This document shows, in pieces, positions 1-11,569 of a stretch of DNA of 11,569 nt. The DNA is taken from IMG/VR virus record IMGVR_UViG_2671180283_000020. One strand, written 5' to 3'. A program made the position numbers and the translations under genes. The notes beneath the pieces are model-generated. The model was not told where the DNA came from and ran no database searches. It was given only the letters and a program-made list of their open reading frames with translations. Source of the DNA: a virus. Its lineage: Duplodnaviria > Heunggongvirae > Uroviricota > Caudoviricetes. How positions within the stretch are numbered: position 1 is the stretch's first letter; each line of letters starts with the position of its first letter.

Positions 1-356
1 CGGTCGCCTGCGGCAACGGCTTTCCGGCTGATGGTCGTACGGACCTTTTTACCCCGGAGAACACCGGCAAGTCCCATAACCGCCATGAGACGTGCCACTG
101 TACATCTGGCCACCCTGATTCCTTCCCGTAACAACTGACGCCAGACTTTACGCACACCGTACACCTGATGATTTTCATCGTATACGCGCTGTATCTCTCT
201 CTTCAGCCAGTCGTCGTGCTGCGCACGGGCACTGCGTTTATCCGGATGATGTCGCTGTTGCTGACAATGGTAATACGTTGACGGGGCAATATGCAGTTCG
301 CTGCATACCGGTCCGACCCCGTACTGCTCACGCAGCTTATCCAGCAGTGGCATCAT
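1..356 (-). CDS. IS3-family transposase OrfB, N-terminal part only (truncated by window edge); normally made as an OrfAB fusion by -1 frameshifting
   Basis: Reverse-complement translation from 356 gives [79 protein letters not shown]..., which matches my recollection of IS629/IS1203 OrfB. The frame is open to position 1. Confidence 0.85.
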
Positions 357-679
357 TTTTTCCAGAGGCGGTCGAACTCCGCCTTCGCAAAATAAGCGGA
401 AGCCTGGCGAAGGATATCGTTACTGCGGCGCAGTTCACGATTTTCACGTTCCAGCTCTTTCAGACGCTGACGTTCAGCGCTGGTGAGCCCACCATCACCG
501 CCCCCGGTATCCCGCTCATGCTGGCGAACCCAGACACGCAGAGTCTCCGGCGTACAGCCAATCTTTGGGGCAATGGAACAAATTGCCGCCCACTGTGAGT
601 CATATTCATCCTGACTTTCCAGAACCATACGAATCGCCCGCTGACGGACTTCGGGGGAAAAACGAGTATTTTTAGTCAT
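353..679 (-). CDS. IS3-family transposase OrfA (HTH/leucine-zipper subunit), IS629/IS1203-like
   Basis: 108-aa [26 protein letters not shown]...[36 protein letters not shown]. The stop overlaps the orfB ATGATG, and a GAGG Shine-Dalgarno sits upstream of the ATG. Confidence 0.9.
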
Positions 680-704
680 CCTGTTTACCTCTTTCTCAGG
701 GAGT

Positions 705-1709
705 TTAGTCTCCAGGATTTCCGGGGCGGTTCACTACGGGATCTTTGTGAATGTCGATCGGACGTTCACGGACAAGGCCAAAAATAGTCTGGCGGTCGTA
801 GCGAAGGGCATCAGGCTGTTTGCGCATTGATGCCGAGATACGCTTCCAGTCTTCGCGGTCGTTGTCGATAACTTCATTTTTTGCCCAGCGATGGATGCTG
901 CCGTCAATGTTTCCGGCATCCACATCACCAGGCCAGAGAGCGTAGGCCAGTTCGTCATCCAGTGTTTTCCATGTCTGCTTGTATTCGCGATGAATGGCAG
1001 CAATGACCGGGCTGATTTTTCCTGTTGAATTTTCACTGTACTGTTGATTGGCTCTGGCGCGTGCGAGATCAACAACAGACGTGTATTTTCCGGTTTCCTT
1101 GCGTTCACCTTCGCGACGTTTTTTCCAGATGCGCATCTCTGCCTGAATTTCGGGCCATTTGGCACCAGGCTTACATTTATGCTTAACCCACCCGATGGCA
1201 TGCAGCTTAAGCTCCGGATACATGGCGTTAACTTCTGGCATTTTCATCAACGCTTCAACGATATGTCCGTCGAATGTTGCCATGTCTTCCTGCAACAATT
1301 CCTGTGCGCTAATAACCATATCAACGGTGATGTTTTCACATGTGTCGAACTTAACCATGACAGCGTTCTGTACTTCAGGGGCCAGCTTGTCAAAAGTGAC
1401 GTTCATCGGATCGGATTCAGTCTCAACCGGGACAAAGGAAGCAGACTCCTCATCCCAGCGGTTTTCCTGCATATATTCAGCATCCCAGGAATCGAGGGCA
1501 GGGCGGGGTATACCGGGTTTATCCTCGCAGACAAGAAATTTATAAGCGCAGTCCTGAGCAGCCGGATAATGCTCCAGGAATTGCCAGTGAAATTTTGCGC
1601 GGGCGCGACGTTCATCACCGGCTTCAATGGCAGTGGCTACAGCGACGGCACCTTCTTCCTTTATTGCCTGTTCGTCCGGAATGGCGGCGCAAATAAAGAC
1701 TTTACTCAT
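705..1709 (-). pseudogene. Prophage gene in the ydfE position, 3' end disrupted by the IS insertion (native sequence 734..1709; last ~10 codons and the stop come from IS terminal sequence)
   Basis: 334-aa ORF with GAGGT Shine-Dalgarno before the ATG at 1707-1709. The reading frame runs uninterrupted across the IS terminus at 733/734 and stops inside the IS, so the native C-terminus is missing. Synteny downstream of dicB-ydfD suggests the ydfE slot. No family recognised by eye. Confidence 0.6.
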
Positions 1710-1801
1710 TTTGTTTTACCTCATTACAGATTTAAGGGTGAACAAATCCCTGCCATTGCTGGCATATAAGAATGAAATCGGATATTTATTACGGAACTGT
1801 T

Positions 1802-1993
1802 TTAAAGACCTGCCGGGATTTCGTTATTATCCTGGTGAATAACTTTATCGACCGGGTAACAGTTACCGGGAATTTTCTGTTCGGTTGCTGCAGTCACACA
1901 CTCCTGCATTGTCCTGTGAACACTGACTGCAATATCAACTGGCTCTCCGGAAACAAGAAAAACTGTCAGAACAAGTGCAAATGCTGTATTCAT
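1802..1993 (-). CDS. ydfD: YdfD-like small lysis protein (63 aa) with hydrophobic N-terminal segment
   Basis: MNTAFALVLTVFLVSGEPVDIAVSVHRTMQECVTAATEQKIPGNCYPVDKVIHQDNNEIPAGL; AAGGA Shine-Dalgarno 8 nt upstream. The start ATG overlaps the dicB stop (ATGA). Closely resembles my recollection of Qin prophage YdfD. The track ORF 1802..2047 carries an N-terminal extension that I do not accept. Confidence 0.8.
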   Translation of the reverse strand: MNTAFALVLTVFLVSGEPVDIAVSVHRTMQECVTAATEQKIPGNCYPVDKVIHQDNNEIPAGL

Positions 1994-2178
1994 TGCCAGC
2001 ATCCTTTTTGTATCGGACGTAAACGGGCCAGCATTGAAAGAATGCATATTTTATTTAATAGCTCCCGTTCGTGTTTTCTCTTGTTAATGGCATCTTCAGT
2101 AAATACAGGGTTACTGATAGTGACACCAATTTCAAAACAACCTTCAGACGTATTAACGTTTGGTAATAACGTTTCCAT
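1990..2178 (-). CDS. dicB: DicB cell-division inhibitor (62 aa)
   Basis: METLLPNVNTSEGCFEIGVTISNPVFTEDAINKRKHERELLNKICILSMLARLRPIQKGCWQ, near-identical to recalled E. coli DicB, with the same length. GAGGA Shine-Dalgarno 7 nt upstream of the ATG at 2176-2178. The track ORF (1990..2283) is extended upstream. Confidence 0.85.
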   Translation of the reverse strand: METLLPNVNTSEGCFEIGVTISNPVFTEDAINKRKHERELLNKICILSMLARLRPIQKGCWQ

Positions 2179-2352
2179 TATCGCGTCCTCAACAATGAAT
2201 TTTGTGATGCGGTGCCTGGTGCCTCCAGGTGACGTTAACCAGTTAACAATTAACGCCGGATACAGAGAATCCCCCCATAACACTGTTTTTGGTTTTAACT
2301 GTTCCGCGTGCGCTCAGCCGCATTCACCGCATCACAAAATTCACTTTAAAAA

Positions 2353-2405
2353 GGGCGGCAGAGCAGTCACGGAGTAAAACTGATACCGCCAAACGTCACC
2401 AGAAA
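2353..2405 (-). ncRNA. dicF: DicF small RNA (53 nt, ftsZ-targeting sRNA of dicB operons), followed by a T-run at 2348..2352
   Basis: Reverse complement of 2353..2405 is TTTCTGGTGACGTTTGGCGGTATCAGTTTTACTCCGTGACTGCTCTGCCGCCC, matching the DicF sequence as I remember it. It ends in a GC-rich stem plus U-tail and sits upstream of dicB on the same strand, as in Qin. Confidence 0.8.
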
Positions 2406-2681
2406 ATTGATAACAGAGGGCGTTGCAGCGGGGTTGTCACTTAAGCGTATGGTCAACCTGACAACCCGGTGTCCTCAACGGGGGAAGGAATAACCCCGCC
2501 ATACTTACCGCCGCGCCATTTCGCGGGTTGCCACAACCGGAAGCGCACGGTCGAATTAAATTTAACGACACCGTACAGTGAGACGAACTTCGCCGTGCGC
2601 TTTCGTGTTGTGTGCCTGCTTTTAACCACGTCAGGCGAGGTGGTATCCTTCTTATCCCGAATAACCAAGAAGGAAATCTAT

Positions 2682-2882
2682 ATGACTAAAGAAGAATTTG
2701 TCTCTTATATTTTTGATAAAACGGTTGAAATGTATGCCGCTACTTACGGGTCCTGTAATCCTCTGAATAAACCAGAGGGGAAAGATGATTTCGACAAAAT
2801 TTACCGCTTCTTGGAGGACCGCTATATCAAAAGGTTAGAGGACGCAGGGATCAAATCCCCAGTGAAGTCACCATTGTCCTGA
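2682..2882 (+). CDS. Hypothetical 66-aa protein, antisense to the dicB operon leader (uncertain)
   Basis: MTKEEFVSYIFDKTVEMYAATYGSCNPLNKPEGKDDFDKIYRFLEDRYIKRLEDAGIKSPVKSPLS with AAGGA Shine-Dalgarno 7 nt upstream of the ATG at 2682 and a balanced, protein-like composition. Its orientation opposes the surrounding operon and its 3' end overlaps the convergent 125-aa gene. Confidence 0.3.
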   Translation: MTKEEFVSYIFDKTVEMYAATYGSCNPLNKPEGKDDFDKIYRFLEDRYIKRLEDAGIKSPVKSPLS

Positions 2883-3228
2883 GAACTTGCAGGACGTCAT
2901 GATCGTAACTTCCATCCAAACCGCGACGGCAAATTGCTTCTCGTATTACCGGAAGCAGTTCGCTGGAAATCTCGGTGCATATTTCACCTGATAATACGCT
3001 TGGCTCAAGTGAGAATATTGGTGAACTTACGGTCTTGGTCTCGACAGTTTCAGAGTCAGTGCCAACATTATAAAGCTCAACGAAAGCGGTCTTGATTTTC
3101 CGGGCCAGATCTTTTGCTGGCTCGCTTGCAATATCTTTCCCGATTTCTCGCAGCACAGAATGCAATGTATGAGCTGCTGTTTTCTGTACATCAGACGGTA
3201 AATCTTTAAATTCCATCGTCAGCCTCAT
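2851..3228 (-). CDS. Hypothetical prophage protein (125 aa from the ATG at 3228; 121 aa if the ATG at 3216 is used) in the dicB operon
   Basis: The first ATG overlaps the ydfA-like stop as TGATG; a second ATG at 3216 has a GAGG Shine-Dalgarno 6 nt upstream. Sequence MEFKDLPSDVQKTAAHTLHSVLREIGKDIASEP... is acidic and protein-like. No family recognised. Confidence 0.6.
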   Translation of the reverse strand: MRLTMEFKDLPSDVQKTAAHTLHSVLREIGKDIASEPAKDLARKIKTAFVELYNVGTDSETVETKTVSSPIFSLEPSVLSGEICTEISSELLPVIREAICRRGLDGSYDHDVLQVLRTMVTSLGI

Positions 3229-3380
3229 CAGTCAGTGTTTCTGGCTAACCAGCAACGCGCGCCAGATCCGGTTTTAAACGTTTTGCTTTTGGTATATGTC
3301 ATCGCGGTGAACGTACCGCCCTGGTTGGGGAACACGCCGTACACCAGAGATTCGTTGTTGCCAAGATCGATAGTATCCAT
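3228..3380 (-). CDS. ydfA: YdfA-like small prophage protein (50 aa), first gene downstream of the dicA-like repressor
   Basis: MDTIDLGNNESLVYGVFPNQGGTFTAMTYTKSKTFKTGSGARCWLARNTD with GAGGT Shine-Dalgarno 4 nt upstream of the internal ATG. The track ORF (3228..3473) includes an unsupported N-terminal extension. Size and position match ydfA of Qin; the sequence match is from imperfect memory. Confidence 0.55.
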   Translation of the reverse strand: MDTIDLGNNESLVYGVFPNQGGTFTAMTYTKSKTFKTGSGARCWLARNTD

Positions 3381-3496
3381 GTTGACCTCATTTCCCCTTA
3401 ACGCCGGGGTAGCGGAACTGTTTGCTGAGAACACCGTGCGGTGTCTTGATGGATCGTAATTTAGTTTTCTCATGAATATTGGTCAAGTACTTTTAA

Positions 3497-3509
3497 TGAG
3501 AAAACTCAA
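3497..3509. promoter_or_regulatory. Operator-like inverted repeat TGAGAAAACTCAA (copy 1), in the promoter region of the minus-strand dicB-type operon
   Basis: A 13-bp motif with TGAG/CTCA inverted half-sites, identical to the copy at 4031..4043. It lies between the repressor gene's 3' end and ydfA, overlapping candidate minus-strand -35/-10 elements. Confidence 0.45.
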
Positions 3510-3520
3510 TATTTAATGCA

Positions 3521-3555
3521 AAATAAAGCCAATACATTGAAATGTAAGGCTTTAA
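3521..3555 (-). terminator. Possible intrinsic terminator downstream of the dicA-like gene
   Basis: Minus strand reads GCCTTACATT-TCAATGTATTGGC (imperfect stem) followed by TTTATTTT. Stem is imperfect, so low confidence. Confidence 0.3.
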
Positions 3556-3571
3556 AATTTGTGAAGGGGGG

Positions 3572-3979
3572 TTATTGATGTTTGTTACGTTTGCGAGCTT
3601 CTAGTAGCTCGGTGAATAGGCGATTAAAATTCTCAACGCGGGCACGGAGTTCGCTGATTTGTGCTTGCTGCTCTGATTTTGGAAGTGCGCGATACAATCG
3701 CAACATCTCCAACTCATCTTCCGATAAGTCTAAGGCGCTGTTGAGTGCAACTGGTGGATCTGGTGTTTTATCCTCGTCACCAAACAGTATCCAAGTTGGT
3801 GAACATTGCAATACCTCAGCCAGGCGATGCAAATTTTGCCCGCGCGGGGCTGTATGGTCGCTTTCCCATAGTGAAATTGATGAGCCAGATACGCCAGCAG
3901 CTTTGCTTAAATCGTTTTGACTTAAACCAACCTGTTTGCGTCTTTCTCTAATTCGTTGACCTAAAGTTTTCTCGTTCAT
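3572..3979 (-). CDS. dicA: DicA-like XRE-family HTH repressor (prophage immunity repressor, 135 aa)
   Basis: MNEKTLGQRIRERRKQVGLSQNDLSKAAGVSGSSISLWESDHTAPRGQNLHRLAEVLQCSPTWILFGDEDK...: HTH_XRE signature in the N-terminus. Same length as DicA and strongly resembles it as I recall. Divergent from a Cro/DicC-like gene. Confidence 0.9.
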   Translation of the reverse strand: MNEKTLGQRIRERRKQVGLSQNDLSKAAGVSGSSISLWESDHTAPRGQNLHRLAEVLQCSPTWILFGDEDKTPDPPVALNSALDLSEDELEMLRLYRALPKSEQQAQISELRARVENFNRLFTELLEARKRNKHQ

Positions 3980-4000
3980 ATTTAGATATCTTAATAACCC

Positions 4001-4043
4001 TTGACTTGAGATTCCTTGAGTGATTACTATTGAGAAAACTCAA
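4001..4043 (+). promoter_or_regulatory. Candidate promoter for the dicC-like gene (-35 TTGACT 4001..4006, -10-like TTACTA/TACTAT about 4024..4030) overlapping operator-like motif TTGAGAAAACTCAA (4030..4043, copy 2) and additional TTGAG half-sites
   Basis: Hexamers read directly, with 17-18 bp spacing. The motif is identical to the 3497..3509 copy; three TTGAG half-sites occur within about 40 bp. Confidence 0.45.
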
Positions 4044-4056
4044 CTTTGGAGGGGTG

Positions 4057-4284
4057 ATGTTTAAATCAGACGTAATTAATTTTTATGGGACGAAAGCCAA
4101 AGTAGCGAAAGCTGCTGGTGTTGATCCATCTGCTGTTTCTCAATGGGGGGAACTGGTTCCTGAAGGTCGCGCGATGCGCCTGCAAGAGGCATCCGGCGGG
4201 GAACTTCAGTACGACCCCAAAGTTTATGACGAATATCGTAAGGCAAAGCGGGCGGGGCGGTTGAACAATGAAAATCACCCCTGA
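4057..4284 (+). CDS. dicC: Cro/DicC-like small regulator (75 aa), divergent from the repressor
   Basis: MFKSDVINFYGTKAKVAKAAGVDPSAVSQWGELVPEGRAMRLQEASGGELQYDPKVYDEYRKAKRAGRLNNENHP with GGAGG Shine-Dalgarno 5 nt upstream of the ATG at 4057. The track ORF starts at an upstream TTG (4030), which I consider less likely. Size and position match dicC/ydaS-type genes. Confidence 0.75.
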   Translation: MFKSDVINFYGTKAKVAKAAGVDPSAVSQWGELVPEGRAMRLQEASGGELQYDPKVYDEYRKAKRAGRLNNENHP

Positions 4285-4819
4285 ACAGGTTTGTGAGGCT
4301 CTGGATGCCTGGGTATGCCGACCAGGAATGACACAGGAGCAGGCGACGATATTAATCACGGAAGCATTCTGGGCTCTGAAAGAACGCCCGAACATCGATG
4401 TTCAACGCGTCACGTTTAATGATGGCGAGGTTGATCAACGGGCGCTGGGCGTTAACCGGGTGAAGATATTCGAACGCTGGAAAGCTATCGACACCAGGGA
4501 TAAGCGGAAAAAATTCACGGCGCTGATTCCGGCAATTATGGAGGCTATCCGAATTAGTGATTTCAGGCTGTATCGTGAGATCAGTGATGGAAAAAGCATT
4601 ACGTACATGATCGCCGGATTAAACAAAGAATATGGCGATGTGGTGGAGTCCGGGCTGCTTTTTGCGGATCCAGCTGTTGTGGAACGTGAGACTGACGAGC
4701 TTATAGAAAAAGCTATTGCTTTCAAGCATGCGTATCGTCAGCAATATCAATATTACTTTGCAGATAAACAAATGTCTGCCAGGGGTTCGTATGAGTATCG
4801 ATGCACTACGATGGGCTAA
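4268..4819 (+). CDS. YdaT-like prophage protein (183 aa; proposed CII-like/toxic regulator family)
   Basis: Follows the Cro-like gene with a 17-bp overlap. Contains a K-x-x-x-LIPAI-x-x-AI segment reminiscent of Rac YdaT, recalled with low precision. Confidence 0.65.
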   Translation: MKITPEQVCEALDAWVCRPGMTQEQATILITEAFWALKERPNIDVQRVTFNDGEVDQRALGVNRVKIFERWKAIDTRDKRKKFTALIPAIMEAIRISDFRLYREISDGKSITYMIAGLNKEYGDVVESGLLFADPAVVERETDELIEKAIAFKHAYRQQYQYYFADKQMSARGSYEYRCTTMG

Positions 4820-5822
4820 AAAGGTGAAAACCGGCAGTTCATCCAGTAAGTCAGTATTGACCTGGCTTGCTGATATGTGCGGTGCCGATTTGTGTGCATA
4901 CCCGTCTGTATCTGCCCTGGCAGAAGTAACGGAACTGAACAAAAAGACAGTGCAGGACAGCTTACGACACCTGATGGAGATTGGGTTAATTGTTGATACC
5001 GGTGAGAGAAAAGGCAGAACAAAGCAAATTGTGGTGTACCGACTTATCGGTGTAGAAGAAAGTGTTGCCGAACCTGAATACACCCAAAAACGGGAGTCTT
5101 TAAAGGTGGGTAAAATTGGTGCTGTTAATAAAAACAGTACCGAAAATGGTTATGTTTCAGCACAAAACAGACCCAAAAACGGAACTCTTAGCTGCATGGA
5201 AAATAACCAAAGACACCCAAATTTTCCATCAAAGACACCCAAAAACGGATCACGGAACCCAAAGGAACCCAAAGTTCTAAACCCCACACATAACGCACGC
5301 GAGAGTGCTCTGACCAGTGAGCAGGAAGTTTTGTCGTTACAGGCAGTATTCCTGGATGGCCTGAGAGAACCCATCGGAAAATTTCTGATGACCGATAGCT
5401 GGCATCCGTCGCGGGATTTTCGACGACGGGCTGCGTTGTGGGGGATGGCTTTGCCGGAGCCGGAATTTACACCTGCTGAACTTGCCGCATTCCGGGATTA
5501 CTGGAGTGATGAGGGGAAAGTGTTTACGCAGATTCAGTGGGAGCAGAAATTCGCCCGTCACGTAAATCACGTCAGGGCGCAGGTTAAACCAGTCAGCAAG
5601 GGGGTGAACCATGCAGCAGCACCAGGGGGCACCGCATCACGGGCAGTTCAGGAAATTCGGGCAGCACGTGAGCAGTGGGAACGTGAAAACGGATTTATCC
5701 GCGACGGAAACGGCGTGGAAGCTGTGGGAACTCATGGGGGAGGTTTATTCGAACCGCTGGACCCAGAAGAACGGGGCCGCACCTTCGAAGCTCTGGATTG
5801 CACAGATTGGTGCGATGACTGA
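4791..5822 (+). CDS. Replication initiator, lambda O-like role: N-terminal HTH replication-protein domain plus C-terminal DnaT-like domain
   Basis: From the ATG at 4791 (AGGGG Shine-Dalgarno 4 nt upstream): MSIDALRWAKKVKTGSSSSKSVLTWLADMCGADLCAYPSVSALAEVTELNKKTVQDSLRHLMEIGLIVDTGERKGRTKQIVVYRLIG... with C-terminal ...FTPAELAAFRDYWSDEGKVFTQIQWEQKFARHVNHV. The last ~70 codons are lower-complexity and overlap the P-like ORF, so the true C-terminus is uncertain. The track start at 4716 is rejected (no Shine-Dalgarno; internal to the YdaT-like gene). Confidence 0.8.
   Translation: MSIDALRWAKKVKTGSSSSKSVLTWLADMCGADLCAYPSVSALAEVTELNKKTVQDSLRHLMEIGLIVDTGERKGRTKQIVVYRLIGVEESVAEPEYTQKRESLKVGKIGAVNKNSTENGYVSAQNRPKNGTLSCMENNQRHPNFPSKTPKNGSRNPKEPKVLNPTHNARESALTSEQEVLSLQAVFLDGLREPIGKFLMTDSWHPSRDFRRRAALWGMALPEPEFTPAELAAFRDYWSDEGKVFTQIQWEQKFARHVNHVRAQVKPVSKGVNHAAAPGGTASRAVQEIRAAREQWERENGFIRDGNGVEAVGTHGGGLFEPLDPEERGRTFEALDCTDWCDD
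5168..5275. repeat. Iteron-like direct repeats (ACCCAAA-containing units, at least five copies) inside the initiator gene linker; candidate phage replication origin
   Basis: cagACCCAAAAACGGAac (5168..5185), AGACACCCAAAtttt (5211..5225), AGACACCCAAAAACGGAtc (5233..5251), GGAACCCAAAG x2 in tandem (5254..5275), preceded by an AT-rich stretch at about 5110..5165. By analogy with lambda, where ori iterons lie inside gene O. Confidence 0.45.
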
Positions 5823-6276
5823 GCAGCAAATCCGACAGGTCTGCCGCCAGTGCATGGACCGCTGCCGGGAGGGTGAAACATGGCCTCCGGACCTGGCTGA
5901 GTTTGTGGCACTGATTTCGGAAAGCGGAGCCAATCCATTCGGTCTGACGGTGGATGCTGTGATGGAGGAGTACCGCCGCTGGCGCAATGAGTCCTGGCGA
6001 TACGACGGAAGTGATAAGTACCCGTGGTCTCAGCCTGTGCTGTATCACATTTGCCTCGAGATGCGTTCAAAGGGGGTTGAGCGCCAGATGACCGAAGGGG
6101 AATTAAAACGGCTTGCAGAACGGCAGCTGACGAAATGGGCAAAGCATGTTAGTAACGGCCTGAGCGTTCCGCCAGTCCGGCGACAACTGGCGGCACCCAA
6201 ACGCCCGTCGGGGCCAACGCCAATTGAGTTGCTGAAACAGGAATATGAACGCCGGAAAGCGGCTGGGCTTGTTTGA
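5611..6276 (+). CDS. Lambda P-like replication protein (helicase loader family)
   Basis: Strong Shine-Dalgarno AAGGGGGTG 6 nt upstream of the ATG at 5611. The C-terminal half (FVALISESGANPFGLTVDAVMEEYRRWRNESWRYDGSDKYPWSQPVLYHICLEMR...TEGELKRLAERQL) resembles lambda P (FVAWCREEA...VYEYCRKRGLYPDAESYPWKSNAHYWL...TDAELRRKAADEL). Alternative start at the ATG 5815, which overlaps the O-like stop as ATGACTGA. Confidence 0.7.
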   Translation: MQQHQGAPHHGQFRKFGQHVSSGNVKTDLSATETAWKLWELMGEVYSNRWTQKNGAAPSKLWIAQIGAMTEQQIRQVCRQCMDRCREGETWPPDLAEFVALISESGANPFGLTVDAVMEEYRRWRNESWRYDGSDKYPWSQPVLYHICLEMRSKGVERQMTEGELKRLAERQLTKWAKHVSNGLSVPPVRRQLAAPKRPSGPTPIELLKQEYERRKAAGLV

Positions 6277-6308
6277 GTTGAGAAGTAATTTTTACCGGGA
6301 GGAAATTT

Positions 6309-6583
6309 ATGGAGACTGTTTTTGACGCACTGAAAGCAATGGGAAAAGCCACATCCATAGAACTTGCTGCGCGCGTGAAGAAGTGCTGAACGAACTATGG
6401 GAACTGAAAAAGGCTGGTTTTGTTGATAAAAGCGCGTACACCTGGCGTGTGGCTGATAACAACGTTCAGCAGGAACAGCCAGCGCAGGCAGAACTGCCGG
6501 AAGAAACCACCACAATGAGTGAAGTTATGCAGCGCATACTGGCATTTTATCAGGGAAATGTTCGATATTTTAGACGTTACTAG
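6309..6583 (+). pseudogene. Small winged-helix-like prophage gene split by a frameshift (rem-position gene): 26-codon N-terminal ORF 6309..6389 and a C-terminal ORF in another frame reaching the stop at 6581..6583
   Basis: GGGAGG Shine-Dalgarno 6 nt upstream of the ATG at 6309. Frame 0 reads [26 protein letters not shown] then stops; the adjacent frame reads (E)[27 protein letters not shown]... from about 6380. The two pieces together look like one small DNA-binding protein. Confidence 0.5.
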
Positions 6584-6975
6584 ATTAAAGAGCATTAGTT
6601 CAGATGTGAATTGACATTGTGTGGCACAGGGTTGGGCTAGCGTGGGGGTTTGCTTTGTGTAAGAAACGGATGCTCTGCAAATTACTACTAATGCTTAATG
6701 TTAGTCTGATCTGCTCCCCGATGATTAATACACCGCTATGTTAGTAATGTCTGTAGATCGCTGTGTGTTGCATCCATCGGTTGACCCCACAGTCCAAACC
6801 AGACTGTCAGCTTTGATTCGATTCTATCTACTCAACCTGTCAGGTAATGTCTGAGCTAATACACAGAGTACGGCTATCGCGAACTTTAAGCTAGGTATCT
6901 GATACGCACCGTTCACTTGTTTGTACTTCTTGCACTGACTAGCTATCGTGCGCAGTTATTTATAGGTAATCTCCA

Positions 6976-6984
6976 GTGTATAAT
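6976..6984 (+). promoter_or_regulatory. Candidate -10 element (TATAAT at 6979..6984 with TG immediately upstream) for the 281-aa gene
   Basis: gtgTATAAT about 38 nt upstream of the ATG at 7023, followed by AGGAGG Shine-Dalgarno 6 nt before the ATG. No good -35 hexamer found. Confidence 0.4.
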
Positions 6985-7022
6985 TTTCCAACTTATGGGA
7001 GATTGTAAAACAGGAGGAATAT

Positions 7023-7868
7023 ATGAGGAAAAAATCGTTTGGACGTTGCCCGTTTGATTTCGACGAAGATGTAAAAAAAATAGCCGCGATAAATAAATAT
7101 ATCCATGCGAAATTTGAGAGGCATAAAAATAAAATAGATAACCTAAAGGGGGTGGAACAAAAATTGATGGTTTTACATTACTTTAATGTACTGAATGAAC
7201 TTAGTAATCAGGCTATATTTTCTTTGAGTACCGGAGCCTTTTCAGCATCGGAAGTATTAACTAGAGTTATAATGGAACAGGCTGCCAATCAATTTTATAT
7301 AGCAATTGATGATGGAAAAAATGCACAAGCATTACTCAAGGGTAGTAAGAAATTAGTTCATAGTAATGGGAAACGGTGGCTGGAGTGTTTAAAATCCAAA
7401 GAAATGACTAATCCAGCAGCAGATGAAAGGATTCGTATCGGAAAAGAGCTAACTGATATGTTTAATAGATTGTGGCCAAATACACCTGAATATCCTGGAA
7501 CCAAAAAGCTTTTCGAAGTAATTGGCTGGGAAACACACTATCATGCCTATTACGTCCCTCTTTGTGATTCAATACATACATTCTCTGATGATATGGCAAA
7601 TATAGTATCTCTATATAATGCAATCCAAAGCGATAAAACTACTGCTATCGAACTCACTCTTGCAGTTAAACAAGAAAATAAACGGCTGGCAATTTATAAT
7701 GTCGTAATTGCTATTGGCCTGCGGTGTGAGGCCTTAGTAAATGTATTTAACTCTTTAGGTTATCGAGATATTATAACTGAAATGGCGCCAACAATAGATG
7801 CAGTCAACCAGATTATAATTCGATATGATGATTTCGAACATTCCAGAATTTTTATTGTCAATAATTAA
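7023..7868 (+). CDS. Orphan hypothetical protein (281 aa), AT-rich, predicted largely alpha-helical; candidate defence/abortive-infection cargo gene of unknown family
   Basis: Long ORF in AT-rich DNA with a near-consensus AGGAGG Shine-Dalgarno. No Walker, HNH, HEPN or other motif recognised by eye. Located between the prophage replication module and a decayed integrase plus the Septu operon. Confidence 0.75.
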   Translation: MRKKSFGRCPFDFDEDVKKIAAINKYIHAKFERHKNKIDNLKGVEQKLMVLHYFNVLNELSNQAIFSLSTGAFSASEVLTRVIMEQAANQFYIAIDDGKNAQALLKGSKKLVHSNGKRWLECLKSKEMTNPAADERIRIGKELTDMFNRLWPNTPEYPGTKKLFEVIGWETHYHAYYVPLCDSIHTFSDDMANIVSLYNAIQSDKTTAIELTLAVKQENKRLAIYNVVIAIGLRCEALVNVFNSLGYRDIITEMAPTIDAVNQIIIRYDDFEHSRIFIVNN

Positions 7869-7936
7869 TTGGCAGAATTCGTACATGCACAACAACTAGT
7901 TATAGTTGACCTATTTCGCTCTTGAGAGACAACCAT

Positions 7937-7969
7937 ACTCAAATCTTCCACATTGCAGGAGATTTGAGT
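7937..7969 (+). other. Perfect 10-bp inverted repeat ACTCAAATCT / AGATTTGAGT with a 13-nt loop, immediately upstream of the integrase-remnant ATG
   Basis: Read directly from sequence. The loop/right arm contains GGAG (7957..7960), the Shine-Dalgarno for the ATG at 7970. No U-tract follows, so not a classical terminator. Confidence 0.5.
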
Positions 7970-8490
7970 ATGAATACGTCACCGAGGAACAAAGACAGTA
8001 TCATAGGCCCAAAAAGACCACTTCAGATATCTCATATCTGGGGGCTCCAAATCCGGCTTGAACTGGAAGGTAAAACGCGTGATTTAGCTCGGTTTCAAGC
8101 AGAGCTACGGTGCTGCAACTGAAAAACTGGCAGTCCTATCCAATTTGAGATAACCAAAGGGACAAGAGAAGCTGTTTCTGCATTGATAAAGCTTGGCAAT
8201 TTACGCAGTAAAGACTACTTGTTCCGATCTCGGGTCGGTACTAACCAACACATATCAATCCTGCAATATAACCGAATCTTTCATAGGGGGGAGAAAAGCT
8301 TGGTCTCGAAGATTCGCTTTACAGCACACATTCCATGAGAAGAACAAAACCTTGCCTTGTCTGCAAGAAAACTAAGAATCTCCGGGTGATCCAACTTCCG
8401 TTGGGCCATAAGAAAACGGAAAGCACAGTTCGTTATCTGGGTATAGAAGTTGATGATGCATTAGAGATCTCTGAATCGATCGAAGTCTAA
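7970..8490 (+). pseudogene. Decayed small tyrosine recombinase (integrase catalytic-domain family): in-frame TGA at 8120..8122 and a frame change near 8336
   Basis: Three consecutive segments translate to MNTSPRNKDSIIGPKRPLQISHIWGLQIRLELEGKTRDLARFQAELRCCN* / KTGSPIQFEITKGTREAVSALIKLGNLRSKDYLFRSRVGTNQHISILQYNRIFHRGEKSLVSKIRFTAHIP* / RRTKPCLVCKKTKNLRVIQLPLGHKKTESTVRYLGIEVDDALEISESIEV*. These carry recombinase hallmarks (TRDLA Arg, H-x-x-RRTK, LGH, VRY tyrosine). The last two segments lack any Met, so they are absent from the ORF track. Confidence 0.65.
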
Positions 8491-8902
8491 AGCTGTCAGG
8501 GCTGCAGCAGCAGCCCTGTGCCAAGAGCGTACCAATATATGTCTCAAAAAATTGGGCACAGGTCAATATCAATACCAACAACTCTGATTGTGCTCATGTG
8601 ATTTACTCCTGTAGAAAACGCAGACAGTAAAAATATTTCACTGGCTGCTTCAGACAGGGCGTCCATCATATCATTACATAACAATAGCGGGGCACGATAT
8701 CTAGACATGCAGCAACGATGGACATAGAATGAGTACAATCAAAAGCATGTTTAACTACTTTAATTTAAAAATCTTAGAATCTTAGGTGTAGAGTTCAATA
8801 CTTAGTTACATACCCTTTTGAAAGCATCACAAATCATAACTATGAGCCTGTTAAAGGCATAGGTATTCTTAATTAAGAGCATTTTAATGAGAGAAAAATA
8901 AA

Positions 8903-10276
8903 ATGAAAAGACTATATTATACCCATCATGATAGTCGAACCTTAAAACTTGCTATAGAAGGTGATGTTTCTGATAATGCGAATATTTTTACAGTAATTGT
9001 AGGTAAAAATGGCGTTGGAAAAAGCAGATTGTTATCTCAGATTGCTAAAGACTGTATTCAAGATGTTCATTTCTTGAAAACTTTTAATCCATTATTTGAC
9101 AGAGAAATAACACCAAAGTTAATTGCCGTATCTACCAGCCCATTCGATAAATTCCCTCCAGGGCGTAGGTCATTAAATCACCAAAGGAAAGAAAATAATT
9201 ATCGCTATGTGGGTATGCGTGGAGAAGGCCCCTTCGGCGTATCAAATGCCGTATCCCTTTTATCTTCAGCAGCGAGAGGTTGGCTAGAGAAACTTGCTTA
9301 TTCAGAAAATCCTGCAAATTTACTCGATGTTTTTCATTCTATTGATTTTGAGCCCCATATAGAGTTTGTATTTAAACCAACTTACAACGGACCGGACACT
9401 CCTGACTATAACTTCATTGGTGTATATTCAGATGAGATATTAACGGAAGTTAAGGAGTTATATTTAAAATACAATATAAAAATTGACAGGAAGAATATTG
9501 AGAGTCTCTTAAAGTTAAACTCCGAATCACGTCATGATATTTACGAAGCACTGGTTGAAATTAATCGATTTGAACCTGAACGTAGGGCTGTAACCTTGTC
9601 AGTCGATTTTACCAATGGTGAAACATTGGTTGGCTCGACTTATGCGAATAATTATTTTTCTAGATCAATTCTTAAACTTATGAACGCTGGCTTCATGAGA
9701 TTGATGGATATGCGACTCATAAAAAAAAGCTATGGTCCCATGTCACTTAAACGTGCGAGCTCGGGAGAACAATGTTTATTAGTGATGTTGCTTGGAATTG
9801 CAGGGCATATAACTGATGGTTCTATAATATTAATTGATGAACCGGAAATAAGCTTGCATCCTCGATGGCAGGAAGAGTTTATCATTATGTTAACAAAAGC
9901 ATTTTTAACTTACTCAGGTTGTCAATTCATAATTGCAACTCATTCACCACAAATAATATCCAATTTGCCGAATAAAGGTTGTTATATAACATCTTTGTCG
10001 AAAAGTTATCTTTATAAAGCAAAATACTTTAGCAACCGGTCTGCAGACTATCAACTTGCGGAACTATTTGATGCCCCTGGCATTATGAATGAATACATTG
10101 CCAGGTTAGCTTTCAATTTACTTTCAAAAGTTAAGACTGCTAAGTTAGTAACAGATGATAATTGGCGTGAATTAAAACAACTCCAACTTCTCCTTGAAAA
10201 CGTTAATAGTAATGACCCTATTAATGAACTCGTAAATTCCGTATCTCAGGTGTGTGAAATTTATGCCAAAAATTAA
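8903..10276 (+). CDS. ptuA: Septu-like PtuA: ABC/OLD-type (AAA_15/AAA_21-like) ATPase, 457 aa
   Basis: Walker A VIVGKNGVGKSRLL near the N-terminus, ABC-signature-like SSGEQ, Walker B IILIDEPEISLHP, H-loop IIATHSP. AT-rich gene that overlaps the downstream HNH gene. Confidence 0.8.
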   Translation: MKRLYYTHHDSRTLKLAIEGDVSDNANIFTVIVGKNGVGKSRLLSQIAKDCIQDVHFLKTFNPLFDREITPKLIAVSTSPFDKFPPGRRSLNHQRKENNYRYVGMRGEGPFGVSNAVSLLSSAARGWLEKLAYSENPANLLDVFHSIDFEPHIEFVFKPTYNGPDTPDYNFIGVYSDEILTEVKELYLKYNIKIDRKNIESLLKLNSESRHDIYEALVEINRFEPERRAVTLSVDFTNGETLVGSTYANNYFSRSILKLMNAGFMRLMDMRLIKKSYGPMSLKRASSGEQCLLVMLLGIAGHITDGSIILIDEPEISLHPRWQEEFIIMLTKAFLTYSGCQFIIATHSPQIISNLPNKGCYITSLSKSYLYKAKYFSNRSADYQLAELFDAPGIMNEYIARLAFNLLSKVKTAKLVTDDNWRELKQLQLLLENVNSNDPINELVNSVSQVCEIYAKN

Positions 10277-10898
10277 AAATCCAATTAGATTCAGCGCAGA
10301 GTCATTAGATATTATTGAGAAAAAATTGTCTTCTCCAGATTTTAAGCATACCAACTGGGGAGATGATGATTTGCAAGTTCTCCGTGCAGAAATTAGAAAT
10401 CATTACAGAGAAGAACAAAAGCTAGAATGTGTATATTGTCATGAGCCTATTGGGGTAAGAGCTGCACAAGCTGCTCCTATAGAGCATATTGTGCCAAAAT
10501 CTCAATATCTATGTTTTATTTTTGAACCTAAGAATCTATGTGTAGTATGTCCTGACTGCAATGAATTCAAAGGTAAAAATGAAGTGTTATTTGAACCCGT
10601 AATAAATGGGGGGCGGCGCAAAAACTATCCAACTGCATCTGCATCATTTCGCATCGTTCATCCACATATAGATGATTATGAGATGCATATTATAAAAGCA
10701 AATCGTGTTTATGTGGACAAAACACCTAAAGGGCACTATACCATTGGAATATGTAAACTAAATAGATTTTTTCATTATTTTGGGATGTGTGATGAATTTG
10801 TTAATGATGCAAAAATTGCTGAGGCAAATGAAAATTTTTTCAAAAAAGGTAGTATTACTACTAATGAATTATTGGATGATGACATTCATTTGATTTAA
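10263..10898 (+). CDS. ptuB: Septu-like PtuB: HNH endonuclease, 211 aa from the ATG at 10263 (214 aa if the GTG at 10254 is used)
   Basis: HNH-type motif CVYCHEP...APIEHIVPKSQ...CVVCPDCNEFKGKN...VHPHID (Cys pairs plus His/Asn/His). Overlaps the ptuA 3' end by 14-23 nt, implying one operon. Confidence 0.8.
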   Translation: MPKIKNPIRFSAESLDIIEKKLSSPDFKHTNWGDDDLQVLRAEIRNHYREEQKLECVYCHEPIGVRAAQAAPIEHIVPKSQYLCFIFEPKNLCVVCPDCNEFKGKNEVLFEPVINGGRRKNYPTASASFRIVHPHIDDYEMHIIKANRVYVDKTPKGHYTIGICKLNRFFHYFGMCDEFVNDAKIAEANENFFKKGSITTNELLDDDIHLI

Positions 10899-11007
10899 CT
10901 ATGAATTATTATATTGTAAAGTAATCAGGTAAGATATGTTAGACAGTGAGACTATTGCCTTACAGAATTCATTATTCTTATGGATCGCCTTTCTGACTGA
11001 TTTCATA

Positions 11008-11036
11008 TTGGCGGGGTAACGGGAGTTAAGTAGAAT
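11008..11036 (+). promoter_or_regulatory. Candidate hok mRNA promoter (-35 TTGGCG 11008..11013, 17-bp spacer, -10 TAGAAT 11031..11036)
   Basis: Hexamers read directly. The downstream leader (GCTTGAGGCTATCTGTCTCA...GGCAGATAGAGAAAAGCCCC) resembles the 5' region of plasmid R1 hok mRNA as I recall it. Confidence 0.45.
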
Positions 11037-11094
11037 GGCTGCGGGTGCTTGAGGCTATCTGTCTCAGGCATGAACACCAAAGGCAGATAGAGAA

Positions 11095-11165
11095 AAGCCC
11101 CAGTTAACATTACGCGTCCTGCAAGACGCTTAACATTAATCTGAGGCCAATTTCATGCTAGACAC
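11095..11165 (-). ncRNA. sok: Putative Sok-like antisense RNA (boundaries approximate)
   Basis: Inferred from the minus-strand promoter at 11170..11198 and from the hok/sok paradigm, where Sok is antisense to the mok translation-initiation region. Neither end is clearly defined by a terminator in the sequence. Confidence 0.3.
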
Positions 11166-11169
11166 ATGT

Positions 11170-11198
11170 AGGTTAGCCTCTTACGTGCCGGAAGGCAA
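11170..11198 (-). promoter_or_regulatory. Candidate sok promoter on the minus strand (-35 TTGCCT, 17-bp spacer, -10 TAACCT)
   Basis: Reverse complement of 11193..11198 is TTGCCT and of 11170..11175 is TAACCT. It sits between the upstream ATG at 11155 and the hok ATG, the arrangement I recall for the R1 sok promoter (TTGCGC / TATCCT). Confidence 0.45.
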
Positions 11199-11211
11199 GG
11201 AGAAGCAGGCT

Positions 11212-11367
11212 ATGAAGCAGCAAAAGGCGATGTTAATCGCCCTGATCGTCATCTGTTTAACCGTCATAGTGACGACACTGGTAACGAGGAAAGACCTCTG
11301 CGAGGTACGAATCCGAACCGGCCAGACGGAGGTCGCTGTCTTCACAGCTTACGAACCTGAGGAGTAA
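11212..11367 (+). CDS. hokD: Hok/Gef-family type I toxin (51 aa), HokD/RelF-like
   Basis: MKQQKAMLIALIVICLTVIVTTLVTRKDLCEVRIRTGQTEVAVFTAYEPEE with AAGGAG Shine-Dalgarno 9 nt upstream. Near-identical to recalled HokD (RelF). The track ORF 11155..11367 is an in-frame upstream extension from the mok-equivalent ATG. Confidence 0.85.
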   Translation: MKQQKAMLIALIVICLTVIVTTLVTRKDLCEVRIRTGQTEVAVFTAYEPEE

Positions 11368-11435
11368 GAGACCCGGCGAGGGAGAAATCCCTCGCCACCT
11401 CTGATGTGGCAGGCATCCTCAACGCACCCGCACTT

Positions 11436-11465
11436 AACCCGCTTCGGCGGGTTTTTGTTTTTATT
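11436..11465 (+). terminator. Rho-independent terminator at the hok mRNA 3' end
   Basis: AACCCGC-TTCG-GCGGGTT stem-loop followed by TTTGTTTTTATTTT. A further hairpin GGCGAGGG-agaaat-CCCTCGCC lies at 11375..11396. Confidence 0.6.
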
Positions 11466-11569
11466 TTCAACGCGTTTGAAGTTCTGGACGGCGCCGGAAT
11501 AGAATCAAAAATACTTAAGTAGCGCGCAGGGATAAGAGGGATGGTCCCTTAAAGGGGAGAGCTAATTAT

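Follow-up and report, generated by a model that had tools for sequence, protein, structure and literature searches.

The question raised by this locus is whether the minus strand of positions 1802..2405 carries a complete dicF-dicB-ydfD cassette and, if so, in which operon and in which prophage the cassette is located. The window, that is, the whole stretch of DNA that was analysed, comprises 11,569 nt of a viral record assigned to the class Caudoviricetes (IMGVR_UViG_2671180283_000020). A previous reading, based on the letters and open reading frames of the window (the sequence-only reading), had recognised here a Qin-type module for division inhibition and lysis. The dicF-dicB-ydfD cassette is already known, has been well studied and occurs almost throughout E. 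coli. Our analysis indicates that 1802..2405 almost certainly holds the dicF, dicB and ydfD genes of a dicBF-type operon, which would work as that of E. coli K-12 does. The coordinates of all features are detailed in Table 1.

Table 1. Features of the window related to the dicF-dicB-ydfD cassette, in order of position.
Feature	Position	Strand	Evidence or remarks
IS629/IS1203 (IS3 family)	1..733	-	Interrupts exonuclease gene; window starts inside the IS
5' part of exonuclease gene (counterpart of K-12 ydfE)	734..1709	-	phrog_2082, positions 1-326 of 823
Terminator-like hairpin and T-rich tail	1741..1764 (hairpin 1764..1751)	-	Pattern scan
ydfD, 63 aa + stop	1802..1993	-	ATG 1993..1991; stop codon ends at 1802
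dicB, 62 aa + stop	1990..2178	-	ATG at 2178, TGA 1992..1990; Pfam and NCBIfam
dicF, 53-nt sRNA	2353..2405	-	Rfam RF00039 and identity to K-12 dicF
Long hairpin, about 22 bp, 5' of dicF	2531..2613	-	Consensus fold and single-sequence fold
Antisense 66-aa ORF	2682..2882	+	With the 121-aa ORF, in place of K-12 ydfB/ydfC
121-aa ORF in place of K-12 ydfB/ydfC	2851..3216	-	phrog_33007, full length
ydfA homologue (DUF1391), first operon gene	3228..3380	-	Pfam PF07151, 88.6 bits
dicBp-like promoter, TTGACC-17 nt-TAAATT	3458..3486	-	Pattern scan; alignment with K-12
Candidate operators: 11-mer AGTTTTCTCAT, two exact inverted copies around the -35 hexamer	3463..3473, 3496..3506	+, -	
DicA-type repressor, 135 aa	3572..3979	-	NCBIfam NF007257 (DicA), 238.3 bits, positions 1-135 of 135
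Candidate PR/PRM-like operators: AGTTTTCTCAT, two copies with one mismatch each	3965..3975, 4030..4040	+, -	
DicC-type Cro-like regulator, 75 aa	4057..4284	+	NCBIfam NF007282 (DicC), 167.6 bits; Pfam P22_Cro

Identity and integrity of the three genes

The presence of a 53-nt DicF with its terminator, as proposed by the sequence-only reading, was confirmed. The covariance model RF00039 matched positions 2353..2404 of the minus strand over its whole length (model positions 1-52 of 52) with a score of 76.7 bits and an E value of 6.5e-16, the gathering score of the model being 48. Alignment with dicF of the Qin prophage of E. coli K-12 MG1655 gave 53 identical positions out of 53, and the identity extended into the flanks, over 73 aligned bases on the 5' side and 22 bases on the 3' side. 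The terminator consists of a stem-loop (2354..2390) followed by TTTTT (2348..2352), with a fold that is both the Rfam consensus and the minimum-energy structure. DicF is the canonical K-12 allele and thus both pairing regions and the terminator are unchanged, with no divergence in either seed or terminator; the 5' region, pairing with xylR, and the 3' region, pairing with ftsZ and pykA, are the same as those of the characterised K-12 RNA (PMC5069750). The terminator was not listed by a simple pattern scanner, since its stem is interrupted by an internal loop. The fold z-score of the 66-nt DicF piece alone was unremarkable (-1.35), so that energy by itself is insufficient to identify the terminator, and the structure of the covariance model and the fold were relied on. 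The gene is embedded in a dicBF-type operon, 3' of the RNase III hairpin and 5' of dicB, and its distance to dicB is 174 nt, the same as in K-12.

The dicB gene is preceded by a GAGGA Shine-Dalgarno sequence, 7 nt 5' of the ATG. Its product was matched over the full length (positions 1-62 of 62) by Pfam PF05358, with 127.4 bits (cut-off 27 bits), and by NCBIfam NF049927, with 132.7 bits (curated cut-off 100 bits), in agreement with the 62-aa DicB previously proposed. The protein is 100% identical to that of E. coli O157:H7 EDL933 (WP_000449192.1) and 89% identical to K-12 DicB, from which it differs by K2E, Q36H, V47L, L55P, M56I, P57Q and A61W. It is untruncated, residues 1-35 match those of K-12 except for K2E, and L5 is kept. 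The part of DicB required experimentally is the N-terminus including L5, residues 1-54; L5 is critical, residue 2 must exist although K2A, K2G and K2R stay active, and DicB without its last 8 residues is still toxic, whereas bigger C-terminal deletions weaken toxicity (PMC4967827). Judged against these data, five of the seven differences lie at tolerant or dispensable positions, four of them in the tail and one at position 2, and the remaining two, Q36H and V47L, would be conservative. No disabling substitution was detected in dicB. The change K2E is a charge reversal and falls outside the substitutions tried in PMC4967827.

The start of ydfD and the stop of dicB share the sequence ATGA (1990..1993), and the coordinates given for the 63-aa YdfD by the sequence-only reading were exact. 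A longer ORF of 81 aa, starting at 2047, is called mechanically in the same frame; K-12 and the RefSeq relatives are annotated with the start of the 63-aa form. YdfD was matched by Pfam DUF1482 (PF07358) with 88 bits (cut-off 25 bits) and by phrog_1092 over its full length. It is 100% identical to the EDL933 protein annotated as DUF1482/YdfD (WP_001090200.1) and 94% identical to K-12 YdfD, with four differences (S3T, V6A, M33V and I57N), and its first 16 residues, approximately, are hydrophobic. In the alignment with K-12 YdfD the full length, N2, L63 and both conserved cysteines are kept; loss of even one residue at either end of the protein weakens lysis (PMC8835842).

YdfD lyses cells upon ectopic induction and binds IspG in vitro and in vivo, and the lysis is rescued by ispG or HMBPP (PMC8835842). 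Co-expression of dicB prevents this lysis, as stated in the introduction of the same paper, citing earlier work. The identification of YdfD was therefore right, but, as its lysis is known only from ectopic expression, the name lysis module describes a potential and not a demonstrated role. The identity in sequence, the completeness and the arrangement of the elements were observed directly in the window. None of the three genes carries a change that appears disabling and all three look intact at the sequence level, as had been claimed; their activities would be those of the K-12 counterparts.

Operon context and proposed mode of action

The three genes are not self-contained. In K-12, expression of dicBF depends on a promoter located about 1 kb upstream and on processing by RNases III and E (PMC10448788); the upstream elements needed are all present in the window. 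Judging by the sequence, a lambdoid prophage of Escherichia or Shigella carries dicF-dicB-ydfD here as the distal part of its early-left (PL-like) operon. The dicBp-like promoter aligns position for position with the TTGACC-17-TAATCT of the dicA-ydfA intergenic region of K-12; the leader after the promoter is conserved with respect to K-12, in contrast to the spacer and the DNA further upstream. The genes of the DicA-type repressor and of the DicC-type regulator are divergent, in a switch layout similar to that of P22 immC, and the promoter that follows the repressor gene reads into the cassette.

The 11-mer AGTTTTCTCAT has two exact inverted copies at this promoter, and the two copies with one mismatch bracket the intergenic region between the dicA-like and dicC-like genes. 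The corresponding places in K-12 are occupied by another repeated motif, TGTTAGTCATnnCTAA, and operators have been described there (PMC10448788). The copies of AGTTTTCTCAT are thus candidate operators, presumably recognised by a heteroimmune DicA-type repressor. The identity of this repressor to K-12 DicA is no higher than 56%, so that it is the repeated motif that suggests its control of the dicBp-like promoter.

Downstream of the promoter, the ydfA homologue is 92.6% identical to K-12 ydfA at the DNA level. The 121-aa ORF that follows is annotated as hypothetical in relatives; a fused ydfB-ydfC was considered and rejected, as its product matched neither YdfB nor YdfC in blastp. A PADLOC scan of DicB, YdfD and the two uncharacterised ORFs yielded zero matches to defence-system models. 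Similarity to K-12 resumes about 220 nt 5' of dicF. The long hairpin located in front of dicF is kept in the window, in K-12 and in EDL933 despite differing apical loops, and a covariation test with these three sequences found 0 compensatory pairs, so that the hairpin is conserved without statistical covariation support. The cut of RNase III in K-12 makes the 5' end of a 190-nt DicF precursor (PMC10448788), and the equivalent position in the window, mapped by counting, is about 2542, in the 3' arm of the hairpin. At the other end of the operon, the terminator-like hairpin is found 38 nt past the ydfD stop. It is likely to be the 3' end of the transcript from ydfA to ydfD, as its position fits the end of the K-12 ydfABC-dicFB-ydfD transcript, of 1,608 nt (PMC10448788).

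The mode of action proposed is taken, in its activities and regulation, from the K-12 literature. DicA represses dicBp, and the repression is relieved by the antirepressor Rem, by stress or by stochastic switching (PMC10448788). The DicA-type repressor would likewise keep the promoter of the window shut, as in K-12 Qin, and derepression would give a single transcript including ydfA, the 121-aa ORF, dicF, dicB and ydfD. This transcript would be cut by RNase III in the long hairpin, RNase E would then make the 5' end of DicF at 2405, and the 3' end would be formed by the stem-loop and U-run, some of the transcription continuing into dicB and ydfD. Together with Hfq, DicF would pair through its 3' part with the ftsZ mRNA, and also with the xylR, pykA and manX mRNAs, blocking translation; repression of ftsZ via the 3' part, and of xylR, pykA and manX, has been described (PMC10448788, PMC5069750). 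DicB would bind MinC and bring it to the septum via ZipA, with dismantling of the FtsZ ring, and would also block the entry of phage DNA that depends on ManYZ, both effects being known from PMC6832061. YdfD would be translationally coupled to dicB and, when over-produced, could lyse dividing cells; it is reported to bind IspG.

Several alternatives to this scheme were considered. It is possible, although rather doubtful, that YdfD is not a natural lysis protein but a DUF1482 protein of small size, located in the membrane or exported, and that its lysis phenotype is an artefact of over-expression, the functional unit being formed by DicF and DicB only. The observation of lysis upon ectopic induction would agree with this, as would the protection by co-expressed dicB, the gene transcribed just before ydfD (PMC8835842), the hydrophobic N-terminus, and the representative of S. 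flexneri, in which ydfD is cut to 18 codons and dicB and dicF are kept. On the other hand, ydfD has its full length and the ATGA coupling at every other locus examined, and both the interaction with IspG and the rescue by ispG or HMBPP (PMC8835842) speak against this alternative.

A working K-12-like operon, the reading preferred here, might also fail at its promoter or in DicB. A transcriptionally dead locus, with the operon permanently repressed or the promoter non-functional and the cassette kept by linkage as an inert remnant, is unlikely. The prophage is indeed decaying, with the IS in the exonuclease gene, a frameshifted recombinase and a DUF1627 remnant, and the promoter agrees with the consensus at just 9 positions out of 12; however, the K-12 promoter at the same place, with a comparable match, is active upon deletion of dicA (22-fold rise), K-12 Qin, even more decayed, still yields DicF in stationary phase (PMC10448788), and the window retains an intact repressor and Cro-like gene as well as all four intact copies of the motif. 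There is, finally, a very small probability that the cassette is intact but its DicB allele is weakened or inactive as a result of the seven substitutions, among which K2E, with its reversed charge beside the essential N-terminus (PMC4967827), and the tail changes L55P and A61W are the suspects. The identity of 89% to K-12 DicB and the codon differences with respect to K-12 dicB, seven non-synonymous and three synonymous, would favour such a loss. The tolerance of position 2 to A, G and R and the dispensability of the last 8 residues (PMC4967827) argue against it, and E2 is also found in the DicB alleles of E. albertii and Z1322HEC0003; moreover, the same allele is annotated in EDL933, and the 731-nt region around the cassette has best matches at least 99% identical in 1374 E. 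coli records, which is unlike a dead allele.

Prophage background and mosaic structure

The sequence-only reading had related the module to Qin-type prophages, but the prophage itself is, by comparison of sequences, not Qin; it is another lambdoid prophage with a DicA-type immunity region that carries the same cassette. The window and the K-12 Qin operon (ydfABC-dicF-dicB-ydfD-ydfE under dicA/dicC) share dicF, the 174-nt spacing, the ATGA overlap, the RNase III hairpin, the leader after the promoter, the place of the promoter, ydfA as first gene and a DicA/DicC-type pair. In both, the downstream exonuclease gene is interrupted by an insertion sequence, IS2 in K-12 and IS629/IS1203 in the window. 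They differ in the repressor and in the candidate operator motif, which makes the window prophage probably heteroimmune to Qin, and also in the replacement of ydfB/ydfC by the unrelated 121-aa ORF and the antisense 66-aa ORF, in the 7 amino-acid differences of DicB and the 4 of YdfD, and in the replication genes, Septu defence pair and hokD that the window has on the other side. Comparison with K-12 by blastn showed no similarity across the dicA-like gene. Identification of the window as Qin was rejected on the basis of the 56% identity of DicA, the replacement of ydfB/ydfC and the presence of replication genes.

An assignment to an O157 prophage was rejected as well, the region being a mosaic of two known types. 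One of them is represented by EDL933, whose copy of the cassette, in the prophage adjoining ynfA, has identical DicB and YdfD and 97.9% DNA identity over 738..2623; that prophage differs in its flanks, with ydfC plus a RelBE pair on the upstream side and xis, int and an uninterrupted exonuclease gene on the downstream side. The other is the prophage adjoining yccA in the E. coli strains Z1322HEC0003 and Z1323HEC0108 (and E2348/69-like strains), which is 99.8% identical at the DNA level over 2074..11569, a span including the N-terminal half of dicB, dicF, the immunity region, the replication genes, Septu and hokD. The C-terminal half of its DicB is of another type (65% overall identity), its YdfD is only 47% identical, position 53 of its DicF is G and not C, and its exonuclease gene is intact, without the IS. 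In the closest relative the antirepressor gene rem is located beyond the point that corresponds to the end of the window.

In the window, the exonuclease gene is interrupted near codon 326 of 823, while relatives have an intact gene of 824 aa. The IS copy, which ends with TGAACCGCCCCGG at 733, has 99.9% identity to an element whose annotation assigns it to the IS1203 family, and its ALIL frameshift pseudoknot was detected with 121.5 bits. The exact configuration of the window was found in none of 5426 complete E. coli genomes, and the best genome match reaches a coverage of 97% only when pieces around IS copies unrelated to this one are joined together.

From the extent of the two matches, one similar to Z1322HEC0003 and the other to EDL933, a mosaic joint is located inside dicB, near codon 35. 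Prophage sequences PPompW, including those deposited with Stx2a phages, have only the segment from dicF to about codon 37 of dicB in common with the window. Upstream of the joint, dicF and the N-terminal half of DicB are nearly invariant across prophage types, whereas downstream the C-terminal half of DicB and YdfD vary together, in types represented by the window and O157, K-12, E. albertii and Z1322HEC0003. The joint can be accounted for by ordinary lambdoid mosaicism plus a stronger constraint acting on dicF and the N-terminus of DicB. That it marks an exchangeable, co-evolving pair, in which the tail of each DicB would be matched to its own YdfD, for example as an allele-specific antidote, has a decidedly remote probability; the scan of GTDB species representatives for DicB gave 7 loci, a number insufficient to tell co-evolution apart from linkage. 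Of all features of this region, the recurrent joint midway through dicB is the least ordinary.

Distribution and relevance

The 731-nt region around the cassette matches DNA in 4650 of the 5426 complete E. coli genomes, with a median of 2 and a maximum of 9 matching places per genome. The best identity to these genomes reaches 99.9%, which excludes a chance match. The count of 1374 records given above refers to the whole 731-nt region and not to the dicB or ydfD alleles separately. Additionally, 38 phage records match, some of them from isolated temperate phages with annotated DicF, dicB and ydfD. In mEp460_ev081, Tritos and others, the whole 604 nt of the cassette match at 95-99.5% and the three genes are annotated; these are complete phage genomes, whereas the window comes from an IS-bearing prophage. 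Within the GTDB species representatives, the occurrence of DicB was limited to Escherichia, Shigella and one MAG labelled Veillonella, which is probably mis-binned.

Thus, at least one dicF-dicB-ydfD cassette that is complete and canonical, together with its regulatory context, is present in the genome from which the window derives, a finding of little significance beyond annotation. The cassette bears on the filamentation potential of the strain and on the exclusion of ManYZ-dependent phages. Several copies of dicF are documented in EHEC (PMC5069750, PMC7873438), in which DicF activates pchA (summarised in PMC7873438); if the strain belongs to an attaching-effacing pathotype, the cassette would also bear on DicF-dependent regulation of virulence.

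Mosaic structure of the cassette and natural variants of its genes

A mosaic joint was located within dicB, at codons 35–37 (about 2067..2074 of the window). Upstream of this joint, the prophage on the yccA side of Escherichia coli Z1322HEC0003 showed 99.8% DNA identity to the window, whereas downstream of it the cassette copy of the O157:H7 strain EDL933 showed 97.9% DNA identity. Similarity to the PPompW prophage sequences also ended at about the joint, which argues that dicF and the N-terminal half of DicB form a single conserved travelling block.

Several Escherichia and Shigella loci carried G instead of C at DicF position 53. In the variants of two Escherichia albertii loci (L007 and L011), which scored below the Rfam threshold, TTTCTGGTGA on the 5' side was retained, as was the stem GGCGG/CCGCC, and the inner loop, including the ftsZ-pairing part, was changed or deleted. 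The species representative of Shigella flexneri (L008, about 2683..2740) retained dicF and dicB with a ydfD shortened to 18 codons, a decay that the window ydfD has been spared.

Features of the window and of the comparison loci (L-numbers); coordinates are of the window unless a locus is named
Feature	Position	Strand	Assignment or remark
IS629/IS1203 copy	1..733	-	
ALIL frameshift pseudoknot, inside the IS629/IS1203 copy	282..398		
Exonuclease gene, interrupted part	734..1709	-	
66-aa ORF, convergent, antisense to operon	2682..2882	+	phrog_34441
121-aa ORF	2851..3216	-	phrog_33007
Operon leader, directly 3' of promoter	3381..3450	-	conserved with K-12
DUF5677 gene	7023..7868		adjoins Septu pair
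Tyrosine recombinase, decayed	about 7900..8500		adjoins Septu pair
Septu anti-phage defence pair, PtuA + PtuB	8903..10898	+	PADLOC
hokD/sok type I toxin-antitoxin locus	11043..11367	+	Rfam sok match and HokD ORF
HokD ORF, 51 aa	11212..11367	+	
DicF variant, L007 and L011	about 2275..2330		
DicF variant, L003	7620..7671		

Immunity switch and operon leader

Four copies of AGTTTTCTCAT were found across the two promoter regions of the immunity switch (3463..3506 and 3965..4040), while K-12 carries TGTTAGTCATnnCTAA at the matching positions. This difference suggests that the DicA-type repressor of the window, 56% identical to K-12 DicA, differs from it in operator specificity. Although the immunity regions of K-12 and the window differ, the leader that follows the operon promoter is conserved, and within it lies a small hairpin, ACACCG-CA-CGGTGT. 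The place of ydfB and ydfC in K-12 is taken in the window by the 121-aa ORF and the antisense 66-aa ORF, which overlap by 32 nt.

Flanking genes and accessory cargo

The exonuclease gene of the window was broken by the IS629/IS1203 copy at about codon 326 of 823, whereas its counterpart in the K-12 Qin prophage, ydfE, is interrupted by IS2. These are independent insertions into the same gene, just 3' of ydfD.

The Septu pair, PtuA (457 aa; 550 bits in PADLOC) and the HNH nuclease PtuB (214 aa; 278 bits), lies in a cargo island with replication genes on one side and hokD on the other. In the hokD/sok locus, sok was matched in Rfam with 117 bits.

Follow-up and report, generated by a model that had tools for sequence, protein, structure and literature searches.

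The window, an 11,569-nt stretch of DNA, is part of an Escherichia coli lambdoid prophage. Between 2074 and 11569 it shares 99.8-100% identity with E. coli strain Z1323HEC0108, in which the prophage adjoins yccA. The left end departs from that genome: 1-733 is an IS3-family fragment, and 734-1765 is only 90% identical with a different exonuclease allele. The prophage is decayed: an IS fragment lies within its exonuclease gene, and its replication genes are followed by a defence island. The genes and signals around its repressor gene are as follows; the promoters are predictions from a simple sigma-70 consensus scan of 3300-4200.

1990-3380, minus strand: operon downstream of dicBp, with ydfA (3228-3380), an unnamed ORF, the DicF sRNA (2353-2404) and dicB (1990-2178), from translations, Rfam and the annotation of the near-identical genome
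3458-3486, minus strand: dicBp, predicted promoter of the dicB operon (PL analogue), -35 TTGACC at 3486-3481, 17-bp spacer, -10 TAAATT at 3463-3458
3519-3561, minus strand: hairpin with a trailing U-run, beyond the stop codon of dicA, fold of -12.3 kcal/mol (z = -3.2 against shuffles)
3572-3979, minus strand: dicA-like repressor gene, 135 aa, matching NF007257 (DicA) at full length (1-135) with 238.3 bits against a cut-off of 101
4001-4030, plus strand: dicCp, predicted dicC promoter (PR analogue), -35 TTGACT at 4001-4006, 18-bp spacer, -10 TACTAT at 4025-4030
4057-4284, plus strand: dicC-like gene of Cro type, 75 aa, matching NF007282 (DicC) with 167.6 bits against a cut-off of 130

Family calls for both proteins were made with NCBIfam models at their curated cut-offs. 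The dicA-like product carries an N-terminal helix-turn-helix like that of P22 C2, with the recognition-helix region VSGSSISLWES. It falls outside the SOS-cleavable CI/C2 class: the protein has 135 aa, its match to P22 C2 is limited to residues 1-72, and no S24-type family was found among its NCBIfam matches. The dicC-like gene combines an allele-specific N-terminal DNA-binding half with a conserved C-terminal half, and the DicF RNA is supported by an Rfam match of 76.7 bits. The sigma-70 scan returned exactly two promoter-like sites in its interval, dicBp pointing into ydfA-dicB and dicCp pointing into dicC. Their predicted starts fall near 3451 (minus strand) and near 4037 (plus strand). The dicA ATG at 3979 has no Shine-Dalgarno sequence in front of it, so the dicA mRNA may be leaderless. 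An 81-aa mechanical ORF at 3228-3473, whose start lies within one of the sites described below (OB1), was rejected as a gene because its first 31 codons are upstream of the predicted dicBp start and because the annotated ydfA starts at 3380 with its own Shine-Dalgarno sequence upstream. The hairpin at 3519-3561 was not called by a simple terminator scan; it is likely the intrinsic terminator of dicA, parting that gene from the dicBp operators.

Flanking the repressor gene is a repeated motif. The 13-mer TGAGAAAACTCAA occurs exactly at 3497-3509 and 4031-4043, both on the plus strand, as the first-pass annotation had reported. The full site is longer, a 14-bp dyad of the form TTGAG-AAAA-CTCAA (5-N4-5 geometry), and it is present as a perfect palindrome, TTGAGAAAACTCAA, at 4030-4043, built around the 4031 copy. 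A third strong copy at 3460-3473, reading ATGAGAAAACTAAA on the minus strand, differs from the 13-mer by one mismatch. This copy had been overlooked earlier. The strong sites, here termed OB1, OB2 and Oc, number three and not two. Two weaker dyads with two half-site mismatches each bring the total to five, and every one of them overlaps or abuts predicted promoter hexamers. In order along the window, without strand, these predicted operators are:

3460-3473: OB1, proximal dicBp operator dyad TTTAGTTTTCTCAT (plus strand), covering the dicBp spacer and 4 bp of the -10
3496-3509: OB2, distal operator dyad of dicBp (ATGAGAAAACTCAA), with 10 bp between it and the downstream -35, holding the first copy of the 13-mer
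3981-3994: Oa, weak dyad TTTAGATATCTTAA adjoining the dicA start codon, with one mismatch per half-site
4006-4019: Om, weak site TTGAGATTCCTTGA in the middle of the array, its left half good and its right half poor, over the dicCp -35 and spacer
4030-4043: Oc, perfect dyad, from the last base of the dicCp -10 through the expected start site, holding the second copy of the 13-mer

The two placements first proposed for the 13-mer hold against the predicted promoters. The copy assigned to the promoter region of the minus-strand ydfA/dicB operon lies 10 bp upstream of the predicted TTGACC, and the copy assigned to the -10/start region of the divergent gene belongs to a dyad that begins on the last base of the predicted TACTAT. 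Additional TTGAG half-sites noted at about 4006 and 4016 are seen at 4006-4010 and 4016-4020, and they are part of the weak middle site, Om. An AAAA/TTTT centre is found in all three strong sites. Oa, Om and Oc, centred at 3987.5, 4012.5 and 4036.5, form a three-site array with spacings of 25 and 24 bp; OB1 and OB2 lie 36 bp apart from centre to centre, or about 3.4 helical turns.

The 13-nt word is the longest one common to the two intergenic regions that flank dicA (190 and 77 nt, either strand), a length reached in only 2 of 5000 dinucleotide-preserving shuffles. Across the window, the degenerate dyad TTGAGNNNNCTCAA is matched with at most two mismatches at ten positions, against 6.2 expected, and five of the ten fall within the 267 intergenic nucleotides that make up 2.3% of the window. 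The others (7114, 8022, 8145, 8462 and 8729) occur at chance rate and were set aside. No further strong site with two or fewer half-site mismatches was found in the dicBp region; its sole candidate with three mismatches, 3446-3459, was treated as chance because its centre contains G/C.

A profile of identity between the window and the K-12 Qin prophage, taken in 30-nt windows, shows that the sites belong to a discrete block:

3440-4160, without strand: immunity cassette of 0.7 kb, about 55-60% identical to K-12 Qin between flanks of 87-100% identity

This cassette encloses the five sites together with dicA and the part of dicC that encodes its DNA-binding half. The left flank extends up to about 3439, and identity with K-12 returns to at least 87% from about 4160, inside dicC; megablast matches in K-12-type genomes likewise cover the flanks only. 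Of 5426 complete E. coli genomes, 797 match at least 80% of a 1.1-kb query around the sites, and the DicA immunity type with this operator set is common in the species.

Within the allele, the sites are more constant than the DNA around them. We compared the window with 54 distinct same-allele sequences, drawn from IMG/VR contigs (L028-L107), loci L006-L009, which include Buttiauxella gaviniae, and phage mEp460. Mean divergence from the window was 0.97% over 42 site positions, 6.8% over the other 167 non-coding positions (Mann-Whitney p = 1e-4, sites against other non-coding DNA) and 1.85% over the dicA coding sequence. OB1 and Oc are each unaltered in 50 of the 54 sequences, Om in 48, and OB2 in 43, its variants being off by one or two bases; the 14-mer 3982-3995, which overlaps Oa, is unaltered in 53. 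The immediate flanks of Oc carry 9 (4020-4029) and 13 variants (4044-4056), and the 22-bp spacer between OB1 and OB2 carries 34, with the dicBp -35 inside it nearly invariant. In B. gaviniae (L009), whose DicA is 75% identical and has the helix VSDSSISLWES, TGAGAAAACT[CA]A stands at all three places with at most one half-site change (CTCAG, CTCAA, CTAAA) between flanks that are unalignable. The motif, whose absence from orthologous immunity regions would have spoken against an operator, is thus conserved in them, and it co-varies with the repressor allele.

This co-variation extends over 11 DicA alleles from Escherichia, Citrobacter, Enterobacter, Superficieibacter, Buttiauxella and Rahnella, each with dyads of its own sequence at matching offsets. 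Distances from the dicA ATG are about 3, 28 and 53 nt on the dicC side, and on the dicB side there are two sites, 33-37 bp apart, that straddle the -35. Allele-specific dyads at the position of OB1 recur in K-12, L003, L004 and others, and other alleles also have a dyad at the offset of Oa from the dicA ATG. Half-sites pair with recognition-helix regions as follows:

Window and Buttiauxella (L009): half-site ATTGAG, helix region S(G/D)SSISLWES
L010 and L011: half-site GTTGAG (variants GTTAAG and GTTTAG), helix region S(H/Y)A(T/S)ISLWES
K-12, L004, L014 and L017: half-site GTTAG, helix region (S/A)HV(S/T)(V/I)SQWER
L003 and L016: half-site CTTAG, helix region AHVTISQWER, with helix 2 'QAAL' in place of 'QREA'

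A TTGAG-type half-site accompanies a recognition helix of the SLWES type, TTAG accompanies one of the SQWER type, and the helix-2 alternatives 'QAAL' and 'QREA' track an outer C or G, respectively, in several alleles and species. With sites picked by homologous position and symmetry, the Oc of each allele matched the dicBp sites of its own allele with a sum of 111, against 81.7 +/- 6.7 when permuted, and none of 100,000 permutations reached 111. The alleles are related, so what the test samples is not 11 but perhaps three or four independent changes of specificity. An unanchored matrix of best 14-mer matches, upstream against downstream for all alleles (diagonal mean 12.6 versus 11.2 off the diagonal), was dropped in favour of positionally defined sites because AT-rich background alone gives 10-11 matches in 14.

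We propose that the motifs serve as operators in a DicA/DicC (P22 C2-like) immunity switch of lambdoid kind, a reading to which we assign a probability of about 85%. What the analysis shows directly is the sites themselves, with their dyad symmetry, their position relative to the predicted promoters, their conservation and their co-variation with the repressor allele, and the families to which the two proteins belong. The earlier suggestion that a DicA-type repressor controls both the dicB-side operon and the divergent gene is supported by the family scores, the Qin-like layout, conservation and co-variation.

The model that follows takes physical binding, the occupancy of each site by each protein, cooperativity and autoactivation from K-12 and P22. 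A DicA dimer would read each 14-bp dyad through its helix-turn-helix, contacting TTGAG and sensing the A-tract centre indirectly. Occupied OB1, over the spacer and -10, would block RNA polymerase at dicBp and keep ydfA, DicF and dicB silent; overlapping the predicted spacer and -10, it is the more plausible direct block of the two dicBp sites, and of the strong sites it is probably the most important. OB2, upstream of the -35, may add affinity or cooperativity, and the 36-bp spacing offers no obvious same-face arrangement for cooperative binding. At the other end of the gene, DicA on Oc would cover the dicCp start and block dicC and, by analogy with K-12, would also stimulate the weak promoter of dicA. 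Oa and Om would be low-affinity sites at which DicC, the Cro analogue, or an excess of DicA turns dicA down, with Oa the candidate for dicA shut-off in analogy with lambda OR3. DicC probably uses the same sites. In K-12, DicA left the equivalents of Oa and Om unbound in vivo (PMC3441716), and the weak sites of the window may likewise not be targets of DicA. The site sequence is specific to the immunity allele common to the window and mEp460.

The proposed assignment to DicA has one rival among the phage regulators, namely that the dyads are chiefly sites of the Cro-like DicC and that the targets of DicA are other sequences or just some of these dyads. In its favour, the cassette also includes the DNA-binding half of DicC, which is likewise allele-specific, lambdoid switches have operators common to Cro and repressor, and DicA in K-12 bound Oc only and neither Oa nor Om (PMC3441716). 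However, that K-12 Oc is the positional equivalent of 4030-4043 and does bind DicA (PMC3441716), repression of dicBp needs dicA (PMC10448788), and the sites have the geometry of those read by P22 C2, the nearest relative of DicA with a solved structure (PMC5175364). We consider this rival improbable as a full account; it complements the main reading and does not exclude it. A host nucleoid protein (H-NS/Cnu or Fis) in place of phage regulators is suggested by the Cnu-H-NS complex, which antagonises DicA at K-12 Oc (PMC3441716), by the reported silencing of the locus by Fis and Hfq (discussed in PMC10448788) and by the A-tract centres of the sites. A protein of fixed specificity, however, would not explain half-sites that change with the DicA/DicC alleles in one host species, and we give this possibility very little credence.

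Two further readings dispense with a DNA-binding regulator. AT-rich promoter DNA such as this could generate a repeat by chance or keep one as a purely historical duplication without binding function, and weak matches to the degenerate dyad do occur elsewhere at about the chance rate. Against this stand the rarity of the 13-nt shared word in shuffles, a site divergence sevenfold below that of the surrounding non-coding DNA and also below that of dicA coding sequence, the retention of the sites in another genus despite diverged flanks, and the presence of different dyads at the same places in different alleles; mere chance or relic is thus highly implausible. The repeat might instead act at the RNA level, with the inverted OB1/OB2 pair, or Oc, forming a hairpin or attenuator or opening a mini-ORF (ATGAGAAAACTCAATATTTAA, MRKLNI*, 3496-3516): OB1 and OB2 are mutually complementary at 12 of 14 positions across a 22-nt gap, and ATG-started reading frames begin in both copies. 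Yet a dicA transcript should already have ended at the terminator hairpin before it reaches OB2 and most of OB1, and the predicted dicBp transcript starts only beyond them, which makes joint transcription of the two sites unlikely. The dicBp sites of K-12 and of other alleles, moreover, are each dyads that are not strongly complementary to each other, and conservation of a dyad at each position is the signature of DNA binding, which leaves an RNA role with scarcely any likelihood.

Returning to the operator reading, it can be extended in a speculative direction. The centres of OB2 and OB1 lie 534-570 bp from that of Oc, and DicA oligomers might bridge the two operator sets into a loop around dicA while the allele series forms a recognition code; taken together, we regard this extension as doubtful. 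If true, the loop would tie the autoregulation of dicA to the silencing of both dicBp and dicCp, as a miniature of the lambda OL-OR loop. As for the code, the natural allele series may provide one for a P22 C2-like helix-turn-helix; it is correlative, with about three or four independent changes behind it. The pairing would relate helix-3 residues 32, 33 and 37 to half-site positions 5-7, and helix-2 residues 22-23 to the outer base, again as a correlation.

The analysis fixes an operator set for a common DicA immunity type of E. coli that is also present in the live phage mEp460. The cross-allele comparison would place DicA-type action at dicBp on one dyad in the spacer and -10 and another upstream of the -35, for a promoter at which the site location in K-12 is still listed as unknown in a recent survey (PMC7567609). 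dicBp drives DicF and DicB, which bring about cell-division inhibition and altered phage sensitivity, and knowledge of heteroimmunity helps predict cross-regulation among several DicA-type prophages in one strain. The practical value is modest and the understanding of such switches is unchanged: this appears to be an ordinary lambdoid switch with its own site sequence. As judged from the sites, its immunity specificity is distinct from that of Qin and from that of P22.

The closest characterised system is dicA-dicC-dicB of the K-12 Qin prophage, where dicBp and dicCp are repressed by DicA and repression of dicBp requires dicA (PMC10448788). There, DicA binds in vivo to a 20-bp inverted repeat, Oc (TTGTTAGTCATAACTAACAA), located between the dicC -10 and the ribosome-binding site; binding is lost when one base is altered, and from Oc DicA both represses dicC and activates dicA, while Oa and Om, predicted from sequence, showed no DicA binding in vivo (PMC3441716). 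For dicB, the RegulonDB-level evidence for a DicA site is rated low, with location unknown (PMC7567609), so the K-12 model of dicBp rests on genetics and sequence. K-12 DicA is without a self-cleavage domain, and relief of repression comes from an antirepressor (Rem), from heat or urea, or stochastically (PMC10448788). The window shares with Qin the gene order dicB, DicF, ydfA, dicA, divergent dicC and ydaT, the repressor length of 135 aa, flanking DNA of 87-100% identity, an Oa-Oc distance of 49-50 bp, and five dyads whose positions agree when measured from the dicA ATG, from the dicCp -10, and from the -35 and -10 of dicBp. The K-12 counterpart of OB1 is GTTAGTCATGGCTAAT, in the dicBp spacer and -10, that of OB2 is GTTAGCTATAGCATAC, upstream of the dicBp -35, and the perfect dyad of the window stands where Oc stands in K-12.

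The proteins and the site sequences differ. DicA is 56% and DicC 71% identical between the two, the recognition helix is SGSSISLWES in the window and SHVSVSQWER in K-12 (helix-3 residues 32, 33 and 37 being G, S and L against H, V and Q), and the half-site is TTGAG rather than GTTAG. Comparison with the published DicA operator shows agreement in architecture but not in sequence: the two Oc sites agree at 7 of 20 positions in the same frame, and the GTTAG-N6-CTAAC dyad of K-12 specificity is absent from both intergenic regions. A site so unlike the published K-12 operator implies a different immunity specificity; with such differing sites the two repressors should not cross-react, and heteroimmunity is expected.

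Phages mEp460 (LR597641) and HannyBb (PP925841) carry the same immunity allele as the window, with about 90.5% DNA identity over 3440-4060. mEp460 is described as a functional temperate phage, and mEp460_evo81 is mentioned in the literature (PMC10448788), whereas the window is a decayed prophage. The allele is therefore in use both in cryptic prophages and in a temperate phage that is still live. A full-text literature search for the 13-mer, incomplete in its coverage, returned no paper and no published operators for this allele, and no published operator analysis was found for mEp460.

At the level of structure, the nearest relative is P22 C2. Residues 1-68 to 1-72 of the window's DicA align without gaps to the C2 N-terminal domain (1adr, 2r1j and 3jxb; E = 2e-15), and positions 1-68 correspond residue for residue at 49% identity. 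P22 operators (consensus ATTTAAGATATCTTAAAT; PMC5175364) have the form TTAAG-N4-CTTAA with four uncontacted central base pairs (PMC5175364, PMC4267663). The centre is read through minor-groove shape, an A-tract being best (KD 4.3 nM versus 14.4 nM; PMC4267663). Each C2 monomer places one helix in a major-groove half-site, with Val33 against thymine methyls and Gln37 contacting a base (PMC5175364). The sites in the window resemble these in their half-sites of at least five contacted bases, set on either side of a centre of four A/T base pairs, in TT at half-site positions 3-4 and AG at positions 6-7, common to both, and in a three-site array with 24-25 bp spacing. They differ at half-site position 5, which is A in P22 and G in the window (TTAAG to TTGAG), and helix 3 of the repressor carries the changes N32G, V33S, Q37L and R40S, of which V33 and Q37 contact bases in P22 C2 (PMC5175364). 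We infer that these four substitutions may cause the new specificity. The P22 immC pattern (ATTTAAG-N4-CTTAAAT) is not that of the window, in which the strong sites carry TTGAG and the right half of Oa, CTTAA, is the only match. DicA in the window, at 135 aa, also differs from C2 in having neither the P22 C-terminal domain nor the RecA-cleavage site. Since it is without a cleavage domain, it would be induced by an antirepressor (Rem) and not by self-cleavage (PMC10448788).

With the lambda CI/Cro switch, finally, the window shares a repressor gene set between operator arrays over divergent early promoters, as well as three Cro-side sites about 24 bp apart and, as a system of this type, bistability (PMC10448788). 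The proteins and site sequences are unrelated to those of lambda at this level. The PL side of the window has only two clear sites, 36 bp apart and straddling the -35. The strongest site of the window's switch is the one farthest from the repressor gene, the position that in K-12 is also the activating site.

Up to the boundary of the allele-specific immunity cassette at about 3440, the leader (3382-3450) at the 5' end of the ydfA-dicB transcript unit retains 93-100% identity with K-12. Within this leader, at 3431-3444, lies a perfect 5-N4-5 dyad, ACACCGTGCGGTGT, which is kept in most alleles and may form a stem in the RNA or serve in its processing or in regulation.

L007, L008, and L012 are genome-collection records that carry the labels Bacillota, Veillonella parvula, and Collinsella MAGs. 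They harbor this Escherichia-type dicA region with 96-100% protein identity and are most likely E. coli prophage contigs that contaminate, or were mis-binned in, these MAGs.

Farther along the prophage, past the replication genes, the Septu anti-phage pair PtuA/PtuB occupies 8903-10898. A decayed integrase and a DUF5677 gene are located upstream of the pair, and the region looks like a defense islet inserted in the prophage. A type I toxin-antitoxin locus is also present.

7023-7868: DUF5677 gene, upstream of the Septu pair
8903-10276: PtuA (Septu), PADLOC E = 1e-165
10254-10898: PtuB, the HNH protein of Septu, PADLOC E = 1e-83
11043-11217 and 11155-11367: hok/sok type I toxin-antitoxin locus, with Sok RNA at 117 bits in Rfam

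The 70-aa ORF at 11155-11367 overlaps Sok and includes the gene called hokD in the annotation of the nearest genome.

The left end of the window features a mobile-element fragment and an incomplete prophage gene.

1-733, window left end: IS3-family element fragment, 99.9% identical to the IS1203-family copy in E. coli strain Z1323HEC0108
282-398, minus strand: ALIL frameshift pseudoknot (Rfam RF01497, 121.5 bits), inside the IS3-family fragment
705-1709, minus strand: truncated exonuclease ORF, adjoining the IS3-family fragment

Because the fragment abuts the truncated ORF, the prophage exo is interrupted in the window's source, whereas the otherwise near-identical Z1323HEC0108 encodes exo without this interruption. 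In the nearest complete genome (locus L109), rem is split by an IS3-family insertion (L109 1361-2925), just past the window end. Rem is an antirepressor that relieves DicA repression in K-12 (PMC10448788); should this rem insertion also be present in the source of the window, antirepressor-mediated induction of the DicA switch would be disabled.

Finally, no Shine-Dalgarno-like sequence is present before the dicA ATG (window 3979-3990, minus strand ...GATATCTAAATATG). The hexamer TAAGAT, which resembles a -10 element, precedes the ATG by 7 nt, and the candidate dicA promoter containing it was not called in the promoter scan. Judging from this arrangement, the dicA mRNA might be leaderless or near-leaderless when translated, like the lambda cI mRNA made at PRM.

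Follow-up and report, generated by a model that had tools for sequence, protein, structure and literature searches.

The window, by which we mean the entire 11,569-bp stretch of DNA that was analysed, is the immunity and replication region of an E. coli lambdoid prophage. Its genes encode, in order, a repressor, Cro, YdaT, a 343-aa replication initiator and a lambda-P-like helicase loader:

3572..3979, minus strand: CI/DicA-like repressor gene (immunity; Pfam HTH_3, 1.2e-16)
4001..4030, plus strand: candidate pR-like promoter, a consensus match only (TTGACT-18-TACTAT, 9/12 matches)
4030..4284, plus strand: Cro/DicC-like gene (Pfam P22_Cro, 1.4e-17)
4268..4819, plus strand: YdaT-like gene (Pfam YdaT_toxin, 2.3e-05)
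4791..5822, plus strand: replication initiator gene, 343 aa (phrog_1032 'replication initiation protein', 2.4e-88)
4791..5054, plus strand: coding region of the predicted winged-helix DNA-binding domain, aa 1-88 (AlphaFold2 pLDDT 90.7, topology H-H-H-H-E-E)
5370..5594, plus strand: coding region of the DnaT-like ssDNA-binding domain, aa 194-268 (Pfam PF17948; PDB 6aep, 4ou6, 9zbt)
5815..6276, plus strand: lambda-P-like helicase loader gene (Pfam Phage_lambda_P, 7.3e-17; phrog_109 'P-like helicase loader', 4e-54)

The counterpart of the repressor gene in PPompW phages is annotated dicA, and the ATG of the helicase loader gene overlaps the stop codon of the initiator gene (ATGA). The candidate pR-like promoter would drive cro, ydaT, the initiator gene and P, and transcription would thus cross the repeats described below. 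Replication modules of this prophage class are usually annotated just as 'DnaT-like protein' and 'replication protein P'.

The initiator consists of an N-terminal winged helix, a linker that bears the repeats and a C-terminal DnaT-like domain. Its N-domain is conserved in alignments of homologs and is confidently modelled as a winged helix; Foldseek returns generic wHTH regulators and RepA_N initiators, the RepA_N structures (4pql, 4pt7, 5kbj) appearing at E about 0.02 amid many generic wHTH regulators. The Pfam HTH_36 match of the initiator itself (20.8 bits) falls below the cut-off of 25, and PF13730 is recorded for its close homologs. The matches to DnaT (61 bits) and, in the downstream gene, to Phage_lambda_P exceed their cut-offs, and PDB DnaT chains match the C-domain down to 8e-20; the architecture of HTH_36 N-domain, DnaT C-terminal motif and downstream Phage_lambda_P gene is thus present in all its parts. 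The original prediction placed the repeats between the HTH and DnaT-like domains, and that is where they lie: Pfam delimits HTH_36 to aa 36-67 and DnaT to aa 199-264, and the repeats occupy codons 97-162.

Iteron-like repeats and a GAACC tandem in the initiator gene

The heptamer ACCCAAA occurs seven times in the window. Six copies, at 5082, 5171, 5215, 5237, 5257 and 5267, are clustered on the plus strand within 192 bp (5082-5273); in 2000 dinucleotide-preserving shuffles, at most two copies per 200 bp were found on one strand. Five of the six clustered copies fall in 5168-5275, where at least five had been predicted. The sixth (5078-5100) sits upstream of that interval and had been overlooked, and the feature therefore starts at about 5078 rather than at 5168. 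Copy number varies among near-identical E. coli loci, from four to seven where the whole linker is covered, with fewer copies in two shorter loci. The longer form that two copies were said to share stands only in part: the exact 17-mer AGACACCCAAAAACGGA is present at 5233 alone, with relatives at 5078 and 5167 that have two mismatches each, while ACCCAAAAACGGA is indeed identical at 5171 and 5237.

A weight matrix (PWM) built from relatives only identifies four iterons of about 23 bp, at 5078, 5134, 5167 and 5233, all on the plus strand and scoring 20-30 bits, together with a half-site at 5211; the next-best match on both strands of the 11.5 kb reaches 8.5 bits. The repeats and the elements that follow them are:

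5078..5100, plus strand: iteron 1, ATACACCCAAAAACGGGAGTCTT, read as TQKRE (PWM 29.8 bits)
5134..5156, plus strand: iteron 2 (degenerate), ACAGTACCGAAAATGGTTATGTT, read as TENG (PWM 20.3 bits)
5167..5189, plus strand: iteron 3, ACAGACCCAAAAACGGAACTCTT, read as RPKNG (PWM 30.5 bits)
5211..5233, plus strand: half-site, AGACACCCAAATTTTCCATCAAA, read as HPNF (left arm kept, right arm lost; below the PWM threshold)
5233..5255, plus strand: iteron 4, AGACACCCAAAAACGGATCACGG, read as TPKNG (PWM 22.8 bits)
5254..5274, plus strand: tandem, GGAACCCAAAG x2 (TRF period 10 at 100%)
5279..5292, plus strand: mosaic junction, TAAACCCCACACAT, where homology with Rac-type ydaU (other N-domain) begins

The four PWM sites and the half-site take up codons 97-155, and the repeats lie at nt 288-465 of the initiator gene. 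Each iteron spans ~23 bp and has partial dyad symmetry, its outer arms varying around an inner CC-(A/G)AAAAC-GG core. In iteron 1 the arms ACACCC/GGGAGT are near-palindromic and the core ACACCCAAAAACGGGAGT is the most palindromic of the six copies; an identical 26-mer is present in Edwardsiella phage EPP-1. The ACCGAAAACGG within iteron 2 is a common variant among relatives, and the half-site is orthologous to a ACACCCAATTTTGG site kept in Edwardsiella, Serratia and Plesiomonas relatives. A perfect core is found at only three sites in the window, and compared with EPP-1 an orthologous site at 5107-5127 is decayed, so that the prophage may carry a partly degenerate array. With the half-site included, the iteron starts are spaced by 56, 33, 44 and 22 bp, the corresponding exact multiples of 11 being 55, 33, 44 and 22. 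Helical phasing as a general property was considered and rejected: multiples of ~11 bp characterize the window and EPP-1, and spacings are mostly 24, 18 and 17 bp family-wide.

The copies of GGAACCCAAAG at 5254 and 5264 form a perfect tandem, as predicted, which is not, however, one more repeat of the iteron class but a separate, family-wide element. The tandem is a local, shortened form of the 12-mer GAAYCTAYCAAT, which is found in two to four copies with a period of 10-13 bp, directly 3' of the iterons, in about 80% of the initiator family. Of 96 loci, 76 contain the pattern GAAYC-N5-8-GAAYC at +300..+620; that interval accounts for 126 matches, and the remaining sequence of the loci for four. 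The consensus of the 12-mer is independent of reading frame, and the element is kept regardless of iteron sequence, C-terminal domain or helicase loader type in phages of gamma-, beta- and delta-proteobacteria and at one actinobacterial locus.

No marked AT-rich unwinding element was found beside the iterons. The AT-rich stretch that had been said to adjoin them is weak (5100-5160, 32-37% GC), the least stable local stretch (5101-5160) reaching a duplex stability of only z = +1.0 vs the window. The DNA 3' of the last repeat has 48-52% GC and carries the conserved GAACC tandem in place of an AT-rich element; the tandem at 5254..5274 is a candidate unwinding or loading element. We further propose, tentatively and at somewhat less than even chances, that the 12-mer is an undescribed core origin element for duplex opening or helicase loading, of which the tandem in the window is the local form. 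A core element of this kind would be recognised by a conserved face of the winged helix, possibly as ssDNA, or by a universal host replication factor.

Constraint on the repeats and their probable role

The repeats are constrained as DNA rather than as protein. The refuting condition set beforehand was loss of the repeats as DNA alongside a conserved protein linker. The opposite was found: in relatives at 60-80% protein identity the motif is kept, its frames differ and synonymous positions are fixed. Within the window itself, the repeat DNA is read as TQKRE, RPKNG, HPNF, TPKNG and NPKEPK, with all three frames in use; in 17 homologous genes the core stands 38 times in frame 0, 16 times in frame 1 and once in frame 2. 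In the linker motifs of these homologs, proline is always encoded by CCC (39/39, vs 50/252 elsewhere in the genes) and lysine always by AAA (31/31, vs 180/355 elsewhere), asparagine by AAC (61/62), glutamate by GAA (27/27) and threonine by ACC (18/19), and GGC is never used for glycine. Across 80 distant homolog loci, short direct repeats cover 25-53% of the interval +250..+450 from the start codon and 2-3% of its flanks, and the direct-repeat peak falls at +280..+465 in 74 of them.

These findings bear on the possibility that slippage produced the repeats as a low-complexity PKNG/NPKEPK protein linker lacking any function as DNA, a reading we hold to be very improbable. The region does encode a flexible link between two domains, and PKNG-like peptides, which had led to the description of a repetitive PKNG/NPKEPK linker, are encoded here and recur among homologs. 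Nevertheless, PKNG is not a selected peptide repeat, but appears because the DNA motif is CCC AAA AAC GG. Since 60% of the family's repeat spacings are divisible by 3, a protein-level contribution may exist in places, in some family members; the other 40% are not. An extra 10-bp unit in one relative (L024) indicates that slippage occurs, but this unit truncates the protein at 170 aa. Slippage in a linker also sits poorly with the same DNA being read in three frames, with the fixed synonymous CCC and AAA codons, with the partly palindromic form of the sites, and with the lack of an array in a gene that combines this C-terminal half with a different N-domain. Least probable among the alternatives is that the repeats act in mRNA or ssDNA as hairpins affecting translation, processing or priming. 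The predicted RNA fold of 5070-5285 amounts to -49.7 kcal/mol (z = -3.25 vs shuffles), but in its stems the outer arms of one palindromic site pair with those of the next, as is expected of any dyad-symmetric array of protein sites. Moreover, Rfam gave no match, single sites in the window are imperfect palindromes, and the core is kept as sequence, not as pairing.

Comparison of relatives shows that the repeats are inherited with the DNA-binding domain of the initiator, not with its DnaT-like domain, as one specificity module. Edwardsiella phage EPP-1, whose N-domain is 60% identical and whose C-domain is unrelated, carries ACACCCAAAAACGG six times. YdaU of Rac-SA53, by contrast, shares the C-terminal half behind a DUF1376-type N-domain and has no such array, and Rac-SA53 matches the initiator gene only at nt 508-1032. 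Where the wing sequence of a lineage differs, the repeats at this place in the gene differ too. Iteron 10-mers are shared to 94-100% above 70% N-domain identity and to about 35% below 60%, a relationship that fits covariation but is equally expected from common descent alone, and to which we give little weight. The oriJ of Rac was considered as an experimentally known equivalent and set aside; as the Rac-SA53 YdaU has another N-domain and lacks the array, oriJ data would not transfer. The mosaicism of the locus could also be taken to mean that the repeats are conserved 'linker' DNA promoting recombinational exchange of initiator modules between phages: the junction follows directly after the array, with Rac-type ydaU homology from about 5279, and several other N-domains occur in fusion with the C-terminal half. 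We judge this extremely improbable. Recombination has no need for arrays of three to seven dyad-symmetric sites, and linker DNA serving it would neither vary between lineages with different DNA-binding domains nor persist across proteobacterial classes and an actinobacterium.

Because it is the DNA of the repeats, not the encoded protein, that is conserved, they are most likely binding sites of the prophage's own replication initiator. We infer initiator binding, unwinding and origin activity, and consider it probable that the iterons (5078-5255) and the GAACC tandem (5254-5274) together form the prophage replication origin, within the initiator gene. Constraint on the DNA and linkage to the DNA-binding domain would fit an operator array as well as an origin, and the want of a clear AT-rich unwinding element beside the repeats likewise leaves room for sites that serve regulation only (autoregulation, copy control or handcuffing), with replication starting elsewhere in the prophage. 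Iteron plasmids use one set of sites for replication and regulation alike. A purely regulatory role is nonetheless unlikely here, given that the only promoter-like site found is about 1 kb upstream of the sites, which lie within a coding region, a poor place for an operator; that their position matches the proven origin of lambda; and that a second conserved element follows the array in most relatives. In addition, a circular E. coli record of 8,461 bp (NZ_CP148379.1), if genuine, confines any origin to this segment. At 99.2% identity it corresponds to the window from 3418 to the last base and a further 300 bp or so, and this initiator and P are the sole replication genes on it. Among the 17 E. 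coli records with 80% or more of the segment, no other comes from the same strain; the circle may be a product of misassembly.

For an origin of this kind we envisage the following course. Derepression would lead to transcription from the pR-like promoter, and thus to synthesis of the initiator and the P-like loader. Dimers of the N-terminal winged-helix domain of the initiator probably bind and fill the iterons which, their starts being near multiples of 11 bp, would lie on roughly one helix face, and whose A-tract centres would favour bending into an O-some-like complex. The DNA neighbouring the iterons would open, and the DnaT-like C-domain may then hold ssDNA, dock the P-like protein that brings host DnaB, or both. 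As a lambda-type intragenic origin, the locus would be a further case of a known kind; the conserved 12-mer was previously unremarked. Text searches of the literature with the 12-mer, the iteron core and core variants returned nothing relevant, and no description of this origin was found in the literature on iterons with DnaT-type phage initiators, oriJ or ydaU. Papers on Eru phages mention neither iterons nor DnaT, and no experiments on members of this initiator family were found in the searchable literature.

If the origin reading is true, a defined 200-bp fragment contains the origin used by a prophage class that is very common in E. coli and enterobacteria and includes the PPompW prophages of Shiga-toxin-producing strains. 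The rule established by lambda, that an origin and the DNA-binding domain of its initiator form one exchangeable module, would then extend to winged-helix initiators of the HTH_36 type, and the domesticated DopC/DopE pair would have an iteron-bearing counterpart in the phage genes. The family of HTH_36-type winged-helix initiators is large and phylogenetically wide. The conserved 12-mer would provide a concrete target for work on how origins open without an obvious AT-rich element. In practical terms, the fragment and the two genes could form a new compatible mini-replicon.

Relation to known replication systems

The initiator and its repeats combine features of several known systems. With E. 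coli DnaT (primosomal protein I) the initiator shares a C-terminal three-helix ssDNA-binding domain (PF17948, 61 bits), but only this C-domain matches, DnaT having no winged-helix origin-binding domain; the NCBIfam DnaT equivalog NF002770 accordingly scores 92 bits vs a cut-off of 201. As in iteron plasmids (RK2, F, R6K, pPS10, pSK41 RepA_N), putative sites for a winged-helix initiator stand in direct arrays that adjoin 11-13-bp repeats where the DNA opens, which is here a candidate opening site. The plasmid iterons are, however, intergenic and their 13-mers AT-rich, and the likeness is one of architecture.

A further comparison is with the origin of lambda and its counterparts in other lambdoid phages. 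The lambda iterons occupy nt 349-433 of gene O; the likeness in position that had been proposed holds, with the repeats here at nt 288-465. In both cases the initiator gene contains, between its N-terminal DNA-binding and C-terminal parts, about four dyad-symmetric sites of ~19-23 bp centred on an A-tract (lambda TCCCTCAAAACGAGGGA, here ACACCCAAAAACGGGAGT). The sites are in differing reading frames, the gene for a P-type helicase loader comes next, and the array is transcribed from a pR-like promoter, here a candidate. The present locus differs from ori-lambda in its DnaT-like C-domain and in having no clear AT-rich block after the iterons, but the GAACC tandem instead. The initiator is also not recognisable as belonging to the lambda O sequence family, having no Pfam match to Phage_rep_O and an hhalign probability of 2.5% against lambda O. 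Nevertheless, its N-domain has weak PHROG matches to 'O-like' families (1e-10 to 5e-5), which, together with the HTH_36 that HHpred is reported to detect in lambda O (Brezellec et al., 2017; PMC5509034), make a remote relationship to lambda O possible.

The same order, HTH_36 N-domain, DnaT C-terminal motif and then a lambda-P-like protein, is seen in the DopC/DopE pair of Cellvibrionales and some Oceanospirillales, which Brezellec et al. (2017; PMC5509034) derived from lambdoid O and P. A protein search seeded with Neptuniibacter yielded no recognisable Cellvibrionales DopC, and a candidate locus (P0163) is another prophage with iterons. DopC, chromosomal and domesticated, was found by Brezellec et al. 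to contain no iteron-like sequences (PMC5509034); the initiator described here, in contrast, is borne by a prophage and carries the repeats within its own gene.

A probable iteron array in the prophage initiator gene

At 96-99% identity, the window matches the early region of E. coli PPompW-type lambdoid prophages; it carries the following genes:

3572-3979, minus strand: CI/DicA-like repressor
4030-4284, plus strand: Cro/DicC-like gene
4268-4819, plus strand: YdaT-like gene
4791-5822, plus strand: initiator, 343 aa
5815-6276, plus strand: lambda-P-like helicase loader (P), its ATG overlapping the initiator stop codon

The YdaT-like gene overlaps the initiator start by 29 bp and, lying between cro and the initiator, stands where lambda has cII. 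Downstream of the replication module lie two overlapping cargo genes (8903-10276 and 10254-10898) matching the Septu anti-phage system (PADLOC; PtuA 1.2e-165, PtuB 1.1e-83), and a DUF5677-like gene (7023-7868) without a PADLOC match. The N-terminal ~88 residues of the initiator are confidently modeled as a winged helix (AlphaFold2 pLDDT 90.7), with structural matches to generic wHTH proteins, RepA_N plasmid initiators among them. A linker joins this domain to a DnaT-like C-terminal domain (Pfam, 61 bits; PDB DnaT chains, up to 8e-20). The best PHROG for the full-length protein is phrog_1032, 'replication initiation protein', and the N-domain alone gives weaker matches to several 'O-like' families.

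The clustering of direct ACCCAAA copies in the linker DNA, from which a candidate origin was originally predicted, is real: six of the seven copies in the window lie on the plus strand within 5082-5273, against a maximum of two per 200 bp on one strand in 2000 dinucleotide-preserving shuffles. A weight matrix built from 34 sites in eight relatives, with the window left out, describes a unit of ~23 bp, A-N4-(A/C)CC(A/G)AAAACGG-N4-GTT, whose outer arms are often inverted repeats (for example, ACAGTACCGAAAACGGTACTGT-type sites and ACACCCAAAAACGGGTGT). A scan of the window on both strands returned four matches, all on the plus strand (next best anywhere, 8.5 bits), listed here with a half-site:

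5078-5100, plus strand: iteron, 29.8 bits
5134-5156, plus strand: iteron, 20.3 bits
5167-5189, plus strand: iteron, 30.5 bits
5211-5233, plus strand: half-site, left arm only retained
5233-5255, plus strand: iteron, 22.8 bits

The original prediction (5168-5275) thus located the array but left outside it the copy at 5078-5100, whose core, ACACCCAAAAACGGGAGT, is the most palindromic of the array, and around which a 26-bp stretch is identical in Edwardsiella phage EPP-1. The perfect tandem of two GGAACCCAAAG units is present at 5254-5274; the longer form said to be shared by two copies occurs exactly only once, as a 17-mer at 5233, with two-mismatch relatives at 5078 and 5167. Segment 5107-5127 looks like a decayed copy of the second EPP-1 site, and the array of this prophage is partly degenerate. 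Successive site starts are separated by 56, 33, 44, and 22 bp, close to multiples of 11; as a family trait, ~11-bp phasing was rejected, other spacings prevailing among relatives. As RNA or single-stranded DNA, 5070-5285 is predicted to fold more stably than shuffles (z = -3.25), with a 9-bp stem between GGTGCTGTT and AACAGTACC, outer arms of neighboring sites. As the stems pair arms of neighboring palindromic sites, and the region has no match in Rfam, we regard this fold as a side effect.

Conservation of the repeats as DNA

Homologs were compared in two sets, one with a single genome per species (18 loci) and one from IMG/VR (80 loci, 44-66% identity to a distant seed). The repeats are kept as DNA among homologous initiator genes, with short direct repeats peaking at the same gene position. 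Short-range direct 9-mer repeats cover 2-3% of the flanks and the rest of the gene, against 25-53% at +250 to +450 from the start codon; coverage is maximal at +280..+465 in 74 of the 80 loci, and 77 of 79 distinct genes repeat a 10-mer at least three times in that zone. Many lineages retain a CC-RAAAAC-GG core with other outer arms (GTACCGAAAACGGTAC, GTCCCAAAAACGGGAC), and lineages with a differing wing sequence carry different repeats in the same place (e.g., GTGCCAAAAGTGGCAC, GTCGGCAAAGCCGAC, CCCCGAACGTGGTTCGGG, CAACCGGTCA). Of all repeat spacings, most being 24, 18, 17, 23, 36, 22, or 25 bp, 40% are not divisible by three.

The array might instead have been maintained for the repetitive PKNG linker that it was predicted to encode. 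Within the initiator gene, however, the repeat DNA is read in all three frames (TQKRE, RPKNG, HPNF, TPKNG, NPKEPK), and across 17 homologous genes the core falls 38 times in frame 0, 16 times in frame 1, and once in frame 2. Codons in the linker motifs [PTSA][KEQ]N[GR] are, moreover, nearly invariant: proline is CCC in 39/39 cases (50/252 elsewhere in the same genes), lysine AAA in 31/31 (180/355 elsewhere), asparagine AAC in 61/62, glutamate GAA in 27/27 and threonine ACC in 18/19, and GGC is never used for glycine; these counts are non-independent, some genes being close relatives, but their direction is unambiguous. Lastly, the iteron sites are partly palindromic, a property expected of sites bound by a dimer of a winged-helix protein but not of a peptide repeat. 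Use of three frames, fixed synonymous positions and partial palindromy together point to a constraint falling on the DNA, such that the PKNG linker is a by-product of CCC AAA AAC GG.

A tandem 12-mer downstream of the iterons

The window tandem at 5254-5274 falls outside the iteron class described above. Most family members carry, immediately 3' of the iterons, two to four tandem copies of a 12-mer (consensus GAAYCTAYCAAT; period 10-13 bp, mode 12); close relatives have GGAATCTACCAAGGAACCATAAAG at the position orthologous to the window tandem, which is a shortened, 10-bp form. Of 96 non-identical loci, 76 have the pattern GAAYC-N5-8-GAAYC at +300..+620, with 126 matches in that interval vs. 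four in the remainder of ~3 kb per locus; it is present in 43-44 of 54-55 representatives sharing <85% N-domain identity. Besides the window, the element was seen at +300..+620 of the initiator gene in loci L004, L096, L102, and L109-L188, regardless of iteron type, C-terminal domain or loader. Its nucleotide consensus is the same in frames 0 and 2, and units of one array occupy more than one frame in 25 of 44 loci (e.g., NLS then EPI). What comes after the array is frequently AAAGATCT, an A-tract or a C-run (ACCCCCC). Judging by where it lies and by its period, we propose by inference that the 12-mer may be a site of duplex opening or helicase loading, and consider it the part deserving experiment.

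In lambda, to the right of the AT-rich block, GAATTCTGGCGAATCC (660-700 of locus L105; record 39159-39199) has two GAAT(T)C units at a distance of 10 bp; the resemblance to the GAAYC tandem is loose, falls short of the strict pattern, and may be coincidental. Opposite the window tandem, IMG/VR locus L024 has a third 10-bp GGAACCCAAA unit (seven ACCCAAA copies in all), and the resulting frameshift cuts its initiator short at 170 aa; further IMG/VR copies (L007, L008, L051, L060, L080) also encode truncated initiators. In distant homologs L101, L103, and L185 the N-domain ORF ends in or just past the 12-mer array (after 138, 104, and 117 aa, respectively), and in L103 it is apparently continued, in a different frame, by a C-terminal-type domain; these short ORFs could reflect sequencing frameshifts, pseudogenes or split initiators.

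A probable exchangeable origin module and its known counterparts

EPP-1 combines an N-domain 60% identical to that of the window and six motif copies with an unrelated C-terminal domain. Conversely, YdaU of the Rac-type prophage Rac-SA53 shares the C-terminal half (nucleotides 90% identical from nt 508 of the gene), has a DUF1376-type N-domain, and its gene lacks such a repeat array. The Rac-type ydaU homology begins at a sharp mosaic junction just after the repeats (5279-5292, at TAAACCCCACACAT), and other E. coli proteins, too, join this C-terminal half to T5orf172/DUF1376 N-domains. EPP-1 keeps both N-domain and repeats with another C-domain, and Rac-SA53 YdaU has neither, so N-domain and repeats act as a single unit of exchange, the arrangement seen in lambdoid phages.

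Suggestive of autonomous replication is a circular 8,461-bp E. coli record in PLSDB and RefSeq, NZ_CP148379.1, comprising window 3418-11569 plus ~300 bp (99.2% identity). It encodes the repressor, cro, ydaT, initiator, P, the DUF5677 gene, the two-gene defence system, hokD and rem, and no replication gene beyond initiator and P. At least 80% of the segment is present in 17 of 20,395 E. coli records, the other 16 being chromosomes of other strains in which it is a contiguous prophage piece. A second circular record (NZ_CP148543.1, 15.6 kb) likewise contains only the prophage immunity-replication segment plus cargo, and both start near window 3406-3418. Either mini-replicons of the lambda-dv kind or assembly artefacts could explain these records; if genuine, NZ_CP148379.1 would be a lambda-dv-like plasmid with its origin inside it.

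The repeats could alternatively be regulatory binding sites, which sequence alone does not separate from an origin. The AT-rich stretch originally predicted beside them is weak, 5100-5160 having 32-37% GC but a duplex-stability z of only +1.0, and no convincing AT-rich unwinding element, as defines classical origins, was found at the array. The origin reading is nonetheless favored, with the array start, the separate tandem, the weak AT-rich stretch and the linker as by-product corrected: most likely, the repeats are a lambda-type origin within the initiator gene of a different, widespread initiator family. Our literature search found no published description of these repeats or of the 12-mer. 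In lambda, four annotated iterons span nt 349-433 of gene O; like those here, they lie in different frames and have a CCC...AAAAC...GGG layout. The initiator is not detectable by sequence comparison as a member of the lambda O family. An HTH_36 domain was identified in lambda O by HHpred (Brezellec et al., PMC5509034), and the same study describes DopC/DopE, a domesticated pair with HTH_36 and DnaT_C followed by a P-like protein, in which no iterons were found. That architecture is exactly that of the initiator and P here, and the initiator gene looks like a phage-borne counterpart that bears iterons.

Follow-up and report, generated by a model that had tools for sequence, protein, structure and literature searches.

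Engineered recombinase-mediated cassette exchange uses heterospecific lox/FRT sites, and the pdif modules of Acinetobacter plasmids consist of cargo lying between XerC/XerD sites. The defence hotspots of P2/P4 prophages and satellites have conserved flanks around a variable, AT-rich and defence-rich cargo that includes Septu (PMC9122126). How the systems of these hotspots are captured was left open by Rousset et al. 2022 (PMC9122126), and the title of a paper cited for the variable loci of P2-like phages, together with that citation, suggests that repeated recombination-type sequences had already been noticed at P2 variable regions. The locus described here lies in an 11,569-nucleotide stretch of phage DNA (IMGVR_UViG_2671180283_000020), referred to as the window, in which all features discussed are on the + strand. 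Its DUF5677 and recombinase module is also found in the P2 hotspot, between the genes for tail-fibre assembly (G) and tail sheath (FI). On the contrary, the slot of the window belongs to Qin/Rac-type lambdoid prophages and extends from DUF977 to hok/sok, and this slot type differs from the P2/P4 hotspots (PMC9122126) by specific sites and a recombinase associated with its boundaries. No description of the DUF977-hok/sok slot of Qin/Rac-type lambdoid prophages was found in the literature.

The initial annotation had proposed that AT-rich DNA from about 6584 to about 11000 forms an accessory island between the replication module and hok/sok. The GC profile bears out the discontinuity: the module-by-module GC content is 36.7% at 6584-10974 versus 48-51% in the backbone and 50.1% in the right flank after 10975, and no other stretch of this length in the whole window has so low a GC content. 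Sliding GC goes from 0.58 at 5400-6200 to 0.32-0.40 at 6800-11000 and reaches 0.51 after 11001; within the low part, the recombinase remnant gives a local rise to 0.44 (8000-8600). At the codon level, GC3 is 61% in the P gene versus 21-28% in the cargo genes. The ORF-free spacer, orphan gene, integrase remnant and Septu announced for this region were all located with Pfam, PADLOC and RefSeq; in 6584-7022 all ORFs are mechanical ones (41-46 aa), none of them a credible gene. In the comparison with related prophages the flanks were shared and the slot contents differed, which allowed refining the junctions. On the left, backbone homology takes in the DUF977 3' remnant with its tail and ends at about 6645-6671; on the right, it is back at 10975-10978 versus recombinase-type and QueH-type relatives and at 11007-11021 versus kinase and Paa types, so that the earlier left limit holds to within about 90 nt and the right one to within about 25 nt. 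The junctions are identical in all of the ~19 genomes having the island, and a repeat search of the window found no direct att-like repeats flanking it. A break at 6455 was rejected as an island edge, being an internal deletion that joins two backbone genes.

The last intact replication gene of the backbone encodes replication protein P (5815-6276; Pfam Phage_lambda_P 7e-17, RefSeq in L001; GC 57.6%). Next comes a DUF1627'-'DUF977 fusion pseudogene (6309-6583) with an internal deletion of ~0.9 kb, composed of a DUF1627 5' part up to 6455, where homology with the DUF1627 of L002 and L003 stops, and of a DUF977 3' part from 6515. Positions 6515-6670 align with the DUF977 3' end and tail in L005, and 6518-6562 with the DUF977 3' end of L002. 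This small gene had been taken for a frameshifted gene in the position of rem; RefSeq also gives it as frameshifted/incomplete, but rem sits downstream of hokD in the RefSeq annotation and not upstream of it. In the same way, the Qin prophage of K-12 cannot serve as an empty-site reference, since ydfW, flxA, ydfV and relBE lie between dicC/ydfX and hokD. As had been stated, the backbone is back at the sok/hokD type I toxin-antitoxin locus (11043-11367; Rfam sok 11043-11217, 117 bits; Pfam Hok 1e-23; hokD annotated at 11212-11367). Alignment of the junctions of the window, L005, L022 and L035 showed that the right junction (10975-11000) corresponds to what is left of the 3' end of a small hydrophobic-peptide ORF, which sister prophages have intact. 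A terminal B site and ~250 nt of backbone are absent there; in L005, L035 and L094, B sites precede this point by ~250-270 nt. Because position 10975 falls inside the small ORF and not at a site, that end at least arose via illegitimate recombination or deletion.

At least six alternative cargo sets were found between the same flanks. Among them, L002 carries DUF1627, DUF977, a hypothetical gene, DUF7167 and a PP2C phosphatase/Ser-Thr kinase, L003 a fimbrial remnant with the Paa adhesin, and L005 an SDR, a WYL, an intact recombinase and two unknown genes. The 042-type cargo, an intact recombinase between two unknown genes, is present in 181 genomes, and QueH is the sole cargo in 697 genomes, with flanks ~0.8 kb apart. 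The AT-rich stretch is confirmed as a genuine, Septu-bearing cargo slot of an E. coli lambdoid prophage, and the near-identical flanks around differing cargo agree with the hotspot that had been supposed between the replication module and hok/sok. The accessory island was rightly seen as cargo, but it is not one insertion: it is a mosaic of modules with independent distributions.

The 24-bp sites fall into two classes with the same 9-bp palindromic arms (GTCCGCTYT and ARAGCGGAC) but different 6-bp spacers, GTGCCA in class A and TCGCTC in class B. The left slot boundary is a decayed class-A site at 6648-6671 (GTTTGCTTT-GTGTAA-GAAACGGAT; PWM score 13.7 versus a background maximum of 5.3), homologous to the intact A sites directly after DUF977 in L005 (7143-7166) and L094 (3835-3858), and it is here that homology with QueH-type and L005 loci stops. 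A decayed class-B-type site (7907-7930; TGACCTATT-TCGCTC-TTGAGAGAC) adjoins the recombinase, aligns with GTCCGCTTT-TCGCTC-ATAAGGGAC of intact units and marks the start of cross-context homology. All of this homology stops at 8532, the end of a segment (8497-8532) in which a GC hairpin (8497-8518) precedes a class-A core and cassette-side arm (GTGCCA-AGAGCGTAC; PWM 18.0 versus background 5.3) at the junction with the Septu cassette. Every intact unit has this motif once, 7 nt past the recombinase stop codon. In the PWM scan, the two A-type sites of the window fall exactly at module boundaries.

Such sites were found in lambdoid slots, the P2 G/FI hotspot, ICEs and chromosomal islands. Their number is 61 in 330 kb versus 4.3 expected (maximum 10 over 50 shuffles), with 59 of the 61 on the recombinase strand and an A,B,A,B alternation at cargo boundaries, and an exact full-site search of viral contigs matched at least 120 contigs per class. 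The spacing from A to B is gene-sized (median 1.5 kb) and, of 75 spacings from B to A, 54 measure 35-37 nt, which yields a 74-nt composite linker. In many independent contexts, and across four unrelated types of element, homology breaks off within the 6-7-bp cores. For instance, L095 and L096, from one chromosomal island, have common flanks but differing cassettes, with switch points within the A and B cores. The same cassettes (DUF5677; 326-aa and 449-aa genes) recur in different arrays, and the cargo comprises CBASS, Pycsar, DarTG, ThsB (Thoeris), DRT, PD-T7-1/5, AbiU, HEC-08 and bSEFIR as well as a second Septu subtype seen as a clean A...B cassette. Only 107 of 166 clusters have cassette ORFs that point the same way as the sites. 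Site arms co-vary between recombinase subfamilies, those of L042 being identical to each other at 19 of 22 positions, and the inner two arms are poorly conserved in recombinase-containing linkers. The recombinase is carried by just 2 of the 225 site-selected loci and would therefore need to act in trans. No B sites were recognisable by site scan in QueH-, kinase- and Paa-type cargo, so not all turnover of the slot uses sites.

The integrase remnant of the initial annotation is indeed a dead tyrosine recombinase, 'Int200' (7970-8490), although not that of a phage or island: it belongs to a family of 200-aa recombinases tied to the cassette system. Aligned to the intact copies of L005 (9074-9676) and L004 (10287-10871), it displays an internal deletion of ~75 nt, frameshifts and a stop codon, and RefSeq gives it as 'frameshifted; internal stop'. 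The intact 200-aa protein matches Pfam Phage_integrase (7e-18) and contains the catalytic domain only. A palindrome or hairpin with 13-nt perfect arms (7934-7972), found by repeat search, spans the Shine-Dalgarno and ATG of the gene and is kept in divergent homologs, with compensatory changes in 5 of 7 pairs. Members with 78-97% aa identity are spread over the Gammaproteobacteria, being present in Escherichia, Proteus, Providencia, Pantoea, Idiomarina and Cycloclasticus. The family occupies smpB islands, SXT/R391-like ICEs, lambdoid slots and the P2 G/FI hotspot. In E. coli, the recombinase was found in 883 of 5426 complete genomes (16%), with a match always limited to a ~710-bp unit. The adjoining genes are unrelated between contexts, and its placement between a B site and an A site is constant.

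The upstream region of the DUF5677 cassette (6706-7022), part of the ORF-free spacer, is 85% identical to the S88 P2-type prophage, with homology starting exactly at 6706, directly after the S88 A site. It gave no match with Rfam families, and a perfect -10 TATAAT was read at 6979-6984. The DUF5677 gene itself (7023-7868; Pfam PF18928 3e-9; GC 34.8%, GC3 27%) is intact, and S88 and IHE3034 are among the genomes whose P2 G/FI hotspot has a copy 88-92% identical to it. Its protein has no match in PADLOC and NCBIfam, and DUF5677 counts just 54 representative clusters among 1.8 billion proteins; it is cassette cargo, an intact passenger.

The Septu call was upheld by full-length PADLOC matches of both PtuA, an ABC-type ATPase (8903-10276; PDLC00283 1.2e-165; Pfam AAA_21/AAA_15; GC 35.2%, GC3 28%), and PtuB, an HNH nuclease (10263-10898, RefSeq start; PDLC00325 1.1e-83; Pfam HNH 5e-5; GC 33.2%, GC3 21%). 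As in Septu, they form an overlapping two-gene operon, by 14 nt, with a promoter-like site ahead of ptuA (8702-8730). PDB matches of PtuA cover the ATPase signature region only (8EE4; retron Ec78/Ec83), PtuB has none among PDB sequences, and both proteins are far below the NCBIfam retron-PtuAB cut-offs. Judged by sequence, this Septu is a distinct subtype distant from the characterised ones, so its activity and target are assumed. Cleavage of tRNA-Tyr, shown for Septu Ec-B88 (PMC13096335), can therefore not simply be assumed for it. The intact system should guard the lysogen from superinfecting phages, with sensing by the PtuA ATPase and execution by the PtuB HNH nuclease.

Taken together, the region ~6648-10974 is probably a Qin/Rac-type lambdoid cargo slot that holds a decayed cassette array exchanged by the recombinase at A/B sites. 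The array would consist of an A' site, the DUF5677 cassette, a B' site, the dead recombinase, an A site, the Septu (ptuA-ptuB) cassette and a deleted right end. An intact recombinase would act on both site classes and catalyse the exchange, and cassettes bounded by A at one end and by B at the opposite end could be excised, inserted or swapped between arrays (A x A, B x B) occupying hotspots of lambdoid prophages, P2-like prophages, ICEs and genomic islands. In the prophage of the window the system is frozen, with a pseudogene recombinase and mutated flanking sites, the left deletion having joined DUF1627 to DUF977 and the right one taken the terminal B site. It is comparative evidence that points to recombination at the sites; the comparative genome data showed neither an excised circle nor a reciprocal product. 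Ordinary lambdoid mosaicism, with homologous recombination in the conserved flanks and illegitimate recombination ('moron' accretion), is a rather unlikely account in which the 24-bp palindromes would be regulatory elements (terminators, operators) travelling with morons and the recombinase an unrelated passenger. It fits the right junction within an ORF, the plain deletion joining two genes on the left, the lack of B sites in QueH, kinase and Paa cargo, the absence of the recombinase from most arrays and the promoter that each cassette seemingly owns, but not the breakpoints within cores in so many contexts, nor sites with the 9-6-9 architecture of a recombinase core and two strictly alternating spacer classes, nor the co-variation of arms with recombinase subfamily and the fixed position of the recombinase gene.

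A single integrative element (island or satellite) that inserted once with DUF5677, integrase and Septu, and whose integrase later decayed, is very improbable. Uniform AT-richness, a recombinase pseudogene and identical junctions in ~19 of ~19 island genomes would be expected from it, whereas DUF5677 and the recombinase occur without Septu in P2 prophages, the recombinase accompanies other cargo in the same lambdoid slot, and a catalytic domain alone, located mid-island and not at an end, with no flanking att-like repeats, argues against it. Hardly more credible is an invertible switch (Hin- or Fim-like) giving phase-variable read-through into the cargo on either side. This reading, already disfavoured, could draw on the inverted sites on both sides of the recombinase gene, a weak, sub-threshold similarity to FimB/E-type invertases and a downstream ORF co-oriented in 14 of 18 contexts; yet an inverted unit, searched with a synthetic query, was found in 0 of 933 genomes, all 181 genomes of the 042-type context are co-linear, and A and B, with differing spacers, should not recombine together.

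The cassette array exchanged at A/B sites resembles integrons (IntI, attI, attC; CALINs) in its gene-sized cassettes, structured inter-cassette element, associated tyrosine recombinase and extremely diverse cargo, most arrays being without recombinase as in CALINs. It differs in that its 200-aa recombinase is devoid of the IntI-specific insertion and far below the NCBIfam Xer/integron cut-offs, and lies inside a linker within the array, whereas IntI is at one end with attI and Pc. Moreover, in place of attC there are simple palindromes with a 9-6-9 layout, in two spacer classes, and the cassettes are inconsistently co-oriented (107 versus 59), apparently with their own promoters. Discrete cargo bounded by short recombinase sites is common to pdif modules and engineered cassette exchange, and, as in the latter, two non-cross-reacting site types would let the intervening segment be swapped. 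Xer proteins are also the nearest, albeit weak, similarity of the recombinase. On the contrary, the A/B sites are unlike dif (11-6-11) in sequence and length, the recombinase is a dedicated mobile one and not chromosomal XerCD, and the hosts are prophages, ICEs and islands, versus plasmids for pdif. From the sequence comparisons, the array of the window looks like a decayed member of a widespread, integron-like family of cassette arrays, made up of a 200-aa recombinase and two classes of short recombination-type sites, which brings defence genes into the hotspots of unrelated mobile elements.

The window derives from a Qin/Rac-type lambdoid prophage of E. coli and its region is found near-unchanged in about 15-19 complete genomes, EPEC E2348/69 among them. 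Its left part runs through an IS3 fragment, the exonuclease, dicB/DicF, a DicA/DicC-like switch and YdaT, and its right part through a DnaT-like O gene, P, the island region and sok/hokD. The AT-rich island that the initial annotation had placed from 6584 to about 11000 is borne out by the sliding GC content, which drops from 0.58 to 0.32-0.40 over about 6800-11000 and is back at 0.51 beyond. In the GC and codon-usage profile, the island (6584-10974) has 36.7% GC and its cargo a GC3 of 21-28%, as against 48-58% GC (GC3 47-61%) in the replication genes and 50.1% in the right flank. The genes listed for the island were correct. The "small frameshifted gene" is a DUF1627'-'DUF977 fusion resulting from an internal backbone deletion of about 0.9 kb, since finer comparison identified window 6515-6670 as the 3' end and tail of the DUF977 gene.

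Homology to two sister prophages (L002 and L003), whose flanks are 88-98% identical to the window, is lost at 6455 and regained at 11007-11021. The true left cargo edge lies at about 6645-6671, and the right one, relative to QueH-type and recombinase-type relatives, at 10975-10978. At the right boundary, both the Hok peptide (Pfam HOK_GEF, 1.3e-23) and the sok antisense RNA (Rfam, 117 bits; gathering score 59) were identified. An Rfam search gave no match in the spacer of the island, and an INPHARED phage search with the island returned trivial matches only. Directly upstream of sok/hok, three sister prophages (L005, which carries the 2012EL-2448 array, L022 and L035) encode an unannotated small hydrophobic peptide (about 29 aa, ...LVLKCALAITAVIAIYCLAIVLMDRLSD), which could be another small membrane toxin; the last 26 nt of its ORF alone are left in the window (10975-11000).

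Several features were also observed in the left part of the window. An IS3-family element occupies 1-733 and contains an ALIL pseudoknot (282-398, minus strand, Rfam 121 bits); most sister prophages are homologous only from 734, which indicates that the IS truncated or replaced the exonuclease-proximal region of the prophage. The DicF sRNA (2353-2404, minus strand, Rfam 76.7 bits) adjoins dicB, an arrangement shared with K-12 Qin. Between dicB/DicF and the DUF1391 gene, at about 2624/2651-3223, lies another small patch of variable sequence in which the homology to L002 and L003 is broken, with two RefSeq hypothetical genes at about 2682-2882 (plus) and 2851-3216 (minus).

The proposal that this position is a cargo or defence hotspot is upheld by the conserved flanks and differing content found in L002, L003, L005, L088 and the 042 locus (L094) when compared with the window. 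The statement that the rem-position gene and hokD are close neighbours in Qin is not supported; rem lies downstream of hokD, and the slot position in K-12 Qin is occupied by ydfW, flxA, ydfV and relBE. With an artificial empty-site query, 697 genomes were found in which only about 0.8 kb separates the flanks and QueH is the one gene in this interval. As the E. coli genomes of the collection are clonally related, this and the other genome counts do not equal numbers of independent events. Other occupants are DUF7167 with a PP2C phosphatase/Ser-Thr kinase pair, a fimbrial remnant with the Paa adhesin, an SDR gene with a WYL regulator, the recombinase and two unknown genes, and, in 181 genomes including strain 042, an intact recombinase flanked by two unknown genes. 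Defence-type cargo in the lambdoid slot itself comprises two Septu subtypes, LA2681-HEPN and the WYL regulator, while bSEFIR and HEC-08 adjoin the recombinase in contigs whose backbone was not placed in this slot. In parallel, a metagenomic protein of 221 aa (P0126) was found to be 94% identical to about one third of DUF5677 and to contain in addition a QueH domain (PF02677), which suggests a recombination joint between these two alternative occupants.

The "integrase remnant" (7970-8490) is a recombinase pseudogene broken by a deletion, frameshifts and a stop codon. Its intact relatives are 200-aa proteins with little beyond the tyrosine-recombinase catalytic domain (Pfam PF00589), in which the catalytic R...HxxR...H...Y residues are all present and the motifs KLRGCDL, HSMRRT, LLGH and VRYL are kept down to 60% identity. 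The recombinase is 78-97% identical across distant Gammaproteobacteria and occurs in smpB-integrated islands, in SXT/R391-like ICEs, in the lambdoid slot and in the P2 hotspot between G and FI, with neighbours on both sides that are unrelated between contexts and are often defence genes. A flanked recombinase query matched 883 of the 5426 complete E. coli genomes, the match being limited to the same unit of about 710 bp. In a hairpin upstream of the gene, the Shine-Dalgarno sequence is paired with an anti-SD, and this pairing is kept by compensatory changes; downstream, a GC hairpin is followed by TGCCA-NNN-GCGGA. The unit ends are inverted sequences that co-vary between recombinase subfamilies.

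Other copies were noted elsewhere. In L005, the two cargo genes of the array have between them a second, diverged 3' fragment of the recombinase (10982-11254, nt identity about 71-76%), together with its hairpin and an A-like site, which indicates that recombinase-containing linkers decay in place. In marine SXT/R391-like ICE contigs (L012-L019), the recombinase stands between the ars operon and mer/cop/cus genes, ahead of traF-traH-traG, and the system thus also appears to carry metal-resistance cargo.

Cargo blocks are all bracketed by two classes of 24-bp site, A (GTCCGCTYT-GTGCCA-ARAGCGGAC) and B (GTCCGCTYY-TCGCTC-AAAGCGGAC), which have identical 9-bp palindromic arms and differ in their 6-bp spacers. 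A scan of 25 loci found 61 sites, where 4.3 were expected and 50 shuffles gave at most 10. Of the 61, 59 are on the recombinase strand; their order alternates A, B, A, B, and the recombinase is always flanked by B on its left and A on its right. In 225 site-selected loci from viral contigs, the distance from A to B is gene-sized (median 1.5 kb); in 54 of 75 cases that from B to A is 35-37 nt, and a composite linker of 74 nt results. This inter-cassette element is a B-N18-A composite with the cores TCGCTC and GTGCCA. Two loci from a common chromosomal island beside a type II R-M system (L095 and L096) each have a different cargo gene of the 042-type slot, and the points at which they switch fall within short cores. 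Exact full sites of each class match at least 120 viral contigs.

The site census covers the 25 scanned loci and the 225 site-selected loci, a subset of database content. Among the 225 loci, markers of the lambdoid slot were found in 102, markers of P2 in 34 and neither in 89, and only two contain the recombinase. The cassettes (n=187) encode 166 protein clusters and include CBASS, Pycsar, DarTG, ThsB, DRT UG17, PD-T7-1/5, AbiU, HEC-08 and PDC candidates; transporters and regulators are also represented. In K-12 MG1655 Qin (L007), a strong A site (4979-5008, PWM 32.3) and a B site (5970-5999, PWM 35.0) bracket flxA and part of ydfV, so that flxA, which is oriented opposite to hokD, appears to be a cassette in the reference strain. 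In L094, a 449-aa gene (5388-6737, minus) and a 326-aa gene (8017-8997, plus) lie on either side of the intact recombinase, and each is also found alone, as an A...B cassette, in the R-M-associated chromosomal island (L095; L096). These two proteins have no Pfam, PADLOC or NCBIfam family and are good candidates for new defence genes.

The window itself can be read in the same terms. A PWM scan found exactly two A-type sites, both on module boundaries, namely a decayed slot-entry site at 6648-6671 (PWM 13.7) and a site after the recombinase at 8510-8532 (PWM 18.0) in which one arm is mutated from GCGGAC to GCGTAC. On the left of the recombinase, a B-type site (7907-7930) has one mutated arm. 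The P2 hotspot of S88 contains the DUF5677 cassette of the window (from 6706) as well, directly behind an intact A site, and a clean counterpart of the whole arrangement is found in L027 (B-int-A-PtuA/PtuB of another subtype-B-A). The terminal B site and some 250 nt of backbone are missing from the right end of the window, where the junction falls inside the hydrophobic-peptide ORF found intact in relatives. A fossil cassette array is the best description of the island: site-specific exchange would have put it together, and it would later have become immobile through two deletions and the decay of its recombinase and sites. Of these steps, the decay and both deletions are seen directly in the window. 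Just after the DUF977 remnant, window 6622-6634 also holds an inverted copy (12 of 13 positions complementary) of the CAGCCCTGTGCCA motif that forms the end of the recombinase unit at 8511-8523; this copy may have been left by an earlier unit end that stood at the entrance of the slot in the opposite orientation.

The Septu genes of the array form one operon, with a promoter-like site upstream and ptuB (10263-10898) directly downstream of ptuA (8903-10276), which it overlaps by 14 nt. PtuA is an ABC/AAA-type ATPase (PADLOC PDLC00283, 1.2e-165, residues 2-455 against profile positions 3-447 of 448; Pfam AAA_21 and AAA_15) and PtuB an HNH nuclease (PADLOC PDLC00325, 1.1e-83, full length; Pfam HNH), and the system is presumably active in phage defence. 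Cleavage of tRNA-Tyr was shown for Septu Ec-B88 (PMC13096335); since the subtype of the window is distant from the structurally or functionally characterised Septu and retron-PtuAB systems, this mechanism is a lead rather than a conclusion. Among the species-representative relatives compared, the closest come from Pseudomonas, with at most 66% identity and without A/B sites, and no donor was identified. The DUF5677 gene (7023-7868) is intact and is preceded by a perfect -10 element. It has no PADLOC or NCBIfam match, its profile search against the PDB gave none either, and its AlphaFold model, built from 4 sequences, has a pLDDT of only 61. In Enterococcus, a DUF5677 ORF was assayed and did not count among the active defences (PMC12632615).

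Other readings of the recombinase and its surroundings were considered. An invertible switch of the Hin/Fim type, which would place the unit in both orientations, was rejected, as a synthetic inverted query found the inverted arrangement in none of 933 genomes. An IS-like element with terminal inverted repeats was superseded because these "IRs" are halves of A/B sites and are shared with linkers devoid of recombinase. In the same way, the hairpin that follows the recombinase was rejected as an integron-like repeat at distal cargo ends, as it is single-copy and the true repeats are the A and B sites. A sigma-54 promoter, read by eye in the motif downstream of the recombinase, was dropped because this motif is not conserved in divergent homologs. 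Finally, K-12 ydfW/intK was rejected as the same recombinase (BLASTP E = 0.4).

The chances are about even that the "integrase remnant" is the relic of an undescribed integron-like system, in which the recombinase and A/B sites move cassettes between hotspots across Gammaproteobacteria. Such a system would consist of a mobile 200-aa tyrosine recombinase and two heterospecific 24-bp site classes joined in the 74-nt composite linker, and would excise, insert and exchange cassettes of a single gene or operon between hotspots of unrelated mobile elements. Going by comparative footprints, the recombinase probably catalyses recombination at A/B sites, and the exchange of cassettes may be directional. 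The proposed venues are lambdoid and P2-like prophages, SXT/R391-type ICEs, smpB islands and chromosomal defence islands, and anti-phage systems account for many of the cassettes.

The hotspot literature names as an open question by what route defence systems are acquired and transferred between hotspots and islands (PMC9122126, limitations section). If true, the cassette system would offer a concrete, sequence-defined and testable mechanism for the filling of defence hotspots, and site scanning would delimit cassettes precisely and yield many candidate defence genes, for instance DUF5677 and the 326-aa and 449-aa genes of the 042-type array. Likewise, a cargo hotspot between DUF977 and hok/sok would be defined in very common E. 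coli Qin/Rac-type lambdoid prophages, with Septu as its cargo in EPEC E2348/69 and some 18 further genomes; elsewhere it carries different cargo for defence or virulence, for example the Paa adhesin or the kinase/phosphatase pair.

Prophage defence hotspots and Septu are already known, and the island of the window is another instance of both. No description of the A/B cassette system was found in the searchable literature; the title of one 2004 paper (Nilsson et al.) points at site-specific recombination in P2 variable regions. Integron integrases of the IntI type have about 320 aa with an integron-specific additional domain, whereas the recombinase described here has 200 aa and its best NCBIfam match, XerA/integron integrase, stays at 53.9 bits where 220 are required. 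Moreover, a B-N18-A composite is found instead of attC (R''-L''...L'-R', GTTRRRY core), and without IntI-type integrase and attC the system fails the defining features of integrons. Nevertheless, it is like integrons in its cassette arrays with an associated tyrosine recombinase, its alternating sites, its gene-sized A to B intervals and the fixed position of the recombinase, and it resembles both pdif modules and recombinase-mediated cassette exchange.

Follow-up and report, generated by a model that had tools for sequence, protein, structure and literature searches.

Core sites of the Xer/dif and Cre/lox systems consist of inverted recombinase-binding arms around an asymmetric spacer. For the repeats of phage P2, site-specific recombination was reportedly proposed in the title of a 2004 article by Nilsson, Karlsson and Haggard-Ljungquist (Mol Biol Evol 21:1, doi 10.1093/molbev/msg223), and that description of the P2 repeats is prior art for part of the border system analyzed here. 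Within the GenBank set covering the P2 Z/fun region (AJ512679-AJ512685), left and right inverted repeats are annotated in AJ512680 and AJ512683; the "right inverted repeat" labels used below are GenBank features of these P2 sequences. Fixed slots for defense genes have also been described in temperate phages, with the P2 old/tin and P4 psu-int loci as the subject of two studies (PMC9122126; PMC13586616). According to the NAR 2026 study, the underlying recombination processes "still need to be elucidated"; the term "inverted repeat" is absent from it (PMC13586616). The borders described below provide a testable candidate for the way in which defense systems pass from one mobile element to another, unrelated one.

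We analyzed a window of 11,569 nucleotides (IMG/VR record IMGVR_UViG_2671180283_000020), which belongs to a Qin/Rac-type lambdoid prophage of E. coli. Its genes are ordered as replication genes, spacer, DUF5677, integrase pseudogene, Septu, and hokD, and the cargo hotspot, as delimited by sequence comparison, is bounded by the replication module and hokD. The spacer at 6584-7022 holds no sizable open reading frame, as the initial annotation had stated; the longest ones touching it encode 46 aa (6917..7057, which continues into the gene that follows), 41 aa (6619..6744), and 38 aa (6738..6854). We read this spacer as the patchwork, non-coding left border of a lambdoid cargo hotspot, at which a recombinase probably moves cassettes, and assign this reading a probability of roughly 0.7. 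The spacer does not function as a single unit. Searching for what it travels with recovered the border of the hotspot, an insertion-sequence end, a P2 right inverted repeat, and the DUF5677 cassette. The suggestion of a regulatory or recombination region at an island junction was right in substance, because the spacer, which is the left junction of the variable cargo, holds relics of boundary repeats and, at its end, the putative promoter of the next gene.

A close parallel is with the P2 Z/fun repeats: the P2 left inverted repeat is homologous to the lambdoid border, the right one to window positions 6790-6863, and in both cases the repeats flank foreign "moron" DNA carrying its own promoters. 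The differences are that the present locus is lambdoid and lies behind the replication genes rather than between genes G and FI, and that the copies in the window are degenerate and cut by an insertion sequence. Similarly, the P2 and P4 defense slots share with this locus a fixed position in a temperate phage, interchangeable anti-phage systems, and native promoters (PMC9122126; PMC13586616), whereas the slots concerned here are a lambdoid one and the P2 Z/fun one.

Upstream of the spacer, the replication module is closed by the 3' remnant of a DUF1627/DUF977 gene with a Ren-like C-terminus (6383..6583, plus strand), the stop codon of which overlaps the CTAG at 6580. RefSeq marks a frameshifted DUF1627 pseudogene at these positions in E2348/69, the segment matches phrog_630 and the Ren-like phrog_142 in PHROG, and other prophages carry an intact DUF977 gene at this position. 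The spacer then opens with a conserved left boundary repeat of the lambdoid hotspot (6584..6671), a homologue of the "left inverted repeat" of the P2 Z region. Its first 84 nt match about 900 of 5426 complete E. coli genomes as well as phages Tritos, Evi, and 204576, and the border is present in more than 120 IMG/VR contigs. Column identity reaches 0.84-0.86 at 6615-6672, versus 0.68-0.81 in the preceding gene. The homology ends at one point, after which at least 12 cargo types follow. The link to P2 passes through an intermediate: compared directly, the window's own left border and the P2 left repeat are not significantly similar (z=1.0), but the Tritos-type copy, to which the window border is 85% identical, aligns with the P2-EC46 left inverted repeat over 49 nt (z=9.2). 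The repeat terminates in a degenerate left-type palindromic site (6648..6671; GTTTGCTTT-GTGTAA-GAAACGGAT) that agrees at 16 of 24 positions with the family consensus GTCCGCTTT-GTGCCA-AGAGCGGAC, for which arms and spacers were counted over 137 loci. Sites of this type span 24 bp, composed of a 9-bp arm, a 6-bp spacer, and a second 9-bp arm. Two alternative hairpins tried for this border are well paired (94.5% and 85.8% of cells), with no covariation beyond that of shuffled alignments.

The middle of the spacer is a succession of unrelated fragments. The left site is followed, toward the cargo, by a 34-bp remnant (6672..6705) whose 3' end is ATGTTAGT, a word common to the starts of several other cargo types in the junction listing (GAAACGGCATTTGCAAAT in L087, TATGTTAGTTTAA in L136 and L156). 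Next comes a solo left terminal inverted repeat of an ISSen4-like element of the IS3 family, IS407 group (6707..6752, plus strand), which starts with TG, as insertion-sequence ends of this kind do, and shares 89% identity with the left end of the element in phages mEp234 and PhiR12_5. The same 47 bp, which match the left terminal repeat and subterminal sequence of ISSen4, occur up to 20 times per genome adjoining genes annotated as "IS3-like element ISSen4 family transposase". In contrast to ISSen4, the scar in the window has no transposase, right end, or target duplication; a second ISSen4-like end was not found in the window within 3 mismatches, and neither orfA/orfB nor any other part of the 1221-bp element showed further similarity there. 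The segment is an insertion-sequence remnant and not a member of the IS3 family. The following 37 bp (6753..6789) have no assigned origin and travel with the cassette, being present in the P2-context and Buttiauxella copies; local alignment against shuffled sequences did not detect an insertion-sequence origin for them. We also considered 6753-6822 as the right end of the same element, which would have made the whole MITE-like, and rejected this, as the local alignment score was below the shuffle mean. Positions 6763-6817 also resemble intergenic DNA of E. coli strain 300081, at 87% identity. Across alleles, four independent insertion-sequence insertions are tolerated between 6707 and 6864.

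The segment at 6790..6863 (plus strand) is homologous to the "right inverted repeat" of the P2 Z region. Within it, positions 6794-6817 are identical to the P2-EC46 right inverted repeat at 21 of 23 positions (z=8.4), the copy covers 69 nt at 80% in the comparison, and similarity reaches 6863 in a multiple alignment with the P2 right flanks and the TUM10008 island. The copy starts with a hybrid right-type site, CAGTCC-AAACCAGAC (6790-6804), which agrees with the consensus at 11 of 24 positions. Comparison among contexts shows 6790-6863 as the left end of a DUF5677 cassette of ~1.1 kb, the right end of which is the right-type site at 7907-7930; the segment is probably the left recombination junction of that cassette. 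Copies of the same cassette occupy the P2 G/FI slot and are also present in Buttiauxella and BS0013; the BS0013 match stops at 7910, at the right-type site.

The remainder of the spacer (6864..7022, plus strand) is the native upstream region of DUF5677 and is kept in all four contexts, namely lambdoid, P2, Buttiauxella, and BS0013. The allele studied here lacks 19 bp at 6863/6864, the point at which ISEc12 lies in strain 98208. A TATAAT element (6979-6984) is invariant in all alleles, its putative -35 partner, TTATTT, matches 2 of 6 positions, and a strong ribosome-binding site, AGGAGG (7012-7017), precedes the ATG at 7023; we infer that the TATAAT element would drive DUF5677 from a start near 6991. 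This putative promoter, read from the sequence, was not flagged by our consensus scan because its -35 element is poor. Within the spacer, the scan, whose promoter and terminator counts were at or below shuffle expectation, reported neither a promoter on the plus strand nor a terminator-like site. The single hit it gave there was a minus-strand promoter-like match at 7009-6980, and the one terminator-like site, at 8350-8368 on the minus strand, lies outside. The DUF5677 gene itself (7023..7868, plus strand; Pfam PF18928, phrog_4167) encodes a solitary, all-helical protein of 281 aa (AF2 model, pLDDT 91.5), for which PADLOC, NCBIfam, and comparisons of sequence and fold with the PDB all gave no match. 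Of the nine candidates that a 2025 preprint tested, one was a DUF5677 gene from Bacillota, and the preprint does not list it with the protective ones.

Conservation in the four contexts extends ~200 bp upstream of DUF5677, and a local hairpin (AATCTCC/GGGAGATT) is possible around the -10 element and the ribosome-binding site, as one might expect if the spacer encoded a structured non-coding RNA, acted as a long regulatory leader, or supplied DUF5677 with an RNA antitoxin. We regard this as highly improbable. Rfam returned no match in 6540-7060 even at E<=10, nor in the spacer when the whole window was searched, and single-sequence folds of its parts and of the whole, on both strands, gave z-scores of +0.25, -0.58, -0.59, and -0.97 relative to dinucleotide shuffles. 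Folding an alignment of seven distinct upstream alleles (6823-7025) showed compensatory change in none of 62 pairs, and the covariation term was positive, at a low diversity that limits the power of this test. The upstream region is not conserved beyond the level of the coding region (90.2% versus 92.6% identity), and the four insertions mentioned above and the 19-bp deletion are all tolerated between 6707 and 6864. Distant DUF5677 homologues have upstream gaps of 136-546 bp in which we saw no shared motif. Tandem Repeats Finder (score >=30) detected no tandem repeats in the spacer; a type III toxin-antitoxin RNA would call for tandem direct repeats upstream of DUF5677, where the only candidate is a 10-mer pair 100 bp apart and unconserved. 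No tRNA or tmRNA was found. The initial annotation had offered an untranslated leader or a noncoding RNA as options; with fold energies like those of shuffles, insertions tolerated, and Rfam and covariation null, neither gained support.

That the spacer could be a decayed protein-coding gene is more improbable still. Pseudogenes do occur in the neighboring DNA (the DUF1627 and integrase remnants), but none of 5.8 billion protein sequences matched the spacer at E<=10 in a six-frame search, and its DNA homologues are all non-coding, comprising annotated repeats, an insertion-sequence terminal repeat, and intergenic DNA. A 28-codon open reading frame of another allele was rejected as a conserved small gene, as the 19-bp deletion removed its start from the allele studied here and L031 carries a frameshift in it. 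Rather than the degraded coding remnant that had been named as a possible outcome, the spacer contains a degraded end of a mobile element.

The candidate for moving the cassettes is a tyrosine recombinase of ~200 aa, present in the window as a pseudogene (7970..8490, plus strand) with ~75 nt missing internally. Its alignment to the intact gene is split, and RefSeq describes it as [quoted passage not shown]. The Buttiauxella copy has a Pfam Phage_integrase match, and the NCBIfam matches of the recombinase, Xer-like and DNA-invertase-like, are all below cut-off. In every context examined, the recombinase is bounded by the same two palindromic site types, with the sequence GTCYGCTTT-N6-AAAGCRGAC and the spacer GTGCCA in the left type or TCGCTC in the right type; the division into arms and spacer is our own. 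Recombinase homologues at 60% identity keep this architecture with different letters. In the window, the left edge of the module is a right-type site (7907..7930; TGACCTATT-TCGCTC-TTGAGAGAC) with the only TCGCTC copy in the window, and module homology begins at 7916, the first base of TCGCTC. At the other edge (8497..8532), a hairpin (CAGGGCTGC/GCAGCCCTG) is followed by a left-type site (8509-8532; AGCAGCCCT-GTGCCA-AGAGCGTAC; 18 of 24 consensus positions), after which the Septu cargo starts. The succession of recombinase stop, hairpin, and GTGCCA with its 9-nt arm recurs in at least 11 contexts, with unrelated DNA beyond the arm; two Septu subtypes, bSEFIR, and HEC-08 are among the downstream neighbors. 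Upstream of the TCGCTC spacer, we counted at least 9 different neighbors among recombinase modules. At the lambdoid and P2 hotspots, too, both site types mark the limits of the cargo, with unrelated defense cassettes beyond, and they are found in the unrelated backbones of lambdoid phages, P2, and a tRNA-Ser island.

The hotspot cargo of the window further includes a Septu defense system (8903..10898, plus strand) consisting of PtuA (8903-10276; PADLOC, 1.2e-165) and PtuB (10254-10898; 1.1e-83). Homology to Tritos resumes at 10972, in the right flank of the hotspot with sok/hokD (10972..11217, plus strand; Rfam sok, 117 bits). Among 99 contigs with both flanks, we distinguished at least 12 cargo types of 0.7-7 kb, including QueH, PDC-S15, AbiH, PDC-M68B, a CBASS cyclase, and PD-T7-1. 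Left and right repeats in inverted orientation enclose many lambdoid cargos. In the window, the right-type core is missing on the hokD side, where TCGCTCAAAGCGGAC has no match within 3 mismatches, and the right-inverted-repeat copy sits inside the cargo. The commonest cargo type, QueH, likewise has no right-type site on that side. Since none survives there, the cargos of the window and of the QueH type are not clean cassettes. The recombinase gene is absent from most cargo types; the recombinase would therefore have to act in trans.

Alternatively, the borders would be ordinary module junctions, in which cargo is swapped by homologous recombination in the conserved flanks, the palindromes are transcription-insulating or mRNA-stabilizing hairpins, and the recombinase is a passenger gene. 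This is the main rival explanation, and we consider it unlikely, though well ahead of the RNA and decayed-gene readings. Flanks of ~90 nt on the left and ~270 nt on the right are similar enough for RecA- or Red-type exchange, the recombinase is missing from most cargos, and the G:U pairs of the border hairpin work only on the plus strand, which fits an RNA hairpin. The two ends of a cassette do not co-vary either: cargo-side arms are complementary at 10.5 of 21 positions within the same cassette versus 10.1 across cassettes, a result that rules out co-varying terminal inverted repeats. Against this, the left homology breaks at the same few bases for at least 12 cargo types, and on either side of the recombinase module the break coincides with the site spacer, in at least 9 contexts on one side and at least 11 on the other. 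Lambdoid, P2, and tRNA-Ser island backbones, which are unrelated, have the same two site types, and no U-tract follows the hairpins, with no intrinsic terminator reported in the spacer.

We thus favor a hotspot border at which cassettes are moved by the recombinase. The anatomy of the spacer and of the recombinase sites is established, and from it we infer recombinase-driven cassette exchange, the evidence for which is comparative throughout and consists of breakpoints in sequences. In the proposed mechanism, the palindromic sites would be the crossover sites of the small tyrosine recombinase encoded beside DUF5677; in lambdoid and P2-like prophages alike, this recombinase would bring in or exchange cargo cassettes at borders of this kind. 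The system in the window would be a fossil, with its recombinase broken, its left site degenerate, and an insertion sequence having cut through the junction. Inverted arms of ~9 bp around a 6-bp asymmetric spacer, which would bind the recombinase, give the sites a likeness to Xer/dif and Cre/lox. By analogy with heterospecific-site cassette exchange, identical arms with two different spacers could permit exchange without excision.

A broader version, which we put forward tentatively, is that lambdoid and P2-like phages, which are temperate and belong to unrelated families, and some chromosomal islands share one cassette-exchange system built on the ~200-aa recombinase and two sites, with the spacer as its fossil junction. 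The heterospecific pair may then be GTCYGCTTT-GTGCCA-arm and arm-TCGCTC-AAAGCRGAC, and Septu, CBASS, bSEFIR, AbiH, PD-T7-1, HEC-08, and DUF5677 may be among the cargos swapped at fixed slots. Such a system would resemble the integron in that a tyrosine recombinase adjoins a site followed by variable cassettes with defense genes as cargo, and in that the cassettes, with or without promoters, are bounded by imperfect palindromes of fixed architecture and variable sequence. It differs in having a recombinase of ~200 aa (54.6 bits against XerA "tyrosine recombinase/integron integrase", with a cut-off of 220), 9-6-9 palindromes with two spacers in place of attC R/L boxes and GTTRRRY, a phage platform, and a recombinase co-oriented with its cassettes. 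This analogy supports the statement that the system may work like an integron, not that it is one. If true, the shared system would explain the sharp-bordered swapping of cassettes, would amount to a phage counterpart of the integron and a mobilization function for defense systems, and would supply a rule for locating new defense genes as whatever lies between sites; a compact recombinase with two orthogonal sites might also serve as a tool. Taken alone, the spacer is an unremarkable junction between genes, with scars and a putative promoter, and its value is as a pointer to the border system.

The short words on which the junction had originally been proposed proved incidental to it. The 10-mer GTAATGTCTG does occur at 6744 and 6844, exactly 100 bp apart; its first copy falls within the insertion-sequence end, and the second reads ATAAGGTCTG in all other alleles. 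The 8-mer ATGTTAGT starts at 6738 as given and at 6698 rather than 6699, with a third copy at 6146. The inverted pair is present, with GCATTAGT at 6592 and ACTAATGC at 6687, and the true inverted match is 9 bp rather than 8. Among 1000 first-order Markov sequences of the same composition as the spacer, 9% contained a direct repeat of at least 10 nt, 78% a direct repeat of at least 8 nt, 81% an inverted repeat of at least 8 nt, and 32% at least three CTAG. Neither the quoted words nor the number of CTAG copies exceeds chance, and most of these features are absent from relatives. Of the four or more CTAG sites claimed, three lie inside the interval (6637, 6891, and 6939) and the fourth, at 6580-6583, overlaps the stop codon immediately outside; those at 6891 and 6939 are seen in this allele only. 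The low-GC half of the window that carries the cargo is simply richer in CTAG, with 11 of the 12 copies beyond position 6500.

A defective lambdoid prophage of E. coli, of the Qin/Rac type and near-identical to a prophage of EPEC E2348/69, makes up the window. After DicF (within 2146-2404, minus strand; 76.7 bits) come a cI-like repressor, cro, ydaT, a DnaT-like initiator, a lambda-P-like gene and a frameshifted DUF1627/DUF977 remnant ending at 6583, where the spacer (6584-7022) begins. Beyond it lie a DUF5677 gene (7023-7868), a tyrosine-recombinase pseudogene (7970-8490), Septu PtuA and PtuB (8903-10898) and, last, sok/hokD. GC content falls from ~55% in the replication genes to 30-40% past 6900.

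The initial annotation had called the spacer ORF-free, and indeed the longest ORF on both strands is 46 aa. The short words it listed were accurately reported, yet they do not exceed the chance level. The direct repeat GTAATGTCTG occurs at 6744 and 6844, the inverted pair GCATTAGT and ACTAATGC at 6592 and 6687, and the pair of ATGTTAGT copies at 6698 and 6738, one base off a reported coordinate; of the at least four CTAG sites claimed, three fall within the interval and the fourth (6580-6583) overlaps the preceding stop codon. Of 1000 Markov sequences matched in composition, 9% contained a direct repeat of 10 nt and 78% one of 8 nt; 81% had an inverted pair of 8 nt, and 32% carried at least three CTAG. 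No tandem repeats were detected in the spacer. The suggestion of a noncoding RNA or untranslated leader was not supported: no Rfam family was found even at E<=10, fold energies equal those of shuffles, and compensatory pairs across seven distinct alleles numbered 0 of 62, so that an RNA gene is very unlikely. A decayed protein gene, which the same annotation had named as a refuting outcome, is likewise very unlikely, since a six-frame translation search against 5.8 billion proteins returned no match at E<=10. The remaining suggestion, a regulatory or recombination region at an island junction, stands on other grounds than those words, namely a hotspot border and P2-type repeats.

Searched alone, as had been advised, against 5426 complete E. 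coli genomes, the spacer matched 963. Only 17 carry it in full; the majority match just its first 84 nt, a piece located behind the stop codon of DUF977 in numerous lambdoid prophages as well as in phages Tritos, Evi and 204576. When IMG/VR was scanned with a pattern, the border sequence came up in more than 120 contigs, in which homology ends at one point and unrelated DNA follows. The sok/hokD flank is also present in 99 of 138 border copies, and these 99 hold, between their two flanks, cargo 0.7-7 kb long and of at least 12 types; QueH is the most frequent, and PDC-S15, AbiH with a partner, PDC-M68B, a CBASS cyclase and PD-T7-1 also occur. The single homology endpoint and the varied cargo between two flanks thus identify 6584-6671 as the left-hand edge of a hotspot for cargo and defence genes. 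Conservation is 0.84-0.86 in this border (not counting the 26 nt that the search pattern itself imposed) versus 0.68-0.81 in the preceding gene. The DUF977-hokD slot of Rac/Qin-type prophages (IMG/VR loci L005 and L130-L163; in the window, from 6584-6671 to 10972) is a defence hotspot that counts Septu among its cargos; our literature searches, not aimed at that slot, found no description of it. A chimeric 221-aa ORF on an ENA metagenome contig (P0006) joins a QueH domain (PF02677) to a stretch sharing 94% identity with a portion of DUF5677, which suggests a deletion fusing two alternative cargos of one hotspot.

The rest of the spacer has connections outside lambdoid phages. About 40 genomes, including IHE3034 and S88, carry the cassette 6706-8074 (~90% identity) in the G/FI slot of a P2-like prophage; it is also present in a Buttiauxella genome, and its 6823-7910 portion recurs beside guaA in strain BS0013. 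The stretch 6763-6863 matches intergenic DNA of two further E. coli islands, as well as DNA immediately 5' of the P2 sheath gene. Comparing the P2 cassette flanks with phage records gave matches to GenBank AJ512679-AJ512685, the "proviral Z-region" entries of P2-EC45 to P2-EC67, in stretches annotated as "left inverted repeat" (113 bp) and "right inverted repeat" (91 bp). These entries are those of Nilsson et al. 2004, a study cited in PMC9122126, and border repeats as such were already known for P2. Over 49 nt, the lambdoid border can be aligned to the left repeat of P2 (z=9.2), and window 6794-6817 agrees with the P2 right repeat at 21/23 positions (z=8.4), the similarity running on to 6863.

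At the lambdoid left junction, cargo comes after GTCCGCTTT-GTGCCA-(A/G)(A/G)AGCGGAC; on the right, it gives way to GTC(C/T)GCTTT-like-TCGCTC-AAAGCGGAC and then backbone. Both site types also occur in P2-EC46. By their likeness to tyrosine-recombinase core sites, they can be read as 9-bp inverted arms around a 6-bp spacer that differs between left and right. In the window, left-type sites lie at 6648-6671 (16/24 consensus positions) and 8509-8532 (18/24) and a right-type site at 7907-7930; no right-type core survives near hokD. The cargo-facing arm differs by cargo type; the two arms of one cargo are no more alike than arms of different cargos, which gives no support for cassette-specific ends.

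The same site types flank a small recombinase module. Intact relatives of the 7970-8490 pseudogene are ~200 aa long and have Xer-like and DNA-invertase-like catalytic domains, every score falling under the family cut-off; relatives are encoded in 68 viral loci. In all full-length E. coli-group copies bar one deleted variant, the recombinase stop codon is followed by a hairpin, CAGGGCTGC/GCAGCCCTG, and then by GTGCCA and a 9-nt arm, past which we found at least 11 distinct DNA continuations; downstream neighbours include two Septu subtypes, bSEFIR, HEC-08, a PDC-M01B-like protein and several unknowns. Module homology starts at TCGCTC, 49 nt 5' of the recombinase start codon; in front of it stand an arm resembling GTCCGCTTT and any of at least nine different neighbours, and the window's own alignment to such modules begins at 7916, the first base of TCGCTC. 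With TCGCTC upstream and GTGCCA downstream, the module is therefore flanked by one site of each type, the types that flank cargo in phage backbones. Homologues at ~60% identity keep the arrangement and change the letters (GCAGCTTT-GAGTCG-GTTAGCGAC upstream, GTCGCTAAC-CGGCCA-GAAGCGGAT downstream).

These comparisons demonstrate the anatomy of the spacer and its borders, and from the sequences we infer that the palindromes are putative crossover sites of the small tyrosine recombinase. The main rival, which we consider rather unlikely, is homologous exchange within conserved flanks, the palindromes being RNA hairpins; breakpoints that are sharp and recurrent across unrelated backbones count against it and favour site-specific exchange. 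Caution on site-specific exchange comes from the degeneracy of the window's sites, from the lack of a right site in some cargos, including the commonest (QueH), and from the majority of cargos lacking a recombinase. In its layout, with variable cassettes edged by imperfect palindromes lined up behind a site next to a recombinase gene, the border system works like an integron, but it has neither an IntI-type enzyme nor attC boxes and so is not classed as one. Recent work on P2/P4 hotspots does not mention the repeats and calls the exchange mechanism unresolved (PMC13586616); the recombinase-site lead turns that open question into a testable one. We rate the spacer by itself as an ordinary scarred junction.

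Sites of these types were also seen elsewhere. In E. coli TUM10008 (L170, 2480-2580), an island at tRNA-Ser that carries an integrase has a consensus right-type site, GTCCGCTCC-TCGCTC-AAAGCAGAC, with a P2-type right repeat, flanked by genes for DUF4365 and the VbhA antitoxin, so the sites occur beyond phages too. Two loci (L181, 7266-7320; L206, 2399-2455) have a right-type site and, ~42 nt later, a left-type half site, an arrangement that would be expected of two cassettes in tandem. A perfect 13-bp inverted repeat, CATACTCAAATCT (7934-7946) and AGATTTGAGTATG (7960-7972), whose right arm includes the recombinase start codon, is kept, slightly altered, in recombinase modules from elsewhere and may act as an operator for autoregulation or as a hairpin that masks translation.

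The scars lie just upstream of DUF5677, where the alleles compared record at least four insertion-sequence events. Positions 6707-6752 correspond to the left terminal repeat of an element in the IS3 family, annotated as ISSen4 family, which reaches up to 20 copies in one genome; no other part of such an element is left beyond that match. Insertion points are 6707, 6757/6758 (OkiPb01713), 6822/6823 (BS0013) and 6863/6864 (ISEc12, strain 98208), and at the last of these the window allele lacks 19 bp. These four independent events within 160 bp (6707-6864; loci L006, L008 and L171) comprise an ISSen4-like end, another IS3-family element, an IS407-group-like end and ISEc12, and the clustering may reflect a target hotspot or selection uncoupling DUF5677 from upstream transcription. 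The constant part, 6864-7022, holds an invariant TATAAT (6979-6984), which we infer to be a putative DUF5677 promoter element, a weak -35, AGGAGG (7012-7017) and the start codon. Against the P2 copy, the gene shows 92.6% identity, the DNA upstream of it 90.2% and that downstream 87.9%, so the upstream DNA is not better preserved than the gene. Distant homologues of DUF5677 (36-54% identity) occur as solitary genes in surroundings that resemble defence islands, one directly 3' of a lambda-P-like gene in an Erwiniaceae prophage, and their upstream gaps (136-546 bp) have no shared motif.

The DUF5677 protein has a confident, all-helical AF2 model (pLDDT 91.5), for which a fold search found no match in the PDB (best E 0.13). 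Its relatives form only 54 clusters among 1.84 billion representatives, and homologues adjoin CBASS, nSTAND, UvrD-like and PRTase genes. The modelled protein is a candidate single-gene defence or accessory protein whose fold has no PDB match. Elsewhere in the window, a sub-threshold STnc100-like match (39.7 versus a gathering score of 47) directly follows DicF (2146-2404, minus strand), and a weak isrK-like match at 11376-11457 (25.7 bits versus 50), downstream of hokD, lies close to the position of rem in E2348/69. The window's left end (1-735) is an IS3-family element with an ALIL pseudoknot (programmed frameshift) at 282-398 on the minus strand; the same element flanks a rearranged DUF5677-Septu-hokD block in strain OkiPb01713.

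Follow-up and report, generated by a model that had tools for sequence, protein, structure and literature searches.

A functionally undescribed DUF5677-family gene among the defence cargo of prophages in Escherichia coli

Single-protein HEPN-type abortive-infection factors comprise proteins such as AbiV, AbiD/F and RnlA-like proteins. In P2 prophages, the Z/fun position is a site of antiviral genes, and at P4 hotspots six of eight randomly picked loci of unknown function were protective (PMC9122126; PMC13586616). DUF5677 is mentioned neither in the text of these two papers nor in the supplements of Rousset et al. (2022), and, according to the recent P2/P4 survey, no defence gene has been seen that is equipped to hop between phage hotspots by itself. 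In Bacillota, DUF5677 is statistically enriched next to the serine recombinases that mark defence loci (RADS, PMC12632615). One Bacillota DUF5677 ORF was tested in E. faecalis against six Enterococcus phages and, by elimination from the text, was not among the five protective ORFs (PMC12632615). The family is already catalogued, and the gene analyzed here is a new, well-placed member of this uncharacterised family, found in a window of 11,569 nucleotides (the whole stretch of viral DNA that was analyzed).

The gene at 7023-7868 and its surroundings

The features of the window discussed in this work are the following.

6310 to 6583, plus strand: truncated DUF1627 pseudogene (RefSeq annotation of the identical region of E2348/69)
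6706 to 7022, plus strand: 5' leader of the DUF5677 module, holding TATAAT at 6979-6984 and AGGAGG at 7012-7017
7023 to 7868, plus strand: DUF5677-family gene, ATG start, 281 aa, predicted all-alpha cytoplasmic protein
7934 to 7972, plus strand: perfect 13-bp inverted repeat CATACTCAAATCT / AGATTTGAGTATG with a 13-nt loop, covering the recombinase Shine-Dalgarno (SD) and start codon
7970 to 8490, plus strand: decayed small tyrosine recombinase gene, catalytic domain only (RefSeq 'frameshifted; internal stop')
8903 to 10276, plus strand: PtuA (Septu ATPase), PADLOC PDLC00283 at 1.2e-165
10254 to 10898, plus strand: PtuB (Septu HNH nuclease), PADLOC PDLC00325 at 1.1e-83, Pfam HNH

The initial annotation had placed the gene between prophage replication genes and a Septu operon, and both flanks were confirmed. 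The upstream genes encode a cI-like repressor, a P22-Cro-type protein, YdaT, a DnaT-like O protein and a lambda-P-like protein, and the downstream PtuA and PtuB form, judging by their profile matches, a complete Septu. The DUF1627 pseudogene marks the prophage-backbone side of an AT-rich island, and unflagged DUF1627 genes hold the same position in related prophages. The AT-rich setting was likewise as described, with a GC content of 0.34-0.37 across the DUF5677 gene compared to 0.45-0.60 in the upstream replication genes.

The coordinates and the ATG of the long 281-aa frame were verified, and the chance of a 281-codon open frame at the local base composition is ~4e-10. We located both expression signals named initially, an AGGAGG SD 5 nt 5' of the ATG (7012-7017) and a TATAAT box (6979-6984). 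Their description as strong applies to the SD, which is near consensus, but not to the promoter: the TATAAT box is a lone -10 element with a poor -35 partner (TTATTT, 17-nt spacing), it did not pass a two-hexamer promoter scan, and promoter-like sites in the region were not above chance (7, compared to 8.9 +/- 3.3 expected from shuffled sequence). With regard to the features that define prophage 'morons', the window gene has a deviant composition and the lone consensus -10, and no terminator was found for it on the plus strand. Values of dN/dS between four contexts (0.22-0.34) point to purifying selection on DUF5677. Overall, the ORF at 7023-7868 is genuine and evolves under purifying selection. 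In a T-run near its 3' end, the window copy is one T shorter than that of E2348/69, a difference that alters the last residues only (IVNN* in the window, YCQ* in E2348/69).

Upstream of the gene, the left limit of similarity to the P2-borne copies is found at ~6706. The leader that starts there is 90% identical to the APEC P2 copy, and the alignment drops to 60% on its left. Since identity at third codon positions is 88%, the leader is free of extra constraint, and the idea of an unusually conserved leader was rejected on this comparison. Along its 317 nt we observed no Rfam match, no RNA fold signal (z = -0.11) and no tandem repeats, its repeats being just two 10-nt direct repeats 100 nt apart. 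An RNA antitoxin or riboswitch in the leader was rejected on these grounds, as was a type III toxin-antitoxin (ToxIN/AbiQ-like), given that no tandem repeat RNA antitoxin was found upstream.

Family membership, conservation and predicted fold

The initial annotation took the protein for an orphan that could not be placed in any family, and this part has to be withdrawn. The protein matches Pfam DUF5677 (PF18928) at E=3.4e-9, with 37.4 bits against a gathering threshold of 27.1, the model spanning only residues 49-195 of the 281 aa. It also matches PHROG 4167 at E=1.3e-175, residues 1-276 falling on profile positions 1-276 of 280. In RefSeq, the E. coli gene, including that of EPEC E2348/69, already bears the label "DUF5677 domain-containing protein". 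Orphan status was rejected on these Pfam, PHROG and RefSeq labels, which by sequence assign the gene to a catalogued family of unknown function. By contrast with its supposed orphan status, the absence of a described function was borne out, as the Pfam family has none and PHROG 4167 is placed in the category 'unknown function'.

To define the family, we ran an exhaustive HMMER search against 1.84 billion representatives (E<=1e-3), which found 54 homologue clusters. The homologues are nearly all free-standing proteins of 270-300 aa. PF18928 was matched by all 44 aligned homologues (best E=3.4e-20), and no other Pfam family was matched by more than one of them. Five positions (R81, E85, F164, Y173 and H185) are invariant in the 44-sequence alignment and nine more are conserved at 90% or above (E77, L79, N89, W119, P158, S183, D190, N193 and Y225); the window protein retains all of these. 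At position 268, it has Y where 38 of the 44 members have H. Most of the conserved residues fall into two motifs. Motif 1 reads E-x-L-x-R-x3-E-x3-N (E77, R81, E85, N89), with its polar residues on one helix face, and motif 2 reads W-P-x4-(R)F-x3-G-x-E-x2-Y...S-D-S-x-H-x3-(E/D)D-x2-N. From the alignment, this pattern looks more like that of a catalytic or ligand-binding pocket than that of a scaffold.

The AlphaFold model of the protein is confident and all-helical (pLDDT 87, pTM 0.84). It has no specific structural relative in the PDB or BFVD, where only generic helical bundles came up, and Foldseek with the model found nothing. A profile search of PDB sequences gave nothing relevant, and the relatives of solved structure suggested by sequence were rejected as noise (aspartate aminotransferase and glutamate mutase, E>=0.04). 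As the initial annotation had stated, the protein lacks a Walker A motif, an HNH signature and any clear transmembrane segment, the top 19-residue hydropathy of 1.58 lying within a long helix of the model; it is also without a signal peptide. With defence profiles, the window protein gave no match in PADLOC-DB v2.0.0 at E<=0.1 and no NCBIfam model matched it. Across the 44 family members, PADLOC returned isolated single-member matches only (E>=6e-4). Known defence families were rejected on these negative PADLOC and NCBIfam results, no PADLOC model matching more than one of the 44 relatives.

The recombinase module and the contexts of the family

The initial annotation had read a decayed integrase as the element that separates the gene from Septu. 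The decay was confirmed, a frameshifted tyrosine recombinase lying between the two, but this gene is the degraded partner of DUF5677 in a common module and not a separator. Similarity between the window and the P2-borne copy spans ~6706 to ~8500, through the leader (90%), the CDS (92%) and the recombinase (85%), and beyond these two limits identity falls to 60% and 42%. Taken from this alignment, DUF5677 and the small tyrosine recombinase form one ~1.8-kb module (~6706-8500). The same gene pair is found in a Buttiauxella MAG. Complete recombinase copies are 194-200 aa long and match Pfam Phage_integrase at ~1e-18; compared to the complete APEC copy, the window recombinase has an 82-nt deletion and 85% identity. 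The inverted repeat at 7934-7972 is kept in the P2-borne copy (locus L018, 13251-13289, 15 nt, 93% complementary), and on both sides of the module there are imperfect inverted repeats (6622-6634 with 8511-8523, and 6936-6970 with 8673-8707).

In comparisons with Xer and invertase families, the recombinase scores far below the NCBIfam cutoffs, the FimB/FimE-like invertase model NF007371 giving 22.9-25.5 bits against a cutoff of 222. Full modules in E. coli were collinear in 36 of 36 cases, with no inverted variant. Because all of them are collinear, phase-variable inversion by the small recombinase is unsupported and was rejected for these 36 genomes, and a tyrosine-type DNA invertase (FimB/FimE-like) was rejected on the same single orientation together with the score below cutoff.

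We then surveyed E. coli genomes and found the DUF5677 gene in 57 of 5,426, as 19 copies of a lambdoid type and 38 of a P2 type. The lambdoid-type copies always (19/19) occur with the recombinase pseudogene, Septu and hokD. In IHE3034 and AST215, the recombinase is truncated. The P2-type copies are 92% identical in nucleotide sequence to the window gene and are located between the tail-fibre assembly and tail sheath genes (Z/fun). A complete module with an unflagged recombinase is present in Z/fun of 36 complete E. coli genomes, including ATCC 11775, S88 and PCN033, and in strain A30 this P2 position holds an unrelated segment of ~320 nt instead of the module. Between P/DUF1627 and hokD, the lambdoid region was different in every related prophage inspected, and one alternative cargo encodes an N-terminal nuclease domain like that of PADLOC PDC-M68A and of CBASS/Shedu effectors. 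These comparisons show that the module has moved between unrelated prophages, P2-like on one side and Qin/Rac-like lambdoid on the other.

In none of the E. coli records listed or inspected was the DUF5677 CDS flagged as a pseudogene, the one exception being a copy that an IS3 insertion has split. Since the recombinase is frameshifted or truncated in many copies in which DUF5677 is intact, selection acts on DUF5677 itself, independently of the recombinase. In strain 2013C-4974, an IS3 element and an integrase fragment stand in place of the replication genes, so this phage is probably no longer viable, and the DUF5677 CDS is annotated as intact. Outside prophages of bacterial genomes, tblastn of the DUF5677 protein gave no match in the INPHARED phage genomes, and the only plasmid match was one 8.4-kb E. 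coli record with the same region. We observed no PtuAB near the P2-borne, Buttiauxella, integron and other copies of DUF5677. DUF5677 as a third Septu gene was rejected on its occurrence without PtuAB, and Septu is, on this comparison of contexts, a neighbouring separate system that is not part of the DUF5677 module.

A profile scan of genome contigs for DUF5677 returned only 8 loci. Outside E. coli, two 120-nt repeats (1144-1263 and 2139-2258, TAACAA...GCGTTAG/T) flank the DUF5677 gene of V. parahaemolyticus (locus L015, gene at 1290-2141), in an array with at least 18 attC-like sites. In Aliidiomarina soli (locus L026, gene at 159-1004), TAACAAG...GGCGTTAT follows the gene at ~1002-1115, with further sites downstream. 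Judging by these repeats, DUF5677 is a single-gene integron cassette in each of the two species independently, which argues that the protein works alone. A single-gene insertion was also observed in several chromosomes. In Aliarcobacter, an integrated filamentous prophage has DUF5677 at its end, and in Arcobacter the gene belongs to the cargo of an integrative element with T4SS genes, with an Mrr-type nuclease after it in one variant. Other homologues adjoin ParDE (one), a PLD nuclease and a zeta-like kinase (one) or an IS200-like transposase (one). The expected recurrence of homologues by defence systems was observed in part: the family occurs in hotspots and has a known defence gene directly adjacent in ~3 of ~16 distinct neighbourhoods only, but about a third of the neighbourhoods (~6 of ~16) are without mobile-element or defence genes, namely those in Aeromonas, Sulfurimonas, Burkholderia, Thalassotalea and Anaerolineae and at the P0005 locus.

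Function of the DUF5677 protein and comparison with known systems

Taken together, these results show a free-standing DUF5677 protein, predicted to be cytoplasmic and all-helical, whose gene moves horizontally as self-sufficient single-gene cargo. The gene is functionally undescribed, horizontally acquired and located among defence cargo. With a probability of roughly 45%, we propose that it encodes a stand-alone conflict or anti-phage protein, which would act in the lysogen, most likely against incoming phages, via a polar pocket of two motifs. The defence context and the possible single-gene abortive infection suggested initially are in line with the variable defence-cargo slots, and have against them the negative PADLOC search, the third of neighbourhoods that are plain and the distant homologue that was not protective. 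As a label for the location of the gene, by association, defence slot seems reasonable.

In E. coli, the gene arrived within a module of ~1.8 kb that consists of the leader, DUF5677 and the small tyrosine recombinase. This module occupies two kinds of location, Z/fun in P2-like prophages and, as in the window, the variable stretch that follows the replication genes of a lambdoid prophage of the Qin/Rac-like type, next to Septu. The recombinase has decayed, and DUF5677 has stayed intact. According to our proposal, the protein may be expressed from the lysogen and may benefit both host and prophage when they conflict with other mobile elements, its most probable role being that of a single-protein anti-phage factor acting by exclusion or abortive infection. 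The working part would be a putative polar site from two conserved helices, the first with E77-x-L-x-R81-x3-E85-x3-N89, the second part being a loop and helix N-terminus with S-D182-S183-x-H185-x3-(E/D)-D190-x2-N193, and the W-P158...F164...Y173 segment would support this site. A degenerate HEPN-like helical bundle is one possibility for the protein.

Several other functions have to be weighed against this proposal. The protein could be an accessory or lysogenic-conversion factor unrelated to defence, with a stress, metabolic or host-interaction role, in slots that tolerate any cargo. We consider this unlikely, although it has to be taken seriously: several homologues are alone among housekeeping genes with no defence or mobile neighbours, the cargo of integron cassettes and of variable prophage regions is functionally diverse, there was no match to a defence HMM, and a distant homologue challenged with phages gave no protection (PMC12632615). 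However, the gene recurs in slots that collect antiviral genes (P2 Z/fun and the Septu island), its distribution in E. coli is rare and patchy (57/5,426 genomes) with movement between unrelated phages, and neither a signal peptide nor a transmembrane segment suggests a surface or virulence role. Early and accessory phage regions also hold counter-defence genes, and DUF5677 is located in such regions of two temperate phage types and in a filamentous prophage. An anti-defence or phage-benefit gene, by which the carrier prophage would counter host immunity or competing elements during infection or induction, is nevertheless improbable in view of the integron cassettes and lone chromosomal copies with no phage around, of the intact CDS in 2013C-4974, whose phage is probably not viable, and of INPHARED, in which no intact phage genome carries DUF5677. 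We give slightly less credit again to DUF5677 as a partner of the recombinase, either as an accessory or directionality factor in the movement of the cassette or as the payload of a phase-variable switch. In Buttiauxella and in 36 P2-type copies of E. coli, a Phage_integrase ORF of 194-234 aa directly follows DUF5677; in Bacillota, DUF5677 is over-represented immediately downstream of serine recombinases (PMC12632615); and inverted repeats, albeit imperfect, bracket the module. This has to be set against the decay of the recombinase next to a DUF5677 gene that is intact and under selection, the collinearity of 36/36 full modules, and the fact that most family members have no adjacent recombinase, some being bare integron cassettes.

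Within the anti-phage proposal, a specific sub-case is that of a canonical HEPN-domain RNase toxin that cleaves RNA via Rx4-6H. The initial annotation had reported no such motif; literally, R267-x5-H273 exists in the window protein, but it is not conserved (R in 6/44 and H in 4/44 members), so that in substance the statement can be kept. An R-x4-H is carried by some DUF5677 members, in which position 86 is His (H in 18/44). At this position, the window protein has Q and the family as a whole has H, Q, M, N, T or V, so that the His is dispensable. The Arg of the HEPN motif is usually followed by a polar N, H or D, whereas the residue following R81 is hydrophobic. None of the 44 members matched any HEPN-clan Pfam family even at E<=1, and in the structure comparisons HEPN matches do not outrank acyl-CoA dehydrogenases and de novo designed bundles, with nothing from Foldseek. 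We regard such an RNase as the least probable of the functions weighed here.

A more far-reaching version of the anti-phage proposal is that DUF5677 represents a new single-protein anti-phage family, with an all-helical catalytic fold that has no solved or viral structural relative, present in enterobacteria as a self-mobilising mini-cassette with its own catalytic-domain-only tyrosine recombinase. We consider all of this together to be a long shot. If the gene proves protective, DUF5677 would join the defence families as a compact single gene whose fold and active site had gone unrecognised, and the presence of the family in P2 hotspots, in Vibrio cassettes and in well-studied strains (EPEC E2348/69, S88, IHE3034 and the type strain ATCC 11775) makes it easy to test. 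If it is not protective, it will be a reminder that location in a defence slot alone does not make a defence gene. Many comparable hotspot candidates exist, and one distant DUF5677 relative did not protect. A module coupled to a recombinase is unusual for hotspot cargo, and the conserved residues point to a putative active or binding site. The pairing with a recombinase and the clean P2-like/lambdoid swap offer a concrete case for how hotspot cargo physically moves.

Compared with what is described, the window protein is a member of Pfam DUF5677 and PHROG 4167, a membership that names the protein without explaining its function. It shares the AT-rich island with Septu and co-occurs with it in 19/19 lambdoid-type E. 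coli copies, but ptuA is separated from DUF5677 by the pseudogene and ~1 kb, and DUF5677 is found elsewhere without PtuAB. Like the single-protein HEPN-type abortive-infection factors, it is free-standing, all-helical, of similar size, located on mobile elements and equipped with a conserved helix Arg; unlike them, it belongs to a family in which Rx4-6H is not conserved and is absent here (Q86), with no profile similarity and a non-specific likeness of fold. With the cargo of P2 Z/fun and of the P2/P4 hotspots, it has in common the same slot and the nature of a short, AT-rich, swappable insert with alternative content in other strains; DUF5677 is unnamed in the papers on that antiviral cargo, and its anti-phage role here is a putative one. 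As in RADS (PMC12632615), DUF5677 is linked to a site-specific recombinase, which in Bacillota is a serine recombinase located upstream and in the Enterobacteria described here is a small tyrosine recombinase located downstream.

A discrete DUF5677-recombinase module

We observed that the DUF5677 gene (PF18928) and a small tyrosine recombinase gene, whose product (194-200 aa) consists of the catalytic domain only, form a discrete module of about 1.8 kb. This module is common to the lambdoid prophage of the window, to P2-like prophages of 36 E. coli genomes, where it occupies the Z/fun slot (locus L018), and to Buttiauxella.

Window 6706-8500: DUF5677-recombinase module
L018 12003-13880: the module in a P2-like prophage
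L021 8001-9552: the module at a further locus

A recombinase about 90% identical is found without DUF5677 in other islands of about 780 further E. coli genomes, as exemplified by locus L019, where it adjoins a gene of the ETEC_3214 family. The P2 Z/fun slot is also occupied, both with and without the DUF5677 module, by a very hydrophobic protein of 124 aa (L018 13894-14271, minus strand; L032 1931-2308, minus strand), which is probably membrane-embedded.

Repeats in and around the module

Inverted repeats were observed at the start of the recombinase gene and on both sides of the module.

Window 7934-7972 (counterpart at L018 13251-13289): perfect inverted repeat (13-bp arms, 13-nt loop), spanning the Shine-Dalgarno sequence and ATG of the recombinase gene
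Window 6622-6634 / 8511-8523: imperfect inverted repeat of 13 nt (12/13 matching) flanking the module
Window 6936-6970 / 8673-8707: imperfect inverted repeat of 35 nt (27/35 matching) flanking the module
L018 11969-12001 / 14386-14418: imperfect inverted repeat of 33 nt (79% complementary) flanking the entire insert in the P2 slot
Window ~8504-8525: hairpin with a 9-bp stem, directly 3' of the recombinase remnant

The 13-bp repeat at the recombinase start is kept in the P2 copies and could occlude translation, or serve as a protein-binding or recombination site. The motif CAGACTGTCAG is recurrent. The bracketing repeats of the window and L018, together with the hairpin, are candidate recombination sites.

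DUF5677 homologues in other settings

Two homologues lie in chromosomal integron cassette arrays, one in V. parahaemolyticus (L015 1-12141) and one in Aliidiomarina soli (L026 1-8893). Each array carries many attC-like repeats, with a DUF5677 gene as one of its cassettes; the majority of the ORFs in the remaining cassettes lack a recorded Pfam family. The A. soli array is interrupted upstream by an apparent transposase gene, represented by its 3' end. In the filamentous prophage of Aliarcobacter, a 78-aa ORF without a Pfam match (9762-9998 in both L008 and L016) ends 2 nt upstream of the DUF5677 start codon and could be a co-transcribed partner of DUF5677 in this lineage.

The window protein and its prophage

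In the 44-sequence family alignment, two His positions (86 and 268) are altered in the E. coli/Buttiauxella clade. Position 86 is H in 18 members, giving R81-x4-H86, and Q in the window protein; position 268 is H in 38/44 and Y in the window protein, the sole Y of the alignment. Compared to the EPEC strain E2348/69, a T-run within window 7840-7868 is one base shorter, and the protein ends in IVNN* versus YCQ*; the altered tail is the region of lowest confidence in the predicted model.

Three further ORFs of the window were noted.

Window 353-679, minus strand: ORF resembling, by eye, an IS3-family transposase orfA
Window 705-1709, minus strand: 334-aa ORF without a Pfam match, abutting the preceding ORF
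Window 11155-11367: hok-family toxin ORF directly after Septu, annotated hokD in matching genomes

In E2348/69, ptuB and hokD are separated by an IS481-family element, which is absent from the window. By coordinate comparison, the 334-aa ORF corresponds to a portion of an 823-aa 'exonuclease' gene in the prophage of E2348/69, and this gene therefore appears to be interrupted by the IS in the window strain (window 278-1709).

Follow-up and report, generated by a model that had tools for sequence, protein, structure and literature searches.

The stretch from 7970 to 8490 of the window, by which we mean the whole 11,569 nucleotides analysed here, is a dead copy of a small tyrosine recombinase gene (int), and the family to which it belongs, together with two kinds of 24-bp site that we call A and B, is probably a cassette-exchange system of which the window holds a fossil. 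RefSeq has this pseudogene annotated already, and there is nothing unusual in it; the wider interest is in its family. For the family, the sequence evidence points to conservative site-specific exchange at the two 24-bp sites and to a highly conserved candidate enzyme.

The window is part of a lambdoid (Qin/Rac-like) prophage of E. coli, and its locus was found in strain E2348/69 (NC_011601.1) and in 17 other complete genomes at an identity of at least 98.2%. The accessory genes occupy a hotspot position in this prophage, with the replication genes on one side and hokD on the other (Table 1). The recombinase pseudogene lies where the preliminary description had placed it, between an orphan gene, now recognized as encoding a DUF5677 protein, and a Septu operon. 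The latter is bona fide Septu, with the PtuA ATPase and the PtuB HNH nuclease encoded in one operon (PADLOC, E = 1e-165 and 1e-83, respectively); a PADLOC run on the recombinase and the DUF5677 protein returned no match for either.

Table 1 Features of the window, in order of position
Feature	Position	Strand	Basis or remark
IS3 orfA	353-679	minus	
Truncated exonuclease gene	705-1709	minus	
cI-like repressor	3572-3979	minus	
YdaT, DnaT-like replication protein and lambda-P-like protein	4268-6276		
DUF1627 remnant	between the replication genes (4268-6276) and the DUF5677 gene		
Decayed B-type site, GTTTGCTTTGTGTAAGAAACGGAT	6648..6671	+	6 mismatches to hotspot consensus
DUF5677 cassette	6672..7907	+	gene at 7023-7868
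DUF5677 gene	7023-7868	+	Pfam DUF5677, E = 3.4e-9
Degenerate A-type site, GACCTAT-T-TCGCTC-TT-GAGAGAC	7908..7930	+	left arm ruined, spacer 1 nt short
13-nt perfect inverted repeat	7934..7972	+	repeat search; arms CATACTCAAATCT and AGATTTGAGTATG
Pseudogene of 200-aa tyrosine recombinase	7970-8490	+	PGAP pseudogene at identical coordinates
82-bp deletion junction	8084..8095 (junction 8084/8085)	+	alignment to intact copy; between 10-bp direct repeats TAGCTCTGTT
TGA stop	8120..8122	+	arises in out-of-frame stretch after the 82-bp deletion
Second frameshift, 1-bp deletion in G-run	8287..8288	+	alignment to intact copy
B-type site, AGCAGCCCTGTGCCAAGAGCGTAC, at 3' edge of int block	8509..8532	+	nearly intact
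Septu cassette	8533..10970	+	terminal A site absent
ptuA	8903-10276	+	PADLOC PtuA, 1.2e-165 over full length; Pfam AAA_21
ptuB	10263-10898	+	PADLOC PtuB, 1.1e-83; Pfam HNH
hokD	11155-11367		

Intact 603-nt genes that carry the annotation 'site-specific integrase', for example that of WP_001305361.1, share about 90% DNA identity with the pseudogene, whose conceptual protein matches Pfam PF00589 (Phage_integrase) above the cut-off (E = 8.4e-7, 29.4 bits against 27.1), in agreement with the initial reading of the region as a decayed tyrosine recombinase gene. Translation gives MNTSPRNKDSIIGPKRPLQISHIWGLQIRLELEGKTRDLARFQAELRCCN and a stop, then KTGSPIQFEIT..., and finally ...YSTHSMRRTKPCLVCKKTKNLRVIQLPLGHKKTESTVRYLGIEVDDALEISESIEV and a stop, the same peptide that had been described from reading across the stops. 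The gene is less hidden than had been supposed. PGAP already flags it, and its RefSeq label in E2348/69 is 'tyrosine-type recombinase/integrase; frameshifted; internal stop' (L001 9071-9591, corresponding to 7970-8490 of the window); the ORF list, from which it was said to be missing, includes small ORFs at 7922-8122 and 8335-8490, and the pieces, described as having no Met codons, contain ATGs at 7970 and 8335.

Comparison with tyrosine recombinases found similarity, and the indels were mapped against an intact homologue. The 82-bp deletion removes residues 41-66, the catalytic Arg51 among them, and residues 67-78 are garbled. The TGA at 8120, which had been taken for an in-frame stop, is real but is read out of frame in the stretch that follows this deletion; in the alignment to an intact copy, T8120 is a +1 insertion that creates the TGA and brings back the original frame. 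The other change of frame had been placed near 8336, but the indel is at 8287/8288, and 8336-8338 is the stop of the old frame. With Arg51 gone and the ORF broken twice, the window copy does not retain the catalytic residues. Two of the lesions, near 8120 and at 8287, fall in homopolymer-like runs of A and G, respectively, as might be expected if they were sequencing or assembly errors in a gene that is really intact. This is hardly credible, however, because the same allele is present in 18 independent complete genomes at an identity of at least 98.2% (17 of them at 99.8% or more), as one ungapped piece in each, from different laboratories and platforms and including two separate assemblies of E2348/69. 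Moreover, a homopolymer error cannot make an 82-bp deletion, and strain NCTC9112 has the same pseudogene further disrupted by IS3.

As RNA, the 13-nt inverted repeat at the start of the gene would pair the Shine-Dalgarno sequence and the start codon of int. The minimum free energy fold of this hairpin in intact copies is -22.5 kcal/mol, and distant homologues also have a stem at the start of int, formed by different sequences.

The intact proteins are 200 aa long and match PF00589 over residues 35-184 (E = 5.3e-19, 69.1 bits, cut-off 27.1), so that only about 34 residues precede the domain and the protein is essentially a catalytic domain alone, without the arm-binding or core-binding N-terminal domain of lambda Int. 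R51, K79, R151, H174, and Y183 are invariant in 80 homologues, and H148 is kept in 79 of these. The family is very large, as 7,998 of the 8,000 candidate clusters scored gave E values of 1e-10 or below, and amino-acid identities of 60-97% were found across Enterobacterales, Pseudomonas, Burkholderiales, and Idiomarina; in E. coli, the gene was present in 802 of 5426 genomes (803 records). Scores fell below the equivalog cut-offs for XerA (58.2 against 220), XerC (49.6 against 335), and XerD (32.1 against 330), and below those of the IntI model TIGR02249 (15.9 bits against 265) and the tyrosine-type DNA invertase model NF007371 (25.5 bits against 222, E = 8e-6). A PDB sequence search returned only distant XerD/XerA matches (E about 1e-3), and an AlphaFold2 model from 34 homologues was poor (pLDDT 58).

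Wherever it is intact, the gene forms a homology block of about 700 bp with sharp edges (7916 to 8523-8532 in window coordinates) and unrelated DNA on both sides, as seen in E. coli islands, in a sister prophage, and in other Enterobacterales. No recurrent partner gene emerged from all-against-all ORF clustering in 86 loci, and the neighbours include many known defence genes, such as HEC-08 and a dynamin-like system in strain FDAARGOS_536. In the sister prophage (L005), the copy in this position is intact, and the backbone on both sides is that of the window, but the cargo differs to the left and to the right; PD-T7-1 adjoins the recombinase gene there.

These arrangements bear on the origin of the region as a whole. 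A tyrosine recombinase pseudogene within a stretch of prophage accessory DNA would suit what is left of a classical integrase, of a phage or an island, that had inserted the island from 6.6 to 11.0 kb as one unit at an att site. We regard this as highly improbable, given the missing N-terminal domains of the intact relatives, the position of the gene in the middle of the island and not at its edge, the different cargo on both sides of the same gene in the sister prophage, and the full-size integrase and excisionase of the prophage's own that are encoded elsewhere in it. No att-like direct repeats flank the region either; a search around 6584-11000, where such repeats had been proposed, found only short, chance-level ones. 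The earlier proposal that the island arrived by site-specific recombination through a former recombination module thus holds in part: recombination sites delimit the flanking DNA on each side of the gene, and in related elements this DNA can be exchanged, but the gene is not a classical island integrase and lies in mid-region between two separately bounded cassettes with palindromic A and B borders.

Site A, upstream of the intact gene, is a dyad-symmetric 24-bp sequence, GTCCGCT-nn-TCGCTC-nn-AGCGGAC, and site B, also of 24 bp, is GTCCGCT-n-TGTGCCA-nn-AGCGGAC; the copy of B next to int, downstream of it, consists of a degenerate left arm followed by CTGTGCCA-nn-AGCGGAC. The two sites have common 7-bp arms (GTCCGCT and AGCGGAC) and differ in their centres, TCGCTC(A) in A versus TGTGCCA in B; they were classified with thresholds of our own choosing. 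The consensus of the int-proximal A site over 13 intact loci is GTCCGCTnnTCGCTCATAAGGGAC, and that of the int-proximal B site is AGCAGCCCTGTGCCAGAAGCGGAC. Among the fetched loci, the exact pattern GTCCGCT-N10-AGCGGAC occurred 18 times and exclusively in enterobacterial int loci, against a chance expectation that we estimate at about 0.005.

The order of the sites is reversed between the recombinase gene and the cargo: int sits in the linker between sites (A-int-B), while cargo is enclosed the other way round (B-cassette-A), and adjacent cassettes are joined either by a 66-bp A-18bp-B junction or by A-int-B. Full versions of A and B recur in neighbouring intergenic gaps, often as the 66-bp unit, and the polarity of the A-18-B junctions was the same as that of A-int-B in 17 arrays and inverted in one. 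Among 5426 E. coli genomes, 881 had the 66-bp unit, in 1-3 copies and never within an annotated feature. That it is a MITE is disfavoured by this low copy number per genome and by its consistent polarity relative to int. Homologous arrangements of int and sites extend to Pseudomonas, Burkholderiales, and other Proteobacteria, in which related GGCCAGAAGCGGAC motifs, inverted repeats of 15-25 bp, are found around int and recur nearby. The occurrence of these motifs around the gene in such distant taxa suggests that gene and sites are functionally linked.

Given inverted, near-palindromic sites that bracket a gene for a protein of about 200 aa, essentially a catalytic domain, a comparison with FimB and FimE, which are similar in size and act on short inverted repeats, is natural. 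By this comparison, the enzyme would be an invertase that flips its own segment of about 700 bp between inverted A and B sites and serves its neighbours as a phase-variation switch; the near-perfect inverted repeats that flank the gene in Pseudomonas and the weak NCBIfam match to the invertase model would fit. We consider an invertase improbable, however, as the similarity to that model is far below threshold, the inverted int block was absent between CFT073-type flanks from all 928 E. coli genomes that matched, 358 of which did so at 99% identity or more, and the different centres of A and B in Enterobacterales should block recombination of A with B. What varies between genomes is the content of the cargo, which is replaced, and not orientation.

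A comparison of two int loci points to cargo replacement at the sites. The locus of FDAARGOS_536 (L002) equals that of CFT073 (L003) plus a 3.2-kb insert with a duplicated 24-bp B site at its borders; the insert carries DUF2971, GNAT, and one hypothetical gene, and its flanks are 97-99.7% identical between the two genomes. From the B site of int to the next shared A site, the same two loci contain entirely different genes, dynamin-like in one genome and ETEC_3214 with a TonB-receptor/ABC iron-uptake operon in the other.

Viral contigs were scanned with an exact-match B pattern, which gave at least 120 loci and, within them, at least 87 B...A cassettes of 0.6-5.5 kb belonging to at least 44 sequence families. 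At least 10 of these families lie between identical lambdoid flanks, in the hotspot of the window, where the left flank ending in GCTAGCGTGGTT runs into B and A is followed by a right flank beginning with TAGAAGGTTAGC. At least 10 lie between identical P2 flanks in the tail-gene hotspot, where AATCTGACA precedes B and TGTCAGATT follows A, and at least one family was found in both hotspots. Phage P2 (NC_001895) has fun(Z) between a B site at 15335-15358 and an A site at 17432-17455, and A and B sites also bracket cassettes in genomic islands. The recombinase gene is bracketed, in the manner of the P2 fun locus, by the same sites that delimit exchangeable cassettes. The cargo is largely defence (PD-T7-1, PD-T7-5, ThsB-like TIR, DarTG, AbiH, PD-T4-2, GmrSD, HEC-08, and Septu) and includes NsnA, HEPN proteins, and several PADLOC candidates, with some metabolic genes in addition. 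Homology breakpoints fall inside the centres of the sites, and the sites themselves are chimeric, with B position 8 and A position 21 tracking the flank and B positions 16-17 and A positions 1-9 tracking the cassette. Exchange would therefore take place within the centres of about 7 bp.

The sites could be real and yet be used by another enzyme or by homologous recombination, with the recombinase gene as a passenger. The distribution of int would allow this: the gene was inside the fetched DNA for only 3 of the 120 listed viral B-site loci, and it is present in the 802 E. coli genomes counted above; the sites occur in prophages of many genomes. Most cassettes would therefore need the enzyme in trans, be relics, or use another enzyme. 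A passenger gene is nevertheless rather unlikely, since int is always in the linker position and in the same orientation and the same motif flanks it in distant taxa. In addition, breakpoints within about 7 bp are too short for RecA-dependent homologous recombination, and the arrangement of 7-bp inverted arms around a centre of about 10 bp is the classic layout of a tyrosine recombinase core site. To our knowledge, the A and B sites have no resemblance to the dif site of XerCD.

When the window is read against these arrays, its layout appears to be that of a fossil array, B'-DUF5677-A'-pseudo-int-B-Septu, with the terminal A site missing, which explains why DUF5677 and Septu stand side by side. 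At the left border of the variable region, the decayed B-type site aligns with the intact B site of the sister prophage (L005 5835-5858, GTCCGCTTTGTGCCAAGAGCGGAC), to which backbone homology ends at 6681, and the flank that precedes it, GCTAGCGTGGTT, also precedes at least 10 cassette families in viral contigs. From 6706 to 8074, the window is 90% identical to a cassette that P2-like prophages carry in their tail-gene hotspot (L087 6287-7677); there, the shared stretch begins precisely where a B site ends. About 35 nt separate the left B' site of the window from the start of this shared stretch. About 38 E. coli genomes have DUF5677 in their P2 tail hotspot together with the degenerate A site and 105 nt from the beginning of int.

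The homology that the window shares with every intact int locus begins at 7916, within the degenerate A site, and ends at 8523-8532, within the second B-type site, which overlaps a GC hairpin (8497-8518) and has a single mismatch, G to T, in its right arm. No recognisable site marks the point at which the Septu cassette ends on the right (10970/10971): no terminal A site was found near 10900-10990, and beside the cassette the usual right flank lacks about 240 bp. The backbone resumes at 10971, equivalent to 11485 of L005, whose own A site is at 11222-11245. A search for other contexts of this Septu cassette found it only in this prophage, and a search for the empty site, with the flanks of the window joined without the int block, found that arrangement in no E. 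coli genome.

We read the array as a fossil because, of its four sites, one is nearly intact, two are decayed, and one is lost, and because the genomes with the allele of the window have no second copy of the recombinase gene. With the catalytic Arg gone, the frame shifted twice, and only one site still usable, exchange of the cassettes should no longer be possible, and the DUF5677 and Septu cassettes are thus apparently fixed in place, as predicted from these lesions. On this point the preliminary description, which spoke of an immobilised island, is supported, as the gene is dead in the window and most of the sites have decayed or been lost.

The exchange that we propose, with the recombinase as its putative catalyst, would begin with binding of the enzyme to the arms and exchange of strands in the centres of about 7 bp, B recombining with B only and A with A only. 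A circle consisting of a cassette plus A-linker-B could integrate at a resident B site, giving an array and a duplicated B site, and an A x A event could then expel the old cassette, for a net exchange; no such circular intermediate was seen. The partners in such exchanges would be prophages, P2-like phages, and genomic islands. The cassette adjoining int would be autonomous, since int fills its linker, while cassettes with the 18-bp linker would depend on enzyme supplied in trans. We see an even chance that the 200-aa family is the missing enzyme of a widespread natural exchange of defence or virulence cassettes in Enterobacterales, with its gene riding in the cassette junctions.

Several known systems resemble this one in part. 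Integrons likewise combine a tyrosine recombinase with polar arrays of promiscuous cassettes, short imperfect palindromes, and many defence genes. The protein described here, however, is not IntI and has no N-terminal domain, and by inspection the A and B sites do not fit the attC consensus (RYYYAAC...GTTRRRY). Each cassette has two heterospecific inverted sites here versus a single attC in integrons, the recombinase gene is within the array, and the cassettes, of 0.6-8 kb, have genes in either orientation and apparently their own promoters. In the pdif modules of Acinetobacter plasmids, XerC/XerD sites alternate in orientation; these are dif-like 28-mers used by the host XerCD. Like the cassettes described here, they are discrete modules bracketed by inverted tyrosine recombinase core sites in many contexts, whereas the sites here are different 24-mers and enclose a small recombinase gene of their own. 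Engineered recombinase-mediated cassette exchange uses heterospecific or inverted lox or FRT pairs, and it has in common with the A and B sites that shared arms with incompatible centres make a segment replaceable without its loss by simple excision; the system described here would differ in being natural, with a mechanism inferred from sequence comparison only.

That inverted repeats permit site-specific exchange of fun between phages and enterobacterial chromosomes is an already published idea, credited in a review (PMC8987985), together with the description of the fun-flanking repeats, to Nilsson, Karlsson & Haggard-Ljungquist 2004 (Mol Biol Evol 21:1). The P2 fun(Z) repeats correspond in both kind and locus to the A and B sites of the P2 tail hotspot. 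For the candidate enzyme, the A-18-B junctions, the multi-cassette arrays, the lambdoid hotspot, and the breadth of the cargo, we found no description in the literature, in which the 2004 study is represented through the review. Nor did we find literature that deals with the protein accessions or with a recombinase that exchanges defence cassettes; the tyrosine recombinases tested in a paper on serine recombinases as defence markers are unrelated. A 2026 study of defence swapping in P2 and P4 (PMC13586616) lists the mechanism as unknown and considers only transposons, homologous recombination, and illegitimate recombination.

Defence systems are swapped fast at prophage and satellite hotspots, and exchange at A and B sites, if true, would explain this turnover mechanistically. 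If confirmed, the system would provide a mechanism for the mobility of defence cassettes between unrelated mobile elements, a B...A signature with which new defence genes may be mined, and a compact natural tool for cassette exchange.

Judged by sequence comparison, the DUF5677 'orphan' gene of the window is a mobile cassette in its own right. A DUF5677 copy 90% identical to that of the window is found in the tail-gene hotspot of P2-like prophages in about 38 E. coli genomes. The gene gave zero matches in PADLOC and is therefore a candidate for a defence gene not yet characterised. An imperfect inverted repeat of 35 nt, with 77% complementarity, has one arm upstream of DUF5677 and the other upstream of ptuA, and could be either chance or a common regulatory element.

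Coordinates of the features described here, in the window or in the comparison locus named
Feature	Location	Strand	Remark
IS3-family orfA	window 353-679	minus	
Exonuclease ORF, 1005 nt	window 705-1709		adjoins IS3-family orfA
DUF1627 gene remnant	window 6383-6583		immediately left of variable region
35-nt inverted repeat	window 6936-6970 and 8673-8707		
DUF5677 gene	window 7023-7868		counterpart in P2-like prophage L087, 6624-7466
Hairpin at recombinase gene start	window 7934-7972		same position in recombinase loci L002-L086
Junction of 82-bp pseudogene deletion	window 8084-8095		
queH hotspot occupant	L089 2600-3410		compare window 6648-6671
Paired small recombinase genes	L008 8001 and 11856; L015 1225 and ~3900		
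IS481	L001 (E2348/69) 12254-13342		
IS3	L088 (NCTC9112) 5666-6828		
Siderophore receptor/ABC operon	L003 (CFT073) 11757-17500		

At the recombinase gene, the Shine-Dalgarno sequence and start codon are contained in the 3′ arm of a hairpin, the stem of which is retained with differing sequences among distant homologues (for example, E. coli has CTCAAATCTCC/GGAGATTTGAG, Pseudomonas GTCCTCC/GGAGGAC and Betaproteobacteria CAGACTCC/GGAGTCTG). This arrangement suggests that translation of the enzyme is throttled. The 82-bp deletion in the pseudogene is bounded in the intact gene by two copies of TAGCTCTGTT, the hallmark of a deletion by microhomology or slippage. Buttiauxella and Edaphovirga contigs carry two diverged small recombinase genes less than 4 kb apart, with about 76-85% DNA identity.

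The lambdoid hotspot, between DUF977 and hokD, is occupied in many lambdoid prophages by queH (epoxyqueuosine reductase), and in these the B site, one of the palindromic sites bounding the cassettes, is reduced to its left half (GTCCGCTTTGCG...), as if half of the site were supplied by the prophage backbone. The DUF1627 remnant bordering the variable region is labelled frameshifted and incomplete by PGAP in E2348/69. The exonuclease gene, 2472 nt long in E2348/69 as compared to 1005 nt in the window, appears to have been cut down by the IS3-family element. In other strains, this prophage region is eroded further by insertion sequences: E2348/69 has an IS481 separating ptuB from hokD, and in NCTC9112 an IS3 sits inside the 3′ end of the recombinase pseudogene.

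Candidate cargo other than defence genes was also observed. In CFT073, an operon encoding a TonB-dependent siderophore receptor and an ABC transporter is bracketed by B and A sites, and the corresponding region of Nissle 1917 is identical. The position of this operon between the two sites indicates that the cassette system may carry virulence or fitness cargo besides defence genes.

Follow-up and report, generated by a model that had tools for sequence, protein, structure and literature searches.

The genes ptuA and ptuB of an E. coli lambdoid prophage very probably encode an anti-phage defence system of the stand-alone Septu kind (type I), which this prophage carries as accessory cargo. They are found in a stretch of 11,569 nucleotides (IMG/VR record IMGVR_UViG_2671180283_000020, hereafter the window), which corresponds to a lambda-like prophage of E. 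coli and is 99.8-100% identical to sequences of EPEC E2348/69 and other strains. Among 5426 complete genomes, 19 carry ptuAB (E2348/69 and 18 other E. coli). The Septu family is already known and the pair is covered by existing PADLOC profiles. In RefSeq, the products are named 'AAA family ATPase' (ptuA) and 'HNH endonuclease' (ptuB).

Table 1. Positions in the window of ptuAB and of the surrounding features of the cargo block.
Feature	Position	Strand	Remarks
Cargo block	6456..11006		4.55 kb, 37% GC; limits are homology breakpoints relative to loci L009 and L010
DUF5677 gene	7023-7868		In the cargo block; from annotation
Tyrosine recombinase pseudogene	~7970-8490		In the cargo block; frameshifted, RefSeq annotation
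Intergenic region upstream of ptuA	8582..8902	+	AT-rich
Candidate sigma-70-like promoters	8702-8730, 8751-8780	+	Upstream of ptuA
ptuA	8903..10276	+	457 aa; from the list of open reading frames; identical to RefSeq WP_000827089.1
ptuA/ptuB overlap	10263..10276	+	14 nt; from the sequence
ptuB	10263..10898	+	211 aa from ATG; from the list of open reading frames; identical to RefSeq WP_001124204.1

The initial annotation proposed an ATPase gene followed by an overlapping HNH gene, and both open reading frames are intact, co-oriented and found at the coordinates of Table 1. Judged from sequence, the pair is not due to chance, since long open reading frames are found in DNA of 35% GC and the products have thousands of homologues. 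The ATG of ptuB appears preferable to an alternative GTG start at position 10254, because it is the RefSeq start, gives a conserved MPxI N-terminus and is preceded, 11 nt before, by a Shine-Dalgarno-like AGGTG. The overlap of the two genes is consistent with translational coupling. A Shine-Dalgarno-like GAGAGA precedes the ATG of ptuA. The number of promoter-like sites upstream of this gene does not exceed the expectation from shuffled sequences, and both promoters of Table 1 are given as candidates only. No intrinsic terminator was found downstream of ptuB by a terminator scan.

All of the ATPase motifs initially attributed to PtuA were located: Walker A GKNGVGKS (aa 34-41, including K40), signature SSGEQ (S286-Q290), Walker B LIDEPE (aa 310-315, including D312 and E313) and H-loop ATHSP (aa 345-349, including H347). 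H319 is also listed among the ATPase residues. The four motifs are invariant across 48 PtuA homologues, K40, D312, E313 and H347 showing no variation. The PADLOC PtuA profile PDLC00283 matches the protein with E=1.2e-165 and 550 bits, residues 2-455 being aligned on profile positions 3-447 of 448. Two Pfam domains, AAA_21 (74 bits) and AAA_15 (62 bits), are each above their cut-off. The AF2 monomer model (pLDDT 82.9) includes a C-terminal extension of three helices (~392-456), and its top structural matches are PtuA chains.

PtuB is predicted to be a Cys4 zinc-finger HNH nuclease of the H-N-N type (catalytic residues H75, N91 and N100; zinc finger C56/C59/C96/C99). In an alignment of 50 sequences, C56, C59, H75 (within EHIxPK), N91, C96 and C99 are invariant and N100 is nearly so; an HPHxxD block is conserved at 133-137. 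The CxxCH...N...H signature that had been read in this protein is thus only approximately correct: the His directly following CxxC (H60) is not conserved. The PADLOC PtuB profile PDLC00325 matches with E=1.1e-83 and 278 bits (positions 2-205 of 213), and Pfam HNH with 23.9 bits (cut-off 21.4). Since a PDB sequence search with PtuB gave no match, its link to solved PtuB required structure prediction. The AF2 monomer model (pLDDT 82.4) has three C-terminal helices (155-195); its top Foldseek match is 8eea_G, the PtuB of an E. coli Septu (probability 1.0, TM 0.50), followed by retron PtuBs. Both models therefore resemble solved PtuA and PtuB. The three C-terminal helices modelled for PtuA and the three of PtuB are compatible with the nine-helix PtuA2-PtuB bundle that has been described (PMC12819146).

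The PtuA/PtuB architecture initially recognised is hence borne out by full-length matches to both PADLOC profiles. In the profile assignment, a check set beforehand, the ATPase was attributed to PtuA and the nuclease to PtuB, not to another family. The conservation of the two genes as neighbours gave the same picture. In 12 of the 12 non-E. coli loci examined (six, all from Pseudomonas, from a contig scan, supplemented by look-ups of exact proteins), the genes are adjacent and overlapping, a PtuB homologue starting 14-17 nt before the PtuA stop. These loci belong to Pseudomonas spp., Klebsiella variicola and Vibrio fluvialis, with PtuA identity down to 40%, and are often located beside integrases or within prophages. 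The lineage is common in Proteobacteria, and the pair is kept in chromosomal islands and plasmids of many genera.

In the window, the cargo block takes the place of what related prophages carry between the replication P/DUF1627 genes and hok/sok. The GC content of ptuA (35.2%) and ptuB (33.2%) is lower than that of the flanking backbone (48-51%), in agreement with the AT richness noted at the outset. The recombinase remnant reported beside the pair corresponds to the RefSeq pseudogene of Table 1; its concatenated fragments show a weak, sub-threshold match to the C-terminal part of Phage_integrase (E=0.0017), and single fragments have no Pfam match. The GC contrast, this remnant and the homology breakpoints support the proposal that ptuAB are horizontally acquired cargo. 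A search for att-like direct or inverted repeats flanking 6456-11006 gave only short matches at chance level. A role of the DUF5677 gene as third Septu component was considered and rejected: the gene does not accompany ptuAB in any other genus examined and has no PADLOC match. This gene and the recombinase remnant are outside the Septu system. In other strains, the same slot between the replication genes and hok/sok is occupied either by a Ser/Thr kinase and a PP2C phosphatase or by a methyltransferase block. The slot is a variable cargo site of lambdoid prophages.

The retron-coupled variant had been dismissed in the initial annotation for want of a reverse transcriptase gene. In identical genomes, the annotation lists no reverse transcriptase within 12 kb of ptuAB, no retron RNA family of Rfam is found at gathering scores, and the NCBIfam models for retron Ec78 PtuA and PtuB give 66 and 30 bits, far below their cut-offs (500 and 150). 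Because neither reverse transcriptase nor retron RNA is found, the pair is classed as a stand-alone Septu type I and not as a retron-coupled system. These weak NCBIfam matches could also be read as the trace of orphaned retron type I-A effectors, or the pair could belong to another family associating an ABC ATPase with a nuclease (PARIS AriAB, the PADLOC candidate PDC-M01 or AbiL). AriA is indeed the top PDB sequence match of PtuA; the PDC-M01A, AriA, AbiLi and ATPase_I-A profiles also match PtuA, and PDC-M01B and HNH_I-A match PtuB. These matches are, however, partial and restricted in PtuA to the stretch from Walker B to H-loop, and no non-Septu family exceeds 97 bits, against 550 for the PtuA profile. 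PDC-M01A reaches at most 97 bits and PDC-M01B at most 29 (278 for the PtuB profile), whereas the AriA profiles match only residues 225-354 with 78 bits or less, and the partner gene encodes an HNH nuclease, not the TOPRIM protein AriB. An origin in another family or in a retron is thus very unlikely and largely refuted by the score ratios.

Two other explanations accept the proteins as they are and assign them another role. The pair could be mainly a toxin-antitoxin-like module stabilising the cargo block (nuclease toxin restrained by the ATPase), with an incidental anti-phage effect. When uncoupled from its retron, over-expressed PtuAB is toxic (PMC12640716), Pfam describes AAA_21 as a 'putative AbiEii toxin' domain and the block adjoins the hok/sok addiction locus. 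This explanation is nevertheless improbable: those stand-alone Septu systems that have been characterised protect against phages and require both enzymatic activities to do so (PMC13096335), and the occurrence of the pair in islands and plasmids of many genera indicates no tie to one element. Addiction and defence by abortive infection are, in addition, not mutually exclusive. It is exceedingly unlikely that the genes serve the phage life cycle, for example as an HNH endonuclease and an ATPase involved in DNA packaging or homing, instead of being host-protective cargo. HNH endonucleases are frequent in phage genomes, and PtuB has a full-length match to phrog_36683 and weak ones to several PHROGs labelled 'HNH endonuclease'. 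Yet ptuAB map to the early/nin region, a long way from the terminase, are missing from related prophages that share the backbone, have a GC content foreign to that backbone and are also found outside prophages; no close match was found among 50,697 phage records. The stand-alone Septu type I reading is retained below.

Septu was reportedly first described in Bacillus, by Doron et al. in 2018. The PtuAB pair of a Bacillus thuringiensis plasmid shows 30% (PtuA, 393 residues) and 27% (PtuB, 181 residues) identity with the pair studied here, and the tblastn alignment spans 97% of PtuA. The shared motifs are ASSGE, LIDEPE-S-HP-WQ and ATHS in PtuA, and CxYC, IEHIxPK, CxxCN and IVHP in PtuB. The two-gene layout is the same as in Bacillus Septu type I (ABC-type AAA_21 ATPase, then overlapping HNH gene), without structural difference; the pair of the window is a proteobacterial sub-lineage located on a lambdoid prophage, whereas the Bacillus type is located on a plasmid or chromosome.

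The Septu systems studied in E. coli are more distant. Structural alignments give 12-23% identity to solved PtuA and PtuB. The Septu of E. coli ATCC 25922 (EcSeptu; structures 8EE4, 8EE7, 8EEA and 8SUX, Li et al. 2024, as relayed by PMC12640716 and PMC12819146) is likewise stand-alone, without retron. Its proteins have 465 and 243 aa (457 and 211 aa here) and share 16-21% identity with the present ones, phmmer aligning only the stretch from Walker B to H-loop. Septu EcB88 of E. coli JBBDAGI-19-0041 is also a stand-alone PtuAB, whose defence needs both enzymatic activities (PMC13096335). Its catalytic residues K43, D316, H75 and N91 correspond here to K40, D312, H75 and N91, and the Walker B context is DEVDMHLH in EcB88 versus DEPEISLH here. 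Against EcB88 sequences that were machine-read from a supplementary PDF and are approximate, BLAST gave for PtuA only a local match (28% over 149 aa) and for PtuB no significant match. By BLAST, the present pair is farther from the PtuAB of EcB88, ATCC 25922 and Eco7 than these three are from each other; identities are approximate, the three sets being machine-read from that PDF and its garbled first alignment blocks left out. The effectors of type I-A retrons (retron-Eco7/Ec78 and Eco4/Ec83 PtuAB, 'Septu type II') differ in being accompanied by a reverse transcriptase and an msr/msd RNA, and their PtuA is about 90 aa longer (542-552 aa). The initial suggestion of a divergent subtype holds in that the pair is far from the studied E. 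coli Septu, with local BLAST matches only. It does not hold as a new subtype, since the pair falls inside an existing PADLOC PtuA/PtuB sub-profile that is common in Proteobacteria.

A mechanism may be proposed by analogy with the characterised systems. The ABC-type ATPase PtuA would oligomerise, possibly as the 6:2 PtuA:PtuB complex of EcSeptu (as relayed by PMC12640716 and PMC12819146), and its C-terminal helical extension would keep the PtuB HNH nuclease inactive under restraint by ATP. When a heterologous phage infects the cell, a phage protein and/or a drop in ATP would be the signal that frees the nuclease. The freed nuclease would cut nucleic acid, phage replication would stop and the infected lysogen would be growth-arrested. 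The in vivo target of Septu EcB88 and retron-Eco7 is tRNA-Tyr, in its variable loop (PMC13096335, PMC12640716); EcB88 cuts it on infection by T6, with an abortive-infection-like outcome (PMC13096335). The in vitro target of the E. coli Septu is supercoiled DNA, which is nicked (as relayed by PMC12640716 and PMC12819146). For the present PtuAB, tRNA and DNA may be regarded as about equally likely targets. No literature on Septu in E2348/69 and no experiment on this pair or its close relatives was found.

The signature motif of PtuA is the canonical SSGEQ, whereas the PtuA of EcSeptu has a Leu at the Gln position (PMC12819146; machine-read alignment) and the solved protein has no ATPase activity (PMC12819146). 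Because of these differences, the ATP-inhibition model of EcSeptu may not transfer unchanged. The invariant signature Gln, the full catalytic ABC set and the Cys4 zinc-finger HNH with its HPHxxD block raise the possibility, a rather doubtful one, that the PDLC00283/PDLC00325 lineage differs in regulation from the solved E. coli Septu. ATP hydrolysis could in that case license the nuclease, instead of ATP binding simply inhibiting it, and the lineage could have its own trigger or target, unlike tRNA-Tyr or plasmid nicking.

The value of these results lies mostly in correct annotation, a clear Septu system being hidden under generic RefSeq names. As a Septu branch with a canonical ABC signature motif, the pair offers a reasonable comparison for studies of ATP control in Septu. 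A prophage-borne Septu in the reference strain EPEC E2348/69 and in 18 other complete E. coli genomes could shape the phage susceptibility of these bacteria, an effect that would be relevant to phage typing or therapy.

ptuA (ABC-type ATPase) and ptuB (HNH nuclease) form a Septu type I system with no feature outside the family definition. The initial annotation is borne out both in what it observed and in how it interpreted it: the two co-oriented ORFs lie exactly where it had placed a Septu-like pair, and the PADLOC search that it proposed matches both proteins end to end with Septu type I profiles at very high scores (PtuA, PDLC00283: E=1.2e-165, 550 bits, profile positions 3-447 of 448; PtuB, PDLC00325: E=1.1e-83, 278 bits, profile positions 2-205 of 213). 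The best non-Septu PADLOC profiles (PDC-M01A, AriA, AbiLi, retron ATPase_I-A) give at most 97 bits, in the Walker B to H-loop region only. Pfam domains are AAA_21 and AAA_15 (PtuA) and HNH (PtuB). Identical proteins are already present in RefSeq under generic names, and the pair belongs to a known, well-populated Septu sub-lineage. The coordinates of the features are collected below.

Features of the window and conserved motifs of PtuA (aa, residues of the protein)
Feature	Position	Strand	Remarks
IS3-family element end, truncated exonuclease gene	1-733 and 705-1709	-	truncates a prophage exonuclease gene
ALIL frameshift pseudoknot	282-398		within the IS3-family end; Rfam
IS3-family orfA	353-679		within the IS end
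dicB	1990-2283	-	cell-division inhibitor gene
DicF	2353-2404	-	antisense sRNA; Rfam, 76.7 bits
DUF5677 gene	7023-7868	+	281 aa; Pfam DUF5677 E=3.4e-9; phrog_4167 (unknown function), full length
Tyrosine recombinase pseudogene	~7970-8490	+	frameshifted; between the DUF5677 gene and ptuA
ptuA	8903..10276	+	ORF, 457 aa
ptuB	10254 (GTG) or 10263 (ATG)..10898	+	ORF, 214 aa from GTG, 211 aa from ATG
hok/sok	11043-11367	+	type I toxin-antitoxin locus, immediately right of the cargo block
sok RNA	11043-11217		Rfam, 117 bits
Hok ORF	11155-11367	+	Pfam HOK_GEF, E=1.3e-23
Walker A, GKNGVGKS	aa 34-41		invariant, 48 homologues
Signature, SSGEQ	aa 286-290		invariant, 48 homologues
Walker B, LIDEPE	aa 310-315		invariant, 48 homologues
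H-loop, ATHSP	aa 345-349		invariant, 48 homologues

The start of ptuB is likely the ATG at 10263, because it is the RefSeq start, gives an MPxI N-terminus conserved among 50 homologues and is preceded, 11 nt ahead, by a Shine-Dalgarno-like AGGTG; the overlap with ptuA is therefore 14 nt. The catalytic residues are intact. All four ATPase motifs initially annotated are found in PtuA. In PtuB, C56, C59, H75 (within EHIxPK), N91, C96 and C99 are invariant and N100 nearly so, which makes the protein a Cys4 zinc-finger HNH of the H-N-N type. The 'CxxCH...N...H' signature first proposed needs a slight amendment, as homologues do not conserve the His that immediately follows the first CxxC. Downstream of the HNH core there is a block of strong conservation, F129-x-I-x-H133-P134-H135-x-x-D137...H142 (aa 129-142, window ~10647-10688), which may serve as a second site for metal or substrate; Bacillus thuringiensis PtuB has IVHPYLD, and a similar block, IHCHIRD, is found in the machine-read ATCC 25922 PtuB.

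The experimentally studied Septu systems of E. coli are only distant relatives. In phmmer searches against the PDB, the PtuA alignment is confined to the Walker B to H-loop stretch and PtuB gives no alignment; identity to solved structures in structural alignments is 12-23%. In BLAST comparisons with approximate sequences (machine-read from the supplement of PMC13096335), PtuA is farther from the PtuA of EcB88 (E. coli JBBDAGI-19-0041), ATCC 25922 (EcSeptu, 8EEA) and retron-Eco7 than these three are from each other. A closer relative is a B. thuringiensis plasmid pair that has the same motifs and matches PDLC00265 and PDLC00312 (PtuA, 30% identity over 393 residues; PtuB, 27% over 181 residues); in tblastn, its PtuA covers 97% of the window PtuA at 26.9% identity. 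Septu was reportedly first described in Bacillus (by Doron and co-workers, in 2018). The signature motif is canonical in the window PtuA, whereas the solved stand-alone Septu PtuA has Leu at the Gln position and no ATPase activity (PMC12819146).

AlphaFold2 models built on homologue alignments are confident (pLDDT 82.9, PtuA; 82.4, PtuB). In Foldseek searches against the PDB, the top six matches of the PtuB model are all PtuB chains (best, 8eea_G of the E. coli Septu complex: probability 1.0, TM 0.50, 16% identity), followed by Cas9 HNH domains; the PtuA model ranks retron-Eco7/Ec78 and Ec83 PtuA before Septu PtuA and AriA. The predicted structures are therefore in accord with the Septu assignment, which is decided by the sequence profiles. 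Both models end in three helices (PtuA 392-456, PtuB 155-195), which would fit the published nine-helix bundle, where one PtuB is clamped by the C-terminal extensions of two PtuA (PMC12819146).

As the initial annotation proposed, the pair is not the retron-associated form, since the NCBIfam retron-Ec78 equivalogs score far below their cut-offs (PtuA, 66 vs 500 bits; PtuB, 30 vs 150 bits). In genomes that share the identical sequence, the annotation shows no reverse transcriptase within 12 kb, and Rfam finds no retron RNA in the window, its sole matches being the ALIL pseudoknot, DicF and sok. A third component, the DUF5677 protein, was considered: its gene shares the AT-rich cargo block with ptuAB, and all E. 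coli copies examined have it linked to both ptuAB and the integrase remnant. It is beside ptuAB in none of 12 non-E. coli loci (six Pseudomonas species by genome scan; P. aeruginosa, Klebsiella variicola and Vibrio fluvialis by exact-protein look-ups); it was therefore rejected, and the system is one of two genes. The DUF5677 protein has no PADLOC match and its gene could be separate cargo.

The two-gene arrangement is coupled: in 12/12 of these loci, a PtuB homologue (44-84% identical) starts 14-17 nt before the PtuA stop codon, so that the pair is conserved as neighbours, a point on which the initial annotation had made its reading depend. Members of the PtuA family number in the thousands and are spread over the Proteobacteria (among them Klebsiella, Dickeya, Cronobacter, Pseudomonas, Vibrio, Stenotrophomonas, Lysobacter and Methylobacter); PtuB homologues occur in the same taxa. 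The contexts of the non-E. coli loci are mobile or island-like: integrases and a protein kinase nearby (P. aeruginosa), a prophage with lysozyme and tail genes (Klebsiella), integrase fragments (Vibrio).

The window is an E. coli lambdoid prophage. ptuAB is carried by only 19 of 5426 complete E. coli genomes and has no close match among 50,697 phage records. The genes run in the order cI-like repressor, Cro/DicC, YdaT, DnaT-like, replication P, truncated DUF1627, DUF5677, recombinase pseudogene, ptuA, ptuB, hokD/sok; DicF and dicB, of the Qin/Rac-type prophage immunity region, are present as well. Homology to intact prophages begins at ~734; the IS is at exactly this position in none of the complete genomes examined. 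Comparison with two related prophages (L009, L010) delimits a variable cargo block at ~6456-11006, around which no flanking (att-like) repeats were found. The AT-richness of the ptuAB pair relative to the flanking backbone, noted initially, is borne out (ptuA 35.2% and ptuB 33.2% GC vs 48-51%), as is the recombinase remnant, which suggests that the block was once part of an integrative element. Lambdoid prophages that are otherwise 95-98% identical differ in what they carry in the slot between replication P/DUF1627 and hok/sok (O45:H2 FWSEC0003: DUF1627-DUF977 and a Ser/Thr kinase with a PP2C phosphatase; JNEC-KY178: a SAM methyltransferase block); this slot has the look of a hotspot for cargo or defence genes. 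The host prophages have differing integrases and chromosomal sites (by yccA/tusE in one strain, potC in another); in strain 2013C-4974, where IS3 has removed the left arm of the prophage, the block persists.

By analogy with published systems, PtuA would oligomerise and hold PtuB (PtuA:PtuB 6:2 in the E. coli complex, as cited in PMC12640716 and PMC12819146). The nuclease would be restrained by ATP binding and activated by phage proteins and/or a drop in ATP (PMC12640716, PMC12819146). Reported targets vary by system: the tRNA-Tyr variable loop is cleaved in vivo by Septu EcB88 and retron-Eco7, ssDNA is cleaved by retron-Eco4 PtuAB and plasmid DNA is nicked by E. coli Septu (PMC13096335, PMC12640716). 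The outcome for the host would be akin to abortive infection (PMC13096335).

Follow-up and report, generated by a model that had tools for sequence, protein, structure and literature searches.

A full-length hokD-type hok/mok/sok module, most likely R1-like in its working, in a Qin/Rac-like prophage of Escherichia coli

The window, the whole stretch of DNA analysed here (11,569 nucleotides), holds at positions 11008–11465 what an initial annotation, made from the letters alone, called an apparently complete hok/sok-type type I toxin–antitoxin locus. This raises three questions: whether the locus is complete, whether it would work as the hok/mok/sok system of plasmid R1 does, and what it might do for the element that carries it. 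We hold with high confidence that the region carries a complete, full-length hok/mok/sok type I toxin–antitoxin module of the hokD type, in a Qin/Rac-like lambdoid prophage of E. coli, and that the module is most likely R1-like in its working. The module is already known and very common, and its identification in the initial annotation was correct.

Prophage setting and toxin gene

The window (11.6 kb) belongs to a lambdoid E. coli prophage that resembles Qin and Rac. Gene order was taken from a complete genome with an exact match to the last 970 bases of the window. It runs from an exonuclease gene through dicB and the DicF sRNA to a DicA/Cro-type immunity region and ydaT, continues with replication genes (a DnaT-like gene and P), a DUF5677 gene and an integrase remnant, and ends with an AAA ATPase and HNH nuclease pair, hokD, rem, rusA and Q; from cro through Q, every gene shares its strand with hok. 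Other Rfam matches in the window are to DicF and to an IS3-type frameshift pseudoknot. The ATPase/HNH pair, the "island" beside which the locus had first been placed, is a Septu system (PADLOC: PtuA E = 1e-165, PtuB E = 1e-83). The module is carried as cargo in the early-right prophage region, between the Septu pair (ptuA-ptuB) and rem; in the genome locus that is 100% identical, as in K-12, rem lies 3' of hokD. At least 12 complete E. coli genomes contain a perfect match to the 580-nt region that holds the module.

The toxin gene, named HokD by PGAP, bears out the earlier claim of an intact 51-residue Hok: the open reading frame at 11212–11367 matches Pfam HOK_GEF (PF01848) with 82.7 bits (E = 1.3e-23; cut-off 22). 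The protein is 98% identical to HokD and 90% identical to HokW, and carries A22T relative to K-12 HokD, the aligned residue in R1 Hok being Thr. Exact copies occur on 590 public contigs for the 51-residue protein and on 272 for a 70-residue form that begins at the upstream mok start codon, under the names HokD or Hok family toxin.

Chance resemblance was rejected because the region matches many genomes with 100% identity and scores 117 bits with Rfam. Two small minus-strand open reading frames, 10899–11006 and 11003–11110, were also rejected as genes; they overlap the hok promoter and leader and are otherwise unsupported. Both are annotated as hypothetical proteins in phage HannyBb.

RNA elements, predicted folds and proposed mechanism

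The features of the locus, in order of position, are as follows.

11008..11036, + strand: promoter of the hok/mok mRNA, TTGGCG (11008–11013), 17-nt spacer, TAGAAT (11031–11036), from a consensus scan
11043..11054, + strand: tac element GGGUGCUUGAGG, predicted to begin the hok mRNA, with its first base at position 1 of the Rfam model; pairs with fbi or ucb, depending on the fold
11055..11090, + strand: 5' hairpin CUAUCUGUCU ... AGGCAGAUAG, directly after tac and present in both folds
11087..11163, − strand: predicted Sok antisense RNA, ~77 nt, with ends placed by homology to the annotated ends of K-12 sokC
11095..11103, + strand: ucb, the predicted anti-Shine-Dalgarno box for mok, AAGCCCCAG, from the folds and RNAalifold
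11143..11146, + strand: mok Shine-Dalgarno sequence GAGG, 8 nt before the mok ATG, read from the sequence
11143..11180, + strand: predicted Sok-target hairpin of the processed mRNA, with the mok Shine-Dalgarno sequence paired to dcb GGUUAGCCUC (11171–11180)
11155..11367, + strand: mok reading frame, ATG at 11155–11157, 70 codons, in frame with hok, from the list of open reading frames
11170..11198, − strand: sok promoter, −35 TTGCCT (11198..11193), 17-nt spacer, −10 TAACCT (11175..11170), read from the sequence
11197..11202, + strand: hok Shine-Dalgarno sequence AAGGAG, read from the sequence; overlaps the sok −35 on the opposite strand
11212..11367, + strand: hok toxin gene, 51 residues, from the list of open reading frames and Pfam HOK_GEF
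11375..11396, + strand: 3'-UTR hairpin GGCGAGGGA ... UCCCUCGCC, present in both folds
11417..11429, + strand: fbi element CCUCAACGCACCC, a complement of tac apart from a single bulged C
11436..11463, + strand: intrinsic terminator of the hok mRNA, a 7-bp stem (11436–11453) with 5 G-C pairs and a T run, from a terminator scan

The locus is complete by each sequence criterion applied, and all of the elements listed in the initial annotation were found at the positions given there, through Rfam, Pfam, scans and the sequence itself. The proposed hok promoter, TTGGCG-17-TAGAAT, was located by a consensus scan of a 720-nt region that returned four promoter-like sites against 0.9 expected, and the 3' terminator, stem and T run alike, was recovered by the terminator scan. 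The likening of the leader to that of R1 is upheld by a full-length match to Rfam RF01794 (sok/hok-leader) at 11043–11217 on the + strand, with 117.1 bits (E = 9.6e-27; gathering score 59). Because this match lies on the hok-sense strand, the model describes the leader of the hok mRNA, with the Sok RNA antisense within it. The hok mRNA is predicted to start at G11043, position 1 of that model.

For comparison across the family, one genome per species was scanned, which gave 80 Hok loci; 60 distinct loci were compared, and 58 whole mRNAs were aligned. The whole leader is carried by 71 of the 80 loci, which come from different species. In nearly all of the 58 aligned loci, a TAnAAT-type −10 lies 6–7 nt ahead of the first tac base, and the mok Shine-Dalgarno sequence GAGG is conserved in almost all; CAAGGAGAAG, containing the hok Shine-Dalgarno sequence, is present in 38 of the 58. 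Both flanking hairpins covary in the RNAalifold consensus: at columns 16/65 the 5' hairpin shows an AU/UA swap (AU 27, UA 22, GU 7), and at columns 392/406 the 3'-UTR hairpin has AU 28, GC 25 and CG 3. By analogy with R1 (PMC9841398), the 3'-UTR hairpin is likely to be the 3' end structure of the processed mRNA.

In the R1 model, the full-length mRNA is inert, its 5' tac element being paired with the 3' fbi element and its mok Shine-Dalgarno sequence held by ucb; in the 3'-processed mRNA, tac pairs with ucb, and the hairpin of mok Shine-Dalgarno sequence and dcb is accessible to ribosomes and to Sok (PMC9841398). The predicted folds of the window locus reproduce both of these states. For the full-length transcript (11043–11460), the minimum-energy structure closes tac (11043–11054) onto fbi (11417–11429), with z = −7.1, and pairs the ucb segment GCCCCAG with the mok Shine-Dalgarno region CUGAGGC. 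For a trimmed transcript (11043–11412) without fbi and the terminator, the predicted structure pairs tac (GGG.GCUU) with ucb (AAGCCCC), and the hairpin of mok Shine-Dalgarno sequence and dcb is seen in this 3'-truncated fold only. The loop of that hairpin carries CUAG (11158–11161), a YUNR-type motif. A role for the YUNR U-turn in R1 was reportedly described by Franch et al. in 1999.

When RNAalifold was applied to the whole-mRNA alignment of 58 sequences, its consensus structure lacked the tac/fbi helix and contained instead the competing, mutually exclusive tac/ucb helix, which is found in 57–58 of the 58 loci. The tac/fbi pairing was therefore addressed through explicit tests, namely the scoring of named pairs with slid controls and the comparison of per-locus duplex energies with shuffles. 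In the energy test, the best complement to the first 12 nt was sought inside the 3' UTR of the 60 distinct loci and set against shuffled UTRs. The window locus gives a 12-bp duplex with one bulge at −21.1 kcal/mol, compared with −12.7 kcal/mol for shuffled 3' UTRs, none of 200 shuffles being as good. In most of the 60 loci, the tac complement lies 45–58 nt past the stop codon and is far stabler than in shuffled UTRs; the loci that lack a good tac/fbi duplex have been disrupted on their downstream side, one example being hokC of the K-12 type, with its IS186. In the alignment, the 6-bp core helix is 92% paired, and the only pair in it that varies, at columns 4/472, is fully compensatory (CG 30, UA 23, UG 4 and unpaired 0 among the 58 loci). 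Sliding the 3' partner by 1–3 columns lowers overall tac/fbi pairing from 83% to 40–52%. The distal half (columns 7–13 with 449–454) is 74% paired in the family-wide alignment, with subfamilies out of register there, so that the case for tac/fbi rests on the 6-bp core. Disruption of the leader elements had been named from the outset as a point on which the identification could fail; by the Rfam match, the folds and the 58-locus alignment, tac/fbi and the mok Shine-Dalgarno sequence are intact.

Turning to the antisense RNA, the predicted Sok is complementary to the region in which mok translation begins. It starts with 11–15 unpaired nucleotides at the 5' end, continues with a long stem-loop (~11148..11097) and finishes in a U-rich tail. 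Its predicted fold has an energy of −30.5 kcal/mol (z = −5.25), and none of 200 shuffles was as stable. The stem is conserved and contains two compensatory pairs, 25/75 (GC 22, AU 18) and 34/65 (AU 20, GC 18). In addition, a U-G pair at 23/77 occurs in 41 of 43 sequences, and its equivalent on the mRNA strand would be an A.C mismatch; this strand-specific pair indicates selection on the antisense RNA itself.

The convergent minus-strand promoter described earlier, TTGCCT-17-TAACCT, is present at 11198..11170, and a transcription start for sok is predicted at ~11163. This promoter was absent from the stricter list of the consensus scan; its −10, TAACCT, is weak, with too few consensus positions matched. 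All 58 homologous loci have a 17-nt spacer here, 32 of them have the −35 TTGCCT, and both hexamers recur unchanged in the sokW promoter of Sp5 (probe YO-597, PMC8621323), in which a −10 mutation unmasked HokW toxicity (PMC8621323). We accept the sok promoter because its position is conserved and its hexamers are those of the validated sokW promoter, and not for its closeness to the consensus.

Together, these elements form a module whose molecular mechanism is very probably that of R1; we infer where its transcripts end, that the mRNA is processed from the 3' side, that RNase III acts on the duplex and that Hok is toxic. The sigma-70 promoter at 11008–11036 would direct synthesis of a ~420-nt mRNA from G11043. 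In this full-length mRNA, tac would be paired with fbi and the mok Shine-Dalgarno sequence held by ucb, allowing neither translation nor Sok binding. Slow 3' trimming would then remove fbi, freeing tac to pair with ucb, and the mok Shine-Dalgarno sequence would pass into the dcb hairpin, the loop of which would serve as the entry site for Sok. Sok itself would be an unstable antisense RNA of ~77 nt transcribed from the convergent promoter at 11198..11170, and as long as it was present the duplex would be destroyed; for hokW-sokW, a partial dependence on RNase III has been demonstrated (PMC8621323). Once Sok was gone, ribosomes could read mok through the hok start region, so that the 51-residue Hok would be made and the inner membrane damaged. 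With mok in frame, as in hokC and hokW, translation of mok would also yield a 70-residue extended Hok.

The mok frame and the frequency of the full-length locus

The ATG at 11155 does occupy the mok position, as first noted: GAGG lies 8 nt ahead of it, and a 70-codon reading frame is open from there through hok. In this arrangement, mok is a 19-codon N-terminal extension of hok, with its ATG 57 nt upstream of the hok ATG. The initial annotation had called the in-frame position unusual. Contrary to that claim, an in-frame mok at −57 is the commoner arrangement, found in 34 of the 60 distinct loci, with 19 out of frame at −58 (the R1 type) and seven without mok. In K-12, mokC (16751–16960) and hokC (16751–16903) share a stop codon and differ in length by exactly 57 nt, and mokW of Sp5 is likewise a 70-codon frame in phase with hokW. 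A hokD variant with a 1-nt insertion, in which mok is out of frame and Hok is kept, occurs in Rac 442/2, in P1-like plasmids and in loci L020–L022. Since these very close relatives differ in mok frame and have the same Hok, Shine-Dalgarno and RNA elements, the frame is apparently unconstrained. The frame of mok relative to hok is not a defining feature of the family; for annotators, an in-frame mok is the commoner arrangement and no oddity.

The open frame does raise an alternative, that the 70-residue Mok–Hok fusion is the real product and that the locus follows a distinct variant mechanism, in which a single long toxin is made without translational coupling. The frame 11155–11367 has its own Shine-Dalgarno sequence and includes the whole of Hok, and many annotators name the 70-residue protein a Hok family toxin or a MokW-like host killing protein. 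However, every subfamily strictly conserves the hok Shine-Dalgarno sequence (AAGGAG) and ATG, and the frame-breaking insertion in the close relatives listed above, which leaves Hok in place, means that the 19-codon extension is not constrained as protein. HokW made from its own ATG is toxic (PMC8621323), and in R1 translation of mok as far as the hok Shine-Dalgarno sequence suffices (PMC9841398). We therefore consider a fusion toxin highly improbable and retain the R1-type reading, in which mok translation serves expression of the 51-residue Hok.

The intactness of the copy had also been thought notable, on the view that many chromosomal hok loci are decayed; the genome counts do not sustain this. 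Of 5426 complete E. coli genomes, 4251 contain the promoter and leader (11008–11211) at a coverage of at least 80%, in a median of two places per genome and in up to nine; the whole 580-nt region occurs in 2952 genomes. According to a survey preprint, almost 80% of Enterobacteriaceae genomes contain Hok, which is enriched in prophages (bioRxiv 10.1101/2025.08.07.668861). What is common is the full-length locus, complete with sok and mok; the truncated K-12 hokD is the exception, a case from one laboratory strain. In thousands of genomes, the promoter, leader and sok region carry no RefSeq annotation. The finding is thus of modest use, as a corrected picture for annotators; as a discovery it matters little, because this is the best-studied type I family, PGAP already names the toxin, the protein is on hundreds of contigs, and there is already a characterised prophage copy that is nearly identical.

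Biological role and comparison with known systems

By analogy with the 92%-identical hokW-sokW, the role of the module is most likely one that serves the prophage, as an aid to lysis on induction and/or a penalty for prophage loss. Candidate roles considered beside this were prophage retention by post-segregational killing, abortive infection and no physiological role at all. In the hokW-sokW system, HokW is toxic and sokW, expressed from its own promoter, neutralises that toxicity, making it a functional type I system (PMC8621323). Upon induction by mitomycin C or heat, sokW RNA is lost and, in a step that depends on RecA, the inner membrane acquires HokW about an hour ahead of the endolysin (PMC8621323). 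Deletion of hokW-sokW delays growth arrest and halves phage release (PMC8621323). hokW occupies a different, early-left phage region, and its role may not transfer to the window copy.

The locus might instead be intact in sequence and physiologically inert, carried with the prophage, transcribed, fully repressed and never activated, a state that has been proposed for chromosomal hok loci. Consistent with this, deletion of hokW-sokW had no effect on growth in the absence of induction (PMC8621323), and native chromosomal hokA, hokB and hokC are reported to have given neither post-segregational killing nor a rifampicin response (cited in bioRxiv 10.1101/2025.08.07.668861). The latter report means that an intact sequence is no proof of R1-like physiology. 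Nevertheless, the regulatory elements are all kept across genera, with compensatory changes, which argues for ongoing selection on regulated expression. Moreover, prophage induction activates hokW-sokW and its presence doubles phage release (PMC8621323), and a single-copy chromosomal R1 hok is lethal without Sok (PMC9841398). We regard inertness as unlikely, and a prophage-serving role as the better account.

Equally, the neighbouring genes suggest that the main role could be anti-phage abortive infection within the adjacent Septu defence island, and not prophage lysis or maintenance. The locus lies directly after ptuA/ptuB, the pair with the PADLOC E values given above, and R1 hok/sok on a high-copy plasmid is cited as having lowered T4 plating (cited in PMC8621323). 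Against this, the survey reports that hok is not enriched near defence systems (bioRxiv 10.1101/2025.08.07.668861), and the left neighbour varies among prophages (relBE, paa/adfO, a methyltransferase or hypothetical genes) at a constant hok–rem junction, so that the Septu link looks incidental. PADLOC assigned the 70-residue protein to no family; we read this as the lack of a model in the PADLOC library and as no argument against a defence role. On balance, abortive infection as the main role appears quite unlikely, and we continue to favour a function in the service of the prophage.

How such a function could be triggered is suggested by the orientation of the neighbouring genes. The gene upstream of hok is co-directional in six of six annotated prophage contexts (the window locus, hokW, K-12 hokD, Rac 442/2, HannyBb and PPompW), six contexts that are not independent of one another, and a terminator scan predicted no terminator between ptuB and the hok promoter. 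Possibly, prophage hok/sok acts as an induction-sensing lysis timer that works through transcriptional interference and not through gene loss; we offer this tentatively and think it doubtful. Read-through from induced early promoters would run head-on into the sok promoter and silence sok. The same read-through would give 5'-extended hok transcripts whose foreign 5' end would be unable to form the tac/fbi lock. If true, such interference could account for the unexplained RecA-dependent loss of sokW RNA on induction.

Among known systems, hokD (relF) of the K-12 Qin prophage occupies the orthologous position, adjoining rem in a Qin-type prophage, and is 99.2% identical to window positions 11198–11569 at the nucleotide level (3 mismatches in 372 nt). 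It differs in that it retains just the hok Shine-Dalgarno sequence, coding sequence, fbi and terminator; relBE replaces the promoter, tac, ucb, the mok start, and the sok gene and promoter, all of which the window locus has. Phage HannyBb is 98% identical over 10971–11569.

The hokW-sokW (mokW) locus of Sakai prophage 5 (VT2-Sakai) is 91.9% identical over 11008–11439 and has the same 18-nt extended Sok hairpin, an in-frame 70-codon mok and a 51-residue Hok. However, it lies in the early-left phage region after ea22-like and DUF551 genes, whereas the window copy adjoins rem; the C-terminus of HokW reads VDYESEK against TAYEPEE in the window Hok, and the terminator and downstream sequence are different. 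K-12 hokC/mokC/sokC (gef) has the same order of elements, an in-frame mok at 57 nt and an identical tac (GGGUGCUUGAGG), with a Hok that is 80% identical and ~76% nucleotide identity overall. In contrast to the window locus, K-12 SokC is 59 nt long and lacks the 18-nt hairpin extension, and fbi has been lost to the downstream IS186 (locus L027).

Finally, the alignment to R1 hok/sok and E. coli hokD loci that had been proposed as a check places the elements of the window locus one by one beside those of an R1-type plasmid locus. Plasmid R1 hok/mok/sok (parB) shares the promoter, tac, ucb, mok Shine-Dalgarno sequence, dcb, hok Shine-Dalgarno sequence, fbi and terminator at similar spacing, together with a sok promoter with a 17-nt spacer, and the two predicted folds match the R1 model. 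The two systems differ in that the R1 Hok is 45% identical, the R1 mok is out of frame, 58 nt upstream, and tac/fbi is GGCGC/GCGCC in R1 against GGGUGC/GCACCC in the window locus. In R1, the 5' hairpin is longer and the Sok hairpin shorter, and R1 hok/sok is a plasmid-borne system for which post-segregational killing is proven.

Leader and antisense RNA of the hok locus

In the hok locus, the Rfam model RF01794 ("sok antitoxin") matches the hok-sense strand (11043–11217, plus strand); the match begins at the 5' end of the mRNA and reaches the hok start codon. Because the match runs along this strand, what RF01794 describes is the leader of hok, not the antisense Sok RNA, and using it to assign a strand gives a misleading answer. 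In the sampled genomes, RefSeq has no annotation across the promoter, the leader or the sok region.

In hokD- and hokW-type loci, the tip of the Sok hairpin is enlarged by an additional palindrome of approximately 18 nt (ACGCGUCCUGCAAGACGC; within 11101–11128, plus strand, in the window), an insert absent from hokC-, Photorhabdus- and R1-type loci. This insert accounts for the predicted Sok length of approximately 77 nt in the window, compared with 59 nt for K-12 SokC.

A conserved hairpin in the hok coding sequence and flanking features

Within the hok coding sequence, the motif UUACGAA is unchanged in all 58 aligned hok loci (window site 11348–11365, plus strand). This motif lies in a small hairpin, in its loop, and the pairs that close the hairpin covary across the alignment: pair 348/365 is CG in 23 loci, UG in 19 and UA in 16, while pair 349/364 is GC in 41 and AU in 11. 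The loop contains the Tyr47 codon:

11350–11352, plus strand: Tyr47 codon UAC, followed by G11353, in the hok coding sequence

This Tyr47 site looks like the one in hokB at which A-to-I editing by TadA has been reported.

Separately, six near-identical E. coli-type hok loci from the one-genome-per-species scan (L015, L030, L037 and L070–L072) occur under non-enterobacterial contig labels, namely Veillonella, Acinetobacter, Xanthomonas, Ferruginibacter, Streptomyces and Oscillibacter. These are mainly short contigs or metagenome-assembled genomes, and most likely reflect contamination or mis-binning of DNA from enterobacteria or plasmids rather than a true host range.

Three further features flank or overlap the hok locus; the rem gene itself starts past the window end.

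11476–11505, plus strand: promoter-like site (TTGAAG, 18 nt, TAGAAT) directly past the hok terminator and before rem
10899–11006, minus strand: 35-codon ORF overlapping the hok promoter/leader region
11003–11110, minus strand: 35-codon ORF overlapping the same region

Both minus-strand ORFs have hypothetical-protein counterparts in phage HannyBb, and are probably spurious gene calls.

The Septu island and the left end of the window

The island adjoining hok (8903–10898, plus strand) is a Septu anti-phage system, assigned from PADLOC matches, and follows two further features.

7023–7868, plus strand: DUF5677 protein gene (Pfam E = 3e-9)
~7920–8580: frameshifted tyrosine recombinase fragment (RefSeq annotation, read from a genome exactly matching the last 970 bases of the window)
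8903–10276, plus strand: ptuA ORF (PtuA, E = 1.2e-165)
10254–10898, plus strand: ptuB ORF, overlapping ptuA (PtuB, HNH nuclease, E = 1.1e-83)

The position of the recombinase fragment after the DUF5677 gene suggests that the Septu/DUF5677 block entered the prophage as small integrative cargo. The cargo combination seen here is uncommon, since among 5426 complete E. coli genomes just 15 match at least 80% of the whole window.

Three features lie at the left end.

1–733: IS3-family element adjoining the exonuclease gene (ALIL frameshift pseudoknot at 282–398, 121 bits)
705–1709, minus strand: prophage exonuclease gene
2353–2404, minus strand: DicF sRNA gene (full-length Rfam match, 76.7 bits)

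The exonuclease gene spans 334 codons, whereas a related prophage has a version of 823 codons (2472 nt), and it appears to have been truncated by the IS3-family element; most genome matches to the window start at 734–738. DicF lies in the dicB operon in this prophage, as it does in K-12 Qin.
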